Below are positions 1 to 64,000 of a stretch of DNA of 64,000 nucleotides, in pieces (the first letter of the stretch is position 1; every line of letters begins with the position of its first letter). The notes below the pieces were generated by a model. It was not told where the DNA came from, did not search any database, and saw nothing but the letters and a program-made list of their open reading frames with translations. The translations under genes and the position numbers were made by a program. The DNA is from the human T2T-CHM13v2.0 reference genome, Homo sapiens, in NCBI RefSeq assembly GCF_009914755.1, contig NC_060933.1; one strand, written 5' to 3'.

Positions 1-2640
1 ACTTGTTTTGTGGCCTAACATATATGTTATCTATCTTGGAGAATGTTTTGTGTGCACTTGAAAACAATATGTATGCTGTTGCTGTTGGATGGAATGTTCT
101 GTATATGTCTGTTAGATACATTTAGTCTATAGCACTGTTTGAGTCCACTGTTTTCTTATTGGTTTTCTTTCAGAATGATCTACCCATTGTTGAAAGTCGT
201 AAATTTTCATCCCTAACTATTATTGTATTGCTGTCTATTTCTCCCTTTAGTTGTGTTACTATTTGCTTAATAAATGTAGGTGTTTCAGTGTTGGTTACAT
301 ATATATTTTCCATTGTTATAGTCTTTTGATGAATTAACCATTTGTCATTACATTATGATTGGCTTTGTCTCTTGTGACAATGTTTGACTTAAATTTATTG
401 TGTCTGATGTAAGAATAGCTACCCCTACTCTCTTTTAATTACCATTTATGTGGAATATCTTCTTCCATCTCTTCACTTTCAGCTTATGTGTGTCCTTAAA
501 GCTAAAATGAATCTCTTGTAGGCAGCATATAGTTGAATCTTTTTTAAAAAAATGCATTTATCCACTCTATGTTTTTTGATTGGAGAATTTAATTCATTTT
601 TATGTAAGGTAATTATTATAGGTAATAACTTACTATTGACAATTTTCCATTGTTTTTAAACTTTTTTTTCTTTTTATCTTGCTGTCTTCTTTTGTAATTT
701 GATGTTTTTTTTTTTTTTGTAGTGTTATGCTTTGGTTATTTTCTCCTTATCTTTGTATATCTACCACAGGCTTCTTCTTTGTGGTTACCATGAGGCTTAT
801 GTAAAACATTGCATAGTTATAACACAATCTAGTCTAACCTAATAACAACTTAACTTTGATTGAATACAAAAAGTCTGCACTTTAACTTTTCCTTCCTCAA
901 CTTTTATGTTATTGGTGTCAAAATTTATATTTTTAAAATGTGTATTCATTAACAAATTATTGTAGCTATAGATAATTTCTAATACTTGTGTCTTTTAACT
1001 TTTATACTACAGTTAAAAGTGATATACAACCATCACAGTATTAGGGTATTCTGAATTTGAGTATATTCTTAACTTTACAGTGAGTTTTATACTTTCATAT
1101 GTTTTTATGTTGTTAATTAGTGTTCTTTTCTTTCTACTTGAATTCCCTTTAGCATTTCAAGGAAGGTGTAATGGTGATGAACTTCTTCAGCTTTTGTTTT
1201 TCTGGGAAGCCTTTATCTCTCTTTCACTTTTGAAGGACAGCTTGACTAGGTATAATATTCTTGGTTGGTAGTTTCTTTTTTTTTCTTTCTTTAAGCACTT
1301 TGAAACATACCATTCTTCTTGGCCTACAAGCTTTCTGCTAAGAAATCCACTAATGGTTTTATGAGGGTTTCTTTAGATGTGATGAGTTACTTTTCTCATT
1401 CTGCCTTTAATATTCTCTTTTTCTTTAACTTAAAAAATTAATTATAATGTGTTTTTGTGACGATCTCTTTATGTTTAATATATTTGTGGTTCTTTGTACG
1501 TCATGGATGTGGATATTTATTTCTCTCTCCAATTCAGAAGGTTTTCTGTCAAAATTTCTTTCAATGAGCTGTCTGCCCCTTTCCCTTTCTATGCTTCTTC
1601 TAAGATGTTCATAATGCATAGATTTGTCTTCTATATGCTGTTCCAGAAGTCCTACAGTCTTTCTTCTCTCTTTTATGTCATCTTTTTGTTTTTGTATTTG
1701 TTTGTTCTTCTGACTGGGTAATTTGAAATGGACTGTCTTCAGGCTTGCTGATTTCTTTCTTCTTGATGTGAGTCTGTTGTTGAAGATCTCTATAAATGTT
1801 TTTAGTTAGGCTACTGTGTTCTCACACTCCAGAGGTTCTGTTTGGTTATATTTTATTGCTTGTATTTCTTTGTAAACTGCTCGTTTTGTTCATGTACTGT
1901 TTCCCTGATATTATTTAGATGTCTAAGTGTTTTCTCTTGTATCTCACTAAGCTTCCTTAAGATGATTATTTTTAATTTGTCAGGCATTTTGTAGATCTTC
2001 ATTTCTTAGTTTGTTCCTTTGGTGGTGTCATGTTATCTTGATTTGTGTGTGTGTGACTCTTGTGGCCTTCTGTTTGTGTCTGTGCCATTAAAGAAGGAGA
2101 TACCTCTTTCCATCTTTATAGACTGGCTTTGGCAGGGAAAGCCCTTCAAAAGTCAGTCTGTGCACAGACTCTGTGAGGGATGACAAGTAGTCCATGGACA
2201 AGCTTGCTGCTAGGTAGGTTAGTCTCGTGCCTGGGTAAATAGGTGGGTAAGGCTGGCACCTGAATCCACAGAGGTGTGCCTGGAGTTTGGGTCCAGACAT
2301 GATGGTCTGGCTTTGGGGCTGGTCTTGGTCTTGAGTCCACTGGAGGAAGTCTGGAGCTTGGGTCCACGGGGGCTGCCCTGGCACTGGGATTCACTGGAAT
2401 GGGCTTTGTATTGGCATCTGCAGAGAATTCACGGACTCACTTCAGTCTCTTTCCTTCATGTGGAGGGTATATTTCTCTGTGTCATGCTGTGTGAGCTTGG
2501 CGGGAGTGGGGCGGCTAATGTTGGTATTGTGGAACTATCCTTCCTACCCTTTATTGTGTCTTTTCTTATTTCTCTGCTCCACTTAAGTGCTAAAATTTCT
2601 CACCTGGATTTCTTAACTATTTTGAAGGTATTTTGTACAT
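1..2640 (-). mobile_element. Old L1 (L1M-type) 5' portion: start of ORF2, ORF1 remnant and 5' region
   Basis: T-rich antisense L1 sequence. ORF 1425..1619(-) 'EINIHIHDVQRTTNILNIKRSSQKHIII' resembles the L1 ORF1p motif 'IQIQEIQRTP..R.TPRHIIV'. Heavily degraded. Confidence 0.85.
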
Positions 2641-2644
2641 GTGT

Positions 2645-2897
2645 GGCTTCATTGTCCATATCACTATCAGCATTTTGGTCAAAGCCATTCAACAGGTCTC
2701 TAGGAAGTTCCAAACTTTCCCACATCTTCCTGTCTTCCTTAAAGTCTCTAGGAAGTTCCAAACTTTTCCACATTTTCATGTCTTCTTCTGAGCCCTCCAA
2801 ACTGTTCCAACCTATACCTTTTACCCAGATCCAAAGTTGCTTCCACATTTTGGGGTATCCTTGTAGCAGCACCCCACTCTCTATGGTACCAATGAAC
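2645..2897 (-). mobile_element. MaLR (THE1-type) internal sequence, 5' end only, truncated
   Basis: Matches the start of THE1/MST-int ('ggttggaacagtttggagggctcagaagaagac...cttcctagagac' on minus). Directly abuts the LTR. Confidence 0.85.
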
Positions 2898-3249
2898 TGT
2901 AATTAGCAGTCTCACACTGCTAATAAAGACATACCTGAGACTGGGTTATTTGTTAAGGAAAGAAGTTTAATGTACTCACAGTTCCACGTGGCTGGGGAGG
3001 CCTCACAATAGTGGCAGAAGGTGAAAGACATGTCTACATGGTGTCAGACAAGAGAGAAGTGAGAGCCAAGTGAAAGACTAAGCCCCTTATAAAACCATCA
3101 GATCTTGTTAGAACTTACTATCACAAGAAAAGCATGGGGAAAACCATCCCCTTGATTCAATTATCTCTACCCGGTCCTGCCCTTAACACATGGGGATATT
3201 TCCAATTCAAGATGAGATTTGGGTGGAAACACAGGGCCAAACCATATCA
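2898..3249 (-). mobile_element. THE1 LTR (MaLR), 5' LTR of a truncated element
   Basis: 'taataaagacatacctgagactggg...cacagttccacgtggctggggaggcctcacaat...aaaccatatca' is antisense THE1 LTR with TG..CA ends. Confidence 0.9.
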
Positions 3250-3456
3250 GTAAGAGACATGGTACCTGTACTTGGGTAGATGAGAATATTATTTTCAAAT
3301 AAGGATAACATGTATTTTTCCTTTTCAAGATACATTCTTATCAATATTTATTATCCTATTAATTGACTAAGGCCTCCAATCCAATATTGAAAAACCAGTA
3401 AGGAGAAGCCTCATCTTTGATGAAGAATTTTGTTGCTGTATTCTATTTATAAAAGG

Positions 3457-4080
3457 TTTGTGGGAGTGTAAATTAGTTCAACCACTGTGGAAGATAGTGT
3501 GGCAATTCCTTAAAGACCTAGAGGCAAAAATACCATTTGACCCAGCAATCCCATTACTGGGTATATACCCAAAGGAATATATACCATTCTGTTATAAAGA
3601 CATACACATATATGTTCACTGAAGCACTATTCACAGTAGCAAAAACATGGAATCAACCTAAATGCCCAGGGCAGATAAAGAAAATATGGTACACATACAC
3701 CATGGAATATTATGCAGCCATAAAGAGGAATGAGATCATGTCCTTTGCAGAGACATGGATGGAGCTGGAGGCCATTATCCTTAGCAAACTAACACAGGAA
3801 CAGAAAAGCAAATACCACATGTTCTCACTTATAAGTGGGAGCTGAATGATGAGAATACATGGACAGATGGGTGGGGAACAATACACACTGGGGCCTGTCA
3901 GAGGGCAGAGGGTAGAAGTAGAGAGGGGATCAGAAAGAATAGCTAATAGATGCTGGGCTTAATACTGGGTGATGGGATGAGCTATGCAGCAAACCACCAT
4001 GGCACACATAATACATGTGCAGGTAACAAACCTGCACATCCTGCACATGTATTATTAATTTAAAATTAAAGTTTAAAAAT
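3457..4080 (+). mobile_element. L1PA (about L1PA11-13 age) 3' end, 5'-truncated
   Basis: ORF2 C-terminus 'KTWNQPKCP...YTMEYYAAIK..EIMSFAETWMELEAIILSKLTQEQK' followed by L1PA 3'UTR. Confidence 0.92.
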
Positions 4081-4483
4081 TTTAAAACAGTAATTACAAA
4101 TACTGTTGAATTGTATCAAAATCAATTTGTTAGTGTAATTCACATGTTAAACCATCCTTGAATTCTTAGAATAAACTTCAGCAATAATAGAGGGTTTATT
4201 CTTATTCTGCCTGATAGAATTGAATAATGTTTTATTTAGGATTCTCATATTTATAGGAACAAAACATCAATATGTAGTTTTCATTTACTGTGATTTTTTT
4301 TGAGATTTTGTTATTAGAATTATGCTAACTTGGATATGACTGGGAAACTTTTTCATAACTCTATGTAAATACATATTTTTAAAAGCAGCGTAATTTTTCG
4401 CATCTTGAAAGTTTGAAAGATTTCACAGACAAAATTAGCCAGATTTATGCTTTAGTAATGTTCTTTTGGTACCTGTTCAATTA

Positions 4484-4932
4484 TTTTTTTTTAATTTTAT
4501 TATTATTATACTTTAAGTTTTAGGGTACATGTGCACAACGTGCAGGTTTTTTACATATGTATACATGTGCCATGTTGGTGTGCTGCACCCATTAACTCAT
4601 CATTTAGCATTAGGTATATCTCCTAATGCTATCCCTCTCCTCTCCCCCGACCCCACAACAGTCCCTGGTGTGTGATGTTCCCCTTCCTGTGTTCATGTGT
4701 TCTCATTGTTCAATTCCCACCTAAGAGTGAGAACATGCAGTGTTTGGTTTTTTGTCCTTGTGATAGTTTGCTGAGAATGATGGTATCCAGTTTCATCCAT
4801 GTCCCTACAAGGACTGAACTCATCATTTTTTATAGCTGCATAGTATTCCATGGTGTATATGTGCCACATTTTCTTAATCCAGTCTATCATTGTTGGACAT
4901 TTAGGTTGGTTCCAAGTCTTTGCTATTATTGT
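4484..4932 (-). mobile_element. L1PA (about L1PA4-6) 3' end with TSD
   Basis: 'ttatactttaagttttagggtacatgtgcacaacgtgcagg'. ORF 4693..4890(-) is the ORF2 C-terminus. TSD gg(t/c)acctgttcaatta at 4468-4483 and 4933-4948. Confidence 0.95.
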
Positions 4933-6364
4933 GGCACCTGTTCAATTATTTTTATGGTTATTTGTCTATTTATTTCTGTTTTTTTTAAGAACCAACTTTT
5001 TCCTTGAAAATCATCCATATATCTTATCAAATATAATGAAATAAAGTAGAATTCATTATCTATTTATGATTTTTAGTGTTTTCTTGATCTGTGGTTTTAT
5101 CATTCTTTTCACTCATTCCTCATTTATTCGTGTTTTCACTGCTTGGGACTTGGTTAAATTTCTTGGAGTGCTATTTATTGGGGTAATGATTTTCAGTGGT
5201 ATAAATATTCATTTTTAAATGTCTGTAATTTTTTGATCAGTAGCATTTTTAGCAGACAAGTGAGAGACACCTAGGCATAATTTTCTATTGTAAAAGAGGA
5301 AGCTAAGATGTAACTATGTGGAGAGGTAACTGAGAAAAGGAGAAATATGGAATGATCAAAGGGACTATCTGAAAGAGTTGATGAGTAACAATTCATTTTG
5401 GGGTCACATGTGGACTCTTTGTGTCTGTGCAGAGAGGGCAGAATTTGCCAGATCCCATGTCTGACTTTGTAGGTAGTTATTATAAAAGAATATAGACATC
5501 AATAGTACCCAGAAATTAGCTAAAACATTATGCCAAGTTACTCATTATATAGATGCAGAAACTAAGTGACAAAGAAATAAGGTAAATTATACAAGGTTAT
5601 ACAGCATGCTAAAATGGTTGAGGTCTACCTAATCCCAATGCAGTTCCTTGCACTATACAATATTGTTTCTTGTTTTAAAAGTACATATATACATGTAAGT
5701 TAATAGGAAGAAATGCAAGGATGCACCTCTGTAAATGCTTTATAAATTTTTTTGATATGACAGCAGACTCTGTCTTTATTTCATAGGTGAGAAACTTGAG
5801 ACACCAGGGATTAAAGGACAGCAAGTTATAATCAAAAACAATTCTGAAACCTCTTTCAACTGATTTCTTCACCTATCAGTAGCTTAATAAACAACACTAT
5901 CTTTTTCAGAAATCAATTAATAAAAATGCTATGTGGAAACAAATTGGAAGAAGCATTTATTCTTATAGGTATTCATAGAAAACATTGTTAAGTATTGCTA
6001 CTCTTTTACTTATTAAGGTAGGAAAACCTAAAAAGGAAAATACACCTCAATGCTTGCAAGGGTCCAGCAAAATTAAGAGCAGACATTATTGTAAAATAAC
6101 AATCTTTTGAAAGACAAATGAACAAACTAAGGAAAAATGCTATATGTATGAAGGTATTTATTATAATAGTATCTAATATACTTTATCTAATAATATATAA
6201 GACTTGATGTAACAAAATTAACTAGAGTGAAAGGTCTAAGTAAATTGTGGTATATATGAGACTATTGTGTAGCTAATGAAAATTTAGTTATCATTAGAAA
6301 AACAGGTGTAACTCGGTGCTCTTACCTCTCTATCTTCAAGTTTTTATATTTGGCTCAGTAGACT

Positions 6365-7430
6365 TCATACACACTGGCCCTGTTTCTCAAATATGCTTGG
6401 CATGAACCTGTGGCAAGGAGTTTTCATTTCTTTTCCCTTATATATTAGTTTTCTGTTGCAGCATGATAGCACAAACATAGCCACTTAAAACAGCACCCCT
6501 TTATTATCTCAGTTACAAATACCAGAAGTCTAGATGGGGCTGGATCGGGTTCTCTGCTTAGGATCCCTTAACACTGAAATCTAGGCGAAGGACATCCGGA
6601 CTTTTATCTGGAGACTCCGGGAATAATATACTTCCTGATATACTCAGGTTTTAAAATAATTAAGTTCTTTGCAATTGTAGACCTGAGGTTCCCATCTTCA
6701 TCCTGGCCTGGCTATAAGCTAGGATTCACTCTCAACTCCTGGAGGCCTCTTCCAGGTCTTTCCATGTGGCTCCTTCTGTCTTAACAATGAACCAAGGAAC
6801 AATGTCCCTCATGTTGCATTCCTCTCACACTTTAAATCTTTTTATTATTATTATTATTGGTACCAATTTGAGAAAATTCTGCTTTAATGGGGCTAATGTG
6901 ATTAGATTAGGTCCACATGCATAATCTCCCTCCACATGCATAATCTCCCTATCTTAAGGTCAACTGATTAGTTACCATAATTACATCTACAAAATCCCTT
7001 TTGCCATGTGACTTAACACAATCATGGGAATCAAACCAAGGGGTGAAGTTATGAGATCATCTCAGAATTCTCTCTATCACAACACAGATAGCCGTAAGGC
7101 TCACTCTCTCAATTCCTTCAGGTCTTTACTAAGTTACTGACTTTTCAACAGCGTTTCTTGGAAACTATCTAACATTTTAGTTGCATTCCTATCTCCCCTA
7201 AACTTCTCCCCTCTCTACCTGACTTTTTTCTCTTTAGCACTTATCATCTAACATACAGTATATTTTACTAATTGTATTGTTTATTGTCTGTTTCCTCCAT
7301 CATATGTGATTTCAACAAGATCAGGGACTTTGTTATTGTTTTCCGCTGTAGTTCCTGCTTCTAGAATGGTGCCTGACACATAGGAGACACTCAATAAATA
7401 TGCATTTAATGAACAAATAGATGAATGATA
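6365..7430 (+). mobile_element. L2 3' end, split by an MLT1 LTR
   Basis: Ends in 'tagaatggtgcctgacacataggagacactcaataaatat...aatgaacaaatagatgaatga', a canonical L2 3' terminus. Confidence 0.75.
6440..7082 (-). mobile_element. MLT1 (E/F-like) LTR nested in L2
   Basis: 'tattagttttctgttgc...cttaaaacagcac..ttattatctcagtt' and 'gattagattaggtccac..ataatctccc' are MLT1 motifs. Confidence 0.75.
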
Positions 7431-7693
7431 CAAAATTATATGTAGAATGGGAGCATAACTATTTATTCTCCCATAAACACAATCAAAATAGTACTAAGAT
7501 GGTAAGATTTTAATAGCTTAAAAACCTATTTCCTAAATTTTTACTGTTGCTATCTTGACTTAAAGAAAAGGCCCAACAGAAGAGACCATCCTCTGGAAAA
7601 TAGGCCTTAGCCAAGCATGACATATTTAGTGAGCAGATTATTTTGAGATAATGTGAAGGACCCTATGTCTCATCACAGAAAGAGCAATGTGCC

Positions 7694-7900
7694 AGAGGCA
7701 GTGTGGTGGAGGAGAAAGAACATTGGAAATGAAATCACAAGACTTGGATTTGAGTCTCGTTTGTAGCATTTACTAATTGTGTCACTTGGAAAGTCACTCA
7801 GGCTTTTTGAACCTATTTCCTCACTCAAGAAATGAAGATGGTAGATACTAAATACTTCCTTCATTAGGCTGTCACGAGAATCATGTGAGATATTTGGTCT
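7694..7900 (+). mobile_element. MIR
   Basis: 'atttactaattgtgtcacttggaaagtcact...tttcctcactcaagaaatgaagat' is the MIR core. Confidence 0.75.
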
Positions 7901-8009
7901 ATTCCTTATCAAATAGTACATGAAGATGGTAGATACTAATACTTCCTTCATTAGGCTATCATGAGGATCATGTGAGATACTTGGTCTATTCCTTATCAAA
8001 TAGTACATG
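7832..8009. repeat. 88-bp tandem duplication (2 copies)
   Basis: 7832-7919 versus 7920-8006: 4 substitutions and 1 indel. Confidence 0.95.
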
Positions 8010-8569
8010 CTCAGTCTTACCTGACTTCATCCAGCCCATTCATCCTTTGACTGCTGGGGAAAAGCTGCTTCTGCCATACTGACTTATCTTCTTCGTCTAA
8101 CTTTCATTCAGTTATAGAAGATCTTTGTTGACAGGGTAGGACAATTTTGTGATGAAAAGAATATGATCAAATTTTTAAAAGAATGTTGATTTGCAATAAT
8201 ATTAACTAGCCTAATACAACAGAAACACAGAAATTCCGATGTGGATATGAAGAAATTTTCCTTTGAGCTTCAAAATATCTTCCCACACTGTCAAGTTATT
8301 GTATCTTAAAACTATTTAAATAATTACATTCTATATGACTGGAGTTTGGAATATCAAACATTGTTCACTTCTGGATAGAATATAAATTTTAAAATCAGAA
8401 ATAAGGAAAGATGGGTGTAAGTGCTGATCCTGTTAATGACTCATTATTTGAACTTGAATCAATTGACTTACGTCTCTTGGGCTTCTGGTACATTCTGAGA
8501 ATCCTTGCATGCATGAACAAATGATCCTTTGTAGAAAAATAATTCCTATATTAATGAAAGCCACTATCT

Positions 8570-8720
8570 TTTAAGCATCTGGCATATTTCAGGCACTGTG
8601 CTATGTTCTTTACATGCATTATCTTTAAAGCTCAAAACAAGCCAATCAGCAGATGTTATTACCTCCATTTTATACACAAAGAAACTGAAGCTCAAAGATA
8701 TTACATAAGTTCTCAAGAGG
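8570..8720 (-). mobile_element. MIR
   Basis: 'caggcactgtgcta...ccattttatacacaaagaaactgaagctcaaaga'. Confidence 0.7.
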
Positions 8721-9036
8721 AGCACAGTGAAATAGAGTTTATCTACTGCTACAATCTGTTGACATCATTTTAAATCTGAGTCATTCCTTTCAATGCATTT
8801 ACTCCCTGGCCCAATTTTGTGTCAAAGAGGATGTGGCTCCAACATTCATTCTATGCCTTTAAGCTAAGTTCTCAGTTTTAAAAAAATTAACATTTTTTTT
8901 CTTTTTGCTCCTTGCTATACGCGAGTTCCTAGTACAACACCTGGCACATAGTTGGTGTTCAATAAAGGACTTGTAAATTAATGAATGAAAGAGCAATTTA
9001 GGGCCAAGACAGAGCCTTGTGTCATGCCTTCATTAA

Positions 9037-9436
<400 letters not shown>

Positions 9437-10699
9437 TAAAGGGAGCCATTATAAAATGTTTTGATGTGGACTGATACACTGTATCTGTAGTTTTTCCAAA
9501 ATATACCATTCTGATAATCTTATTTTATATAAAAAGCTTAACAAGGTGTATATTATATTTTATTAACATATCATTTTTCTCAAATCTTTCCTTCCTTCTC
9601 TTAGAGAAGGAATCACAATTTTCAATTTTATCATTTGTTCCAGAAATCTACTTGGGATAGACAAAGCACATTGCATATATTTGTAGCATATTTTGAAGAT
9701 TTCTGGCAGAATTTTAATAATATATTTGGTAAGTTCTTAATAATAAGAATAAGTATTCATTAAAATTTTCAATGTGTAAACACTGACTAGTCACCTGATC
9801 TACATTATCTTATTCATTTCCTCCAAAATATATGAACTAGGCATTCATACCTGAAATACACAAATCAGGAAGCCAAGGCTAAGAGAGTTGTCTCTTTCCT
9901 CCTCAAATCCATATTTTGTCTTCCATTTTCAGAGTTGAAATATTCTGTCTCTTTAAGCAACACAGAAACACAATATGGATTGTAAGGTTCCGTTTTCTCT
10001 TTGATCTCTACTAAAAATTACAGCACTACTTCCAATACATCCTTCTTGCATCTTTCAAAATGAAGTAAGCCCTGTCACTTGTCCTTAACACTTACTGCAA
10101 GAATCATGTAAATCTAGTTATTTTCTTACCAGTTGGCCACATTCATTGTTTCACCTTTTTATACATGTCTTCTAAAACTCTGAACTCATTAGAGTTACAG
10201 CGTCTTCACTAAACCTCCTCTCGACTCTTCAGCATCATGAAAATTTATGCTTGTAATGTCACAATTTTATTCCTGTGTAAATTATGTCCTCTGAAATTTT
10301 TATTTTGGAGATTAAATAAGCTTTAAAAAGACCCAAAATGCTTATTTCTCTTCTAGTCTTTATTGGGAAGACATAGAGAGTAGCCAATTCAGGTTGAAGT
10401 AGGAAGGTGAAGGATAGAGAACTCTGGGGAAGAAGCTTTACTGGCAGTCTGATATCTGCTATGTTTGGGCATTTGAAAAGTGAACATATGACTGATCTGA
10501 TTTAAAAAAAAAAAGTTAAGCACAGGTACAGAGAAGGCTATTCATGGCAAAAAGAAACAAAAAGCAAGGTAATCCTTAGCCCTAGAAAAAATAAATTGTA
10601 GAAAATTAGAAGTATAACTGTTAAACTTAGCTGTGCCATGTGTAATATTTAAATAATAATTTAAGCACTGACATTGATGAAACACACTTAGATAGAGCC

Positions 10700-11199
10700 A
10701 TGATAAATTATTTATAAAGATGACTACAACTTCTCCCATTCTGCATGCCTTTTGCAATGAGCCTGTACTGCTTGCTGCCTTCATCGAGAGATAAACTTTC
10801 CTTGCTCTGGAGTCCAGGCTTACCCTGTCACCTGCTTTGACCAATATAATGTGGTAGAAGTGATGCTGGAACCCTTTGAAGCCTGACTTTAAGAGATCTT
10901 ACAGCTTCCATTTTTAAGTTTTTAGAATGTGTACTCTTGGAGTGCTGCCTCAAGACTGCCATGCCCTGAGGAAGCCCAAGGTAGAATTGTGAAAGAGAAC
11001 TAAGGACCTCTGAGCAAAACCCCAGCTGAGTCCAGTTCCCAGCTCGTCTACTATCTTAATGCAGTCACATAATTGAAGCTAGGTAAGACCAGCAGAAGAA
11101 CCCCCCAGCAAATCCAGAGAACCATGACAAACCACTATTTTATTTTGTGAGCCACTCCATCTGGGGTGATTTGTGACCCCAACATAGGCAACTGAAACA
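10700..11199 (+). mobile_element. MLT1 (G/H-like) LTR
   Basis: 'ctgctttgaccaatataatgtggtagaagtgatgctg', ending 'gccactccatctggggtgatttgt...ataggcaactgaaaca'. Confidence 0.75.
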
Positions 11200-11876
11200 A
11201 TATCTATATTGGGCGGATGGAAGGAGAGGTGAAGTTATATAAGAGAATTAAACCATCCACTAAAATCTGAGGATATTTACAAATAATATATTTAAAAATG
11301 AAAACAAGAAAAAGAACACTGTGGGTATATTATTAGAGATAAGATACAAGAAGAAACTAGTGTTTAAAGTTGTTGCCTGGGGCCAGACTGTAGGGTGGGC
11401 CAGGGGAATGCAATGTTTTATTACGTACCTTTTAGTAGTATTTGATTTCTAAAATGTGAACATGAATTGCTTTGATAAAAATAAATTTTATATATTCTTA
11501 AATTGTCCCTGGGATATGCAATCATGTGAAGTTATGGTGTGAGGAGGCCTCAGGGCTTGGCAGTTGAATGGAGAGACAGCTCTAGTTTAGTCAGTGGTTT
11601 TCTGTTGTCCATCCTGCCCTTTAAGGCTTGTCCTCCTTCCTAGGTCTCCCTTTTTGGTGTCCGTTCTTGGCAACCAGTTCAAATGAGAATGTGTTTTAAT
11701 TTGCAGGTGAAGACATTTAGAGAAATTTTAAAAAAACAAGAGTCAGCAATGAGCTGTCATTTTTGTCTTCAGCTAATTTCTGTCATGGCCCCATGTTTTT
11801 GGAAGAAAAGGTGGAGGGAAAAAAATGCCCAGAAGTCTGTCCGCTACTAAAATCCAAAATAAAAGAATAATATCTT

Positions 11877-12295
<419 letters not shown>

Positions 12296-12299
12296 TTAG

Positions 12300-12377
12300 G
12301 GTCCCTCTTTGGATGTGACTATGAATTTAATTTTACATAAATCTTAGAGAACGTGGGGTTCCTTCAGTAAAATATAG
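12300..12377 (+). other. Candidate non-coding exon (78 nt)
   Basis: Polypyrimidine acceptor 'ttcttttttgctttttag|G' and donor 'AG|gtaaga'. Stop codons in all three frames. Motif evidence only. Confidence 0.25.
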
Positions 12378-13710
12378 GTAAGAGTAGCTTCAGCAAATCT
12401 GCTTATTTTTATTTCTGCCATCTTTCCATTTAGAATTCTCAGTGCCGTTCTTTAGACTGTTAGACTTGCTTGCCTGAAGTGTTTGCTTGAAGCCATCCAT
12501 TATTTCTTAAAGCAACACGGTCTGTGGCTTCAGCTACACAATTCTGACAACCGTACAACTTGGTTGGTTCAGGCTTTTAAAAAATCAGTCAAAGCCGCTG
12601 TTTGGCAATGTGTATTGAGTGATTTTCTCATTTTTCAGCAAGCTGTTGTGGAATTATATTCACAACTCAACTCAAGTAGTCTCTCATTGCCCCAAATATC
12701 TCTAGTCTTTAACTAGCTTTCCTTTTTTTGTCCTTGTCCCAGCTCCCAGCTTAACCCACCTTCAAAAGAAGCACTACAGGTTATGCTTTCTAGTTGGGTG
12801 ATTCCAATAAATGAAGGTAGGGCTGTTCTTGGGAAATGGATCAAAGAATATTGATATAGTCAATTTGCATGCAAAAATGTTAAGATGGAGGGCTGAGCTA
12901 AAGCCTCTGCCTCTGCCTTCTCCATCCTTGCCAGCAGCAGTTCCTGAGTCCATCCCCAGCCAGTCCACCATCATCCCAGGTTGTGCCAAGCCCACCATCC
13001 CTAGGACTTGGAATTGAATCTTATGCTCACAGGCTACTTTCTAGGCTGCCAAGTATAATAACAGTAACATGAATAAATGTCAATTTTGAGTGTCTGCAAT
13101 GGGCCCAACATTTGAGTGGCTACTTATTATTACTCCTTCCAGCAATCCTGAATGTTTGGTATGATTATTAGCATTTACAAATAAGTTTAAATAACTAGCC
13201 TAATACCGTATAACTTGCCACATGTACAGACAGGATTTTCTTTCATATCTTTCTAACCATAAAACTCAGTCTACTTAGTACATTGCTTTGAGTATCATTG
13301 GCTCCACGGTCCCTGCAAATCATTCTCATACTATTATGTTGACCTTAAACAAATGCGTTCAAAATAATGTACTCCTATCTTACATTGAGTCTCTTTCTAC
13401 AGGGGCTTATCACTGCCACTTTCTTTCTAATGGATTAAGCTCCCATAATGATGATATTTTTCTGAATTTGGCCAATCCATTTGACTCCATTCTTGATACA
13501 TTTGTGTGCTTTGGCAGAAGCCAGCCTAGAGAATGGTCAGTCCTCTGAGGTCTCCGCTGACTGGTCTTGCCTGTCTTCCCTCTTTGCTGCCTGTTGCCCA
13601 AGACCTCCACCCTTAAATGCAAACATTTCAAAATAAATGAATGCTATATTCGTTATTTATTTTTGTCATTATGTCCTAAGAATTGTGCTGTACTTTCTGG
13701 AGACAAATCA

Positions 13711-13980
13711 GGCTGGGTGTATAATCCCAGTACTTTGGGAGACAGAGACAGGAAGATAGCTTGAGCCCAGGAGTTCAAGACCAGCCTGTGCAACACAGGG
13801 AGAACGCCATCTTTACAAAAAGTTAAAATATTAGCCTAGCCAGGTGTGGTGACGCGCATCTGTAGTCCTAGCTACTCGGATCTCTTGAGCCCAAGAGTTT
13901 GAGGCCATAGTGAGTTGTGATGGCGCCACTGCACTCCAGCTTGGGTAACAGAGCAAGACCCTGTTTCAAAAAAGAAAAAA
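13711..13980 (+). mobile_element. AluJ with internal deletions
   Basis: 'gcttgagcccaggagttcaagaccagcct' is J-diagnostic. TSD agac(a/t)aatca at 13701-13710 and 14291-14300 brackets both this and the next Alu. Confidence 0.92.
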
Positions 13981-14275
13981 GGCCAGGCGCAGTCGCTCAC
14001 GCCTGTAATCCCAGCACTTTGGGAGGCCGAGGCAAGCAGATCATGAGGTGGGGAGTTCGAGACCAGCTTGACCAACATGGTGAAACCCCATCTCTACTAA
14101 AAATACAAAAATTAGCCAGGCAAGGTGGCATGTGCCTATAATCCCAGCTACTCAGGAGGCTGAGGCAGGAGAATCACTTGAACTCGGGAGGCAGAGGTTG
14201 TAGTGAGCCGAGATCACACCACTGCACTCCAGCCTGGGTGGCAGAGAGAGACTCCATCTCCAAAAAAAAAAAAAG
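13981..14275 (+). mobile_element. AluS (Sp/Sq/Sg-like) inserted in the A-tail of the AluJ
   Basis: Full dimer starting immediately after the AluJ A-tail. Confidence 0.95.
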
Positions 14276-14374
14276 AGAGAAAGAAAAGAAAGACTAATCA
14301 AGCACAGATCCTGATCTCAAGGAGCTACTTCCATTAGAAGTGACTGAGACTGAGATGTACAGCTTATTGAGCTA

Positions 14375-14580
14375 GTAATAGTAATTGTAAGCACCTATGT
14401 ATTAATAGTTATTACCATGCCCTACACACTTTACAATGGTTACTTCACATTGTCCTCACAACAGCCCAGTGAGGTAGGTTCTAATCTTATCCCATTTTAC
14501 AAATAAGGAAATTGTAACACAGAGATCAGATTACGAACCCAAAGAAGTTTGGCTTCAGACCTGAGCTCTTAAACACTACA
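14375..14580 (-). mobile_element. MIR
   Basis: 'tcctcacaacagcccagtgaggtagg...atcccattttacaaataaggaaat'. Confidence 0.75.
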
Positions 14581-17500
14581 GGTTTTTATGAAGATGCTGC
14601 ACAGATTGCAGAAGCATATATCACAGGAATTGAGAGGACAGAGAACTATCATTCAGCTGCATAAAGCTAGGAAGGCTTCCTGCAGGAGGTAGCACTTGGG
14701 CTAAACTCTAAAGGATGGGTATGATTGGGCCATAAGGAATGAATATTTGCAGGAAGGGCATTTCAGAATGAGAGACTGGCAATCAGCTGGTGTTTGTTGG
14801 CTCTTGTTGCTGAAACTTCAACTTTCCTCATTTCTTTTTTGTGACATAGGCCATCAGCCTAGCATTAAATGTCTGGCAGTGTGCAAGATTGAGTGGCTTT
14901 TTTGTCCATCAGTCCAATCTGTCTTTGGAAAAATACCTTTAACCCTTTTTTTAGCAGGATTCCTGATTTTTATCCTGGTTTATCTCTTCTGGGATGGGAG
15001 ATTCCTTCCTGTAAGAATGTCCGTATGGAAGGACCTTGAACCGAGGACAATAACCAAGCAGGAGAGCAGCTATTAGCCATGTCAAATGAGTAAATTCACT
15101 GCCCAGCCAAAGAAAATGTTTCAGAGTTGCTCCACCCCAACGATTGCTCTTAATAGGGGACAGATGGCAGTGGGCTATTTAACCTCTGTGCATTTCCTGC
15201 ATGTGACATGTCTCTGCTCATTTTGCTTGATGACTGAATTGAGAAGGACAACAAACTGAGATGACTGGGGAGAAACCTGAAAAATGGAATATTTACCCTC
15301 TGCTCCCTTCACCATGCCCCATCTGCTCCAGGAAATGGTCATCGTCATGATAGGTTTGTACCCTGTGTTTACTACTGAGGGGACAGCTCTGAGAGAAACC
15401 TGGGAAAAAGTCTTACATGCACTAAACATATCAATGCTTTTGACCACAGAAGAAACTGTTGTGGAGATTCCTGGGTTTTCTTCATCCTCTAACTTTAAAC
15501 CCTTTTCAAAGACAACCTCATTGATCATTTAGCATCTTCTTGACAGGACTCTTCATTCACATCTTCTGATTTCTCCTCTCCAGATGTGCCATCATGGGTG
15601 GCCTCTCTCTTATTGCAGCCATTATGTTATTTGTTGTTTTTGTTTTCTTTTTTCTTTTTTTTTTTTGCTAAGTTACTACTTTCCTACTCTTGATATTAGG
15701 AATGTAAGGTACCTTCTCTTTCTTGTATCTGAACTCCACCCTTTCTGCTTATATTCATCATGTTCTAGTGTAATTAGTCCTTGCCTTGGCAGATAAGTTT
15801 TTAATGTGAATTTTCTCAAGAGATGCTTCCAGAATCTTCAAAAGAAGAAGAATCAAAATCCTTTAGTTTCATAAGTGAATTTTGACACTATTTCTCTGTT
15901 CGTGTATGTGCATATGTGTTTACATGTATGCCTGTGTACATGCACGTATATGGTATATAGTATGTGTGTATGTGTCTTTGTATGTTTTACTTCCTCCATC
16001 TAATTTCTATTGTACTTCCCAGTGGTTGACGTAAAACCTGTATGTTACTAGTCTCCCTCTGGAATTCCTGGGAGTCCAGCCCAGGCACAAAAAAAAGAAT
16101 ATGTGGAGTTCTGAGGTGAGCAGTGCCCTTGATTCTGTGCAACAATGATGAATGGAATATAATTTCACAATACAATTCTAATATGAGTAGAGGAAGGAAA
16201 AAACTAATCAAATGGGGAAAAAAAGGTGGCAAATACCCTGTAACAGATTATTCCTTTAGGGTGCAAAATACCACCTGCAGAACTTCTCTGATAGTTTTGA
16301 AGAGTCCAAGTATTCAATAGTTCAATAAGGTGGTATGAAATCAACATTAGTCACACTGGACAATTTACTCTTCCATAACTTGTTGTTAGGTCAGGTGTAT
16401 TTTTCCCCTCAGTGAGTTCTTCACTACCTGCTTACCTTTTAATTTTTATAGAATTGCTATTATGTATCTTGCTCCTATAGGATCCTAAGCCATTGCTCCT
16501 AAATGCCCCAACTCCAGGCAAAGATCATCTTTGAACTCCTGTTGGTGTGTCCTGTTGATATTTGTTGGTGTGTTAGATGAATTTCTGTACAGCTTTGAAT
16601 TCTCTTCCCAGCAAAGCCAGGTTTTATGGCTCTTGCAGATTCACTTAATCTTTTGCAACACATGAATGATCCCTTCATTCTAAAGGCCACATGGTTGATT
16701 TGGTAATTTCTATAGATCTGTCTCTTACTGGTTTGCTTTTGTCTGCTCATTCCTTTTCTGTTACTTAATTATTTCAGGCGATTTTTCTCTACCTATTTAC
16801 CATCCGCAATTCAGGCCATCCTTTATTCTTCTCCTTAATTTCAGAGCTTTACAGCCTACCCTCCAAGAGCCTGGGGTTTCATCTCTACATAGTGCACATT
16901 GTGCCCCCTCTTTTTAATTGAGGCAGAGACTAGGAATTATGCAATTCCACACTCCACTGGTCATTTGCAGGGTTGGATTTATGATAGATTTTGTCTCTGA
17001 AGACTTCATTTGGTGAAGACTGATGAGGTGTCCTGAAAGGTGGAGAGCAGAATTGCCAGTCACTGGCTACAGTGAGAACTTCTCTGATCTTAGTTCTTTG
17101 TGTTCATTAGTTTGATGGGAAAAGTATATTTTTTAGAATTCTGTGCAGGGAGATTATGAGTTTTAAATCACATTTAGAAGTTAATCTTTTAATTTTAATT
17201 GTGTTGACTATATTTGTTAAAATAAACCATAGCTTTTTAAGTCTATAATTTTGATTCAAATTTAAGTATAATCAATTAAACTAATTTTAATACAATTTGC
17301 AAACTCAGGGCTTATAAAACATTAAGAAAAAAAGCCATTCTAGATATCTCTTGAGCACCTACCACATTCAAAATAGTTCACTAATTCAGTTTTGGAAATT
17401 TAAACCAAAATATTAAAATTAAGAAGATAATAAATCTCTAACCTCCATATGTTCAGTCTTTTCACCTCCCAATTAATCTTTTTCATGTTGATATAATGCT

Positions 17501-17659
17501 CCTTCTGAAATATAACTGAAATTCAGTAGCTTCCCTAAACGAAACCTTCAATGACTTTATACCATTTCATAAATTAAACAGCTATTTAATTTGACAGTGC
17601 AACATTCTAAGAATTGACAGTGCAAAATTTCCACAATGTGATTTCAACTTCCTATGTCT

Positions 17660-17789
17660 ATATATATATATATACTAGAGATGGGATCTTGTTTGCCCAG
17701 GCTGGTCTTGAACTCCTAGGCTCCAGTGATACTCCTGCCTCAGCCTCCCAAAGTGCTGAGATTACAGGTGTGAACTACCCTGCCTGCCC
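17660..17789 (-). mobile_element. FLAM / free left Alu monomer with (TA)n tail
   Basis: Single monomer 'agagatggg...cccaggctggtcttgaactcct...cctcccaaagtgctgagattacagg'. Confidence 0.9.
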
Positions 17790-19204
17790 TGTCCTCTGTT
17801 TTCTTTCTTCCTCACTTCCCCACTCCTTTTCTTCTTCTTTTCTTCCCTCTCTCCTCTCTGTCCTTCTTCTTTTATTCCAAAATATTAAACCCCACAAAGT
17901 AGTGAGGCACAAAGGGAAATAAGTCTTCCCTCAAAGACATCCAGTCTACACCCTTCTACAGAGCTCCACAATATGTTCCACGTACTCTGGTCCCATTGCC
18001 GCTGCTTCCTATGTTCCCATCACCTGTCCTCACCCACCTTCACCTCAAATGCCGTCTCCAGTACCATATCTCCCACTGATGTTTTCTCCTTCCAAGCTCA
18101 TCTCCTTCATGAACATCCTACAGCCTAGCATGACCACCTTCTCTGTGCCTCCTATTTTTCCTTCATTAAATTTTTTTTCTGATCATGGAAGGTAATACTC
18201 ACTATATAAGACTTTGAGAGTGGAGGTAAGTATACATGTAAAATACAATACATGGTCTAGTGTGACAAGGTATTCACTGAGAATCTGGATGTTCAAGTTC
18301 TAGTTCTATCCCTGACACTTAGTTGCCAAGTGACATTATGCTTGGCATTTATCCACTTTAGGACCTATACTTTTCTTCTTGAAAAAGTGGACACTGAGTT
18401 TCCTGATCTGTAAGTACCATTGTGGTTGTAGAATTCAATGTTTAATTTAGATGTCTATAAATGTGTGTTGTGTGTCTTGGTCCTGTCCCTAGGCAGTGAC
18501 TGTCACCCTCAGTACCTCAGTCAGGACATGGCCACGAGGTGGATCTTCCAGCCCTATTAGCATGTGTTGAGAGTCACATAATTTTATCCCCAATAGACTC
18601 AACTTGCAATAATTTTACCCATTATTTCAAATGTATTATCTCGCTTATCTAATAGTGAAACACACTGGGATTGAATTTCATTATTACATTTAAGGCTTGT
18701 TATCCTATGATTTTCTGTAGTCTTTTGCTTTTCCTTTTTTCTTCCAACTTAAAATGATAGCACCAAGCAGAACATTAAAATTCTAGACACTCGAACAACA
18801 CTGTAAACATTATTTAAATTGATTTTGTTCAAATTCATTGCAAACCCATGCGATGCATGAGTCTATATTAATGATATTCTCTCTTCTGAAATTTGGAAAA
18901 TTTTCTCCGTCTAGAACTGAAAAAAAAAAAACTAAGAGAGTAACAACTTTATCATAAGATTCATGCCAGCAGTGTTGGGAAACTGGATGAGAGCATAGAT
19001 TTATAAATCCCTACAGGTCCTTAGAGTTTATACATATTTTTAAAGGAAGCAGTTTATGTTTCTATAATGTATCTCCTCTTTTCTAAACATGATATCCAGG
19101 AAACCCATCATTTATGTTGGCTACATAATTTTCCTTCAAAGTAGTCCCCAAATCTTATAAAAGACAACCAACGGGTATTGTGTTTCCCGGGCTTCTGGGT
19201 GTTG

Positions 19205-19390
19205 GGGAGGCAGTGGGATGGAACCAGAACACCAGTCCTGGAACTGACACTTGCTGGCTGGGTGAAAGTGGGCAAATGTCAACTTCCCTGTGACTCAGTT
19301 TTCATCTCTTTAAATTGAATTGCCTTTCTTACAAATTCGTGGTGAAGATCAAATAAGATGATATGAGCAAAACTCTTGAAAACTGCATAG
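19205..19390 (+). mobile_element. MIR
   Basis: 'gggcaaatgtcaacttccctgtgactcagttttcatct...gtgaagatcaaataagatgat'. Confidence 0.65.
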
Positions 19391-21564
19391 CCTCATAGGC
19401 GGTCGCAGGGGTCATTATCATTTAAAACTGTCCCCACTGTTCATGAGAAAATTGTCCCACATCCCATCTCCTGGAAAATCTCTGTTCTTGGTGAGGATGA
19501 GGACAGTCAGGGGAACTATTTACATTATATTTTGTTTAACACTAAGGTAATAAAATGTAAGCAGAACTTCTGCATTGATGCATTAATTGCTTTCATCTAC
19601 TATTTCTTGTTAATGGAAGCATTTCTCTATGTTCCCTAGAAATATGCTAAATGTTATTTGATTATAATTTTATGCTTATATGGTAATTAGCACTCTTAGA
19701 ATATAAGCATGTAAACACCCTCCCATCATGAGGTCTGTCCTTAACATGCCATTATCGTATCCTGTTATTTCAGAGGGATGGAAAAAACATCATGTTGTTT
19801 GTTACTGTCAACACGGGAGAGAGCGTAAAGCAAGATACCACAGGAAATAAACTGTATAAATTGTGGAAAAATAAGCCACCCTCTTATTTGCTCTCTTATA
19901 GTATAAAAATACATTATATACATTCCCTCGCCCCAATCACAATAGAAACAAACCAACTAAAAGGAGAAACTCTGAGTATTGTCTCCTAACCTGTCCTATA
20001 TTTTGTTAGATTATGCTACCTGCTCCCTTCCAGTCAATTTTTAACCAGAAGTGTCTGAGATGAAACAACTCTTGGCTTTGTGTTTGGAAATAGCAGTTTA
20101 CTTAGGTCAAATAGGTTGATATGTTTGAATTTCTGAATTTTTATTCGATTTTAAAAATATATGTATAATAGCCCACATAAGTGTTTTTCTGTAGGTATTA
20201 TCCTATTCATTTTTACAGAAGGGGAATTCCAAAACCAAGGCCCAGAGAGGTCAAGTAATTTATCTAAGGTCACTTAACTTTTGGAGAATTGAGTTGTAAC
20301 TTTCCCTCAAGCTCCACATTCTAAAAACTTTGCCATTATGCTTTCCTAATCACTTCTCATCTCTCAGCAACTTTTCTCTCATCTATATTCCTGTAATTCT
20401 TCTTCCTGGATCATGTTGCTTCTCATTTAAAGGATGCAATTCTTCCAGTGATCTGGCAGAATCAGCAGATGTCATGCCACCTGGTCATGGATGTCACCCT
20501 TTCACAGAAGCAACAGGAGGAAGCACTATTGAAATAAGGCACTGTGGCTGTCTATTAAAACTCTTACATTGAGGCCATTTCCACCAACCAAGTTTCCGAG
20601 TGCCCAGATTAATTCCTCGCACAGGGAACTTGTCTGTGGGAATGATGCTTTCCTTCATGAGGTTCATGGGAAAAAATCAGACATTCCAAATCTCATTATC
20701 TGACAGGTTCAGGCTTCCCAATAGAAAGAAAACAAAGGCAATTTATGTGGGAGGAAAATGTGAGTTGGTTTGCTCTCTGATTGAAAGATGCTAGAACGCC
20801 AGACTATAAATCCCAGGTAGACCTGTTTCTTCATAGTTCAGCGGCTGCCCACCGAGTCAGTCTGTGGTGGAAGCACATACTTTATGGAGGGCAATTGTAA
20901 CAGACCATTTCCACCAAAGACTGCAGGCGTTTTTCTTTCAGCTTACTGGATGATGTGGTCCCAACGTGGATGAGGGCAGGAGACTCACATAATTTCCTGA
21001 ACCATCTCATGACTCTATTGTAGATGCAAGTTTGTCCTAGTTTTTTAGACTTTCTATCGTTCCAGACCATCAAATTGCTATTATTTTATGGAGATCAACA
21101 AGATATCAATATGATGTCTGAAATATGTAACAGGCCAAATGTATGAAGTTCTGTGTAAGAAACTGTATCTGAATGTCAAAGGGATTAAACAAATATGCAT
21201 TAGGCCCAAGATATGGGCCAGGCACTGGGCTGTGTACTTTTATCCATGATTTTTCTCTTAATTTGCACAATCACTCCCCTATGAGGTTGGTAGAATAAAA
21301 ACCCACCTAGATCTGGCTTAACTCAAACCATAACTGAACTGTTTCATTGCCATCTGTAATTTAGTCTCCTAATCAGTCTGAACCAGTTCCTGTGTGGGCC
21401 AGTTTTAAAGACAAGTAATACTTGTGGAGCATTTTTCACTGGCAGCTCCACTAATCTCTCCTGGCTTTATGCTGGTGATCAGCTAAGGGATGGAGAGTTA
21501 TTGGCTTGTTCCTTTTTCAGACAGCAATCTTCCATGTATTTAAAAACAACTAGCCATCTGGTAC

Positions 21565-21770
21565 AATATGGTGGCTAGAGAAAAAGTGCAGAACATTTGG
21601 AGTCAGACAGATCAGGATTTGGCTCTATCTCATCATACCTGTGTTGCATTAGGCAAATTAATTTACTTCTCTGGGGCTCAGTGTACTTATCTGTAACATG
21701 AGGATGACAAAACCTATCTCACTGGGACGTTGTGAAGGTTAAATCAGATGATCATTGTGAAGTGCTTAGC
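21565..21770 (+). mobile_element. MIR
   Basis: 'tttggagtcagacaga...ggcaaattaatttacttctctggggctcagt...ttgtgaaggttaaatcagatgat'. Confidence 0.8.
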
Positions 21771-21777
21771 TTGCAAT

Positions 21778-21802
21778 ACACACACACACACACACACACA
21801 CA
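21778..21802. repeat. (CA)n microsatellite
   Basis: Read directly. Confidence 0.95.
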
Positions 21803-22118
21803 ATCATGCACCGCATAATCACGTCAACAATGGACCACATATATATTTATGATCGTGGTCCCATAAGTTTATAATGGAGCATATGTAGGAACCTGACATA
21901 AAGCACTTGATATTGGCATTGCAAACCAAGTAGGGGAAATGATCAATATTCAGTAATGGTGTGGAGACATTTGTTTTTTCTATAAACCTACATGGTTTAT
22001 ATGTAAACAAACATATATATCATCTAGGTTTATGTAAGTACACTATGGTCACACAATTATGAAATTGACTAATGATGGATATCTCAAAAAATTTCTGTCG
22101 TCAAGTGATACATGACTG
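21801..22118 (+). mobile_element. Tigger3a-like non-autonomous DNA transposon (TcMar-Tigger)
   Basis: Terminal inverted repeats 'caatcatgcaccgcataa' and 'gtgatacatgactg', followed by TA. Internal 'gtggtcccataag.ttataatggagc'. Confidence 0.85.
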
Positions 22119-24009
22119 TATATACACAACACTTTGCATCAGCTTAGAAGCTGAAGCTGGGTTTGCATTAGGTCTCGATGAAGGTAGGCATATTAGAGTT
22201 TAAATAGAAGATAAATAATGGACCAAGACTGGAGCTATTGGGTGGTCAGTATGAGAGAGGGGGCAAGAGTTGTGAGGGAGAGAGCTGTGAGACACGGCCC
22301 ATTAACCAAACATGTAGTATCAGAGAGCAAAGGAGAAGAGGGGAATGCTGAGTGGTCAAGATATGTCCAGGCATTATGACACCTAAATAAAGGCTTTGAG
22401 GAGGGGAAAACACTAACTATAACCAGAGACAACAGCTTTTTCAAGATGGCCTCATTAAATGTTTAATTGGGTGAGAATATTTTGTGGATTCCCACACACC
22501 GCCAGAAATCCTATGCAGTGTTTCATTCTTTCTGTAAATATCATTTTCACTATGCACAGACACAGACTCATTACTTGCTGGAAAATCTACCTTCTTGTTC
22601 TGTTAAAGAACACAAACTGATTATTGAAGTTAAAGTAGTATCTTGCTTTGATGTGTCTCTTTTAGGACAATCTCTCCTGCTCTCCCTGAGAGAATGGTGG
22701 GCACAGTGAGTGAATGACTTACTGGGAAGATAAATGAAGGAGGCTTCAGGTGAATGGGCTCTGTGAAGTTGGGGGTCACTGAAAAGGTCAGGCCTGAGGG
22801 CAGTATTCCAGAGATCTAAAATACGCTGAAATGCATTGTTCTTATTTCACTCAAGGGGTAATTGTTCCCCAAAATGCATTGCCTGCAATATTTCAGGTTG
22901 TCTTGATTATATATGAACCCACATACATTGTGGTCTCTCCTGTGAGCGGTTCAGCTCTAGTTAAGTCTTGTAGGGAATGTAGAGAAAGCACAAGATGTGG
23001 TCTCTGTGCTCAAGGAGCTTGTTTAGCTAAAAATGGAGGAATAAAACCTAAGAAATAATAGAAGATATATTCAGTGTGATCTTGATCCTGAATATAAGTG
23101 GACTTGGAGACCAAATGCTTATGTTCTGGCAGATGCTCATCAGTGATGAAATATTCATCAAACCATCTCAAAATGGAGAGGAAATCAGGGCAATGTTTTA
23201 ATGTCAGTATACATATGTGTGTTGTAGAATATATATAATTTGATTATTATACTATATTTTATTTCTCTCTGATATATATATATATCTCCATATCTGTTAA
23301 ATACAAACATATCCAATTATCTTTCCTTGTGACAGATTGTTCTTTATTTTGCTCCTATTATTTTTTCTTTAGCTTTTTTCTTTAATTTTGTCCTTATTTT
23401 GTGGAATGATCATGAAGCTATAAAGTAGTTGTTTCTTCAAGGCCCATACTTGGAAAAATAAAAAAAAAATTGGGGGTTGCCAAAACATTCTTCTTTTAAT
23501 GCCATTGATCCTTGAAAACCACTTGTTTGAAGCAGAAAGAGGTGGGTGGGTCAGGTGCAGTGAGAGAAGACTTTGTGGAAGAAGGAGGAGCTTGTTGATA
23601 AAGAAGGTGTGTGTTGGGAAAAAGTAGATAATAACATTGAGATGGCCAGGCAAAGCCCAGGTTAGGAATTTAGATTTCATATAGTAGGGAATAAGGGACG
23701 ATTTACTGTCTTGAATCATGGCCACAGAATGAAAACTGTGTTTAGGAAGTTGAGATTGTCATTATGACATAAGATGGGTTAGAGGAAGGTCAAATTAGGG
23801 CATTTATTTTAAGAAAAAGCACTAGGAGAAATTCCATTCAGATTTGCTGAAAGCTCAAGAAATTTTCAAATGGAAGTTTCAACTAAGAGGAGAAAATCTA
23901 GGAGTGTAGTACTAAAGATAAATTCACAGGTTTCTTGGCTTCCACTGCTTGTAAAGTCGGAACATCACAGTTGAGCTCTTTCTTCTGCCACTTACTGCTC
24001 CACACTGGG

Positions 24010-24400
24010 CAATCTAGTAGGATGGCAGGAGAGCAGCTCTGGCCTGAGTGTTAATCACGACTTCATCTCCTAGTAATTGTGCAACTTTGGGAAATTTCAG
24101 CCTCACCTTCCTCATGCAAATTATATGAAACACAATGTTACCTCGTCAAAGGCTGTTTTGAGGATTAAAAGAGGTAACACATATGATGTACTCAGCAGAG
24201 CATATGGCCCGGAGCAGGTACCCATTAAGGAAAGTTACTGTTTTTATCTGTGTGTTCTTGGACAGGACCCTTAACCTCTCTGAGCTGTGACACACCCAAA
24301 TGTGAGAGGAGGTGAATCAGAGCTGCCTCGAATGGCTGTTGTGAGATTGAAAAGAAGGGATGGATGTGAAAATATTTTGAAAACTATAATTTGTTATATA
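24010..24400 (+). mobile_element. Two adjacent MIR fragments
   Basis: Two MIR cores: 'ggctgttttgaggattaaaagaggtaa' and 'ggctgttgtgagattgaaaaga'. Confidence 0.65.
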
Positions 24401-24747
24401 GATGGCTAGCTTTTATGGTTATTGTTGTCCATAATAACTGGTGTAATATATAAATCATGTGTCTAGAACCTGAGCTAAAATACATTTTTTTTTTCTGCAT
24501 TCAAGTAGTGTGTTGGCTTACCAGAGAGGTGATAATTTACACAATATTTTTATGTTAACAGCCTAGTCTTGGCAGTAAGTGCTGAGCTGGCCTGGAGGAG
24601 ATGACAGAGGTCCATGTTAGGGTGATCCACAGACCATGTCATGAAGGACCTTCAAGTTAGCCAGGTGTCCAGATACCCAGGTTGTGTTGGTGTGATGTGA
24701 GAGGCTTGTCCTGAGCTCATTGTAGCTGCTCAGTAACCCTGTTTTCT

Positions 24748-24976
24748 TTTTAAAATTTATTTTATTTTTTAATTTTCTAAGAGACAGGGTCTTGCTCTGT
24801 CACCCAGGCTGGAGTGCAGTGGCATGGTTATGGCTCCCTACAGCCTTGACCTGCTGGGTTCAAACAATTCTCCCACCTCAGCCTCCCGAGTAGCTGGGAC
24901 TACAAGTACATGCCACAACCCCCAGCCAGTTTTAAATTTTTCTGTGGAGACGGGGTCTCACTATGTTTTACAGGCT
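24748..24976 (-). mobile_element. 5'-truncated AluJ with TSD
   Basis: Right monomer plus a short part of the left monomer. TSD ccctgt(t/c)ttct at 24737-24747 and 24977-24987. Confidence 0.92.
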
Positions 24977-25599
24977 CCCTGTCTTCTAATGAATTACTCA
25001 GGCCCTGTGCTCATTCACTCAATCAGCAAACAAGCCTCAAGAACTTACCATGCGCTATGCCCAATGCTAGGTCCTGTGAATACGGAGATGAATCATTCAG
25101 AGTTGCTAGTTGGAGGTGCTTATAGTCTTCAAAAGAAATAAATCCAGAAACCAAGTGCCAAACTACAAGTAAAACAGCCATGTGAAGCTTCTGGATAATT
25201 CAGGCTTCTACACTAAGCCCTGTGTGGTGTAGGGGAGACAGGTCAGGGCACAGTGTCAGGAGGCTTGAGCTCAGTGAATTACTAGCTGTGCAATGTTGGT
25301 CAAAGAACTTAATCATGCTGGCACCCGGTTTCTACCTCTAGAGTATGCTGGCTATATACACCTCCTGTGGTTGTTACACATATCAAAAGAGAGAATCAAA
25401 ATCTCAACACACGGCTACTGTTTTTACTATAGAGGGAGGATATAACATGCACACACACAGGATAAGCTCTTTTCCAAGTGACCTTACTTCTCTTTAGTTG
25501 TTGTACACAGCTAAAGGGAAAACAGTATCAGGACAACACTTTTGATTAGTGGAAATTAATTTCTGTTGTTATTTTCCATCACCTAAACTTTGAGATATA

Positions 25600-25780
25600 T
25601 CCTTTCGTATGTATTATTTCTGTGATCCCTAAAATAGCCTAATAAGGGACATATATCATATCCCCATCTTATAGTTAAAGAAGCTGAGGCACTGAAAACC
25701 TAAATTTCCTGCCCAAGGAATACAGCTAAGGAGAGATGGACTAAGATTTGAACCTAACTGTTAATACTTTCTGTTTTACC
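25600..25780 (-). mobile_element. MIR
   Basis: 'atccccatcttatagttaaagaagctgaggcac...cctgcccaagg...gatttgaacc'. Confidence 0.7.
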
Positions 25781-26124
25781 ATGTGAGAGGAGGCTTCTGT
25801 AGTTATTTCTTCTCATTCTCAGTGAAGTCTAGAAATTTGAACTTTTAATTTATTTGTCATTGTCATTTGGTTTATTTGTCATTGTCATGCTACCACTCAT
25901 GCAGTCTGGGTTAAATATAAAATCATCAAATGTGTTATCATTTTGACTAAAGGATACATCCTTATATGTTTGGGGTGCCCTTTGACTCTATAAATAATAG
26001 AGTATGCATCATCCATCTATGAGTTAAGATGAACTTCTTTTTGAATCTGTTCATGTATCCATAATACTATGCCATTCCAAATAATTATTATGGCAGACTA
26101 TAATCAATACGACAGTGAGGCTAG

Positions 26125-27120
26125 AAATTAATATTTGTTGGACACCTACCATTTGCCATGTACACTGCATATTCCATTGTACACTAGAATTGCATTCAAT
26201 CCTCAGATGACTTATTGAGTAAGTGGTTATTTGGTGCTTCCTGTGTTTCAGACGTTCTAGGTATTGAGGGTACAAGATCAAACAAAACAGACCGAACCCA
26301 TGATTTTGTGAAAATTCACATTCTCTCAGGAGATATAAACAATAAGCAAAGTATGTGTGCCAGATTAAGGGAAGTGCCACAGAGGAAAACAAAAGCACAG
26401 GAAGGGGTAAGGGGAATATTGGTGGGGTAGTGGGGAGTTGCCTACATGCAGTAGGAAGAGTTTCATGCAGGCAGAAACTTTGAGTAAAGACATAAAGGAG
26501 TGAGGAAGACAGTCAGGTTGACATCTGGGGAGGAGTGTTTTAAGCAGAAATAAATAGCAAGTACAAATGTCCTGAGAGAGGAGTATGGCTGGAAAGTTTG
26601 AACAACAGCAAGGAGGCAGAGTGGCTGGAGAGGAATGAGTGAGCAAGAGACTAGCAGGAGATGAGATCAGAGAGATTATAGGGTCCTGATCACAGGGAGT
26701 CTGTAGACCATTGTAAAGATGTTGGCTTCTAATCTAAATGAGATGGAAGCCACTGGGGATTCTAAGAAGAGTGATGCGATCTGACTTATATTTGAAAAAG
26801 GCCACTCTGGCTATTGAAAACAGATAGACTTCAACACCTGTGGAAAGAAAGGGAAAAAAATGAAAGCAGATAGACTATTTAAAAAGCTTTCACAATAATC
26901 CAGGTGACACAGGATGGTCAATTACACCTAAGTAATGGCTGTTGAAGTGAGTAAAAATTGTTGAATTTGCGATATATTTGAAAGGTAGAGTTGACAGCAC
27001 TTTCAAATAGATGGGATGAAGGGTGTGAAAGAAGGAGAGAAGCCAAGAATGACTCCAAGCCTTCTGGAACTGGAACTGGTAGAATGGAATTGCCTATCAT
27101 GAGGAGAGAGAAGAGAACCA
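26125..27120 (-). mobile_element. L2 (L2a-like) 3' region
   Basis: Purine-rich antisense L2: 'gcaaggaggcagagtggctggag...gagatggaagccactgg...atctgactta', 'ttgaaaggtagagttgacag'. Confidence 0.85.
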
Positions 27121-30100
27121 AAGAAGGGACTAGTTAGCATCTTGCTCACACCCTCACAGGTAGGCTCTACCCCACCACAACCCTGTCTCCTTCCCTAGGC
27201 AAAAATCCACAAAATGATTGACTCACTTCACTCAAGTTCATGAGCAGGCACGGTATGGATGAAAAACTCTCCAAGGGCTCTGAAAATGACTCTCTTTCAT
27301 TCCCTTTACGCTAATTAGGAAGCAAATTCTTGTATTGAAATTAGAGCATTCTAGTAAAACCAAGCCAAACTCTTGGTCAATTTGTTGATTATGGAAAATG
27401 GATTTTTTCCTGGCAATTTTCCCTTTTGTTTCCACTGCTTTTCCTTATCCAAGAGATAGACCTAGATGCCAAATTATTTCTTTTTCTCCAAATTATATCT
27501 CCTTGGATAACCTCTCTGATGGGTATGGAACCACCACAGTGGTTATTCATAGTTGGTCTTTGCACCAAAGAAACCAACCAGAGGAAAACAAATAAAAGCA
27601 TGACTGGAGGAAATGAATGACTGGCTCACTGGATTTGTGAAATAACTTTAGTGAAATTATATGACATGTACCCCTGACAGGAATGGACCTAACCCAGCCC
27701 TTGTGTGAGGGGAATGTTTATCTGGTTGGCTACCTCCAGGCCCCAGAGTAACGAAGGCAAGGCTTAAATCTCCCAGACCAGATGTCTCTCTAGCCCCATG
27801 CCTATAAAGGTCTTCTAATTCAGGGTTCTACAGCAGATAACAAAGGGATTAGTTGAATATGATTGAATCTTCACCCTGGAATGAGAACTACATAAGGCTT
27901 AATTCATAGTTGGCTTGGGCATACTTATATATATTACACCATAAATAACATATTGAGTGCTGATGTAAGCTTCCAGTTTTTACCCTAAGGGACAAACAAT
28001 AATATTTTGCCAGTGTAGCTAGCATAAGTTTATTCACACTGGTATGTTTATTTACTCATTCATTAATTTAATAAACATTTGTTTAGCAACCCCTGTGCCA
28101 GCTATTAAGCTAGAAAGCACTAGGGTAGCCTCAAGAAGCTCACAATCCATTGTGGGAAGGGGCAGCAGGGATAGCACATATGCCTACAATAAATAGTCCA
28201 GGCACTGTATTAGGCCATGGGGAATGGCAGTGGCAAGACAGACAAGGTCCCTGCTCATGTAGACTTACAGAAAATAATAATAAAACATACACATATGATT
28301 AGAATATGATTATTTCAGAAAGTGGTGTTATACAGAGAAGAGAGGATAATTGGATAGAGAATGAATAGAGTAGAGGGTTGAGGTATTTTAGAAAGTGTGG
28401 TTAGGACAAGGGTGCCATGATGAGAAGAAAAGCATGCCTGGAAAAAGAAACTCAAATGCAAACAGAGTTGAAGTGGAAAATATCAAAAAGAGGGGGAAAA
28501 AGAGAGACATAAGGCCAGTGTGGATAGATCTTAGCAAATAAAGGAATTAGTGAAGTGAAATGAGGTCCAAGAGAGAGGCAGGGGCCCAGATCACCAGGGC
28601 TTTGCAGGTCATGATTAAGGAGTTTCGTTTTTATCTCAGGTGCATTTGGAAGCTATTGGAGGGGTTTACACAAAGGTTTGATATGACTTAATTTATGATT
28701 TAATCCAAATGTATGCATGGTAGAGAATGAACAAGAGGGACTCAGGCTGAAGCAGGGAGACAGTTAAGAGGTCCTTGCAGGTGAGAGAGGATGGAGATTA
28801 CGACTGACATTGTAGCAGTGGGAGATACTGAATAATGGTTAGATTTGAGATATATTTGGAGTAAAGAGTAAGAGAATTGGAGCACCCAAAGATGGCTCCT
28901 AAGTTTGGGACTAAACTACCAGTGCATGGTGTTGCCATTAAATTACATAGGCAAGTCTGGGGAAGAAAAGAGATTATAAATCAAGAGTGCTTTTAGGAAC
29001 ATTTTAAGTTTGAAATGGTAATTAAATATCCAGGTCTGAAGCTCAGAAGAGAGGTCCACACTGGAGACACAGATGTAAGAGTTATCACACATACTTGGCA
29101 TTCACCCATATTGTGGATGATACTGCTCAGGAATAGATTTTGATATGGAAGGGGGATGACGATTCCAACATCCAGACTGGAAGCACCGGAGAAGAAGAAA
29201 CCAAAAAGCATCAGCCAGCTGTAGGAAGAAATAAAAAAAAAAAAGAAAGACTGATGTCACAGAAGCAAAGAGGAAAGTATTTGAAAAAAGGAGAGAAATG
29301 CTCATTTTTCCCAAAGGCTGCAGAGAATTTAAGGAAAATTACAACAGACAATCACTGGATTTGGCAGGTAGAGTTCACTGGCAATCTCAATCATGGCCAT
29401 TTTAGTGGAGCTATGTATAGGATACTATGAAAACACAAAGAAGAAATCATGTGGAAAATGTACTTTGAGGGAACTAATATAGAATTTGAAGGTAAAAGAT
29501 TGAAAGTGTAGTAGTCAGGCAAAGACAAGTGTGGGAGAAGAGCATTTCAGCAGAGATTTCAGTTCAATTAAAGGATCAAAGTTAGAGAAATATGATGTAG
29601 GGGGAGCTATAAACAATATGATATTGTTGAAGGATAAAATGCTAAGTTGGAAATGTGGGAAAGTTCTGTTAGAGGGCTATATCATAAAGGATATACTGAA
29701 TGTTATCTGCAAGAAATGAGCCACTGAAAGGTTAAATCAGGGATGTGGCGTTGTCTCATTTATATTTTCAGAAAGGTCACTCTGCAGTATGAGCTATGTC
29801 AGGTAAGGTTGGAGACAAGGAAATCATAGATGCGTTGTTGAAATTTTAAAGATAAAAAATAATGAAGATACAGATGAATAGCTATTTGAGATAGAAAAGA
29901 GAGAACATATCCTAGAAAATATTGAGGAGCTAAAGTTGTCATGTCTTTATTGATTGGCCATGATGCCTCCTAACTTTTAGCCTTCTGTGACTGGGTGAAT
30001 GGCAGTGCCAGGATCTGTGATGGGCAAAACTAGATGAGGAGCCAGCTCAAGTAGAGAATTAGTAAGCTCAGTTTTGTGCCTGTTGACATTAGGGTGTTTG

Positions 30101-30221
30101 TGGGACATGCTAATGAAATTTTCCAGTAGACAGCTGGATATTGATTTGAATTTTTATGAATAGGTGTGAAAAGTTTTCTAGTAGATGACTGGGTATTGAT
30201 TTGAAGTTTTGTGCATAGGAG

Positions 30222-30225
<4 letters not shown>

Positions 30226-30258
<33 letters not shown>
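30226..30258. repeat. (TA)n microsatellite
   Basis: Read directly. Confidence 0.95.
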
Positions 30259-30262
<4 letters not shown>

Positions 30263-30666
30263 TCTGGAATTATTTAAGAATACCCAAGGTATTTGACAAT
30301 TCAGATATTGATAACTTTAACTCTTGCTGGTTTTATTAGCATGGCAGCAATGTCTTGAAGAATGAGTAGAAGGTGAAGAAGCAGAAGTAGTGAGTGTAGA
30401 CTACTCTTGAGATGTTTGAGAGGCTTGAATTTAGAAGAAGAGGAGTGAGATTGGACAGTCACTACAGGGATATGTAAGATTGATGAGATATGCTCATTTC
30501 TTTTAGGATGGGAGAAACTTGAAAATGTTTATTGGCTCAGGAGAAGGAATAAAAGAGTAATTCAGGAGGGAAGTTAGATGATTGAAAAAGTCATGTTCAA
30601 GTGGAGACAGGGATAGAACGTACTCAAGGACTCAGATGAGTGGCTGGCTGTGATCAAAAGGAAGGA

Positions 30667-31123
<457 letters not shown>

Positions 31124-33904
31124 TTAAAAGTAGGCAAGGTTTGGAAGGTCTTAAGCGAGAAATAGAAAAGGGGGATGATCAAGAGTTGGTAAACAGACTG
31201 ATGAACCACACTTTGTTCAATCTGGAGAGAATGAGTTTCTAGAATTGCCAATTTGTATGGTTGCATGCTTTTGTAGAAAGAAGCAGTAAACACTCAGGTG
31301 TAAAAGTGGAAAGAAAATTTAAAAATTAAATAGTAAGCCAAAATTGCATTTATATTAACAGATAAAGTGAAAAGATGGGGCAAAAGCACTGCAGGTACTA
31401 GCAAGAGAGTGGTTTAAAGGCTCATTATGGGGTCCAGATTGGACAGGAAAAGCTGAGAGGCTAGAATATAGCTGACAGACTGGGAATAAATGAAAGATTC
31501 AAGGTACCAAGAAGATTGAAGGACAGTTAAAATGGGAGCAAGATATTGAGGGGCCTGAAAGGTGGTCCATTTGAGAAATCACAAAGGATTAATATTCCAG
31601 AAAAAGAAACATTCAAGGTGATGACAAGGTCTAGGGAATAATAGAAGTGACGGACTAGGTGGGAATGAAGTGAAGTGAAGTGAAGGTGAAGGCCACAAGG
31701 GCTACTGATATTAGATGCAGGATGGCTCATCAACATGGAAATTACAGTCACTCTTATGGCATAGAAGTTTATGCGAGACCAGAATCCATAATGAATGAAG
31801 GGGAGGGACCATGAAGCCAGTAGGGGACAGTGATGAGTGAGGATAGAGATTGTAGGGATAAGAGTTTTCATAAGAAGCTGGATGAACCATATATTTGGGA
31901 GGGGATAGTCAGGTAGAAGAACTAATGCATGATGAGGTTACCATGGGAAGATTTGTTTATAATGAAAGATTCCAGAAGTTTTACTAGGAACATTTGAAAG
32001 ACAGAGGACTAGTAAGATTAGGACCAAGTCTGAGAAGATCTGAGCAGTAAAAGCATGCAAATAGGAGTAAGGAAATATAACTATGGGGCTTTATATTTTG
32101 GGTAACAACCACTGGAAGGAAGTAGGTAGAACGTTCTGGCTACAAAGATTTACAGAGAACATTGGCATAAAGCAGTAGACATTGAACCCATTGTTGTTTG
32201 CATTTTGGCAGCCTATTCTGATGACTGGTAGAGGAATAAACCTTCAGGGTCAATGACTCCACTGGCCTTGGAAGGCTGTAATGCTGGCATAGAGATAGGA
32301 GAAGGTAGCAGGAGGCTTCATGTGTACACAGTGGGTCCTCTTTTCCTGACATAATACCAAATTTCTTCTTTTTTTCCATGTGTTCCTTGGTGTTCTTCTC
32401 TCTTGCCATTCAGCCATGGAATGTCAATCTCTTTATCAATCTTTAAGTCCTCATTCAATGTTCACTTTTGGCACTTTATCAACTGATTTATATGCAGGTT
32501 TTTAACTCACAACATACTCTTAAAATATCTGCTATTTACTCGATAAGACAGGTCTCTCTTGAATCTCTCTTTGAGAAGCTCCACTGCTTTCAATGTATAG
32601 AATAATTTTCTCATTGAGACTCAAAATAAAAGTTGACACCTTCTTCATTCCTCTCATTGGGCAACAGTATTTAAACATGGCCACTTTTCACATAATGCTA
32701 TTTAATTTCCTCCCGTGGCTTCCCAATTCCAAAGTATTATTGTTTTCCCACTTTACACTAACTCTAATTTGGGTTATGTAATAATTGTTGATATTTTTTG
32801 AAAGATTATGTGTTTTTATCTTTAGCTTTTTTCACAGGCATAATTTCCACTGCCTTGGAGTCATTGAAGAGGCTGTGTAAACATGAATAATGTAAGAATG
32901 ACCTGGAAAGCCTGGCAACTCGACACCTTTCTTAATAAAAGGCAAAGTGCAACTTAGAAATTCTAACTGCAGACACATTCCCCTGAACCTTGCTCTCACC
33001 ATGCAGAGCTGGGAGCATAACAGAGGGCAGAAAATGAACTGCCTTTGCTCTAGAATCAAAGGTTGCTTTTGTGTGCCTTGCTCTCAAACATCATTATCTC
33101 TCCTGCCTTGACCTGTCCAAATGCTGGAATTTCCTTGCACAGACCTACCATTGGGACCTACTTGACGTGAACTGTCTCTGTTTACTATTTGAACTTAACC
33201 TGAATAGTATTCATCTAGCCTTGTTGGTTGCTCTGGGCTCAACCTATTGTCCTGCATTTCTAAGAAATGGAGTAGATGGGCTTTGGTTGAAGACCAAACT
33301 GGTCAAAAGGGCTTGAGAGTGAATCTAGAGGAAACAAATCCAGACAAAACTACAAACCCATATGCTGTGATGAACAGTGTGACTCCTAATTGATAACCTT
33401 ACCTCTTAACCTGCCCCTGCCAAACCATTACCTATTTACATAAGCAACAGAATGATATGACCAGATCTGCATAAATTATCCATTTACATATATTTGGTCA
33501 TTCCACACCCTGTTCCAAAAACTAAGGTTTGCTAAGAACCATGGGAAAAAAATTAGAATTCTTCGTAGGACCTTCAAGGCCATTTATGACCAAGCTTTAA
33601 TCTACCATTCTGTTCCCATCTCTTGCCACTTTTAATCCTGTCCTTAGATTCCAGCCTCACTGTAGTGTTCTTCCCCTCAACACCCTCAACACAGAGGGTT
33701 TTTCACATCCCTTTGTCTTGCATATGTAAGTGTCTAGTTGTAAATTGCCTTCTACCATCTTTTGCCTGAAAAACACCACCACAATCTTCAAAGCCCATCA
33801 GGTTCCAAATTAAGCTCTCCTGGAAGTTTTTCCCAAATGTCTACAGCCAAAGATAATGGCTCCATCCTATATGTTCCTTCTACACATGTCTATTTAAGTG
33901 TGGA

Positions 33905-34197
33905 CACATTTTTAGGGCAGGCTGGCAGGCTAGCAAATCTTGGGTAGGAGCTGAAGTTGCAGTCTACAGGTAGAAGTTCTTCAGAGAAGCTTCAGTTTTA
34001 CTCTTAATGCCTTTCAACTGATTGATGAGGCCCACCTAGATTATTGATGATAATCTTCTTTACTTAGAGTCAGTTATCTGAAGATGTTAACAACATCTAT
34101 AAAACACCTTGACAGCCACACCTAGATAAGTGTTTAAATGAATAACTAGGTACTGTATACAGCCTAACCAAGTTGACACATAAAACTAACCATCACA
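33905..34197 (-). mobile_element. MLT2 (C/D-like) ERVL LTR fragment
   Basis: 'cctttcaactgattgatgaggcccac...ccaagttgacacataaaactaaccatcaca'. Confidence 0.85.
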
Positions 34198-34344
34198 GAG
34201 AGATGTAATTACTGTATCCTATTGAAACCAAGTCTTCAAATATTTGGAAGCAGCACTAGCAGAAGGATGTTTCTGTGGGATCATATGGAGCCTGTCATTT
34301 TAAATTTTTTTATTGGTCACATATATTAACTAATAAATAGCTAG

Positions 34345-37300
34345 AAGATGTAAGGATAATCTATGTGTTTGTATTTAAAAACAAATTTTCAAAATATATA
34401 AAGCAAAAATTAACATATGTATATGGACAAATAATTCTGCAATAAAGATTTTAACACTTTACTGTGAGAAACTAATAGAACAACTAGACAAACAAAAAAA
34501 TCAGTAAAGATATCAATGATCTGTACAATATAATCAAATCCCTTAACATAGTTGATGTTTATAAGACACAACACTGAACACCTGGTGAATACATGGTCTT
34601 TTCAATGCTTCATGGTACATTCACAAAAGTGGACCAAATTCGGAGCCAGAAAATTCCTCAACAAATGTAAAAGCATGAATACCATATATTATCTAATAAC
34701 AATGGAATTGAATTAAAAATTATTAAGAACAGATGTTATCAATTGCAGTTCAAGCAATAAGAAATTATATATATAACATACACATGTACCTACACACAAA
34801 CCTATTATTACATACACACACAATCATATTTGTTATAGGGAATTGGCTAATATAATAGTGAGAGTTGGCTAAGTGGTCACAGTAAGGTTATTATCTCTGT
34901 AACCAATGGTGGAACTTCAGGTCCATAAGATCAGGCAGCCAGGAAGGGAGAATCACAAACAGGCTGAAACAGACAAGCATAAGCTGGAACCCCACAAAGA
35001 TGGACTAGAACCTATGACCATTCTTGCTGCCTCTGTCATAGTGATGAAAGAATATTATAGAAGCCAGGATTGTTTATCACTGAACTAAACACACAAACCT
35101 GACCCATGAGTCAGAGAAGCTGAAGGAAGATCCAGGAGATAATAGAACAATTGCAGGTCCAGCTACTGCTTCATACCAATGAAGTCAATCAGTGGATTAG
35201 TAACAGCCTGTGTGAGCTACAAAATAGCTGTTGCTTTCCTTATAGCCTCCTAATTACCCCTAAGAATCTCCCTTGTAGCACGCCATAACCAGGAATGTAC
35301 AAAAAAGGAAATTCTGGGAAATGCAGTTGAGCCAAACCAAGTTGACACATTATAAAGCATTCACACCAGGAAAATTTTAGATATTAAAAAATTCACAACA
35401 CAGCGTTTAATAGTCCATGAATTAAGGAAGAAATCATGGGCAATTTGAAAATAGTTTGAACTAAATATAATATTGAAAATACAACATGAAATTTGTGAAA
35501 TGCAGTTAAAGCAATACTTAGATGGAAATGTATAACTTTAAAAGACGCTAACATTAGAAAAGAAGGAAAGTTTAAATTAGTGATCTCTACAGAAATAATA
35601 AATATTCCAAGAAATTAGAAAGAGGATGAAAATTAGTGAAAGAGGAATAAATTAATAAAGAGAAAAATCGATTATTTAAAGGAGCGTCAAAATTGATAAC
35701 CTCGTAGCTAGATTGATCAGGAAAAAAAAGAGAAAGGACACAAATTACTAACATCAGTAATATAAGAGAATAGCAAAACATATCTGATAGTCATTAAAAA
35801 ATAATAAGAGAATATGTGAACAATTTTATGCCAAAAGATTTTAAAACTTAGATGAAATGGATTGTTTTCTTGAAAAAATTAAACTTACCAAAACTGACAG
35901 TAAATGACACTGAATCTGAATATCCCCAATTTTGTTAAAAAAAAAATTAAGCTATTATCAATATCCTTCCCATAAAATAGATTCTAGGCCCAGATGTTTG
36001 TGCTTGTGAATTGTATCAAACTTTAAAAAGTAACCTTATATTAAAATAAAGAAGAAAATATTTCCCATTAGTCTTATGTGGTGAGTATAGCCCTAAGGCC
36101 AATATCTGACAAATATTACAGAAAAAGTAAATTACCATTAACTATCCCTCATAGGAATTAAGCCAAAAATACTTTTAAAAAATTAGGAAATCTAATCATG
36201 TATATATCTTAAAAAATATACCACAATCAAGTAAAGTTTATCTCAAAAATGAAAGACTAGTTTTATCATTTGGCAATGAAGAATATAATTTACTATATTT
36301 ACAGAATAAAAGAGAAAGTTATCTTTTCCATAATTATTTTAAGAAGCAGTCAAAATGTATTATCCACTTATGATTAAAGAAAAAATCTTGCCTTGAATTA
36401 GGAATAAAAGGAATTTCCTCAGTGTAATAACGGTCACATTAGAAAGCCTACAGCCAACTTTACATTTAATACAAGATGCATTCCCTAAGATCAGGAATAA
36501 TTCAATGATATCTACTCTTATGTGTATTCCACATTGAACAAAAGATATTAGGAAAGTAAATTGTTAAGGAAAATGTTTGCAAAGCAAAAAACTGACAAAA
36601 GATATCCAAAACAAAGAATTCCTACAATTCAATAATAAAAACATAAAGTACCCAATAAAAAATGGGAAAAATAATTTACTATACATTTCACAAAAGAAGT
36701 ACTTGAACAATTGATCAACATCATTAGTCAACTGGGAAATACAAATTGAAACCACAATGAGATACCACTCCATTCACATGAGAATGGTTTCAATTACAAT
36801 GACTGATAATAACAATTATTAGAGAATATACGGAACAAGAGGAACCCTCATACAATGCTTGTGGGAGTATAAAATGGTCTTATAAGTTTCTTATAAAATG
36901 AAATGTCCAAGTACTCAAAGACCCAGCAATTCCAACCTTAGTTATTTACCTAAGACAAAGTAACTTGTACAAAAATGTTTATAGAAGTTTTAGTCATAAT
37001 AGCACAAACTGGAGACCCCAGATACTAATCAATATGAAAATGGATAAACAAATTGATATAGTCATATAATGGCATACTACTAAACAATAATATGGAAAAG
37101 GTTACTGATATGTACATGCATCAATTGGATGAATTTCCAGAACACTCTGCTAACTGAGAGATGCCTTATACAAAGTATGCATGTTGCATAATTCCATTTA
37201 TATAATATTCTAGAACAGGCAAATCTAACGTATACAGAAAAAAAATTAGAACGAGAGTAACTACCTAGAAAGTAGCATGGGTAGCAATTGACTAAAAGCG

Positions 37301-37720
37301 AGGAAAGAGAACTTTCTGGATGATTATGTTCTATATCCTCATAGGGGCTTGGGTTACAACAGATATATGGATTCTCAAAACTCATCAAAAGTAGAGTTAA
37401 GATTTGTGCATTTCAGTGTATGTAAATTTTAGATCCAAAGAAAGTAACTATCAAACAAATATTAAACTCCAGTTAATGATGGGCATGGTGTAGTATTTGG
37501 AGGGAAACAGTCAGATGTCTGCAATTTGCTTCTAAATGCCTTAAAAATAAGGCAAAATGATGGATGTATATAAGGATAAGTAAATAGATAATGTGATAAA
37601 AAACAAGTCTAGTAAAGGTTAATGATAGAATCTAGATGATTAGTATTCTGGTGTTCATGGTAGAATTTTTCGACTTTGCTGTCTGTGAAACTTCGAATAA
37701 TACATGTTAGGAGGAAAAAA
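34345..37720 (+). mobile_element. Old L1M (MC/MD/ME-type) ORF2 fragments and 3' end
   Basis: A-rich sense L1: 'acttagatgaaatgga', 'aaaccacaatgagatacca'-like, 'gacccagcaattcca', 'ataattccattta'. Split by an MLT2 LTR. Confidence 0.85.
34734..35365 (-). mobile_element. MLT2 (E/F-like) LTR nested in L1M
   Basis: 'tatagggaattggct' near one end and 'ccaagttgacaca....attcaca' at the other. Confidence 0.7.
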
Positions 37721-39464
37721 CTAAAAAGATGAGCAAGTAATCAGAAAGTTTTCAGGGTTTGGTCGTTTAGTTGTAGTTGTTCAGAAAGGTAAGAGTTTTA
37801 TTTACTAATTTTTAAATATGGCACTAGCTACTATATTTCTCTACCAATATTTTCTAAGCCAACCTATGATTAAATGATAAAGGAATCCAGAAGAGTTTTC
37901 AGACATTCCTGAGAATTGACTTCTGCTTGGACAAAAGAATTCCTAAGTCTGGCTTTGAGAACCAAATGTTTCTGTTAGCATGGAAGTAGATTAGGTTAAC
38001 TTTTCATATTCTCAAAACCCCAGGGTTTGGAGCAGGTGGAGTGTGACTTTCAGTCTGAAACTGAAAAGTGCCTTCTTTATTCACCAGCCATATCTGGAGG
38101 AATCAGTCACTTGATTGACAGAGCCCCTAATGACCTGGTGCATTTTGTAGCATAATAGTACTGCAGGTGTCTTTTAAAAGGATGTTTCAGATAGGACAGT
38201 GAGCCCCCTTCCTTGGTAAATCATACTTGACCATGCACAAATAAGATCTTTGTTTAGCCTGGGGAGTATACGTAAAAATCTTCCATCTCCACTTGAAGGC
38301 ACAACTATCTCAGATAGTTGTATATTTCTTTTTGACAGTAGACACATTTACACTTTTTCTTTACTTAATATCTTTCTTTTGCCTACAACAAAGTGATAGT
38401 TCTATAGGTCAGTAATTGCACTTTATTCTAAGAGATAAGGCTTGTTTTCCAGCACCTGTCCTGTTGCTTTGCAAATTAAGGGATGGAGTTTCACAGACAT
38501 GGATTCGGGTTGGAGAAAGGCTGTGGCCTCCTGAAAGTAGTGGTGATTGGCCGAGAGAGATCTGAATTGAGCTCTTCTCTCTGTAGAATAAGAACAGAAT
38601 AATTATGAACAGAGTCACATGGTAGACAATAACCAATAAAAGAATGTTGATGGGAAGAAATGTGTGTACTGATGGTAATAATTCTCTACCTTTTCCTGGG
38701 AAATAACATTGAGAAAAGGTTAAAATGCTCTCTTGAGCTCCCAGGAAGATGGCAATTTCCTTCTTCCCACATATCTTCTCCTCCTCCTCCTCCTTCTCCT
38801 TCTCTTCTTTCTTCTCTTTCTCTTCTTTTTCCTCTTATTCTGGTGTTAATAAACTGTAAGGTATTTATATTTCTATTTATATCTAGATGTAAATCTAGAT
38901 ATAGGTATATACCTTACAGATCTTATAGGTATATACCTTACAGATCTTTATATATGTTTTACATATATAAAACATCTTTTCTCTATTTTTAATAGGTAGG
39001 TAAATGTGAATCTTGTTGATTTCCAAATAATGCATCATGAACATAGGAGGTTGAACTGTCACTCTGAACATTACTTGAGTATAGAATTAAGAAGGAATGT
39101 TGCAGAAAGGCAAATGAGTCTGCAAATAGAAGGAAGTAAGATTATGAACAAATTCTCCTTTGTGTTAAATATGTGTTGCCTTGTTTGTTTAGATTCCGTC
39201 TTCTTCCAAAAAATAATCTTACATGCCTTAAAATAAAACATACATGTACCACAATTTTATCAAAATATGAATAAATGAAAATCAAATAGAAGAAAGTAAA
39301 AAATGTATGAAAATACTAGTAACATATAATAAAACATTACAGTTAATCATGCATTTCTTATAAATTAAACCAGAAATATATACAAAATCACAGTGAGTCA
39401 TATTCTCCTTTTCAACAGGATAAACAAAGCGCAGCAATTCTTTAGCAAAACAAGCAAAAAAAAA

Positions 39465-39977
39465 CTATAAATCATGCTGCTATAAAGACACATGCACATG
39501 TATGTTTACTGCGGCACTATTCACAATAGCAAAGACTTGGAACCAACCCAAATGTCCAACAATGATAGACTGGATTAAGAAAATGTGGCACATATACACC
39601 ATGGAATACTATGCAGCCATAAAAAATGATGAGTTCATGTCCTTTGTAGGGACATGGATGAAATTGGAAATCATCATTCTCAGTAAACTATCGCAAGGAC
39701 AAAAAACCAAACACCGCATATTCTCACTCATAGGTGGGAATTGAACAATGAGAACACATGGACACAGGAAGGGGAACATCACACTCTGGGGACTGTTGTG
39801 GGGTGGGGGGAGGGGGGAGGGATAGCTTTAGGAGATATACCTAATGCTAAATGACAAGTTAATGGGTGCAGCACACCAGCATGGCACATGTATACATATG
39901 TAACTAACCTGCACATTTTGCACATGTACCCTAAAACTTAAAGTATAATAATAATAAAATTAAGAAATAAAAAAAAA
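39465..39977 (+). mobile_element. Young L1PA (L1PA2/3-like) 3' end, about 510 bp
   Basis: Near-consensus ORF2 C-terminus (ORF 39502..39744), G-rich 3'UTR tract and A-tail. Has GAG, not the L1HS-Ta ACA. Confidence 0.96.
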
Positions 39978-40524
39978 TCCACCTTTTACCTGTGCTAAAT
40001 TTTTAAAGAAATTTAATATAGTCATACTATGCATGAATATTTATAAAGCTCTTTGGTTTAAAAACTCTCTTTTCCCCATTACTACTCACAAATCTATATT
40101 TGCCTTATTTTACAGAAGGATAGATTGAAGTTAAGAGAAATACGATTTTGTGATTAATAAATTACACAGCAGGAGCCCCAGCCCGCACCTTTTCACTCCA
40201 AATCTTGTGCTCTTTCCATGTTATCACGTCAGGGACATTGGCTATGATAATGGATGCTGTTTTTAACAGTGCATTTATTGAAGATACAGGAATGGAGATA
40301 GTATATAACCTTTCCTGTGTTGACCCTTAGTTAAAAGCTGAGGGTATAGAGGTTAAAGCGAAACTCATTGAGTGACTTGCTGTTTGGGGATAATTTACTG
40401 TGGTCCAGGTATTTTGTTTTCCAGTTATTTAAAGAAAGTTTAAGATTTTAGAAAAACTGAAGGAATTGAGGCAAAATGTGCCCATTAGACTAACAATCCC
40501 ATAATTATTTTCTTGATTGGAAAT

Positions 40525-40900
40525 TGTATCAATTTCCAGTCAGGGTCCCAGCAGTAAACAGATGGCACCACTCAAACTGGGAAATTGAAGTGAGTTTAAT
40601 AAAGGGGCTACTTACAAAGGAGTGGGTAGAGTTAGGGAAATCAACAAGGGCCAGTGCAGGACTTCCAGAGAGGAGAGGAGCTAGTCAAGGAGTAGCACCC
40701 CTACAGGAAGGGAGCTAGAGGAATACTTTCCCTGATGAACTCTCCAGTCTCCTGCTGGCAATCTCATTGACCAAACTGAACAGAAAGTAGAGGATATGGG
40801 AGCCCTTTGATAGTATACATTCCATAGAGGTCAGTGTCTAAGGGCACAGAGCATGGTGCAGAAAAATGGAGAATAGATGTGGAGGCGTACAGCAGCACAA
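40525..40900 (-). mobile_element. LTR33-like ERVL LTR
   Basis: 'cagtcagggtcccagcagtaaacagatggcaccactcaaa...gtttaataaagggg'. Confidence 0.7.
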
Positions 40901-41084
40901 AAATGAATGGAAGTTGGTACAGGAATACATTCTCTGGAAGAAGCAAACAAAGCAGGCATTTGGTAAATCAAAGGCAGACCTATCTGCTCTCAATTACAGC
41001 TGAGATGATTAGTATAGATTAAGCTAAAAAAAAAAGGTTTCTATAGATTAAGCTAAAAAGGTGAAAGAAACTTTTTAAAAACAC

Positions 41085-41300
41085 CAGTTATGTTCCAGGT
41101 ACTATGTGGGTTGCTTTCCAGGCATCAGATCATCTAATTCTTGCAATAATAATAGCAGATATCATTTTTACCATTATACATGTGAAGAATTAAAGCTCAG
41201 ATAGGCCAAGTGATTGAACCTACAAAACGCTACTAAATACCAAATCTGAGATTTGAATCCAGGGTTTTCTGACATGAAAGGCTGGACTTCTTCACCTTTG
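41085..41300 (-). mobile_element. MIR
   Basis: 'tatgttccaggtactatg...gagatttgaatccagg'. Confidence 0.65.
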
Positions 41301-41841
41301 CAGTTTTCCTGCCAACTTTATTTATATGTGACCAGAAGAATGCCATAACACATTTGCACTGAAGTAGAAGCTTAATGTTTCTGAAGATGCAGTTTTGGAT
41401 TACTCAGATGTACAAACAAGTGATCAATCAAAGCTAAAAATTACCACTCAAGGGAATATGGAAGAGAGTACTCAAGTTTGGAAACTTCAAAGACAATAAC
41501 TATCATATGCCTTGCCCATAATGATAGCTACCATTTACTGAATATTTAAGAAATAGACTGTTTGCTTTCTGTGCACACAATTCATCCTCATATCAACCTG
41601 ATGAAGATGAGACTGGAAAGTGAAACACAGAAGGAGAGCTAATAAGGTAAAAAGGATGGGCACAGAAGCTAGAATTTTGGAAATAAACTTTGTTTCCACA
41701 ATTATAAAACAAAGTAAAATTTTAAAATGAAAAATACATTTCCCAAAAACAGAAGGACAATTTTTTAAAAACTTACTTGGTATCGATTTGTTGATAAAAC
41801 CTAAAGAAAGGAATATTTTCAAGTGATTTTAAAACAGAGTT

Positions 41842-42120
41842 GGCCGGGAGCGGTGGCTCATGCCTGTAATCCCAGCACTTTGGGAGGCCGAGGCGGGCGG
41901 ATCACGAGGTCAGGAGATCGAGACCGTCCTGGCTAACACGGTGAAACTCCGTCTCTACTATAAAATACAAAAAAAAATTAGCGGGGCGTGGTGGCGGGCG
42001 CCTGTAGTCCCAGTTGAGGCAGGAGAAACCCGGGAGGCAGAGCTTGCAGTGAGCCGAGATCGCGCCACTCCAGCCTGGGAGACAGAGCGAGACTCCGTCT
42101 CAAAAAAAAAAAAAAAAAAA
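41842..42120 (+). mobile_element. AluY with three right-arm deletions
   Basis: CpG-rich with Y-diagnostic 'ggatcacgaggtcaggagatcgagacc' and 'gagcttgcagtgagcc'. tttt|aaaa target site. TSD aaaa(c)cagagtt. Confidence 0.97.
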
Positions 42121-42890
42121 ACCAGAGTTAACCTGTCTGTGTACATCTTTAGCAGGAAGTATCCTAAGGACAAAAAAAAAAAAGAAAAAAAGGCTGCAAA
42201 AAGAAAATCTTGAACTATTTTTTAGGATGATATTGTGACCAATAATGTTGACATTGTTATTCTAAAAGTATTATGCATATAATTTATGATATATATTTAA
42301 TGCACTATAATACAATAAAGCAATAGTACTTTAATTACTGTCATTAGGACCTAAGACTTTTAGCATAGGACAAAAAGAGATATAATTATAAAATCAAAGA
42401 AGTTAAATAAAGCCTCTGTAAGTTGCCATTTGAACTGGAAATATCAGTTGTATTCATGACATATAGCTTTGTACACTGAAAAGACAAAAATAATAACCAA
42501 TCTAGTAGCAAGAGACACTATCAGTACCCAAATTATGTTCTCTAAATATCTTTTCTTCCTAGAGGAGCCAGGGCTGCTTGGAGAAATAACTGATTTCAGC
42601 TCTATGACAAGAAATGTACAAAATGTGCTGGCAACACTTTATCATACCAGGAAGTAAAGAAGCTCTCAGAAACTATTGGGGCCATGAAAGACTAAGAGGT
42701 CAATGTAAAGTGATTACCACTGGACCAAGATGAAGCAATTTGAGCATCTATAGGAATAATACATGTAAAAATAGAAATACATCAAAAGTGAAAAATCAGT
42801 GACACTACAATGATGTTTAAAGAGAAAAAAAGTCATTGGTAACTTTTGGAGTATGCTAAAAAACAACTTTTCATTTTTCTGAAAACAGGT

Positions 42891-43251
42891 TGATATGGTT
42901 TTGCTGTGTCCCCACCCAAATCTCATCTTGAATTCCCACATTTTGTGGGAGGGACCGGTCATAGGTGATTGAATTATGGGGAAAGGTCTTTCTTGCCCTG
43001 TTCCCGTGATAGTGAATAAGTCTTATGAGATCTGATGGCTGTATAAGGTGGAGTTTCCTTGCACAAGCTTTTTTTCACCTGCTGCCATCCACGTAAGATC
43101 GTAAGATGTGACTTGCTCCTCTTTGCCTTCTGCCATAATTATGAGGCCTCCCCAGCCATGTGGAACTGTAAGTCCAATTAAATCTCTTTCTTTTGTAAAT
43201 GGCCTAGTCTTGGGTATGTCTTTGTCAGTTGCATGAAAATAAACTAATACA
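42891..43251 (+). mobile_element. THE1 (A/B-like) solo LTR
   Basis: tgatatggtt...ctaataca with 5-bp TSD caggt/ctggt. Confidence 0.93.
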
Positions 43252-43852
43252 CTGGTAAATAGAGAATCAAGAATTCCACCTGCTTTTCTATACAATCTCA
43301 GGTTAACCAAATATTTGATGAAGGAAAGCTTATTTTTATAAAAGTATCCCAAGTAACACATGAAGGCGAAAAGAATTAGAAGATCACCATTTTTCAAGCC
43401 CCTAATAAAACGGTGGATCTAGGTAATGATAATTAATAACTCCTAACATCACAAAAAGAGAGAAAAGTGGACACTATGGTCTCTTGTTGGAATTACGAAA
43501 CACCATCTGTGAAGGTTTTTTAAACTAAAACATTGACCTAAGTCAGATCCAGTTCTGGGTATAATTATTAGATTATGAGATATACAGGTGCAGAAGGACA
43601 TATTAAATATTACCATAGGGTCACAATCAACAAAATCCAGAATGTAAAAAAAATGCTATGGGACAGCCCCAGTGACTTGATTTCTTCAACTATTTGATTA
43701 AAAAAAAAAAAAGAGGGAGAAGCTTTAGATTAAAATAGACCTAAGAAACTATAAAAATGGATCCTGATTTGAAAAAAAAGTTAAAAAATATAATAAAAAC
43801 AAATTTATTAAAAATTAGGAATAGTTGACACTGCCTGGATATTTGACAATAT

Positions 43853-43915
43853 TAAATATTTGACACTGCCTGGATATTTGATGATACTAAATATCCAGGC
43901 AGTGTCAAATATTTA
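43853..43915. repeat. Perfect inverted repeat: 27-bp stem, 9-nt loop
   Basis: taaatatttgacactgcctggatattt (43853-43879) is the exact reverse complement of 43889-43915. Confidence 0.97.
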
Positions 43916-45234
43916 TGGGGATTAATATAAATGTTTATGGGAATTAATGACAGTATTATGGTTATGTTCTTTCAAAAATTCTTATTTTTAGGGGTACTTA
44001 CTGAACTAATGAAACAATAAGATGTCTGGGATGGTTCAAAATAATCGAGACATTTGGAGATTGGAGTTACTGGGGAGGATTGACAAAGCAAGATTGGGCC
44101 TGAATTGATAATTATTGATGATGGGAGATGGGTTTGTGGGGATTCATTCTATTTCTTTGTACTATGTATTTGAACTATTACATAATATGGTATTTAAAAA
44201 TGTGTTCCAATCTGTGGGATTACTAAATTCTACATGTGCATAGTTCTTAAATATTTTTAAGTTTATCCAGTTATTTAAATATATTTTCACAAATCCTTTT
44301 ACATGTAATGGGTATGAGTCTTGGTCTATAAACTCCGACGTGTAAGGGAAAGCAGTTTTTCAAAACTTTTCTGAAATTGAACCTAGTTTATATTTAAAAG
44401 CTCCATTTCCCCAATAGTAGAGATATGCAGAAACTTAATCTCAGTCCGTTGAGGATTACCACCCTTTTCCTGAGGTGCATCCAAGTTCAGGGGAGTTGCC
44501 ATGTTGCTCTCCTCTGGGATTAGGAGGCATCTGGTCTTCAGTGTCATCTGTCCATGCTGACATCTGTTGAAACATCCATCATGCCATATGATCCATGATC
44601 TTTAGTGCACAGGGATCACCAAAGTTATCCCTTTTTTCAGTACTTAAGCCTTCTTCACTTCTGACTTTTCCAGCTGATAATTGTGTCTCCCTCTTGGGTG
44701 CAAGTGAATCATTCTGCCCACATGAGGCTGTGGTATGGAAAATTTCTGTCAGGCTCTCCAAGCCCTATCTTCCTGAATGCACAGCACAGTCATTATTTTA
44801 GGTGGGGGTTGGTCCTCCCAGGGACTCTTGCTTATAAAGGAAGCACAAGTCTCCTCTGCTCCTGCATTTCACAAACACACCTAGGGGTCCATATCATCCT
44901 TTTCCCGACTGGGCTTCAGCCCCACACAGGGTCAGTGAAGTCAGCCAGCGGGACATATTTTAGGCGACTGCCGATATATTATACCTACCTGTACCTCCAA
45001 ATGTCCTTATTCCCAGCTGCAGAAACTCTGTTCTAGTCTCAGAGACAGGAAGTCTTGTTCAGATTCATAATTGTACTCATCCTGAATTATTTCTATTTCC
45101 CCAAGAAGAAGGCATTAGAAACCCAAAAGCCAGGAAGAGATTCTTCTTTTATCTTCTTGCTCCTAACAATCGCCTTTCAATGGGAATGAATGAACTGCCC
45201 ACATGAGGAGCAAAGGTGAGGACAATAACACTAA

Positions 45235-45463
45235 AATATTTGAACAAACAAACACTATGTGGCAAGCACTATTCTAAATGCTTTGCATATATTAACTTGC
45301 CTGATCCTCATGACAACCCTATGAAGTGGGTACAATTATCTTCATGTTAGAGATCGTGAAACTGAGGTTTCAATTACTTGTTCACGATTAGACAGCTAGT
45401 AAGTGCTAGAACTAGAATTCCAATCCGGACAGTCTGCCTCTAGATCGGTGCTCTCTAAACCAT
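45235..45463 (-). mobile_element. MIR
   Basis: 'atcctcatgacaaccctatgaagtggg...gaaactgagg...cagctagtaagtg'. Confidence 0.85.
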
Positions 45464-47029
45464 GAAGAGACACGTAGATTAAAGATTGAATCCATTGGAA
45501 GGCTCTAGTCCAACTCTTATTTGCATGTTTCATTTTTTAAATCATCAGAAGTATAAAACTGGCTGCTTCATTAAATTTTTTTTTAATTTTTACTGCTTTA
45601 TCCATATGAAGCAGAGAGAATGTGAAAGAAAAAAGAACAAGCAGTATTTACTGAAGTCTCATAGGTATGCCTCACTGTAGCACTGGAATTTAACATTATT
45701 ACATTTCCATTTTTTACAGATGATGATGCTGACCTTTAGTGTAGCTAATGCTCTGGTGGACCCACTGTGAAAAAGTGGAAGGGCTGTGATAGAAACCAAA
45801 GGCCATTGGATCAACCAAGGTTAAGCTTATTCCCCTGCCACACAAGAGAGCTTAACTACCTTTTGACCTGAAATTAAGGGGGACAGTTGCAGGTCCCTAC
45901 AAATATCTGGTCCTGCCAGGGGAAAGGAGATGCAGGCTTTGGGCCTGTCAGGCCGCTATGTTTTCACCAGCTGTGACTCTGCTTGCCTTTACACAGCATT
46001 AATGAAAAGACTAGAGCAGTAACAGATGGAACACACTCGAACTTTCCAATCAGGGTTCTTCGATCCCCTTTGGTTCCTCTCTGCTCCGTGCATCATCTGC
46101 ATGAAAAAGCCCAGTGGATCTTTTTCAGCTGCTTCCCGTCAGCCCATGTAATGTCCTTTCTGACACTCCTCTGGGAGAGCCCCGTGTTGTGCAAGAACAG
46201 ACAGGAGGGTGCAAATAATTAGAACTTAGATTGTCAACCCACACAGTCTTCGAAGTCAGTCACACAGAAAATGCATTGGGTTGACATATGATGCACAGTG
46301 CTGTTTTATGGAAATAAATGGTCTAAACTGCTTAGTTTTGGTAAAAGTTGATAGTGTATTTTATGTGTCCCAATCACTCATTTTTATGGGAACTGAGGCA
46401 ATAACATTGATTAAGATGAATTCTTCGGAGCCAGTGTCAGTTAACTCTGGTTGTGCACAGGGTATCATTCATTTAACTTTTCCTTTTCCTCTCTTCCCCT
46501 GACCAGGCATCATATGTGATATATATAATTTTAAAAGTCATTTGTAGATGTTTAGAAATAAAAATGCTCAGGTTTGTAAGCATAATAATCTCCACGAGTA
46601 AGAAATTGTCATTTAGACGTAACTGTACATTACAAACTTGTTATGGGAATCCTAAATTAATGTACAGAAAACAAACACACCCAGACACATACACCTTGAT
46701 GGAGGTTAAACTACTCTCCTCCCCTTCCTGTCATAATAGCTTAGCATAATGATAGTGCTGTCATTATAAATATTTGGAAGCTTCTGCATCTTGATAATTG
46801 ATGGATTCTGAATGTTGGAGAACTCAGAGAATAATTTTTAAATCAGCACCAGCAATATATTCAAAGTGTTTCCCTGGATTTTCAGAATGAAAACCAGAAC
46901 CAGCCTCTATTTCTTAAGAAATGATTGGAAAGAGAGAGAGAGCTAGAGAAAGAGAGACACAAATACACCCAGCCCTCTGTTATTTCCTAGGTCTTCCTTC
47001 GGTAAATTGAAAACGGTACCTCCCCTCTG

Positions 47030-47360
47030 TGAGTCTGCCGCCCTCCAGATGCTTGGCCCGGATGCCATACACCTGCTCAGTGTCAGCCAGAACCCACCAG
47101 AGCATATGGCAGCTCACATATTGCCTTGTCTCGGGATGGATTGGGAACGCTGGTCACCTGGGCTCTATTTTCAAGTGGTGTGACAGCAGCTGTGGGAAGC
47201 CCAGAGAATGACAGGCTCTCACTGCTCTTCTTACTAGTGGGAAAGGAGCACGAGAGGAACAGAAGGGAGATGTTTTCATATACCCAGTAGCTACGACTTG
47301 ACTCTCCTGTAAAAGAACACACCGCTTGCTGTCTTCACCCACAGTGAGCAGGTGCAATAG
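47030..47360. promoter_or_regulatory. Candidate enhancer (E-box/TALE motif cluster)
   Basis: Seven CANNTG in about 310 bp of apparently unique, higher-GC sequence, plus two TGACAG. Motif evidence only. Confidence 0.3.
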
Positions 47361-47399
47361 AAGGGAAATTCTGATTTTTTTTTTATTTAAAATTGCAAC

Positions 47400-48278
47400 T
47401 GTGGTAGGCACAATTATGGCCCCTGAAGATGTTCATGTCCTAATCCCTGGAACCTGTGAATATGTTACCTTACATGGCAAAAGGGAATTAGGTAGCAGAT
47501 ATAATTCAAGTTGCTTATCATCTGACCTTAAAAGAGGGACATTATCCTGGATAACCTGGGTGGGCCCAGTAGAATCATGAGGGTCCTTAAATGTAGAAAG
47601 GAAGGTAGGAGAAGAGGTCAGAGTGATGCTATGTGAGAGGAAGTCCACCTGCTGTTGTTGGCTTTGAAGATAGAGGTAGAGCGTCACAAGCCAAGGGATA
47701 TGGCTCTGTGTCTCTACGTAAATCTCATGTTGAACTGTAGTCCCCACATGTTGAAGGAGCGGGTCTGGTGGGAAGTGATTGAATCATGGGGGCAGACTTA
47801 CCCCTTGTTTTTCTCGTGATGGAGTTCTTACAAGATCTGGTTGTTTAAAAGTGTGTAGCAATTTCCGCTTCGTTCTCTCTCTCCTGCTCTGCCATGGTAA
47901 GACGTGCTTGCTTCCCCTTTGCCTTCCCGCCATGATTTTAAGTTTCCTGAGGCCTCCCAGCCATGCTTCCTGTACAGCCTGCAGAACTGTGAGTCAATTA
48001 AACCTCTTTCCTTCAGAAATTACTCAGTCTCAGGTAGTTCTTTATAGCAGAATTGACTAACACACCAAGCAATGCAGCAGCCTCTCAAAGCTGAAAAGGG
48101 TAAGAAGTGGATTCTTCCTCCAGAACCCCAGAAAGGGACATAGCCCTGTGACACCTTGATTTTAGCTCAGTGAGACCCATTTGGAACTTCTGAATACAGA
48201 AACTAAGAAAATCACTGTGCGTTGTTTTGTGCCAGTAAGTGTGTGGTAATTTTTCATGGCAGCAGTAAGAGACTAATA
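47400..48278 (+). mobile_element. MLT1D LTR split by an MST LTR
   Basis: 'tgtggtaggca.aattatggcccc..aagatgt.catgtcctaatccctggaacctgtgaatatgttaccttacatggcaaaaggga'. Confidence 0.88.
47696..48064 (+). mobile_element. MSTA/B solo LTR
   Basis: 'aaatctcatgttgaactgt...cagcctgcagaactgtgagtcaattaaacctc'. TSD ccaag at 47691-47695 and 48065-48069. Confidence 0.92.
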
Positions 48279-48298
48279 AGTGGAGTTATGGTGTGAAC

Positions 48299-48470
48299 CT
48301 GTGGTTCTCAACATTGGAGTGTACTAGAATCAGCTGGGGAGCTTTTAAAAATTCTCAGCTGGAGCACACCCCAGGCAATCATGTGAGAATCTCTGGGTGT
48401 GAGACCCAGGAATCAGAAATTTATCAACTCCCACGTGATTCCAATGTGCTACCAAAGTTGAGAAGCAATG
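48299..48470. mobile_element. MER5 (hAT-Charlie) MITE
   Basis: Terminal inverted repeats 'gtggttctcaa' and 'ttgagaagcaatg'; internal 'agaatcagctggggagctt', 'gaatctctggg'. Confidence 0.85.
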
Positions 48471-50571
48471 ATTTAGTGGATGGAACCTCCACAGTGTTTG
48501 GAGTCAAGAAAGTTGGGTTCAAACACTATTTCTATCATTTCAAGGTTAAGCTCAATTCAGTTGGCCTGCATATTAAATGTGCATGCACATCTGTATATTT
48601 ATATCTATAAAATATTAATATATGTATATATACATCAAAAACTCCTGCAAAGTGAGCAGTTATATGTCAGTGAAGTTTTACATGTAGAGTCCAGCACATG
48701 GTAAATGCATGTAATGGAAGTTATTTTGCTAAAACTGAGTAGTTGAAAGCTACTGAAGAGATTTTTAAAATCTTCCTCTAGTAACATAAACAAAAAATGC
48801 TTAGTTTCCTATTGTATGTTTTTCTGGGCCCATGTGTCTCAAAGTATGTTCTAATTTGAGATCCATCTTTAGATTTATGTCAGATCACTGGCATGTTGAG
48901 GAAAGCAAGATGGTTTTATGAAATTTTTTTGTTTTTGACCATGAGCATACTAAACCAGTCCTTCTTATTTGAGGTTTTATGCACTTCACTGCTAACTTTC
49001 AGGCTCAGATTGTAGGCCGTGTCCTCAGGCAATTTCCTTAACTTTGCCTTCAGCCTTCATTTCCTTGTTAGTAAAAGAGGGACCACAATTCTCTTTCCCA
49101 TCCGTAAGTGTTACGGGATTTGAGAGAGCAAGCGTAAAATATCTAGCACAATGCCTGGCCTGCAGTCATGACTTGACAAATGCTATTTTTGTAGTAATAT
49201 GGGTCAAGTCCAAATCCAACTAATGGAATGGAAGAATAAAGTGGAAAGTCAGTGGTTGTGAAAATAGAAGAGAGGGAGTTGCTCAGGGCTTTGGTTTGGC
49301 CAGATGTCCATGGTTTTACAGGTTTCCAGCAGGTGTATAGCTTGAGCACAGCTGTGTGCAGGAGCTCTGGCCTGCTGAACACCAGATACTGGGCCACGCC
49401 TTTGGAAACACAGAGACATGGGAAAGCTGGTTGGCTTCACGGACATTTAAGAGTGCAACAGGCCACTTGCTGCCCAAATAATGCAAGTGTTTTCAGTTAT
49501 GCCTCCTCACTCAGTTGTTAAGCCCTTGAGGGCAGAGGCTTTGGTTCATGGTTCTTTGTCATCTAATTTCCTTGCTCAATTCTGGGCACAGTGTAAATGC
49601 ACAATAGAATCTTGCTGTTTCATTAGCCCATAAGAGTCACATAAAAATGATTAAGAGAAATGTAACACATTCTATCTTCCTTTCCATTTCAATAAGTTGA
49701 AAGTAGCACAGTTCTTGAAACCAGGGGCGTAGGGTTGCAGTTCAGACCACAGAATTAGTACATGGGTGAGCCCTTTCTCTGTGTGATCTTGGCTAAGTCA
49801 CTGGCCTTTCATCTGTCTAATGGTGTTGGAGTGATAGCAGCATTCTATCTTCAGTGCCTCTCTTACAGGGTTAGTACCTGAAACAAGTAATATGAGGGTG
49901 AAGGATTTCCATAAATTTGAAATAAAGTAATAGTTTTGGTTTCAAAAGAGGTAAAGCTCACATCTGATTGGGGAGATAACGGGTGAATTTTTGAAGAAGC
50001 CATTTAAGGGTAACACCTAAATAAATTTTCTTTTTTACGTTATTCAGGATTCAGAGTCTCCTGTTTTCCAAATGCAACTGGTAGAAACATGTTAATAGTG
50101 AAAACGGATTGGATAGGCCATGGGCTATAAACCACTCAGACCTAGGCTCAAATCCCAACATATGCACTTAACGTATGTGGAATCTCAGTCAAGATAAAAC
50201 TTCTCTGACCCTTAGCATCGTTTTCTTCAAATGGAAGTGATGCTTTTGAAATGGTAGGGCTGGCCATTATGAACGTTCACTGCATGCCTCCGATTGTGCC
50301 TGTATCATGTTATGTGAAAAACTTCAGTTTTCTCTTCATGGGGGTTTCTCAAGAAGCCCAGTTGTTTACAGGATAGATTATAGTTGTGTGGATAGATTAT
50401 AGTTGGAGGTCTTCCCCTGCTAAAAGATAATAATCATTTATTTAGGTTATAATTTTTAAAGACATTTATTATTATTTGTATGTTTATATATTAAATACAT
50501 AATTATGTTTATTTTAAAGTATATGTTAAATGTATCATATATACATAGATATACTATATATGTACATATAT

Positions 50572-50572
50572 T

Positions 50573-50603
<31 letters not shown>

Positions 50604-50607
50604 CACA
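50572..50607. repeat. Compound (CA)n(TA)n microsatellite
   Basis: Read directly. Confidence 0.9.
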
Positions 50608-50949
50608 TTCCTGTAGTAAAAAATTAATACTAATGAAACAAAAGTTATCTCAGTCCCCTTTTTAGAGGTAGATTTTCTTTCTTAAACATCAGTTTTTATC
50701 AGAAAAATATAAGGCGAAATTATTGTTGTATCTGATTTCAAGGATCAGACAGCTGGAATCTGTTCCCTTGAGAGTGTCAAATCTAACACTATCCTCAGGA
50801 GGCTCTAGAGAACAGTACTTAGCAAACCTAGTGATTTGTGGGTTGGTGATCTCTTCCAGGATGCTAATTGGGGCCAGATCAGCTGTTTCCAGGCACTCCT
50901 AAAATGCCCTCTCTATTTACTCTGCCCTTTACCCCTGCCAAGAACACAC

Positions 50950-51140
50950 CACTGTGGCACAGTGTAGAGGAAAGAACATGGGAATCGGGAGACAGCAGTG
51001 CTGAAAGCCTGGTGGGGAACACAGGCAGGTTATGGAAACTCTGCTTCTCAGTGTCCTCATCTGTGAAATGGGAATTGTTTGTTACAACTGTGTCCCAGGA
51101 TTGCTATGAACATTAAATAGCATCATGCTTTCAAATCTCG
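50950..51140 (+). mobile_element. MIR
   Basis: 'cttctcagtgtcctcatctgtgaaatggga'. Confidence 0.7.
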
Positions 51141-53149
51141 AAATATTTATAAAATATGAAACATTCTGGTGACACACACGATAAAGAATGGAAGAAAATT
51201 TGGAAGAGAAAAGAACAGAAAGCCATAATAAATTTGATTGCATATTACTCCTAATAGTACTCTTAATGTCATAAAACCCCATTGGTTTCATCTTCAGTAT
51301 TGTACTGTATCTACTCACACTACAGTTTATAGCTCTGGAATGGTTTGTAACAAAGACCTTCATTCAACAAAATTTATCAAGCACCTACTAAGTGCCAGCC
51401 TTGACCATGCAAGTGAACAAAATGACTTGCCCTCGTGGTGCTTTTATGGCTTTAGGAAATCCCAGGATGTCAGCCCAAGAGAGTTCTCTGACATGCACCT
51501 ACTATAGTGAGGTCCCGGGTCTTGCATTCTTCATCTTCCACCTAATATAATTCTGGGTCCCAGATCCCTCAAAAACCCACCACTTGGCTTTAGTCCAGGA
51601 CAGGAATTTGGAGTTTTGAGCTAGGCTAATGTTTGATGCTCAGAAGTTGGACAGGAACATGTGCTCTGTGCCAGCCATGCTTTTTGAGAACTGGTGTCTG
51701 GGTTTAATTTCTACTGTCTGTCAGAGAGAAGCTTTGATCAGACTCTGCATTTTTTCACTTCAACTAAGTGACTAGAGGCTACTACTTGCCCATTTCTACC
51801 GCCTCTGTGTGAGCTCTGGTTTGGCAGGAATCTCAGAGATTTATTTCCATGAATTCCCTGGAATTGCCCTGCCCATCATTTCTCTCTCCTTTCCAGTCTC
51901 AGCACAGTTAGTGCTGGAGGTTGAGTGAGGGAGCCAGTGTGTGTCCAGGAAGGTATGGGATGAGAAATGGGGAGGGAGACCCACACATATTGCAGAAGGA
52001 AGTGCAGCAGGAATAAGTGACTGCAGCTGGGTCTTAATGGCTTTTCTTCTCTGCCGTCATTTTCCTTTAAGCCCAAAAGAAACTCTTTGTAATACGTGTT
52101 AAAATTATGGTTCAGATTTCTGATGATCAAGTTACATAGATTAAAGTAATGGATACCAGACTCTGCATCAATTCAGGTATAAATATGGATGAAATGAATG
52201 TACATTATCCACTGTTATAAATCTACATGTTCAAGGAAAGACATAAATCTCCTGAACCTTTCCTACCTCAGGCTATGAAGGTGTTGTTTTTTTTTTTCCC
52301 AGTGTTTTCGATGAAATTATAATTTGGAGTAATTTGCTGGTTTTGCAGAAACTTCTAGCTTTTTTTTTTTTTACAAGAAAGGGTAGAGTATATTATTTAC
52401 AATGGTGAGTCATTAAAATGCTCCAGGAAGTCATTGTTGCAGAGGGGGTTGGAGAGGGAAGGGGTTATGCGGCATTCCAGATGTGCATGTGTGGAGAGCG
52501 GTGGTGCATTTGGAGAAATTTATAGCACCTGGTTCCATTGTAAAGGGTCTTGGCCTGGGGGCATTTCTCTTCTCTTCCCCTCCCTTCAGCCCTATCACCA
52601 CTGTACACACAGGGGCTCAAAGGTGGCAGTGCCTGATGGGCACAGGGCCACAGGACGTTGTGGTCTGGCAGGAAAGAGGGACTTTTCATTCCGTCTAAGC
52701 CACAAAGCTGATGAAAGTGTCTGCTCTCCTTGCAGCCTGGGGCCCCCTCACATGAGCAAGAGCAAGTCTCATAGTGAAAGAGAAAAAACAGAGCCAAGCA
52801 CTCTGCAGAAAGAAGTGCATACTCCAGCTCTGCTGTGCAATAACTGCATGTTTGGGTACCTCTTATCTCTTTGGTTTTCAAAATCTGTAGAATGGAGATA
52901 ATAGTATGCATTCCATAAGGTTGGTGTGAGGAATAAAGGAAATTATAGGTGTGAAGACACCTAGCACAACTCCTTTACCTTCCTGCTGAAACTCCCCACT
53001 TGTAGGGATGAAAGACTCTTGGCCGCCATTGTTCCAAATTGCATCATAAATTCTCAACCATTTTCTCATCTTTTATGGCTCTTAAATCCCCTTAGCTAAG
53101 TCTACTGCTCCATCTACATGGAGGTTCAGCTATTTCTAAAGTCCTGAGT

Positions 53150-53505
53150 TATAAATGAAGAACTCACCAAGGAGACCCAGGCTCTTTCCATAAGATTGCT
53201 CCACTCTCCCTCCTCTGTGGCATCCACATCATAAGCTCGCAGCCACCTTGCCCTCATTCCAGCCAGCAGAAGGGAAAAGGTGAAAAGCAGGGCATGCCCT
53301 TGCCCTTTAAGGACTAACCTGGAAATGACCTGCTTCACTTTCTGTTACTTTCCACTGGCCTGAATTTAGTCACAGGGCTATACCTAATCATGAAGGGGGT
53401 TAGGGAAAGTATTCTTTACTTGAGTTAGCTATGGACCTAGCTACATTCACTTACCATGGAAGAAAGGGAGATGGATACTGGGGGACAATTAGCGTTCTCT
53501 TCCAG
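53150..53505 (-). mobile_element. MLT1 (J/K-like) LTR
   Basis: 'gacccaggctctttcc', 'ccactggcctgaatttagtcac', 'ggatactgggggacaattagc'. Confidence 0.7.
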
Positions 53506-53949
53506 AGGAGGTCACAGGATTTGTGCCAGAAACTCAAGTAGAGCCATATGCTGGAAGAGAGAGATTTTAGGCTCTGTAGGGGTTGAGAATGGATGACTGT
53601 AATCCCATGAATCATGAAATGTATCTGTTTAATAATCAGATTAATCAGGATGTAGCCGTGTGGCTTGCTTTGTTAATGTGCTAATTCCAGGGACTACAGT
53701 AACTGGGCCCGTCCTATTATGGGTCAAATAAAATTTACCTTCCTGTGTAGCCACAGACAGTCATCTCATGCCTACCCGATGTGCTTTTTACCTCTGTACC
53801 CCCAGTGCATTTCCCACAGCCTGCCACACAGATTTTCATTCAACAGTTGTTGAATGAATGGATGAGTTAATGTGAGAGTAAATAAAAGGACAAGCAATGA
53901 CTGGGCAACAGGATGTGGGGATGTCAGTGGGTACTTTCATAAATAGAAC

Positions 53950-55170
53950 CAAACCATCTCTACTCTCCTGAGCCCATCACCTCCCTTACTCTTAAGAAAT
54001 GTCCTTGCTTTGAATTTAGACAGAGAAAATAAAAAAACATTTTCAGCACCTACACTGGCCCAAACAAACTTATTGGCATCTACATTCATCCTTTCTCCCT
54101 TCCCTTCTGCTAAATCGGGTAAAGTATTTCCCTGGGAAATACTTCCCTCGGGCTCCTTCAGGCTTTAAATACCTTCAAACTTCTCCCACGTTAAAAAAAA
54201 AACTAAATATTCACTGAATCCTTACCTGCGGTTGTATCTTATCCTCCACCTTCACAGCCAAACTTCTTAAAAGAATTGGCTGAACTCACTGTTTCCTCTT
54301 TTTACCTCCCATTCCCTCTCTATCTTATTGATGTTTGGTTTACATCCCTGCCTCTAATCTGACACTCCCCTGATAAAAGTTACTGATGATCTCCCTGTTG
54401 CAAATGCCAAGGGCATTTTCTTTCTTTCTTTCTATTATTATTATTATTTTTATGAGACAGTCTCCGTCTGTCGCCCAGGCTGGAGTGCAGTGGCACAATC
54501 TCGGCTCACTGATACCTCCACCTCCTGGGTTCAAGCGATTCTTGTGCCTCAGCCTCCCAAGTAGCTGAGATTACAGGTATGTGCCATCACGTCCAGCTAA
54601 TTTTTTTGAATTTTTACTAGAGATGGGGTTTCTCCATGTTGCCTAGACTGGTCTCGAACTCCTGGCCTCAAGTGATCCACCAGCCTTGGCCTCCCAAAAT
54701 GCTGGGATTACCTGTGTGAGCCACCTGCAGCTGGTCAGCCAAGAGAATTTTCTAGTTCTTATCTCATTTGGCCTCTTGAAAGCATTTGATTCTGTTGATT
54801 ACTCTTTTTGAGAAGTTCTCTTCCCCCGGGTCATGCAAAACACCACCCATCCTGGTTTTCTTCTGCTGCTTCTTGGGATGCTTTCTCTATGTCTCCTTAT
54901 GGGCTCCCTTCTTCTGCTAATCAGTAAATGTTAGTGTTTCTCAGGCATCTGTTCTGGGCTAGCTTTTATTCTACTTTACACACAGATCCCTGGATATATC
55001 ATTCACTGCCATTGTATTTATGCAGATGTAATGCATACTCACATGATATCCAAATATATATTTCTAGGCTACTCTTCTCTCTAGAGTACAGATTTAACTA
55101 GCTCCTCGACATCTTCTCTTAGATATTCTAGAGGCACCTAGAACACTGTGTAAAATTAGATGCGAGTCCT
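53950..55170 (+). mobile_element. L2 fragment split by an Alu
   Basis: 'cacagccaaacttcttaaaaga', 'gttcttatctcatttggcctc...gcatttga'. Confidence 0.7.
54421..54736 (-). mobile_element. Alu (Sz/Jb-like), full length
   Basis: Dimeric Alu. TSD gccaag(g/a)g(c/a)attttct at 54406-54421 and 54738-54753. Confidence 0.95.
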
Positions 55171-58100
55171 GTCACTTATTATCCTTGTGCCTTGCTTTTG
55201 CTTCACTGGTAAAGTGAAGGTCATAATGATTCAGGATTTTAATGAGGTCAAATGGGTCAATATATGGGAATGTGCCGTGTGTACTGTAAAGTGCTATATG
55301 CATGTGAAGGATGACAATTACCTTATAACAACCAACAAGGCTTCACTGAATACTTACAGTGTGTCCATCGTGGTTCTGAATGTCGGACTCATTCAGAATA
55401 GACTAGAACGAGCCATGCCTCCTGTCCTGAGGACCTTACAGATTAATTGGGAAGGGGCAAATGAAATAATGAAGCACTAAACTGTGATGTAAGCAACACA
55501 GCTTGCAAGAATAGAAAGGCCAATGGTGTTTCCAGTGGAAATCAAGGGCAGTTTCCTATTTTCTTCCAGCCCCTCTCACCCTCTTTTGAAAGTCATTACC
55601 CGGCCCATAGCCTGGAAGATGCAGCTCAAGTTACACATGACACCTGCAGCTACAGCCATTTGGACTGGTATCTGTGTGACCTACACTAAGCCAACTAGGA
55701 TGTCTCTCACAGGGATATGTTATTCAGGCAGTGTTGAAAAATGGTAATGTAGAGATGACACCAGATTTAATGCCATGGGGACAAATAAGTAAAGATTCTG
55801 AGAACCAGAATCAAAAATCTGGCAGTGCAAGCCTATCCATTGAATTGAGAATGGAGCAGATAAGTGGGGAAAAGTGGAGCTAAGAGACCCTGTGGTCCCA
55901 GGAAGAGCAATGCAGAATAGAAGCTGTAAGGTAGTTGCCCAGTTCACTTGAAACCTGTCTGGGTTTCTCACAATCATGTTAACTTTTCCTCAAAGTCCTA
56001 CGTTAATTCTAGTGTCACATGGCACCATAGCACATTTATGCTTAGTTTTCAAATAATAGATATTTTAAAGTAATAAAGATATTTAATAATAATATTATAC
56101 TCTTTAGTCATGTACCTGTATAGATTTAAATTGCAATTTGATTCAAGCTTACAAGATTATATGGGGATTTGATTTTTTTAACCTCTGGTTTGTAATAGAA
56201 ATTACTTTCCTTCATGCATCCGTTGCAAATTAATTGCGTTAATAATAATAACCACACTATTGTCTTATTGTATAGTGATTTACAATTAATAAAGGGATTT
56301 AACATACATTATCTCATTTGAGCCTCACAGTGACTCTGTGTGACTCAGAGAGGGTAAGTAAATTATTTAGTTACACAGCAGGATTGGGACATAAATTGAG
56401 TCCTCCTCACTCTTAATCCAGTCCCAAGGCAGATTAAAACTACAAAAGTTCAATCAGTGCATTCTCCAACCCACGCCTGAGTTAGGTATGTGTGAAGCTA
56501 TCTTTTGGAATATGACAAAGATGCTGAAGTCATTGCTGATCTTTTGAATTCACATCCCCAAAGTCCCAACAGAGGAGAAAGCTCAAATTCAGCTAAGTTC
56601 ACCAACATTCTCTGATTTCTTATTATATTCTAGCTCTGAGCTAGACTCAGGGTTTTTGTGAATGAACTTGCTGAGTCTGAAACATCTGTATTAGAACAGG
56701 TAGACACTCAAGTCTGACCTTTTAAAACATCAAGTTTAACCTTCAAGAGGTCTTCTTTACAGCAATAGAGACTGTGTTACCCAGGAACAGTGGTTGGCTG
56801 TTTTGTGGGAAACTTCCCCATCTGTTCAGCTCTGACATCTGGCTCCCAGGACACCTGATAGAGAGGATGTCAAAAGCAAAGAGCATGGTAGCTCAAGGCT
56901 TCTGATACTGAGATTAGAAACTTTCACATAATCTCATAAAACTTGAAAAATCTGCTAGATCATTCCCGGGACAATCATGCTCTCTCCCATATATTTTGAG
57001 AGGAGGGAAAAGTCCAGTTTGGTCACCATTTCCAAAGAGTGGGTGGAGAGAATGCTTCCAAATATTCCCACTCTCAAGAGAGCAGAACATTTCCTGGGAA
57101 GAAATAATAGGTGATCTGATCTCTTTGCAGTATACTCTGAGAATGGGCTGGGGCTAATGGAATGCCTGCCAGTCTGTCCCCACCCTCCAATTGCTCTGCC
57201 TCTCACGGCAGGTCCCTCTGGTCCTCCTCCCTCACAAATGCAGAGAATGATGGCAGGTTCCACAAACACAAAAGGATGCAGTGTGGTGGTTAAAATGGAC
57301 AAGAAGACGCTAAACCACTAATCATACTCCACTAGCATTCCCACCCCTCCCCAAGTGCCCCAAGATACAAAGGGAAACATTTAGACATTAAGTACAGATT
57401 AAAGAAAGCCAAAAAAGGCCACCAATGCTTAGACCCAAAGACATGACAGATCATTTGCTTCCCGTTTAAGTTGGTCTTAGGTACAATAGCTGAGATTCCT
57501 TGATTTCTGTGAAATGGAAAGAGGAACTGTCAGGTTTGGGAATTGCCCTTCAAGGCTTCTTTGTGTGTGAAAATCACAGAGCCGACCCCTAGAATGTAGA
57601 GAGGCCCACCATGTGGGACTGTTTCCTCTGGAGAAATTCCAAGCTTCCTCTTCCTGGGGCCTCCAGCCAAGGATGAGCTTCTTACCAATATCTGCTCTTG
57701 CAGAGTCCCAGGGCTCAAGAGAGCAGCATTTTGGTAGAGCTGGGGGAGGATGGAGTGCCTGCTACTGTGCTATATTCTTTCTTAAAGCAGATATCAGTCA
57801 GCTTCGCTTAAAGAGAATGTCAAATCCTATCCCTTTCTGAGTTAAGCTTCCTGGGAAGCGCTTTCAGGACTACACAGGGTATGTAATTCCAAGTGATCTT
57901 TAATCTAATTTAATTGACTCTGAGAGAACCCCTCATTTCTCCTTGGAGGGCCAAAATATTGATGGGACATTTTCAGCCCCAAAGAATTGGAAGCCAGTGA
58001 CCCCTCCATCAATAGGGGTCATTAGACCACAAGAACCTGTTGCTGCCCTGAGAAGGACAAGGTGAAGGGGGGTGGGCCAGCCCAAACCCAGAAAGAGGAA

Positions 58101-58589
58101 CCAAGATCACAGAAAGAGACAAGTATGAGCCATCCTTTAAGAGACACTGGGCATATAGGAGGGGCATTCAGTGTGGTGGTCAAGGCTGCAGGTGCAGAAG
58201 GAAAGAATAAATCTTCCAAAGGACCTACCAGTTTGCACCATTTTATACCAAAAAAAAAAAAGTAACCTGGAAAATTCATCTTGCATCCAGTGTTATCCAA
58301 AGTGAATCCCATTTTTCTCTGTGGCTTCTCTTGCTCTTTCTAAAATGCATTAATTCAACTATGTTTTAATGAAAGAGTGGAACATGCACATCTTGAGTAA
58401 ACTGACAGTTACAACTCAAAATGATGAGTAAACACTGGGGACATCTATTCCATCTGGCCTGGGAGTTTGGGGGATGAGAATGCTTTCTCTGGGGGCCAGT
58501 GCAGCACAGGAGTCCCAGAAGAGACCACAGCCAAGGACCATAGTGTGCATGAGAGATTTCATTTAGATCATTAGGGGAATTAGAAACTA

Positions 58590-58820
58590 ACCCTTATATA
58601 GTCTTCAAGTGTCAGGCACTGTTCTAAGCTCCTAGTATGTACTAAGTCATTTAATCCTCACAGTAACCCAATGAGGTATAGAATTATTTTCCTCCCTTTA
58701 TAGCTGAAGAAACGAAGGCTCAGAGATGTTGCATAGTTTGTCCGAAACCATGAGAACAGATGCCTCCGACTCTCACCCAGGCTGCCTACTCTGCTGATCA
58801 GGTTCTTAGATCCTCCTCTC
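58590..58820 (-). mobile_element. MIR
   Basis: 'gtcaggcactgttctaagc...tcatttaatcctcacagtaacccaatgaggta'. Confidence 0.8.
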
Positions 58821-59245
58821 CATGACCTGTACTATAATAAGGAAAAACTCAGACAATTGGAGCCAGAAAGCAAGGTGGGAAGCAGAGAATGAGCAATGAA
58901 GAGTAAAAGAGGAGCAGGGACTTTGAATATCATGCTAAGTTCTCATTTCTTTTACTGGGGTGCAGAGATTGCTAAGGTTCTATGATGAAAGGTCAGGGGA
59001 CATGTTAAGCCAAAATACATCATTTTAAAATTTAAAAACTTACATAAAAAATGTCTTAAGTGTGTATTCAAATTATTGTGATATACCCCCCAAAAGTAAC
59101 AACAACCAACTACTTGATCTTACAAAAGCACAGGGTTTAAAAAACAAAGTCATCTTAATTTTATTTCCTATCGGTAAATTTCCTGATAATGCAAAAGTAT
59201 AAACAATTCTTCTGTGTGAATATGTGTATGTTATTTGGGGACTTG

Positions 59246-59385
59246 TTTTTTAAATTTTTATGGGTACAGAGTAGTTGTATATATTTATGGGGTACATGAG
59301 ATGTTTTGGTACATACTTACAATATGAAATAAGCACATCATGGAGAATGGGGTATCCTTCGAGTTACAAACCATTCAGTTGCACA
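59246..59385 (-). mobile_element. L1MA 3' end fragment
   Basis: 'tttttatgggtacagagtagttgtatatatttatggggtacatgagatgttttg'. Confidence 0.8.
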
Positions 59386-60802
59386 GTTAAAGTATAACAA
59401 CCTTGAATTTGAAAGTATTTATCAGTGGTTAAAAACCAGAAGTTTTCAGCATAAACTTGAAAGTAGTAAAAATCTGCAAAATGTGCAAAATTCAGCTTAA
59501 CTTAAAATCACTGGCCACTATGAGAGCCATGGCCTTGACCCAAGATTCCTCATAATTAACCACAACTAGTGGATCAATAGATTATTTCAGAAACTAGCTG
59601 TAAAAGCTTATGCTTAAATAGTTCTTAAAATATAAGCCTTATTGTTGTATAATATTTTGCTTCCACAGGGCCTAAACATTGTTATCTCTTGTGGAAGGAG
59701 ATTTTGAATCATAAATCTATAGACACATAGTTTTGGCATTCATTAATTTTAATTCCTGCAAATTTTGTAGAACAATGATCCAAACTTTTTGAACCCAAAA
59801 ACATAATTTAGATGGGATCAATATGATTTTTAAAAAGTGAAACAAACAAAACACTTCTTCTGAGTTCAATATCAGAATCATCTTTAAAGGTGAAATATAA
59901 GTAATGGGGAAAAAATAAAGATACAACCAAACCTAGTTGAGGTCAAAAAAAGGCAGCCATGCTGAAAAAGCATGCCATTCTTGAGTGACATGATCACATC
60001 TTGCTTTTTAATATGGTTAGAAGTGCATTCTTGAATAACTGGTTGAAAAACTAAAGTTAATCTGATTCTTTAAAGTCTATATAAAACACTATTGCCAATC
60101 GTGGTTATTTCATTTGTCATTCCTATAGTATTTTCAAATTCAGAGTACTTGGGTTAAAATGTTTATTTGTAAAGTAGCAAAATAATAGAAGTATTTTCAA
60201 AATGATATGTAATTTTAACTAAGCTTATATATGTGTAAAAATAATATATACATAGATAAACACATAAGATTTGTGTGCTCGGAAGTGAAAATAGCTCACA
60301 TTAAGACTACTATGCATCCTTGAATATGTCAGTCACCTTTGCATTATTCTCTGAGAATGCATCACCCCAAAAATATATCTCTTGAATTTCTTGGTATGTT
60401 CAATATGGCAGAAAACTGAGAAATCATGTTTATTAAATAGTGGTAGAGAGATTATTTTACAATAAAGCTTAAATAAAATAAGATGTGACTTTGAAAACTT
60501 ACTCTACTCTGCAAAGAGTGTATTGGTTTAACAAGAGAAATAATCAGGTTGTGATTTTTTCATGAAGGGCTAAACAGCCCTTTTTATCTTAGAAGGGAAA
60601 AAAAAAACAGAACAAAGAATGGGAACCTGGATAAAGAGAAGGATTTAATTGTTCACCTCAATGATTAAAAAGTGACACACAAATTTTGGTTTTTTAGAGA
60701 TATTTCAAACCTTTCCATGACCAAATGAAAGACAAACCAATTGTTTTTATTGCAACAAAGTAAAGTTTGAGAATTGAATGATGAATAATGGGACTTTACT
60801 GA

Positions 60803-61088
60803 CTTTACTATGCTTAGAACCCAATTCCTATTTCATAGATAGATGTTTATTAAATAAAGAAAACACATTATAACTTCCACCTTCTAAATAGCTGATTACC
60901 TGGAAATAGACCTAGATTGTCACGTTCCTATCTGGTGACTTTATCTTCTCGCCTCAGCTGAATGCAGGTAGAAGTGTCTTGCCAATTAAGATCCCTTCAA
61001 ATAGAAATTTTGAATTAGAGTCTTGAAACACTGAATCAATTAATTATGAGTAGCTTAGACATCCAGTTATAAACAGCCAGGTTAGTAG
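60803..61088. repeat. Left arm of 286-bp inverted duplication
   Basis: Reverse complement of 61803-62088 with 9 substitutions and no indels (hand alignment). Confidence 0.98.
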
Positions 61089-61107
61089 TTTAACAAGAGA
61101 AATAATA

Positions 61108-61253
61108 CAGCGAGACTGTATACTTTATCATCCAAATCAGTAATTAAAGTGTGTCCTATTATTTGGCAAATAAAGTTTGCCCTATTTATTAATATACCAG
61201 CATAATGTGATAAACTGGGAGTGTCAAGATACTCGAATAAATGTGGTCGCCAC
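61108..61253. mobile_element. MER81-like (hAT-Blackjack) MITE, degraded, in the inverted-repeat spacer
   Basis: 'tttatcatccaaa...tattaat...taaactgggagtgtc...tgtggtcgccac' resembles the MER81 consensus. Confidence 0.55.
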
Positions 61254-61802
61254 ATATTTATTGGTGGAATAAGATGGGCCCTACTTCCTCAGATACCCGC
61301 CCACCTAAAAAAAACAAAAAGAATAAAAAAGAAAATTTAATGTGGCATTTTTTCTCTGAAATAGTGAAAGAGGTTGACAAGTGAACTATGGACAATTAAT
61401 ACCATCTATACCATAAGAGTCTTGAGATTGAGATGGGCCCCTTCCATTTCTGATGTTGTACCCCATGGCTGTATGTGTTTATCTGCTTGCCTCCTTGTGA
61501 GTATTTCTCTGGAAGAGTTCAAAAATAATTATGTAGGAATGGGAAACACTGAAGAATAGAGCAGGGAGAGGCCTTACAAAACTGGATTCTAGATGGATTC
61601 CTCACTGTAGCTGCAGAGAAGCTGACGAAGAGAGGTGGGATGAAAATAAAGAGGGGGATTCAAAACTGATGTAGTCAGTTGCCCAAGTGAGAAATAATGA
61701 GAGCTGGAGCTATGGCCTTGACTCTCAGTTGAGAACATATTAAAGAGATGAGAAGCTTTACCACTTCAGGTCATAAGCAGCTTTGGTCAACCATGGAGAC
61801 TC

Positions 61803-62088
61803 CTACTAACCTGGCTGTTTATAACTGGATGTCTAAGCTACTCATAATTAATTGATTCAGTGTTTCAAGAGTCTAATTCAAAATTTCTATTTGAAGGGAT
61901 CTGAATTGGCAAGACACTTCTACCTGCATGCAGCTGAGGCCAGAAGATAAAGTCACCACATAGGAACATGACAATCTAGGTCTATTTCCAGGTAATCAGG
62001 TATTCAGAAGATGGAAGTTATAATGTGTTTTCTTTATTTAATAAACATCTATCTATGAAATAGGAATTGGGTTCTAAGCATAGTAAAG
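61803..62088. repeat. Right arm of 286-bp inverted duplication
   Basis: Reverse complement of 60803-61088, 96.9% identical. Confidence 0.98.
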
Positions 62089-62539
62089 GATAAAGAAAAA
62101 ATAAATGGAAGGAAATTAACACTTATTAAAAGGTGGCAATGTGTTCCACACACTTATTCTTCATGATACTTCCTTGTGGTAACTGCTGTTCCTGCTTTAT
62201 AGATGGAGTGAGGTAAATTTCCCATGGTCACATGGCTGTTAACACGGGACTCCGAATTCAAGACAGACACATTCTGCCTCTAAACCACAGGTTTCTCCAG
62301 CCTCTGCCCAGTGTGGCTTGAGCTGGCATGAGAGGGAGAATGGCCTTTAGGACCTCCCCACTTGGAATAACAATTCACTTCCTGGCGAGAAAACAGGAAG
62401 CCCCCAATATGGTCCCTTCCTGACTATCCTCTCTCTGAAACAAGTAGGTCTTCCTCAAATTCTTTTCATGATTAAATTTTATCCCTAAAGGCCCCAAATG
62501 AGGTCACTTATATCTGTGAGTTCCAGTTCTACTTCACCT

Positions 62540-62880
62540 ATTTAATTAACAAATTTTAACCCAGTGCCTTCCCTGTGCCAAGCTTGAGACCACACCACCA
62601 GATATTTAAAGGCTGACCTTGCCTTTAAGGAGCTCTCAGCCTGGCAGAAGAAATGGGACATGAGCATAGATCATCAAAATGCAAGGCAAACACAGATGAG
62701 TAATTGCAGTGATGTGAAAATTTTAGGAGAGATCATCCAGGTAAAACTTCCAGACAAGAAGACATTTGGAATGGCCTAGAAAGAGACATTGAAGTTCCAT
62801 ATGTGGCATTGGCATAAAACATCTCAGGTTGGGGAAAGGTATAAGCAGAGGCCTGGAGGCTGATACTGAGGAGCCTGCAA
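62540..62880 (-). mobile_element. L2 fragment
   Basis: 'ccttgcctttaaggagctctcagcctgg' and neighbouring antisense L2 3' motifs. Confidence 0.55.
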
Positions 62881-63559
62881 GAACAGCAGGAAGGAGTGCA
62901 GTGAGGATGAAGCTCATGTGGATGCAGTGAGGAGTGGGTACTGGATGTCTTTGCCCACTCTGACACTGACATTCAAGAGTTTGATTGGATTCCTGGTTAT
63001 TCTCAGGAGGGGCTGCAGCAATCTTTGAGGCTGGTGCAAGGCTGAGCACTTCTATCTTTGTGCAGTCTTTCTCCTTTTGATCAGTCCCTGGACATATGAA
63101 ATCCACCTCCTCTCCTCATACTCAAGTATCAAACCTCATACTTGTATTCAAAATGGTGTCAAAAAAAGGAGAAGAAAAGGGCAATTGATTTGAATGTTTC
63201 AGTCATTTCCTTGGGAACACACTGAGCTTTTACTCTGGGGTGACTGTGAAAAAGACTCTGCCTGTGATTAGATCTGTCAGGCAGTGGCTGTGTTACACCA
63301 GATACCTGGGGAAATAAAACCACGGGCAATTGCCAATGTCTGCATGCCCAGAGAGCTGTCTGCCGTGCAGTACAATAACGGGCAAGTTTGTGTGCATGCG
63401 TATAGGAACCATTTGGCCAGGACTTGGCAGGGGGATTCTAGATTTGAATCAGGGTGGGAAAGATGATCTCTAAGGCTCCAACTCAAATCTCGGATTGCAT
63501 GACTCTGTATATGCAGCCAGAGGCACACAATGAAAAGATGGCTAAGGGTATGTAGAGTG

Positions 63560-64000
63560 AACAGGTAGGTCCCCACTTTACTTCCCATCTTATCTGTATC
63601 CATTTCAAATACCATGCAGCTACCAGAGTGCCATTTCTACAAAATAAATGCAACCATGTCATCCTCCCTTTCCTGCTTAGAAACCTCAATGTTTCCAATT
63701 ATCTAGAGGATAAAGTCCAAACCACTCAAGACTTACCATGACCTAGCCTCAGACTAATTTTCCAGCTTCATCTCTCATCAGTCCCCACTTTACCGTTTAC
63801 ACTCCAGCAACAGTGGCTTTGCAGGTCCTGCACTCACTTCCTGCTTATATTGCTTTCCTCTTGCCCCCCACCCCCCCGCCTCTCTCTCACACACACACAC
63901 ACACATCTAAAATGTCTGTCTCAATCTTGCCTCCCAGTTAATATTACCCCATTTTTCTCAAGACTCAGTTCTTACCTCTTTTAGAAACCTTCCCTGATCA
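63560..64000 (+). mobile_element. L2 fragment with (CA)n at about 63887-63905
   Basis: 'ccagagtg...atgtcatcctccc..ctgcttagaaacctcaatg...aggataaagtccaaa'. Confidence 0.75.

What the first reader, a model, noticed from the sequence alone, without database searches (positions are those of the whole stretch)
60803..62088. 286-bp near-perfect inverted duplication enclosing a 714-bp spacer
Seen: 60803-61088 is the reverse complement of 61803-62088, with 9 mismatches (left-arm positions 60880, 60886, 60891, 60923, 60932, 60950, 60961, 60988, 61020), no indels, and perfect terminal blocks of 77 and 68 bp. The arms are not Alu or young L1. They look like very old, decayed sequence (an LTR16/ERVL-like piece plus an L2 tail), so 97% identity cannot come from two independent insertions. 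It needs a local duplication or ongoing arm-to-arm gene conversion. Established: close inverted repeats of this size mediate recurrent NAHR inversions and fold-back structures, and when transcribed give long dsRNA for ADAR, Dicer or MDA5. Inference: this is either an invertible ~0.7-kb segment or a non-Alu long-hairpin RNA locus.
Basis: partly seen in the sequence, partly recalled or inferred. Interest (0 to 1): 0.85.

Follow-up and report, generated by a model that had tools for sequence, protein, structure and literature searches.

The report
Old local inverted duplication scar
A 286-base stretch of human chromosome 9 was copied in reverse orientation about 0.7 kb away millions of years ago, probably by a DNA-copying slip, and nothing seen here suggests it does anything today.

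Summary
60803-61088 is the reverse complement of 61803-62088: 286 nt, 9 mismatches at the listed positions, no indels, a 714-nt spacer and unrelated flanks. The arm has only these two copies in the whole T2T genome. A control repeat from the same window gave 3,217 candidates, so the arms are not a young or mid-age transposon pair.

New here are scars at both edges of the left arm. A perfect 19-nt direct repeat (60526-60544 and 61088-61106) starts on the arm's last base; it occurs exactly twice in 3.1 Gb. A perfect 9-bp tandem duplication straddles the outer edge.

I read the whole as one replication- or repair-based template-switch event with a templated insertion. It dates to roughly 13-32 My (9/286 differences).

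I found no RNA family, no ORF over 68 aa, and no listing in the three inversion or SV supplement sets I could search. The arms are shorter than any validated NAHR inversion repeat (654 bp or more), and the longest perfect block is 77 bp.

Which arm is the copy, whether the spacer flipped, whether the locus is polymorphic, and whether it is transcribed could not be tested. This is an ordinary structural relic of a known kind.

The parts
60803..61088 (+). Left arm of the inverted duplication (286 nt). It carries the only 2 CpGs at mismatch sites.
61803..62088 (-). Right arm, the reverse complement of the left arm: 277 of 286 identical, no indels.
61089..61802 (.). 714-nt spacer, single-copy in the genome at BLAST level. 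No ORF over 68 aa and no Rfam match. It contains an A-rich tract at 61306-61335.
61088..61106 (+). Second copy of a perfect 19-nt direct repeat. It begins on the last base of the left arm and runs 18 nt into the spacer. I read it as a templated insertion at a novel junction, with a 1-nt overlap (G).
60526..60544 (+). First copy (presumed template) of the 19-nt direct repeat, 562 nt upstream of the second copy. These are the only two exact copies in the 3.1-Gb genome.
60792..60809 (+). Perfect 9-bp tandem duplication (GACTTTACT x2) straddling the outer boundary of the left arm. The arm starts at the third base of the second unit.

Best explanation
This is a relic of one local, non-homologous rearrangement. 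During replication or break repair a growing DNA strand left its template and copied 286 nt of nearby sequence from the complementary strand. That made a reverse-complement copy about 0.7 kb from the original. The strand then returned, with a short extra excursion that copied 18 nt from a site 544-562 nt upstream into one junction. This is the template-switch class: the four-point model, FoSTeS/MMBIR, or polymerase-driven end joining with templated insertion. The event is old. The two copies have since diverged by 9 substitutions, 3.1%, which corresponds to roughly 13-32 million years under plain neutral decay. Today the structure is most likely inert DNA in an intron of a predicted lncRNA in a gene desert. 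Shown: the inverted duplication, its uniqueness in the genome, the sharp edges and the two junction-linked short duplications. Inferred: the template-switch mechanism, the age and the lack of present function. Unresolved: which arm is the copy, and whether the spacer was inverted in the same event.
For: (1) The homology is exactly bounded, gap-free and reverse-complement, with unrelated flanks on all four sides. (2) The arm has 2 of 2 genome-wide matches, both at this locus. The flanks and spacer are single-copy. The same search finds 3,217 candidates, with 40 of 40 scored at 75-82% identity, for an old interspersed repeat from the same window. Two independent transposon insertions and a TIR element are therefore excluded down to about 75% identity. 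(3) A perfect 19-nt direct repeat abuts the inner edge of the left arm. Genome-wide the word has 2 exact copies, both here. With up to 2 mismatches it has 276 hits against 263 for the reversed control, so it is not a repeat-family word and its position at a junction is not chance. (4) A perfect 9-bp tandem duplication straddles the outer edge of the same arm. Only 8 such duplications (unit 8-12 nt) exist in 64 kb, and 0.011 would be expected to overlap any of the four junctions. (5) In the four-point model a reverse-complement copy that overlaps the normally copied stretch 'creates a novel inverted repeat', and the model includes inversions flanked by inverted repeats (PMC5453318, abstract and section 4). 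Among the human inversions of PMC6748972, 18 non-homologous ones carry small insertions or deletions attributed to a single FoSTeS/MMBIR event (passage). (6) Against a present function: 0 Rfam matches at E <= 1 and no stop-to-stop ORF over 68 aa.
Against: No outgroup or second human haplotype could be examined, so the ancestral state is inferred, not seen. At the exact junctions the microhomology is only 0-1 nt. The 7-nt identity at the outer edge is offset by 2 nt, so it does not fit a simple microhomology-primed switch. The two scars flank the left arm, which suggests that arm is the inserted copy. My visual impression, from recall only and not reproduced by any tool, is that an old SINE-like element runs across the left outer edge, which would make the left arm the original. 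These two leads conflict. The mismatches are unusual for plain neutral decay: 6 of 9 are transversions (P about 0.04), 4 of 9 are C<->G (P about 0.006), and all 9 lie in the central 141 nt (P about 0.015). All of these are post-hoc tests. This could mean complex mutation events or partial arm-to-arm conversion, either of which would make the age estimate unreliable. Lack of function is an absence of evidence, because transcription, editing and small RNAs were not testable.
Confidence: 0.6

Rival explanations
1. Invertible segment: the two arms recombine (NAHR), so the 714-nt spacer exists in both orientations in humans, perhaps recurrently.
For: The architecture is right: inverted arms 97% identical, close together. 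A similar small case exists. HsInv0061 is a 1,674-bp inversion flanked by 654/656-bp repeats of 'unique sequence + several TEs', 99.7% identical (PMC6748972, supplementary file 10).
Against: The arms are 286 bp and the longest uninterrupted identity is 77 bp. Validated human NAHR inversions in that study use repeats of 654 bp to 24.2 kb (passage). The locus is absent from that study's 3 chr9 inversions (files 13-14 not searched). The strings 118604, 118605 and 118606 gave no hit at this locus in the supplement tables of PMC12350169 and PMC12350158 (both files were cut when stored and may not hold full call sets). The abstract of 10.1101/2021.12.20.472354 (search listing) says about 85% of polymorphic inversions under 2 kb come from L1 twin priming, and nothing seen here points to it (no third copy of the arm; no poly(A) at the arm edges).
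Confidence: 0.1
2. The arms are much older than 3% divergence suggests and are kept alike by arm-to-arm gene conversion or repeated template switching (concerted evolution).
For: All 9 mismatches lie in the central 141 nt, with perfect 77- and 68-nt ends: P about 0.015 for so narrow a span and 0.003 for both ends being that clean (post hoc). Template switching between imperfect arms is reported to create and maintain hairpins (PMC8794818, title and abstract in the search listing).
Against: Conversion is usually least efficient at the edges of homology, and here the edges are the clean part. Two perfect blocks of 68 nt or more anywhere arise in 12% of random placements. Three mismatches within 12 nt may be a single event, which weakens the statistics. 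The 19-nt repeat is also perfect, as expected for 19 nt at 3% divergence, so no separate clock contradicts a single age.
Confidence: 0.15
3. Functional long-hairpin RNA locus: transcription through both arms gives a 286-bp near-perfect dsRNA that is edited by ADAR, diced into small RNAs or sensed by MDA5.
For: Folded as RNA, the 1,286-nt unit forms the full-length stem (minimum free energy -631 kcal/mol). The locus lies inside the span of a predicted + strand lncRNA (hub annotation). Long, highly paired dsRNA is rare: 2,018 of 5,134,754 predictions exceed both 300 bp and 96% pairing (PMC11838218, section 10).
Against: No exon of the lncRNA lies in the window (hub annotation), so any hairpin would be intronic and nuclear. 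No Rfam family matches. At 286 bp the stem falls just short of that paper's 300-bp class, 74% of whose members are unedited and 88% intergenic. No expression, editing or small-RNA data could be consulted. Inverted duplicates as such are very common: 4,315,271 in human with arms of 10-10,000 nt and spacers up to 1,000 nt (PMC5398296, section 12).
Confidence: 0.05
4. Transposon origin: either one element with 286-bp terminal inverted repeats, or two copies of the same element inserted head to head.
For: Long terminal inverted repeats around an internal segment are the layout of some DNA transposons.
Against: There are only 2 copies of the arm in 3.1 Gb, against 3,217 candidates for a control repeat. 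The spacer and flanks are single-copy. No target-site duplication flanks the whole unit (bases outside 60803 and 62088). There is no transposase-size ORF. Independent old insertions could not be 97% alike.
Confidence: 0.02
5. Assembly artefact (fold-back chimera) in the T2T assembly.
For: Inverted duplications are a known artefact class of some library preparations (recalled).
Against: The arms differ at 9 positions and are separated by 714 nt of unique sequence. A chimeric read artefact would give identical arms and no such spacer. Raw reads were not examined.
Confidence: 0.01

Closest known systems
Template-switch mutations under the four-point model (Loytynoja & Goldman 2017, PMC5453318; abstract and section 4 read), and the larger-scale FoSTeS/MMBIR rearrangements
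   Same: A reverse-complement copy of nearby sequence is placed close to its source. When the copied fragment overlaps normally replicated sequence, a new inverted repeat arises, optionally with the intervening segment inverted. Edges are sharp, junction homology is little or none, and short templated extras occur.
   Different: The events catalogued in that paper are short mutation clusters. Here the copied piece is 286 nt, the distance is about 0.7-1 kb, and a second short excursion (18 nt) is needed, which the authors say their model does not attempt to cover. The ancestral state was not observed here.
HsInv0061, a human polymorphic inversion (Giner-Delgado et al. 2019, PMC6748972; supplementary file 10 row and main-text passages read)
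   Same: A small segment (1,674 bp) lies between inverted repeats made of unique sequence plus old transposon fragments. It is in an ordinary genomic region and is inferred to have a single origin.
   Different: Its repeats are 654/656 bp at 99.7% identity and both orientations segregate in humans. Here the arms are 286 bp at 96.9%, the longest perfect block is 77 bp, and no second orientation is known.
Long, highly paired predicted dsRNAs of the human genome (dsRNAscan, PMC11838218; introduction passages and section 10 read)
   Same: A near-perfect intramolecular duplex of about 300 bp, 96.9% paired, is encoded by an inverted repeat and lies mostly outside exons.
   Different: Most of the 2,018 members are inverted LINE pairs, whereas these arms have no other copy in the genome. 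At 286 bp this one is under their 300-bp cut. Transcription is unknown.
Inversions flanked by inverted duplications made by staggered breaks, described for Drosophila
   Same: The end product is original segment, inverted spacer, then inverted copy of the segment. That is one of the two histories compatible with the scars here.
   Different: That model joins ends without templated insertions. Nothing here shows that the spacer was inverted.

Membership tests
Template-switch / FoSTeS-MMBIR inverted duplication | Reverse-complement copy of sequence lying nearby on the same chromosome | tested here: met
   286 nt, 277 of 286 identical, 714 nt apart; no other copy in the genome
Template-switch / FoSTeS-MMBIR inverted duplication | Junctions without extended homology, with microhomology and/or short templated insertions from nearby sequence | tested here: met
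   Flanks match 13 of 60 on each side. An 18-nt insertion-like copy of 60527-60544 sits at the arm/spacer junction with a 1-nt overlap. The word is unique to these two sites in 3.1 Gb. A 9-bp tandem duplication lies on the other edge.
Template-switch / FoSTeS-MMBIR inverted duplication | An ancestral allele without the copy (outgroup or other haplotype) | not testable with these tools
   No other primate or human genome is held (tool statement: 'It has no relatives here')
NAHR-mediated (inverted-repeat-flanked) polymorphic inversion | Highly identical inverted repeats at both breakpoints | tested here: met
   Arms 96.9% identical in inverted orientation
NAHR-mediated (inverted-repeat-flanked) polymorphic inversion | Repeat length in the range seen for validated human cases | tested here: not met
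   286 bp, longest perfect block 77 bp, against 654 bp-24.2 kb (PMC6748972)
NAHR-mediated (inverted-repeat-flanked) polymorphic inversion | Both orientations present among individuals | not testable with these tools
   Only indirect evidence: the locus is absent from the supplement tables searched, which are incomplete
DNA transposon with terminal inverted repeats / head-to-head transposon pair | Many related copies elsewhere in the genome | tested here: not met
   2 of 2 matches are the locus itself. The control repeat gave 3,217 candidates, 40 of 40 scored at 75-82%.
DNA transposon with terminal inverted repeats / head-to-head transposon pair | Target-site duplication flanking the unit | tested here: not met
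   Bases outside 60803 and 62088 are unrelated
L1 twin-priming inversion | L1 sequence, a poly(A) end and a target-site duplication around the whole insertion | tested here: not met
   The arm has no third copy in the genome, there is no poly(A) at either outer edge, and the 19-nt repeat does not flank the whole unit. That the arms are not L1 sequence was not tested against any L1 model.
Long hairpin RNA / ADAR-Dicer-MDA5 substrate locus | Ability to form a long, nearly perfect duplex | tested here: met
   The predicted fold pairs the two arms over their full length, -631 kcal/mol
Long hairpin RNA / ADAR-Dicer-MDA5 substrate locus | Transcription across both arms; editing or small RNAs | not testable with these tools
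   No expression data are available. Rfam gives 0 matches. The lncRNA has no exon in the window (hub annotation).
Palindrome maintained by arm-to-arm gene conversion | Arm identity far higher than the age of the structure allows (arms group by species) | not testable with these tools
   Only the within-genome pattern is available: mismatches are confined to the central 141 nt, which is suggestive at most

The most novel reading that the evidence does not exclude
The perfect 77- and 68-nt arm ends and the transversion-rich central mismatches might mean the arms still exchange sequence. In that case this non-transposon 286-bp repeat would be a live element. It would flip its 0.7-kb spacer or re-template its arms in the germline. 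When the host lncRNA intron is transcribed, it would supply one of the few near-perfect non-Alu, non-LINE dsRNAs of about 300 bp in the human genome.
Probability: 0.06. Interest if true: 0.55.

Novelty: new member of a known kind. Interest (0 to 1): 0.22.

Why it matters
In itself it matters little. It is one more long inverted repeat among very many, in a gene desert, with no sign of function. Its modest value is as a clean, datable example of a few-hundred-base template-switch inverted duplication in unique human sequence that still carries readable junction scars: an 18-nt templated insertion and a 9-bp duplication. It sits between the tens-of-bases events catalogued in human-chimp comparisons and the kilobase-to-megabase rearrangements studied in patients. 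If ape genomes show the pre-duplication state, the locus would give an exact before-and-after picture of such an event. It would also give a small natural test of whether 286-bp arms 0.7 kb apart ever recombine.

Tried and rejected
(1) Naming the old repeats in and around the arms failed. Single-sequence nhmmer and BLAST of the arms, flanks and spacer found nothing beyond the arm pair, either in the window or in 264 kb (the window plus 200 kb of neighbouring chr9). All-against-all BLAST of the 264 kb recovered only the large young and mid-age families. An iterated nhmmer profile drifted to Alu. After masking, the profile gave no significant hit in the held-out half (best E 0.2), so its apparent matches were overfitting. 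A three-seed profile of the pieces that look SINE-like to me gave 40-46% pairwise identity and no hit (best E 0.58). Genome searches with a 30-mer (up to 3 mismatches) and with 62100-62330 found only the query itself. The 'LTR16/L2' label and my own recalled SINE-like impression therefore remain untested.

(2) Looking for this locus as a known inversion or SV gave nothing. It is not among the 3 chr9 inversions of PMC6748972 (2 of 14 files not searched). The strings 118604, 118605 and 118606 gave no relevant hit in the supplements of PMC12350169 and PMC12350158 (both files were cut when stored, and coordinates may be GRCh38 rather than T2T). Porubsky et al. 2022 (Cell) and Warburton et al. 2004 are not held, and bioRxiv supplements are closed. 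These searches cannot show that the locus is unreported.

(3) I rejected reading the 19-nt repeat as a target-site duplication of an inserted 543-bp block (60545-61087). That needs a source for the 258 bp left of the arm, and none exists in the genome.

(4) I rejected L1 twin priming, a TIR transposon and an assembly artefact; the reasons are under the rivals.

Full report
**Observation.** The repeat finder gives arms 60803-61088 and 61803-62088, 286 nt, 97% complementary, 714 nt apart. My base-by-base comparison finds 9 mismatches at exactly the nine listed positions and no indel. The perfect end blocks are 77 and 68 nt. Outside and inside the arms the similarity drops to background at once, 13 of 60 matches on each side. 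Within the 64-kb window this is the second-longest of 30 inverted pairs and the most identical one over 120 nt.

**Copy number.** The whole T2T assembly could be searched. The arm has two matches in 3.1 Gb, itself and its partner, with 2 first-look candidates and 2 scored. Queries covering the left flank, arm and most of the spacer (60200-61700) and the rest of the spacer, right arm and right flank (61650-63400) also return only the locus. The tool warns that it skips very common words and scores only the best candidates, so I ran a positive control. An old interspersed repeat from the same window (47400-47650) gave 3,217 candidates, and 40 of 40 scored matches were at 75-82% identity. The arms therefore belong to no family with copies above roughly 75% identity.

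No repeat library is at hand. My attempts to build a profile of old repeats from the window plus 200 kb of neighbouring sequence failed or overfitted. By eye and from memory, three places (about 60640-60860 on +, 61600-61780 on -, 62110-62300 on -) look like an old SINE. I give this no weight as evidence.

**Junction anatomy.** One search listed a 24-nt direct repeat (22 of 24 identical). A scan for exact matches of 11 nt or more near the four arm edges sharpened it. A perfect 19-mer, GTTTAACAAGAGAAATAAT, lies at 60526-60544 and again at 61088-61106. The second copy begins on the last base of the left arm and runs 18 nt into the spacer. Apart from a (CA)n run and an AT-rich 14-mer, it is the only non-arm exact match of 14 nt or more in 58500-64000.

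Genome-wide this word occurs exactly twice, both times here. With up to 2 mismatches it has 276 hits against 263 for the reversed control. It is therefore not part of any repeat family, and a second perfect copy 562 nt away, flush with an arm edge, is not chance.

At the other edge of the same arm, Tandem Repeats Finder and my own count show a perfect 9-bp tandem duplication (GACTTTACT x2, 60792-60809), with the arm starting at base 3 of the second unit. Only 8 perfect tandem duplications with units of 8-12 nt occur in the 64 kb, so about 0.011 would be expected to overlap any of the four edges. No comparable feature sits at the right arm's edges. The 7 nt just outside its outer edge do resemble the same motif (5 of 7, with a 2-nt gap), which may or may not be meaningful.

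**Mechanism.** A gap-free reverse-complement copy of nearby unique sequence, with sharp edges and a short templated insertion drawn from a few hundred bases away, is the signature of replication- or repair-linked template switching. In the four-point model (PMC5453318; abstract and section 4 read) the copy consists of L->1, the reverse complement of 2->3, then 4->R. [quoted passage not shown]

Two histories fit the finding that the arm/spacer junction 61088|61089 is novel.
- **(a) Left arm inserted.** The left arm is an inserted reverse copy of the right arm, placed between 60802 and the spacer and followed by the 18-nt excursion.
- **(b) Segment inverted.** The segment 'left arm + spacer' was re-copied in reverse after the left arm had already been copied. 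This duplicates the arm and inverts the spacer, with the 18-nt excursion at the first switch.

The two scars flanking the left arm favour (a). In (b) the 9-bp repeat would have to pre-exist and mark the point where copying stopped. My recalled impression of an old element running across 60802|60803 would favour (b), but it is untested.

A third idea treats the 19-mer as a target-site duplication around an inserted block 60545-61087. It needs a source for 258 bp that has no other copy in the genome, so I reject it. In the human inversions of PMC6748972, 18 non-homologous ones carry small insertions or deletions attributed to a single FoSTeS/MMBIR event (passage), so the class is well known.

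**Age.** Nine differences in 286 nt give 3.15% (3.2% corrected). At 0.5-1.2e-9 substitutions per site per year per lineage this is about 13-32 My, and the Poisson range on 9 events widens it to about 6-60 My. The 19-mer being perfect is compatible, since 0.6 differences are expected.

Three caveats apply.
- Six of 9 differences are transversions (P about 0.04) and 4 are C<->G (P about 0.006).
- All 9 lie in the central 141 nt (P about 0.015). These are post-hoc tests.
- Three differences fall within 12 nt (60880-60891). Two of them make the right arm more periodic, giving an 8-nt unit x2.4 at 61989-62007. They may be one complex event.

The clock is therefore rough, and partial arm-to-arm conversion cannot be excluded.

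**Present function.** Nothing points to one. Rfam has no match at E <= 1 in 58000-64000. The longest stop-to-stop ORF overlapping 60400-62500 is 68 aa.

As RNA, the unit would fold into the full 286-bp stem (-631 kcal/mol), but that follows from the repeat itself. The window holds no exon of the predicted lncRNA that spans it (hub annotation), so any hairpin would be intronic. For scale:
- Chen et al. count 4,315,271 inverted duplicates in human, with arms of 10-10,000 nt and spacers up to 1,000 nt (PMC5398296, section 12).
- dsRNAscan predicts 5,134,754 dsRNAs, of which 31,017 are over 96% paired and 2,018 are both over 300 bp and over 96% paired. The latter are mostly inverted LINEs; 88% are intergenic and 74% unedited (PMC11838218, section 10).
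- LIRBase keeps only arms over 400 nt (PMC8728187, passages).

This repeat is thus at the rare, long, well-paired end of a very common kind, and it is unusual in being made of single-copy sequence.

**Inversion potential.** Validated human NAHR inversions use repeats of 654 bp to 24.2 kb at over 90% identity (PMC6748972). The nearest analogue is HsInv0061: 654/656-bp repeats, 99.7% identical, around 1,674 bp (supplementary file 10), with a single origin (passage). With 286-bp arms and at most 77 bp of unbroken identity, recurrent NAHR here seems unlikely but is not excluded. I found no record of the locus in the supplements I could search. Those are incomplete, and the most relevant call set (Porubsky et al. 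2022) is not held.

**Verdict.** This is a real, old, local inverted duplication with legible template-switch scars. It is a new instance of a known kind, probably inert, and of low general interest. The decisive work is comparison with ape and monkey assemblies and with human pangenome haplotypes, which these tools do not allow.

Noticed in passing
window 4481-4927 and 39525-39973: Two inverted copies of one repeat lie 35 kb apart (330 nt at 92% plus 113 nt at 98%). Both are inside stretches that NCBI masks as repeats. This is probably two insertions of a fairly young interspersed element.
   Followed up: no
window 60880-60891 and 61989-62011: Three of the nine arm mismatches fall within 12 nt. 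In the right arm, two of them turn the sequence into an 8-nt unit repeated 2.4 times (CAGGTAAT, TRF score 31). This suggests one slippage or templated multi-base mutation rather than independent substitutions.
   Followed up: partly
window 60426-60439, 60843-60856, 62035-62048: An AT-rich 14-mer (ATGTTTATTAAATA) upstream of the locus recurs inside both arms. It could be chance in AT-rich DNA or a shared old repeat tail.
   Followed up: no
window about 60640-60860 (+), 61600-61780 (-), 62110-62300 (-): By eye and from memory only, these three stretches resemble an ancient SINE. The first would run across the left arm's outer edge. No tool test reproduced this: pairwise identity was 40-46% and no profile hits were found.
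   Followed up: partly
window 61306-61335 and 60597-60610: There are A-rich tracts in the spacer and in the left flank, possibly remnants of old retroposon tails.
   Followed up: no
window 63888-63905: A short (CA)n microsatellite.
   Followed up: no
window 47400-47650: This is an old interspersed repeat with thousands of genomic relatives at 75-82% identity (3,217 first-look candidates). I used it only as a positive control for the genome search.
   Followed up: no
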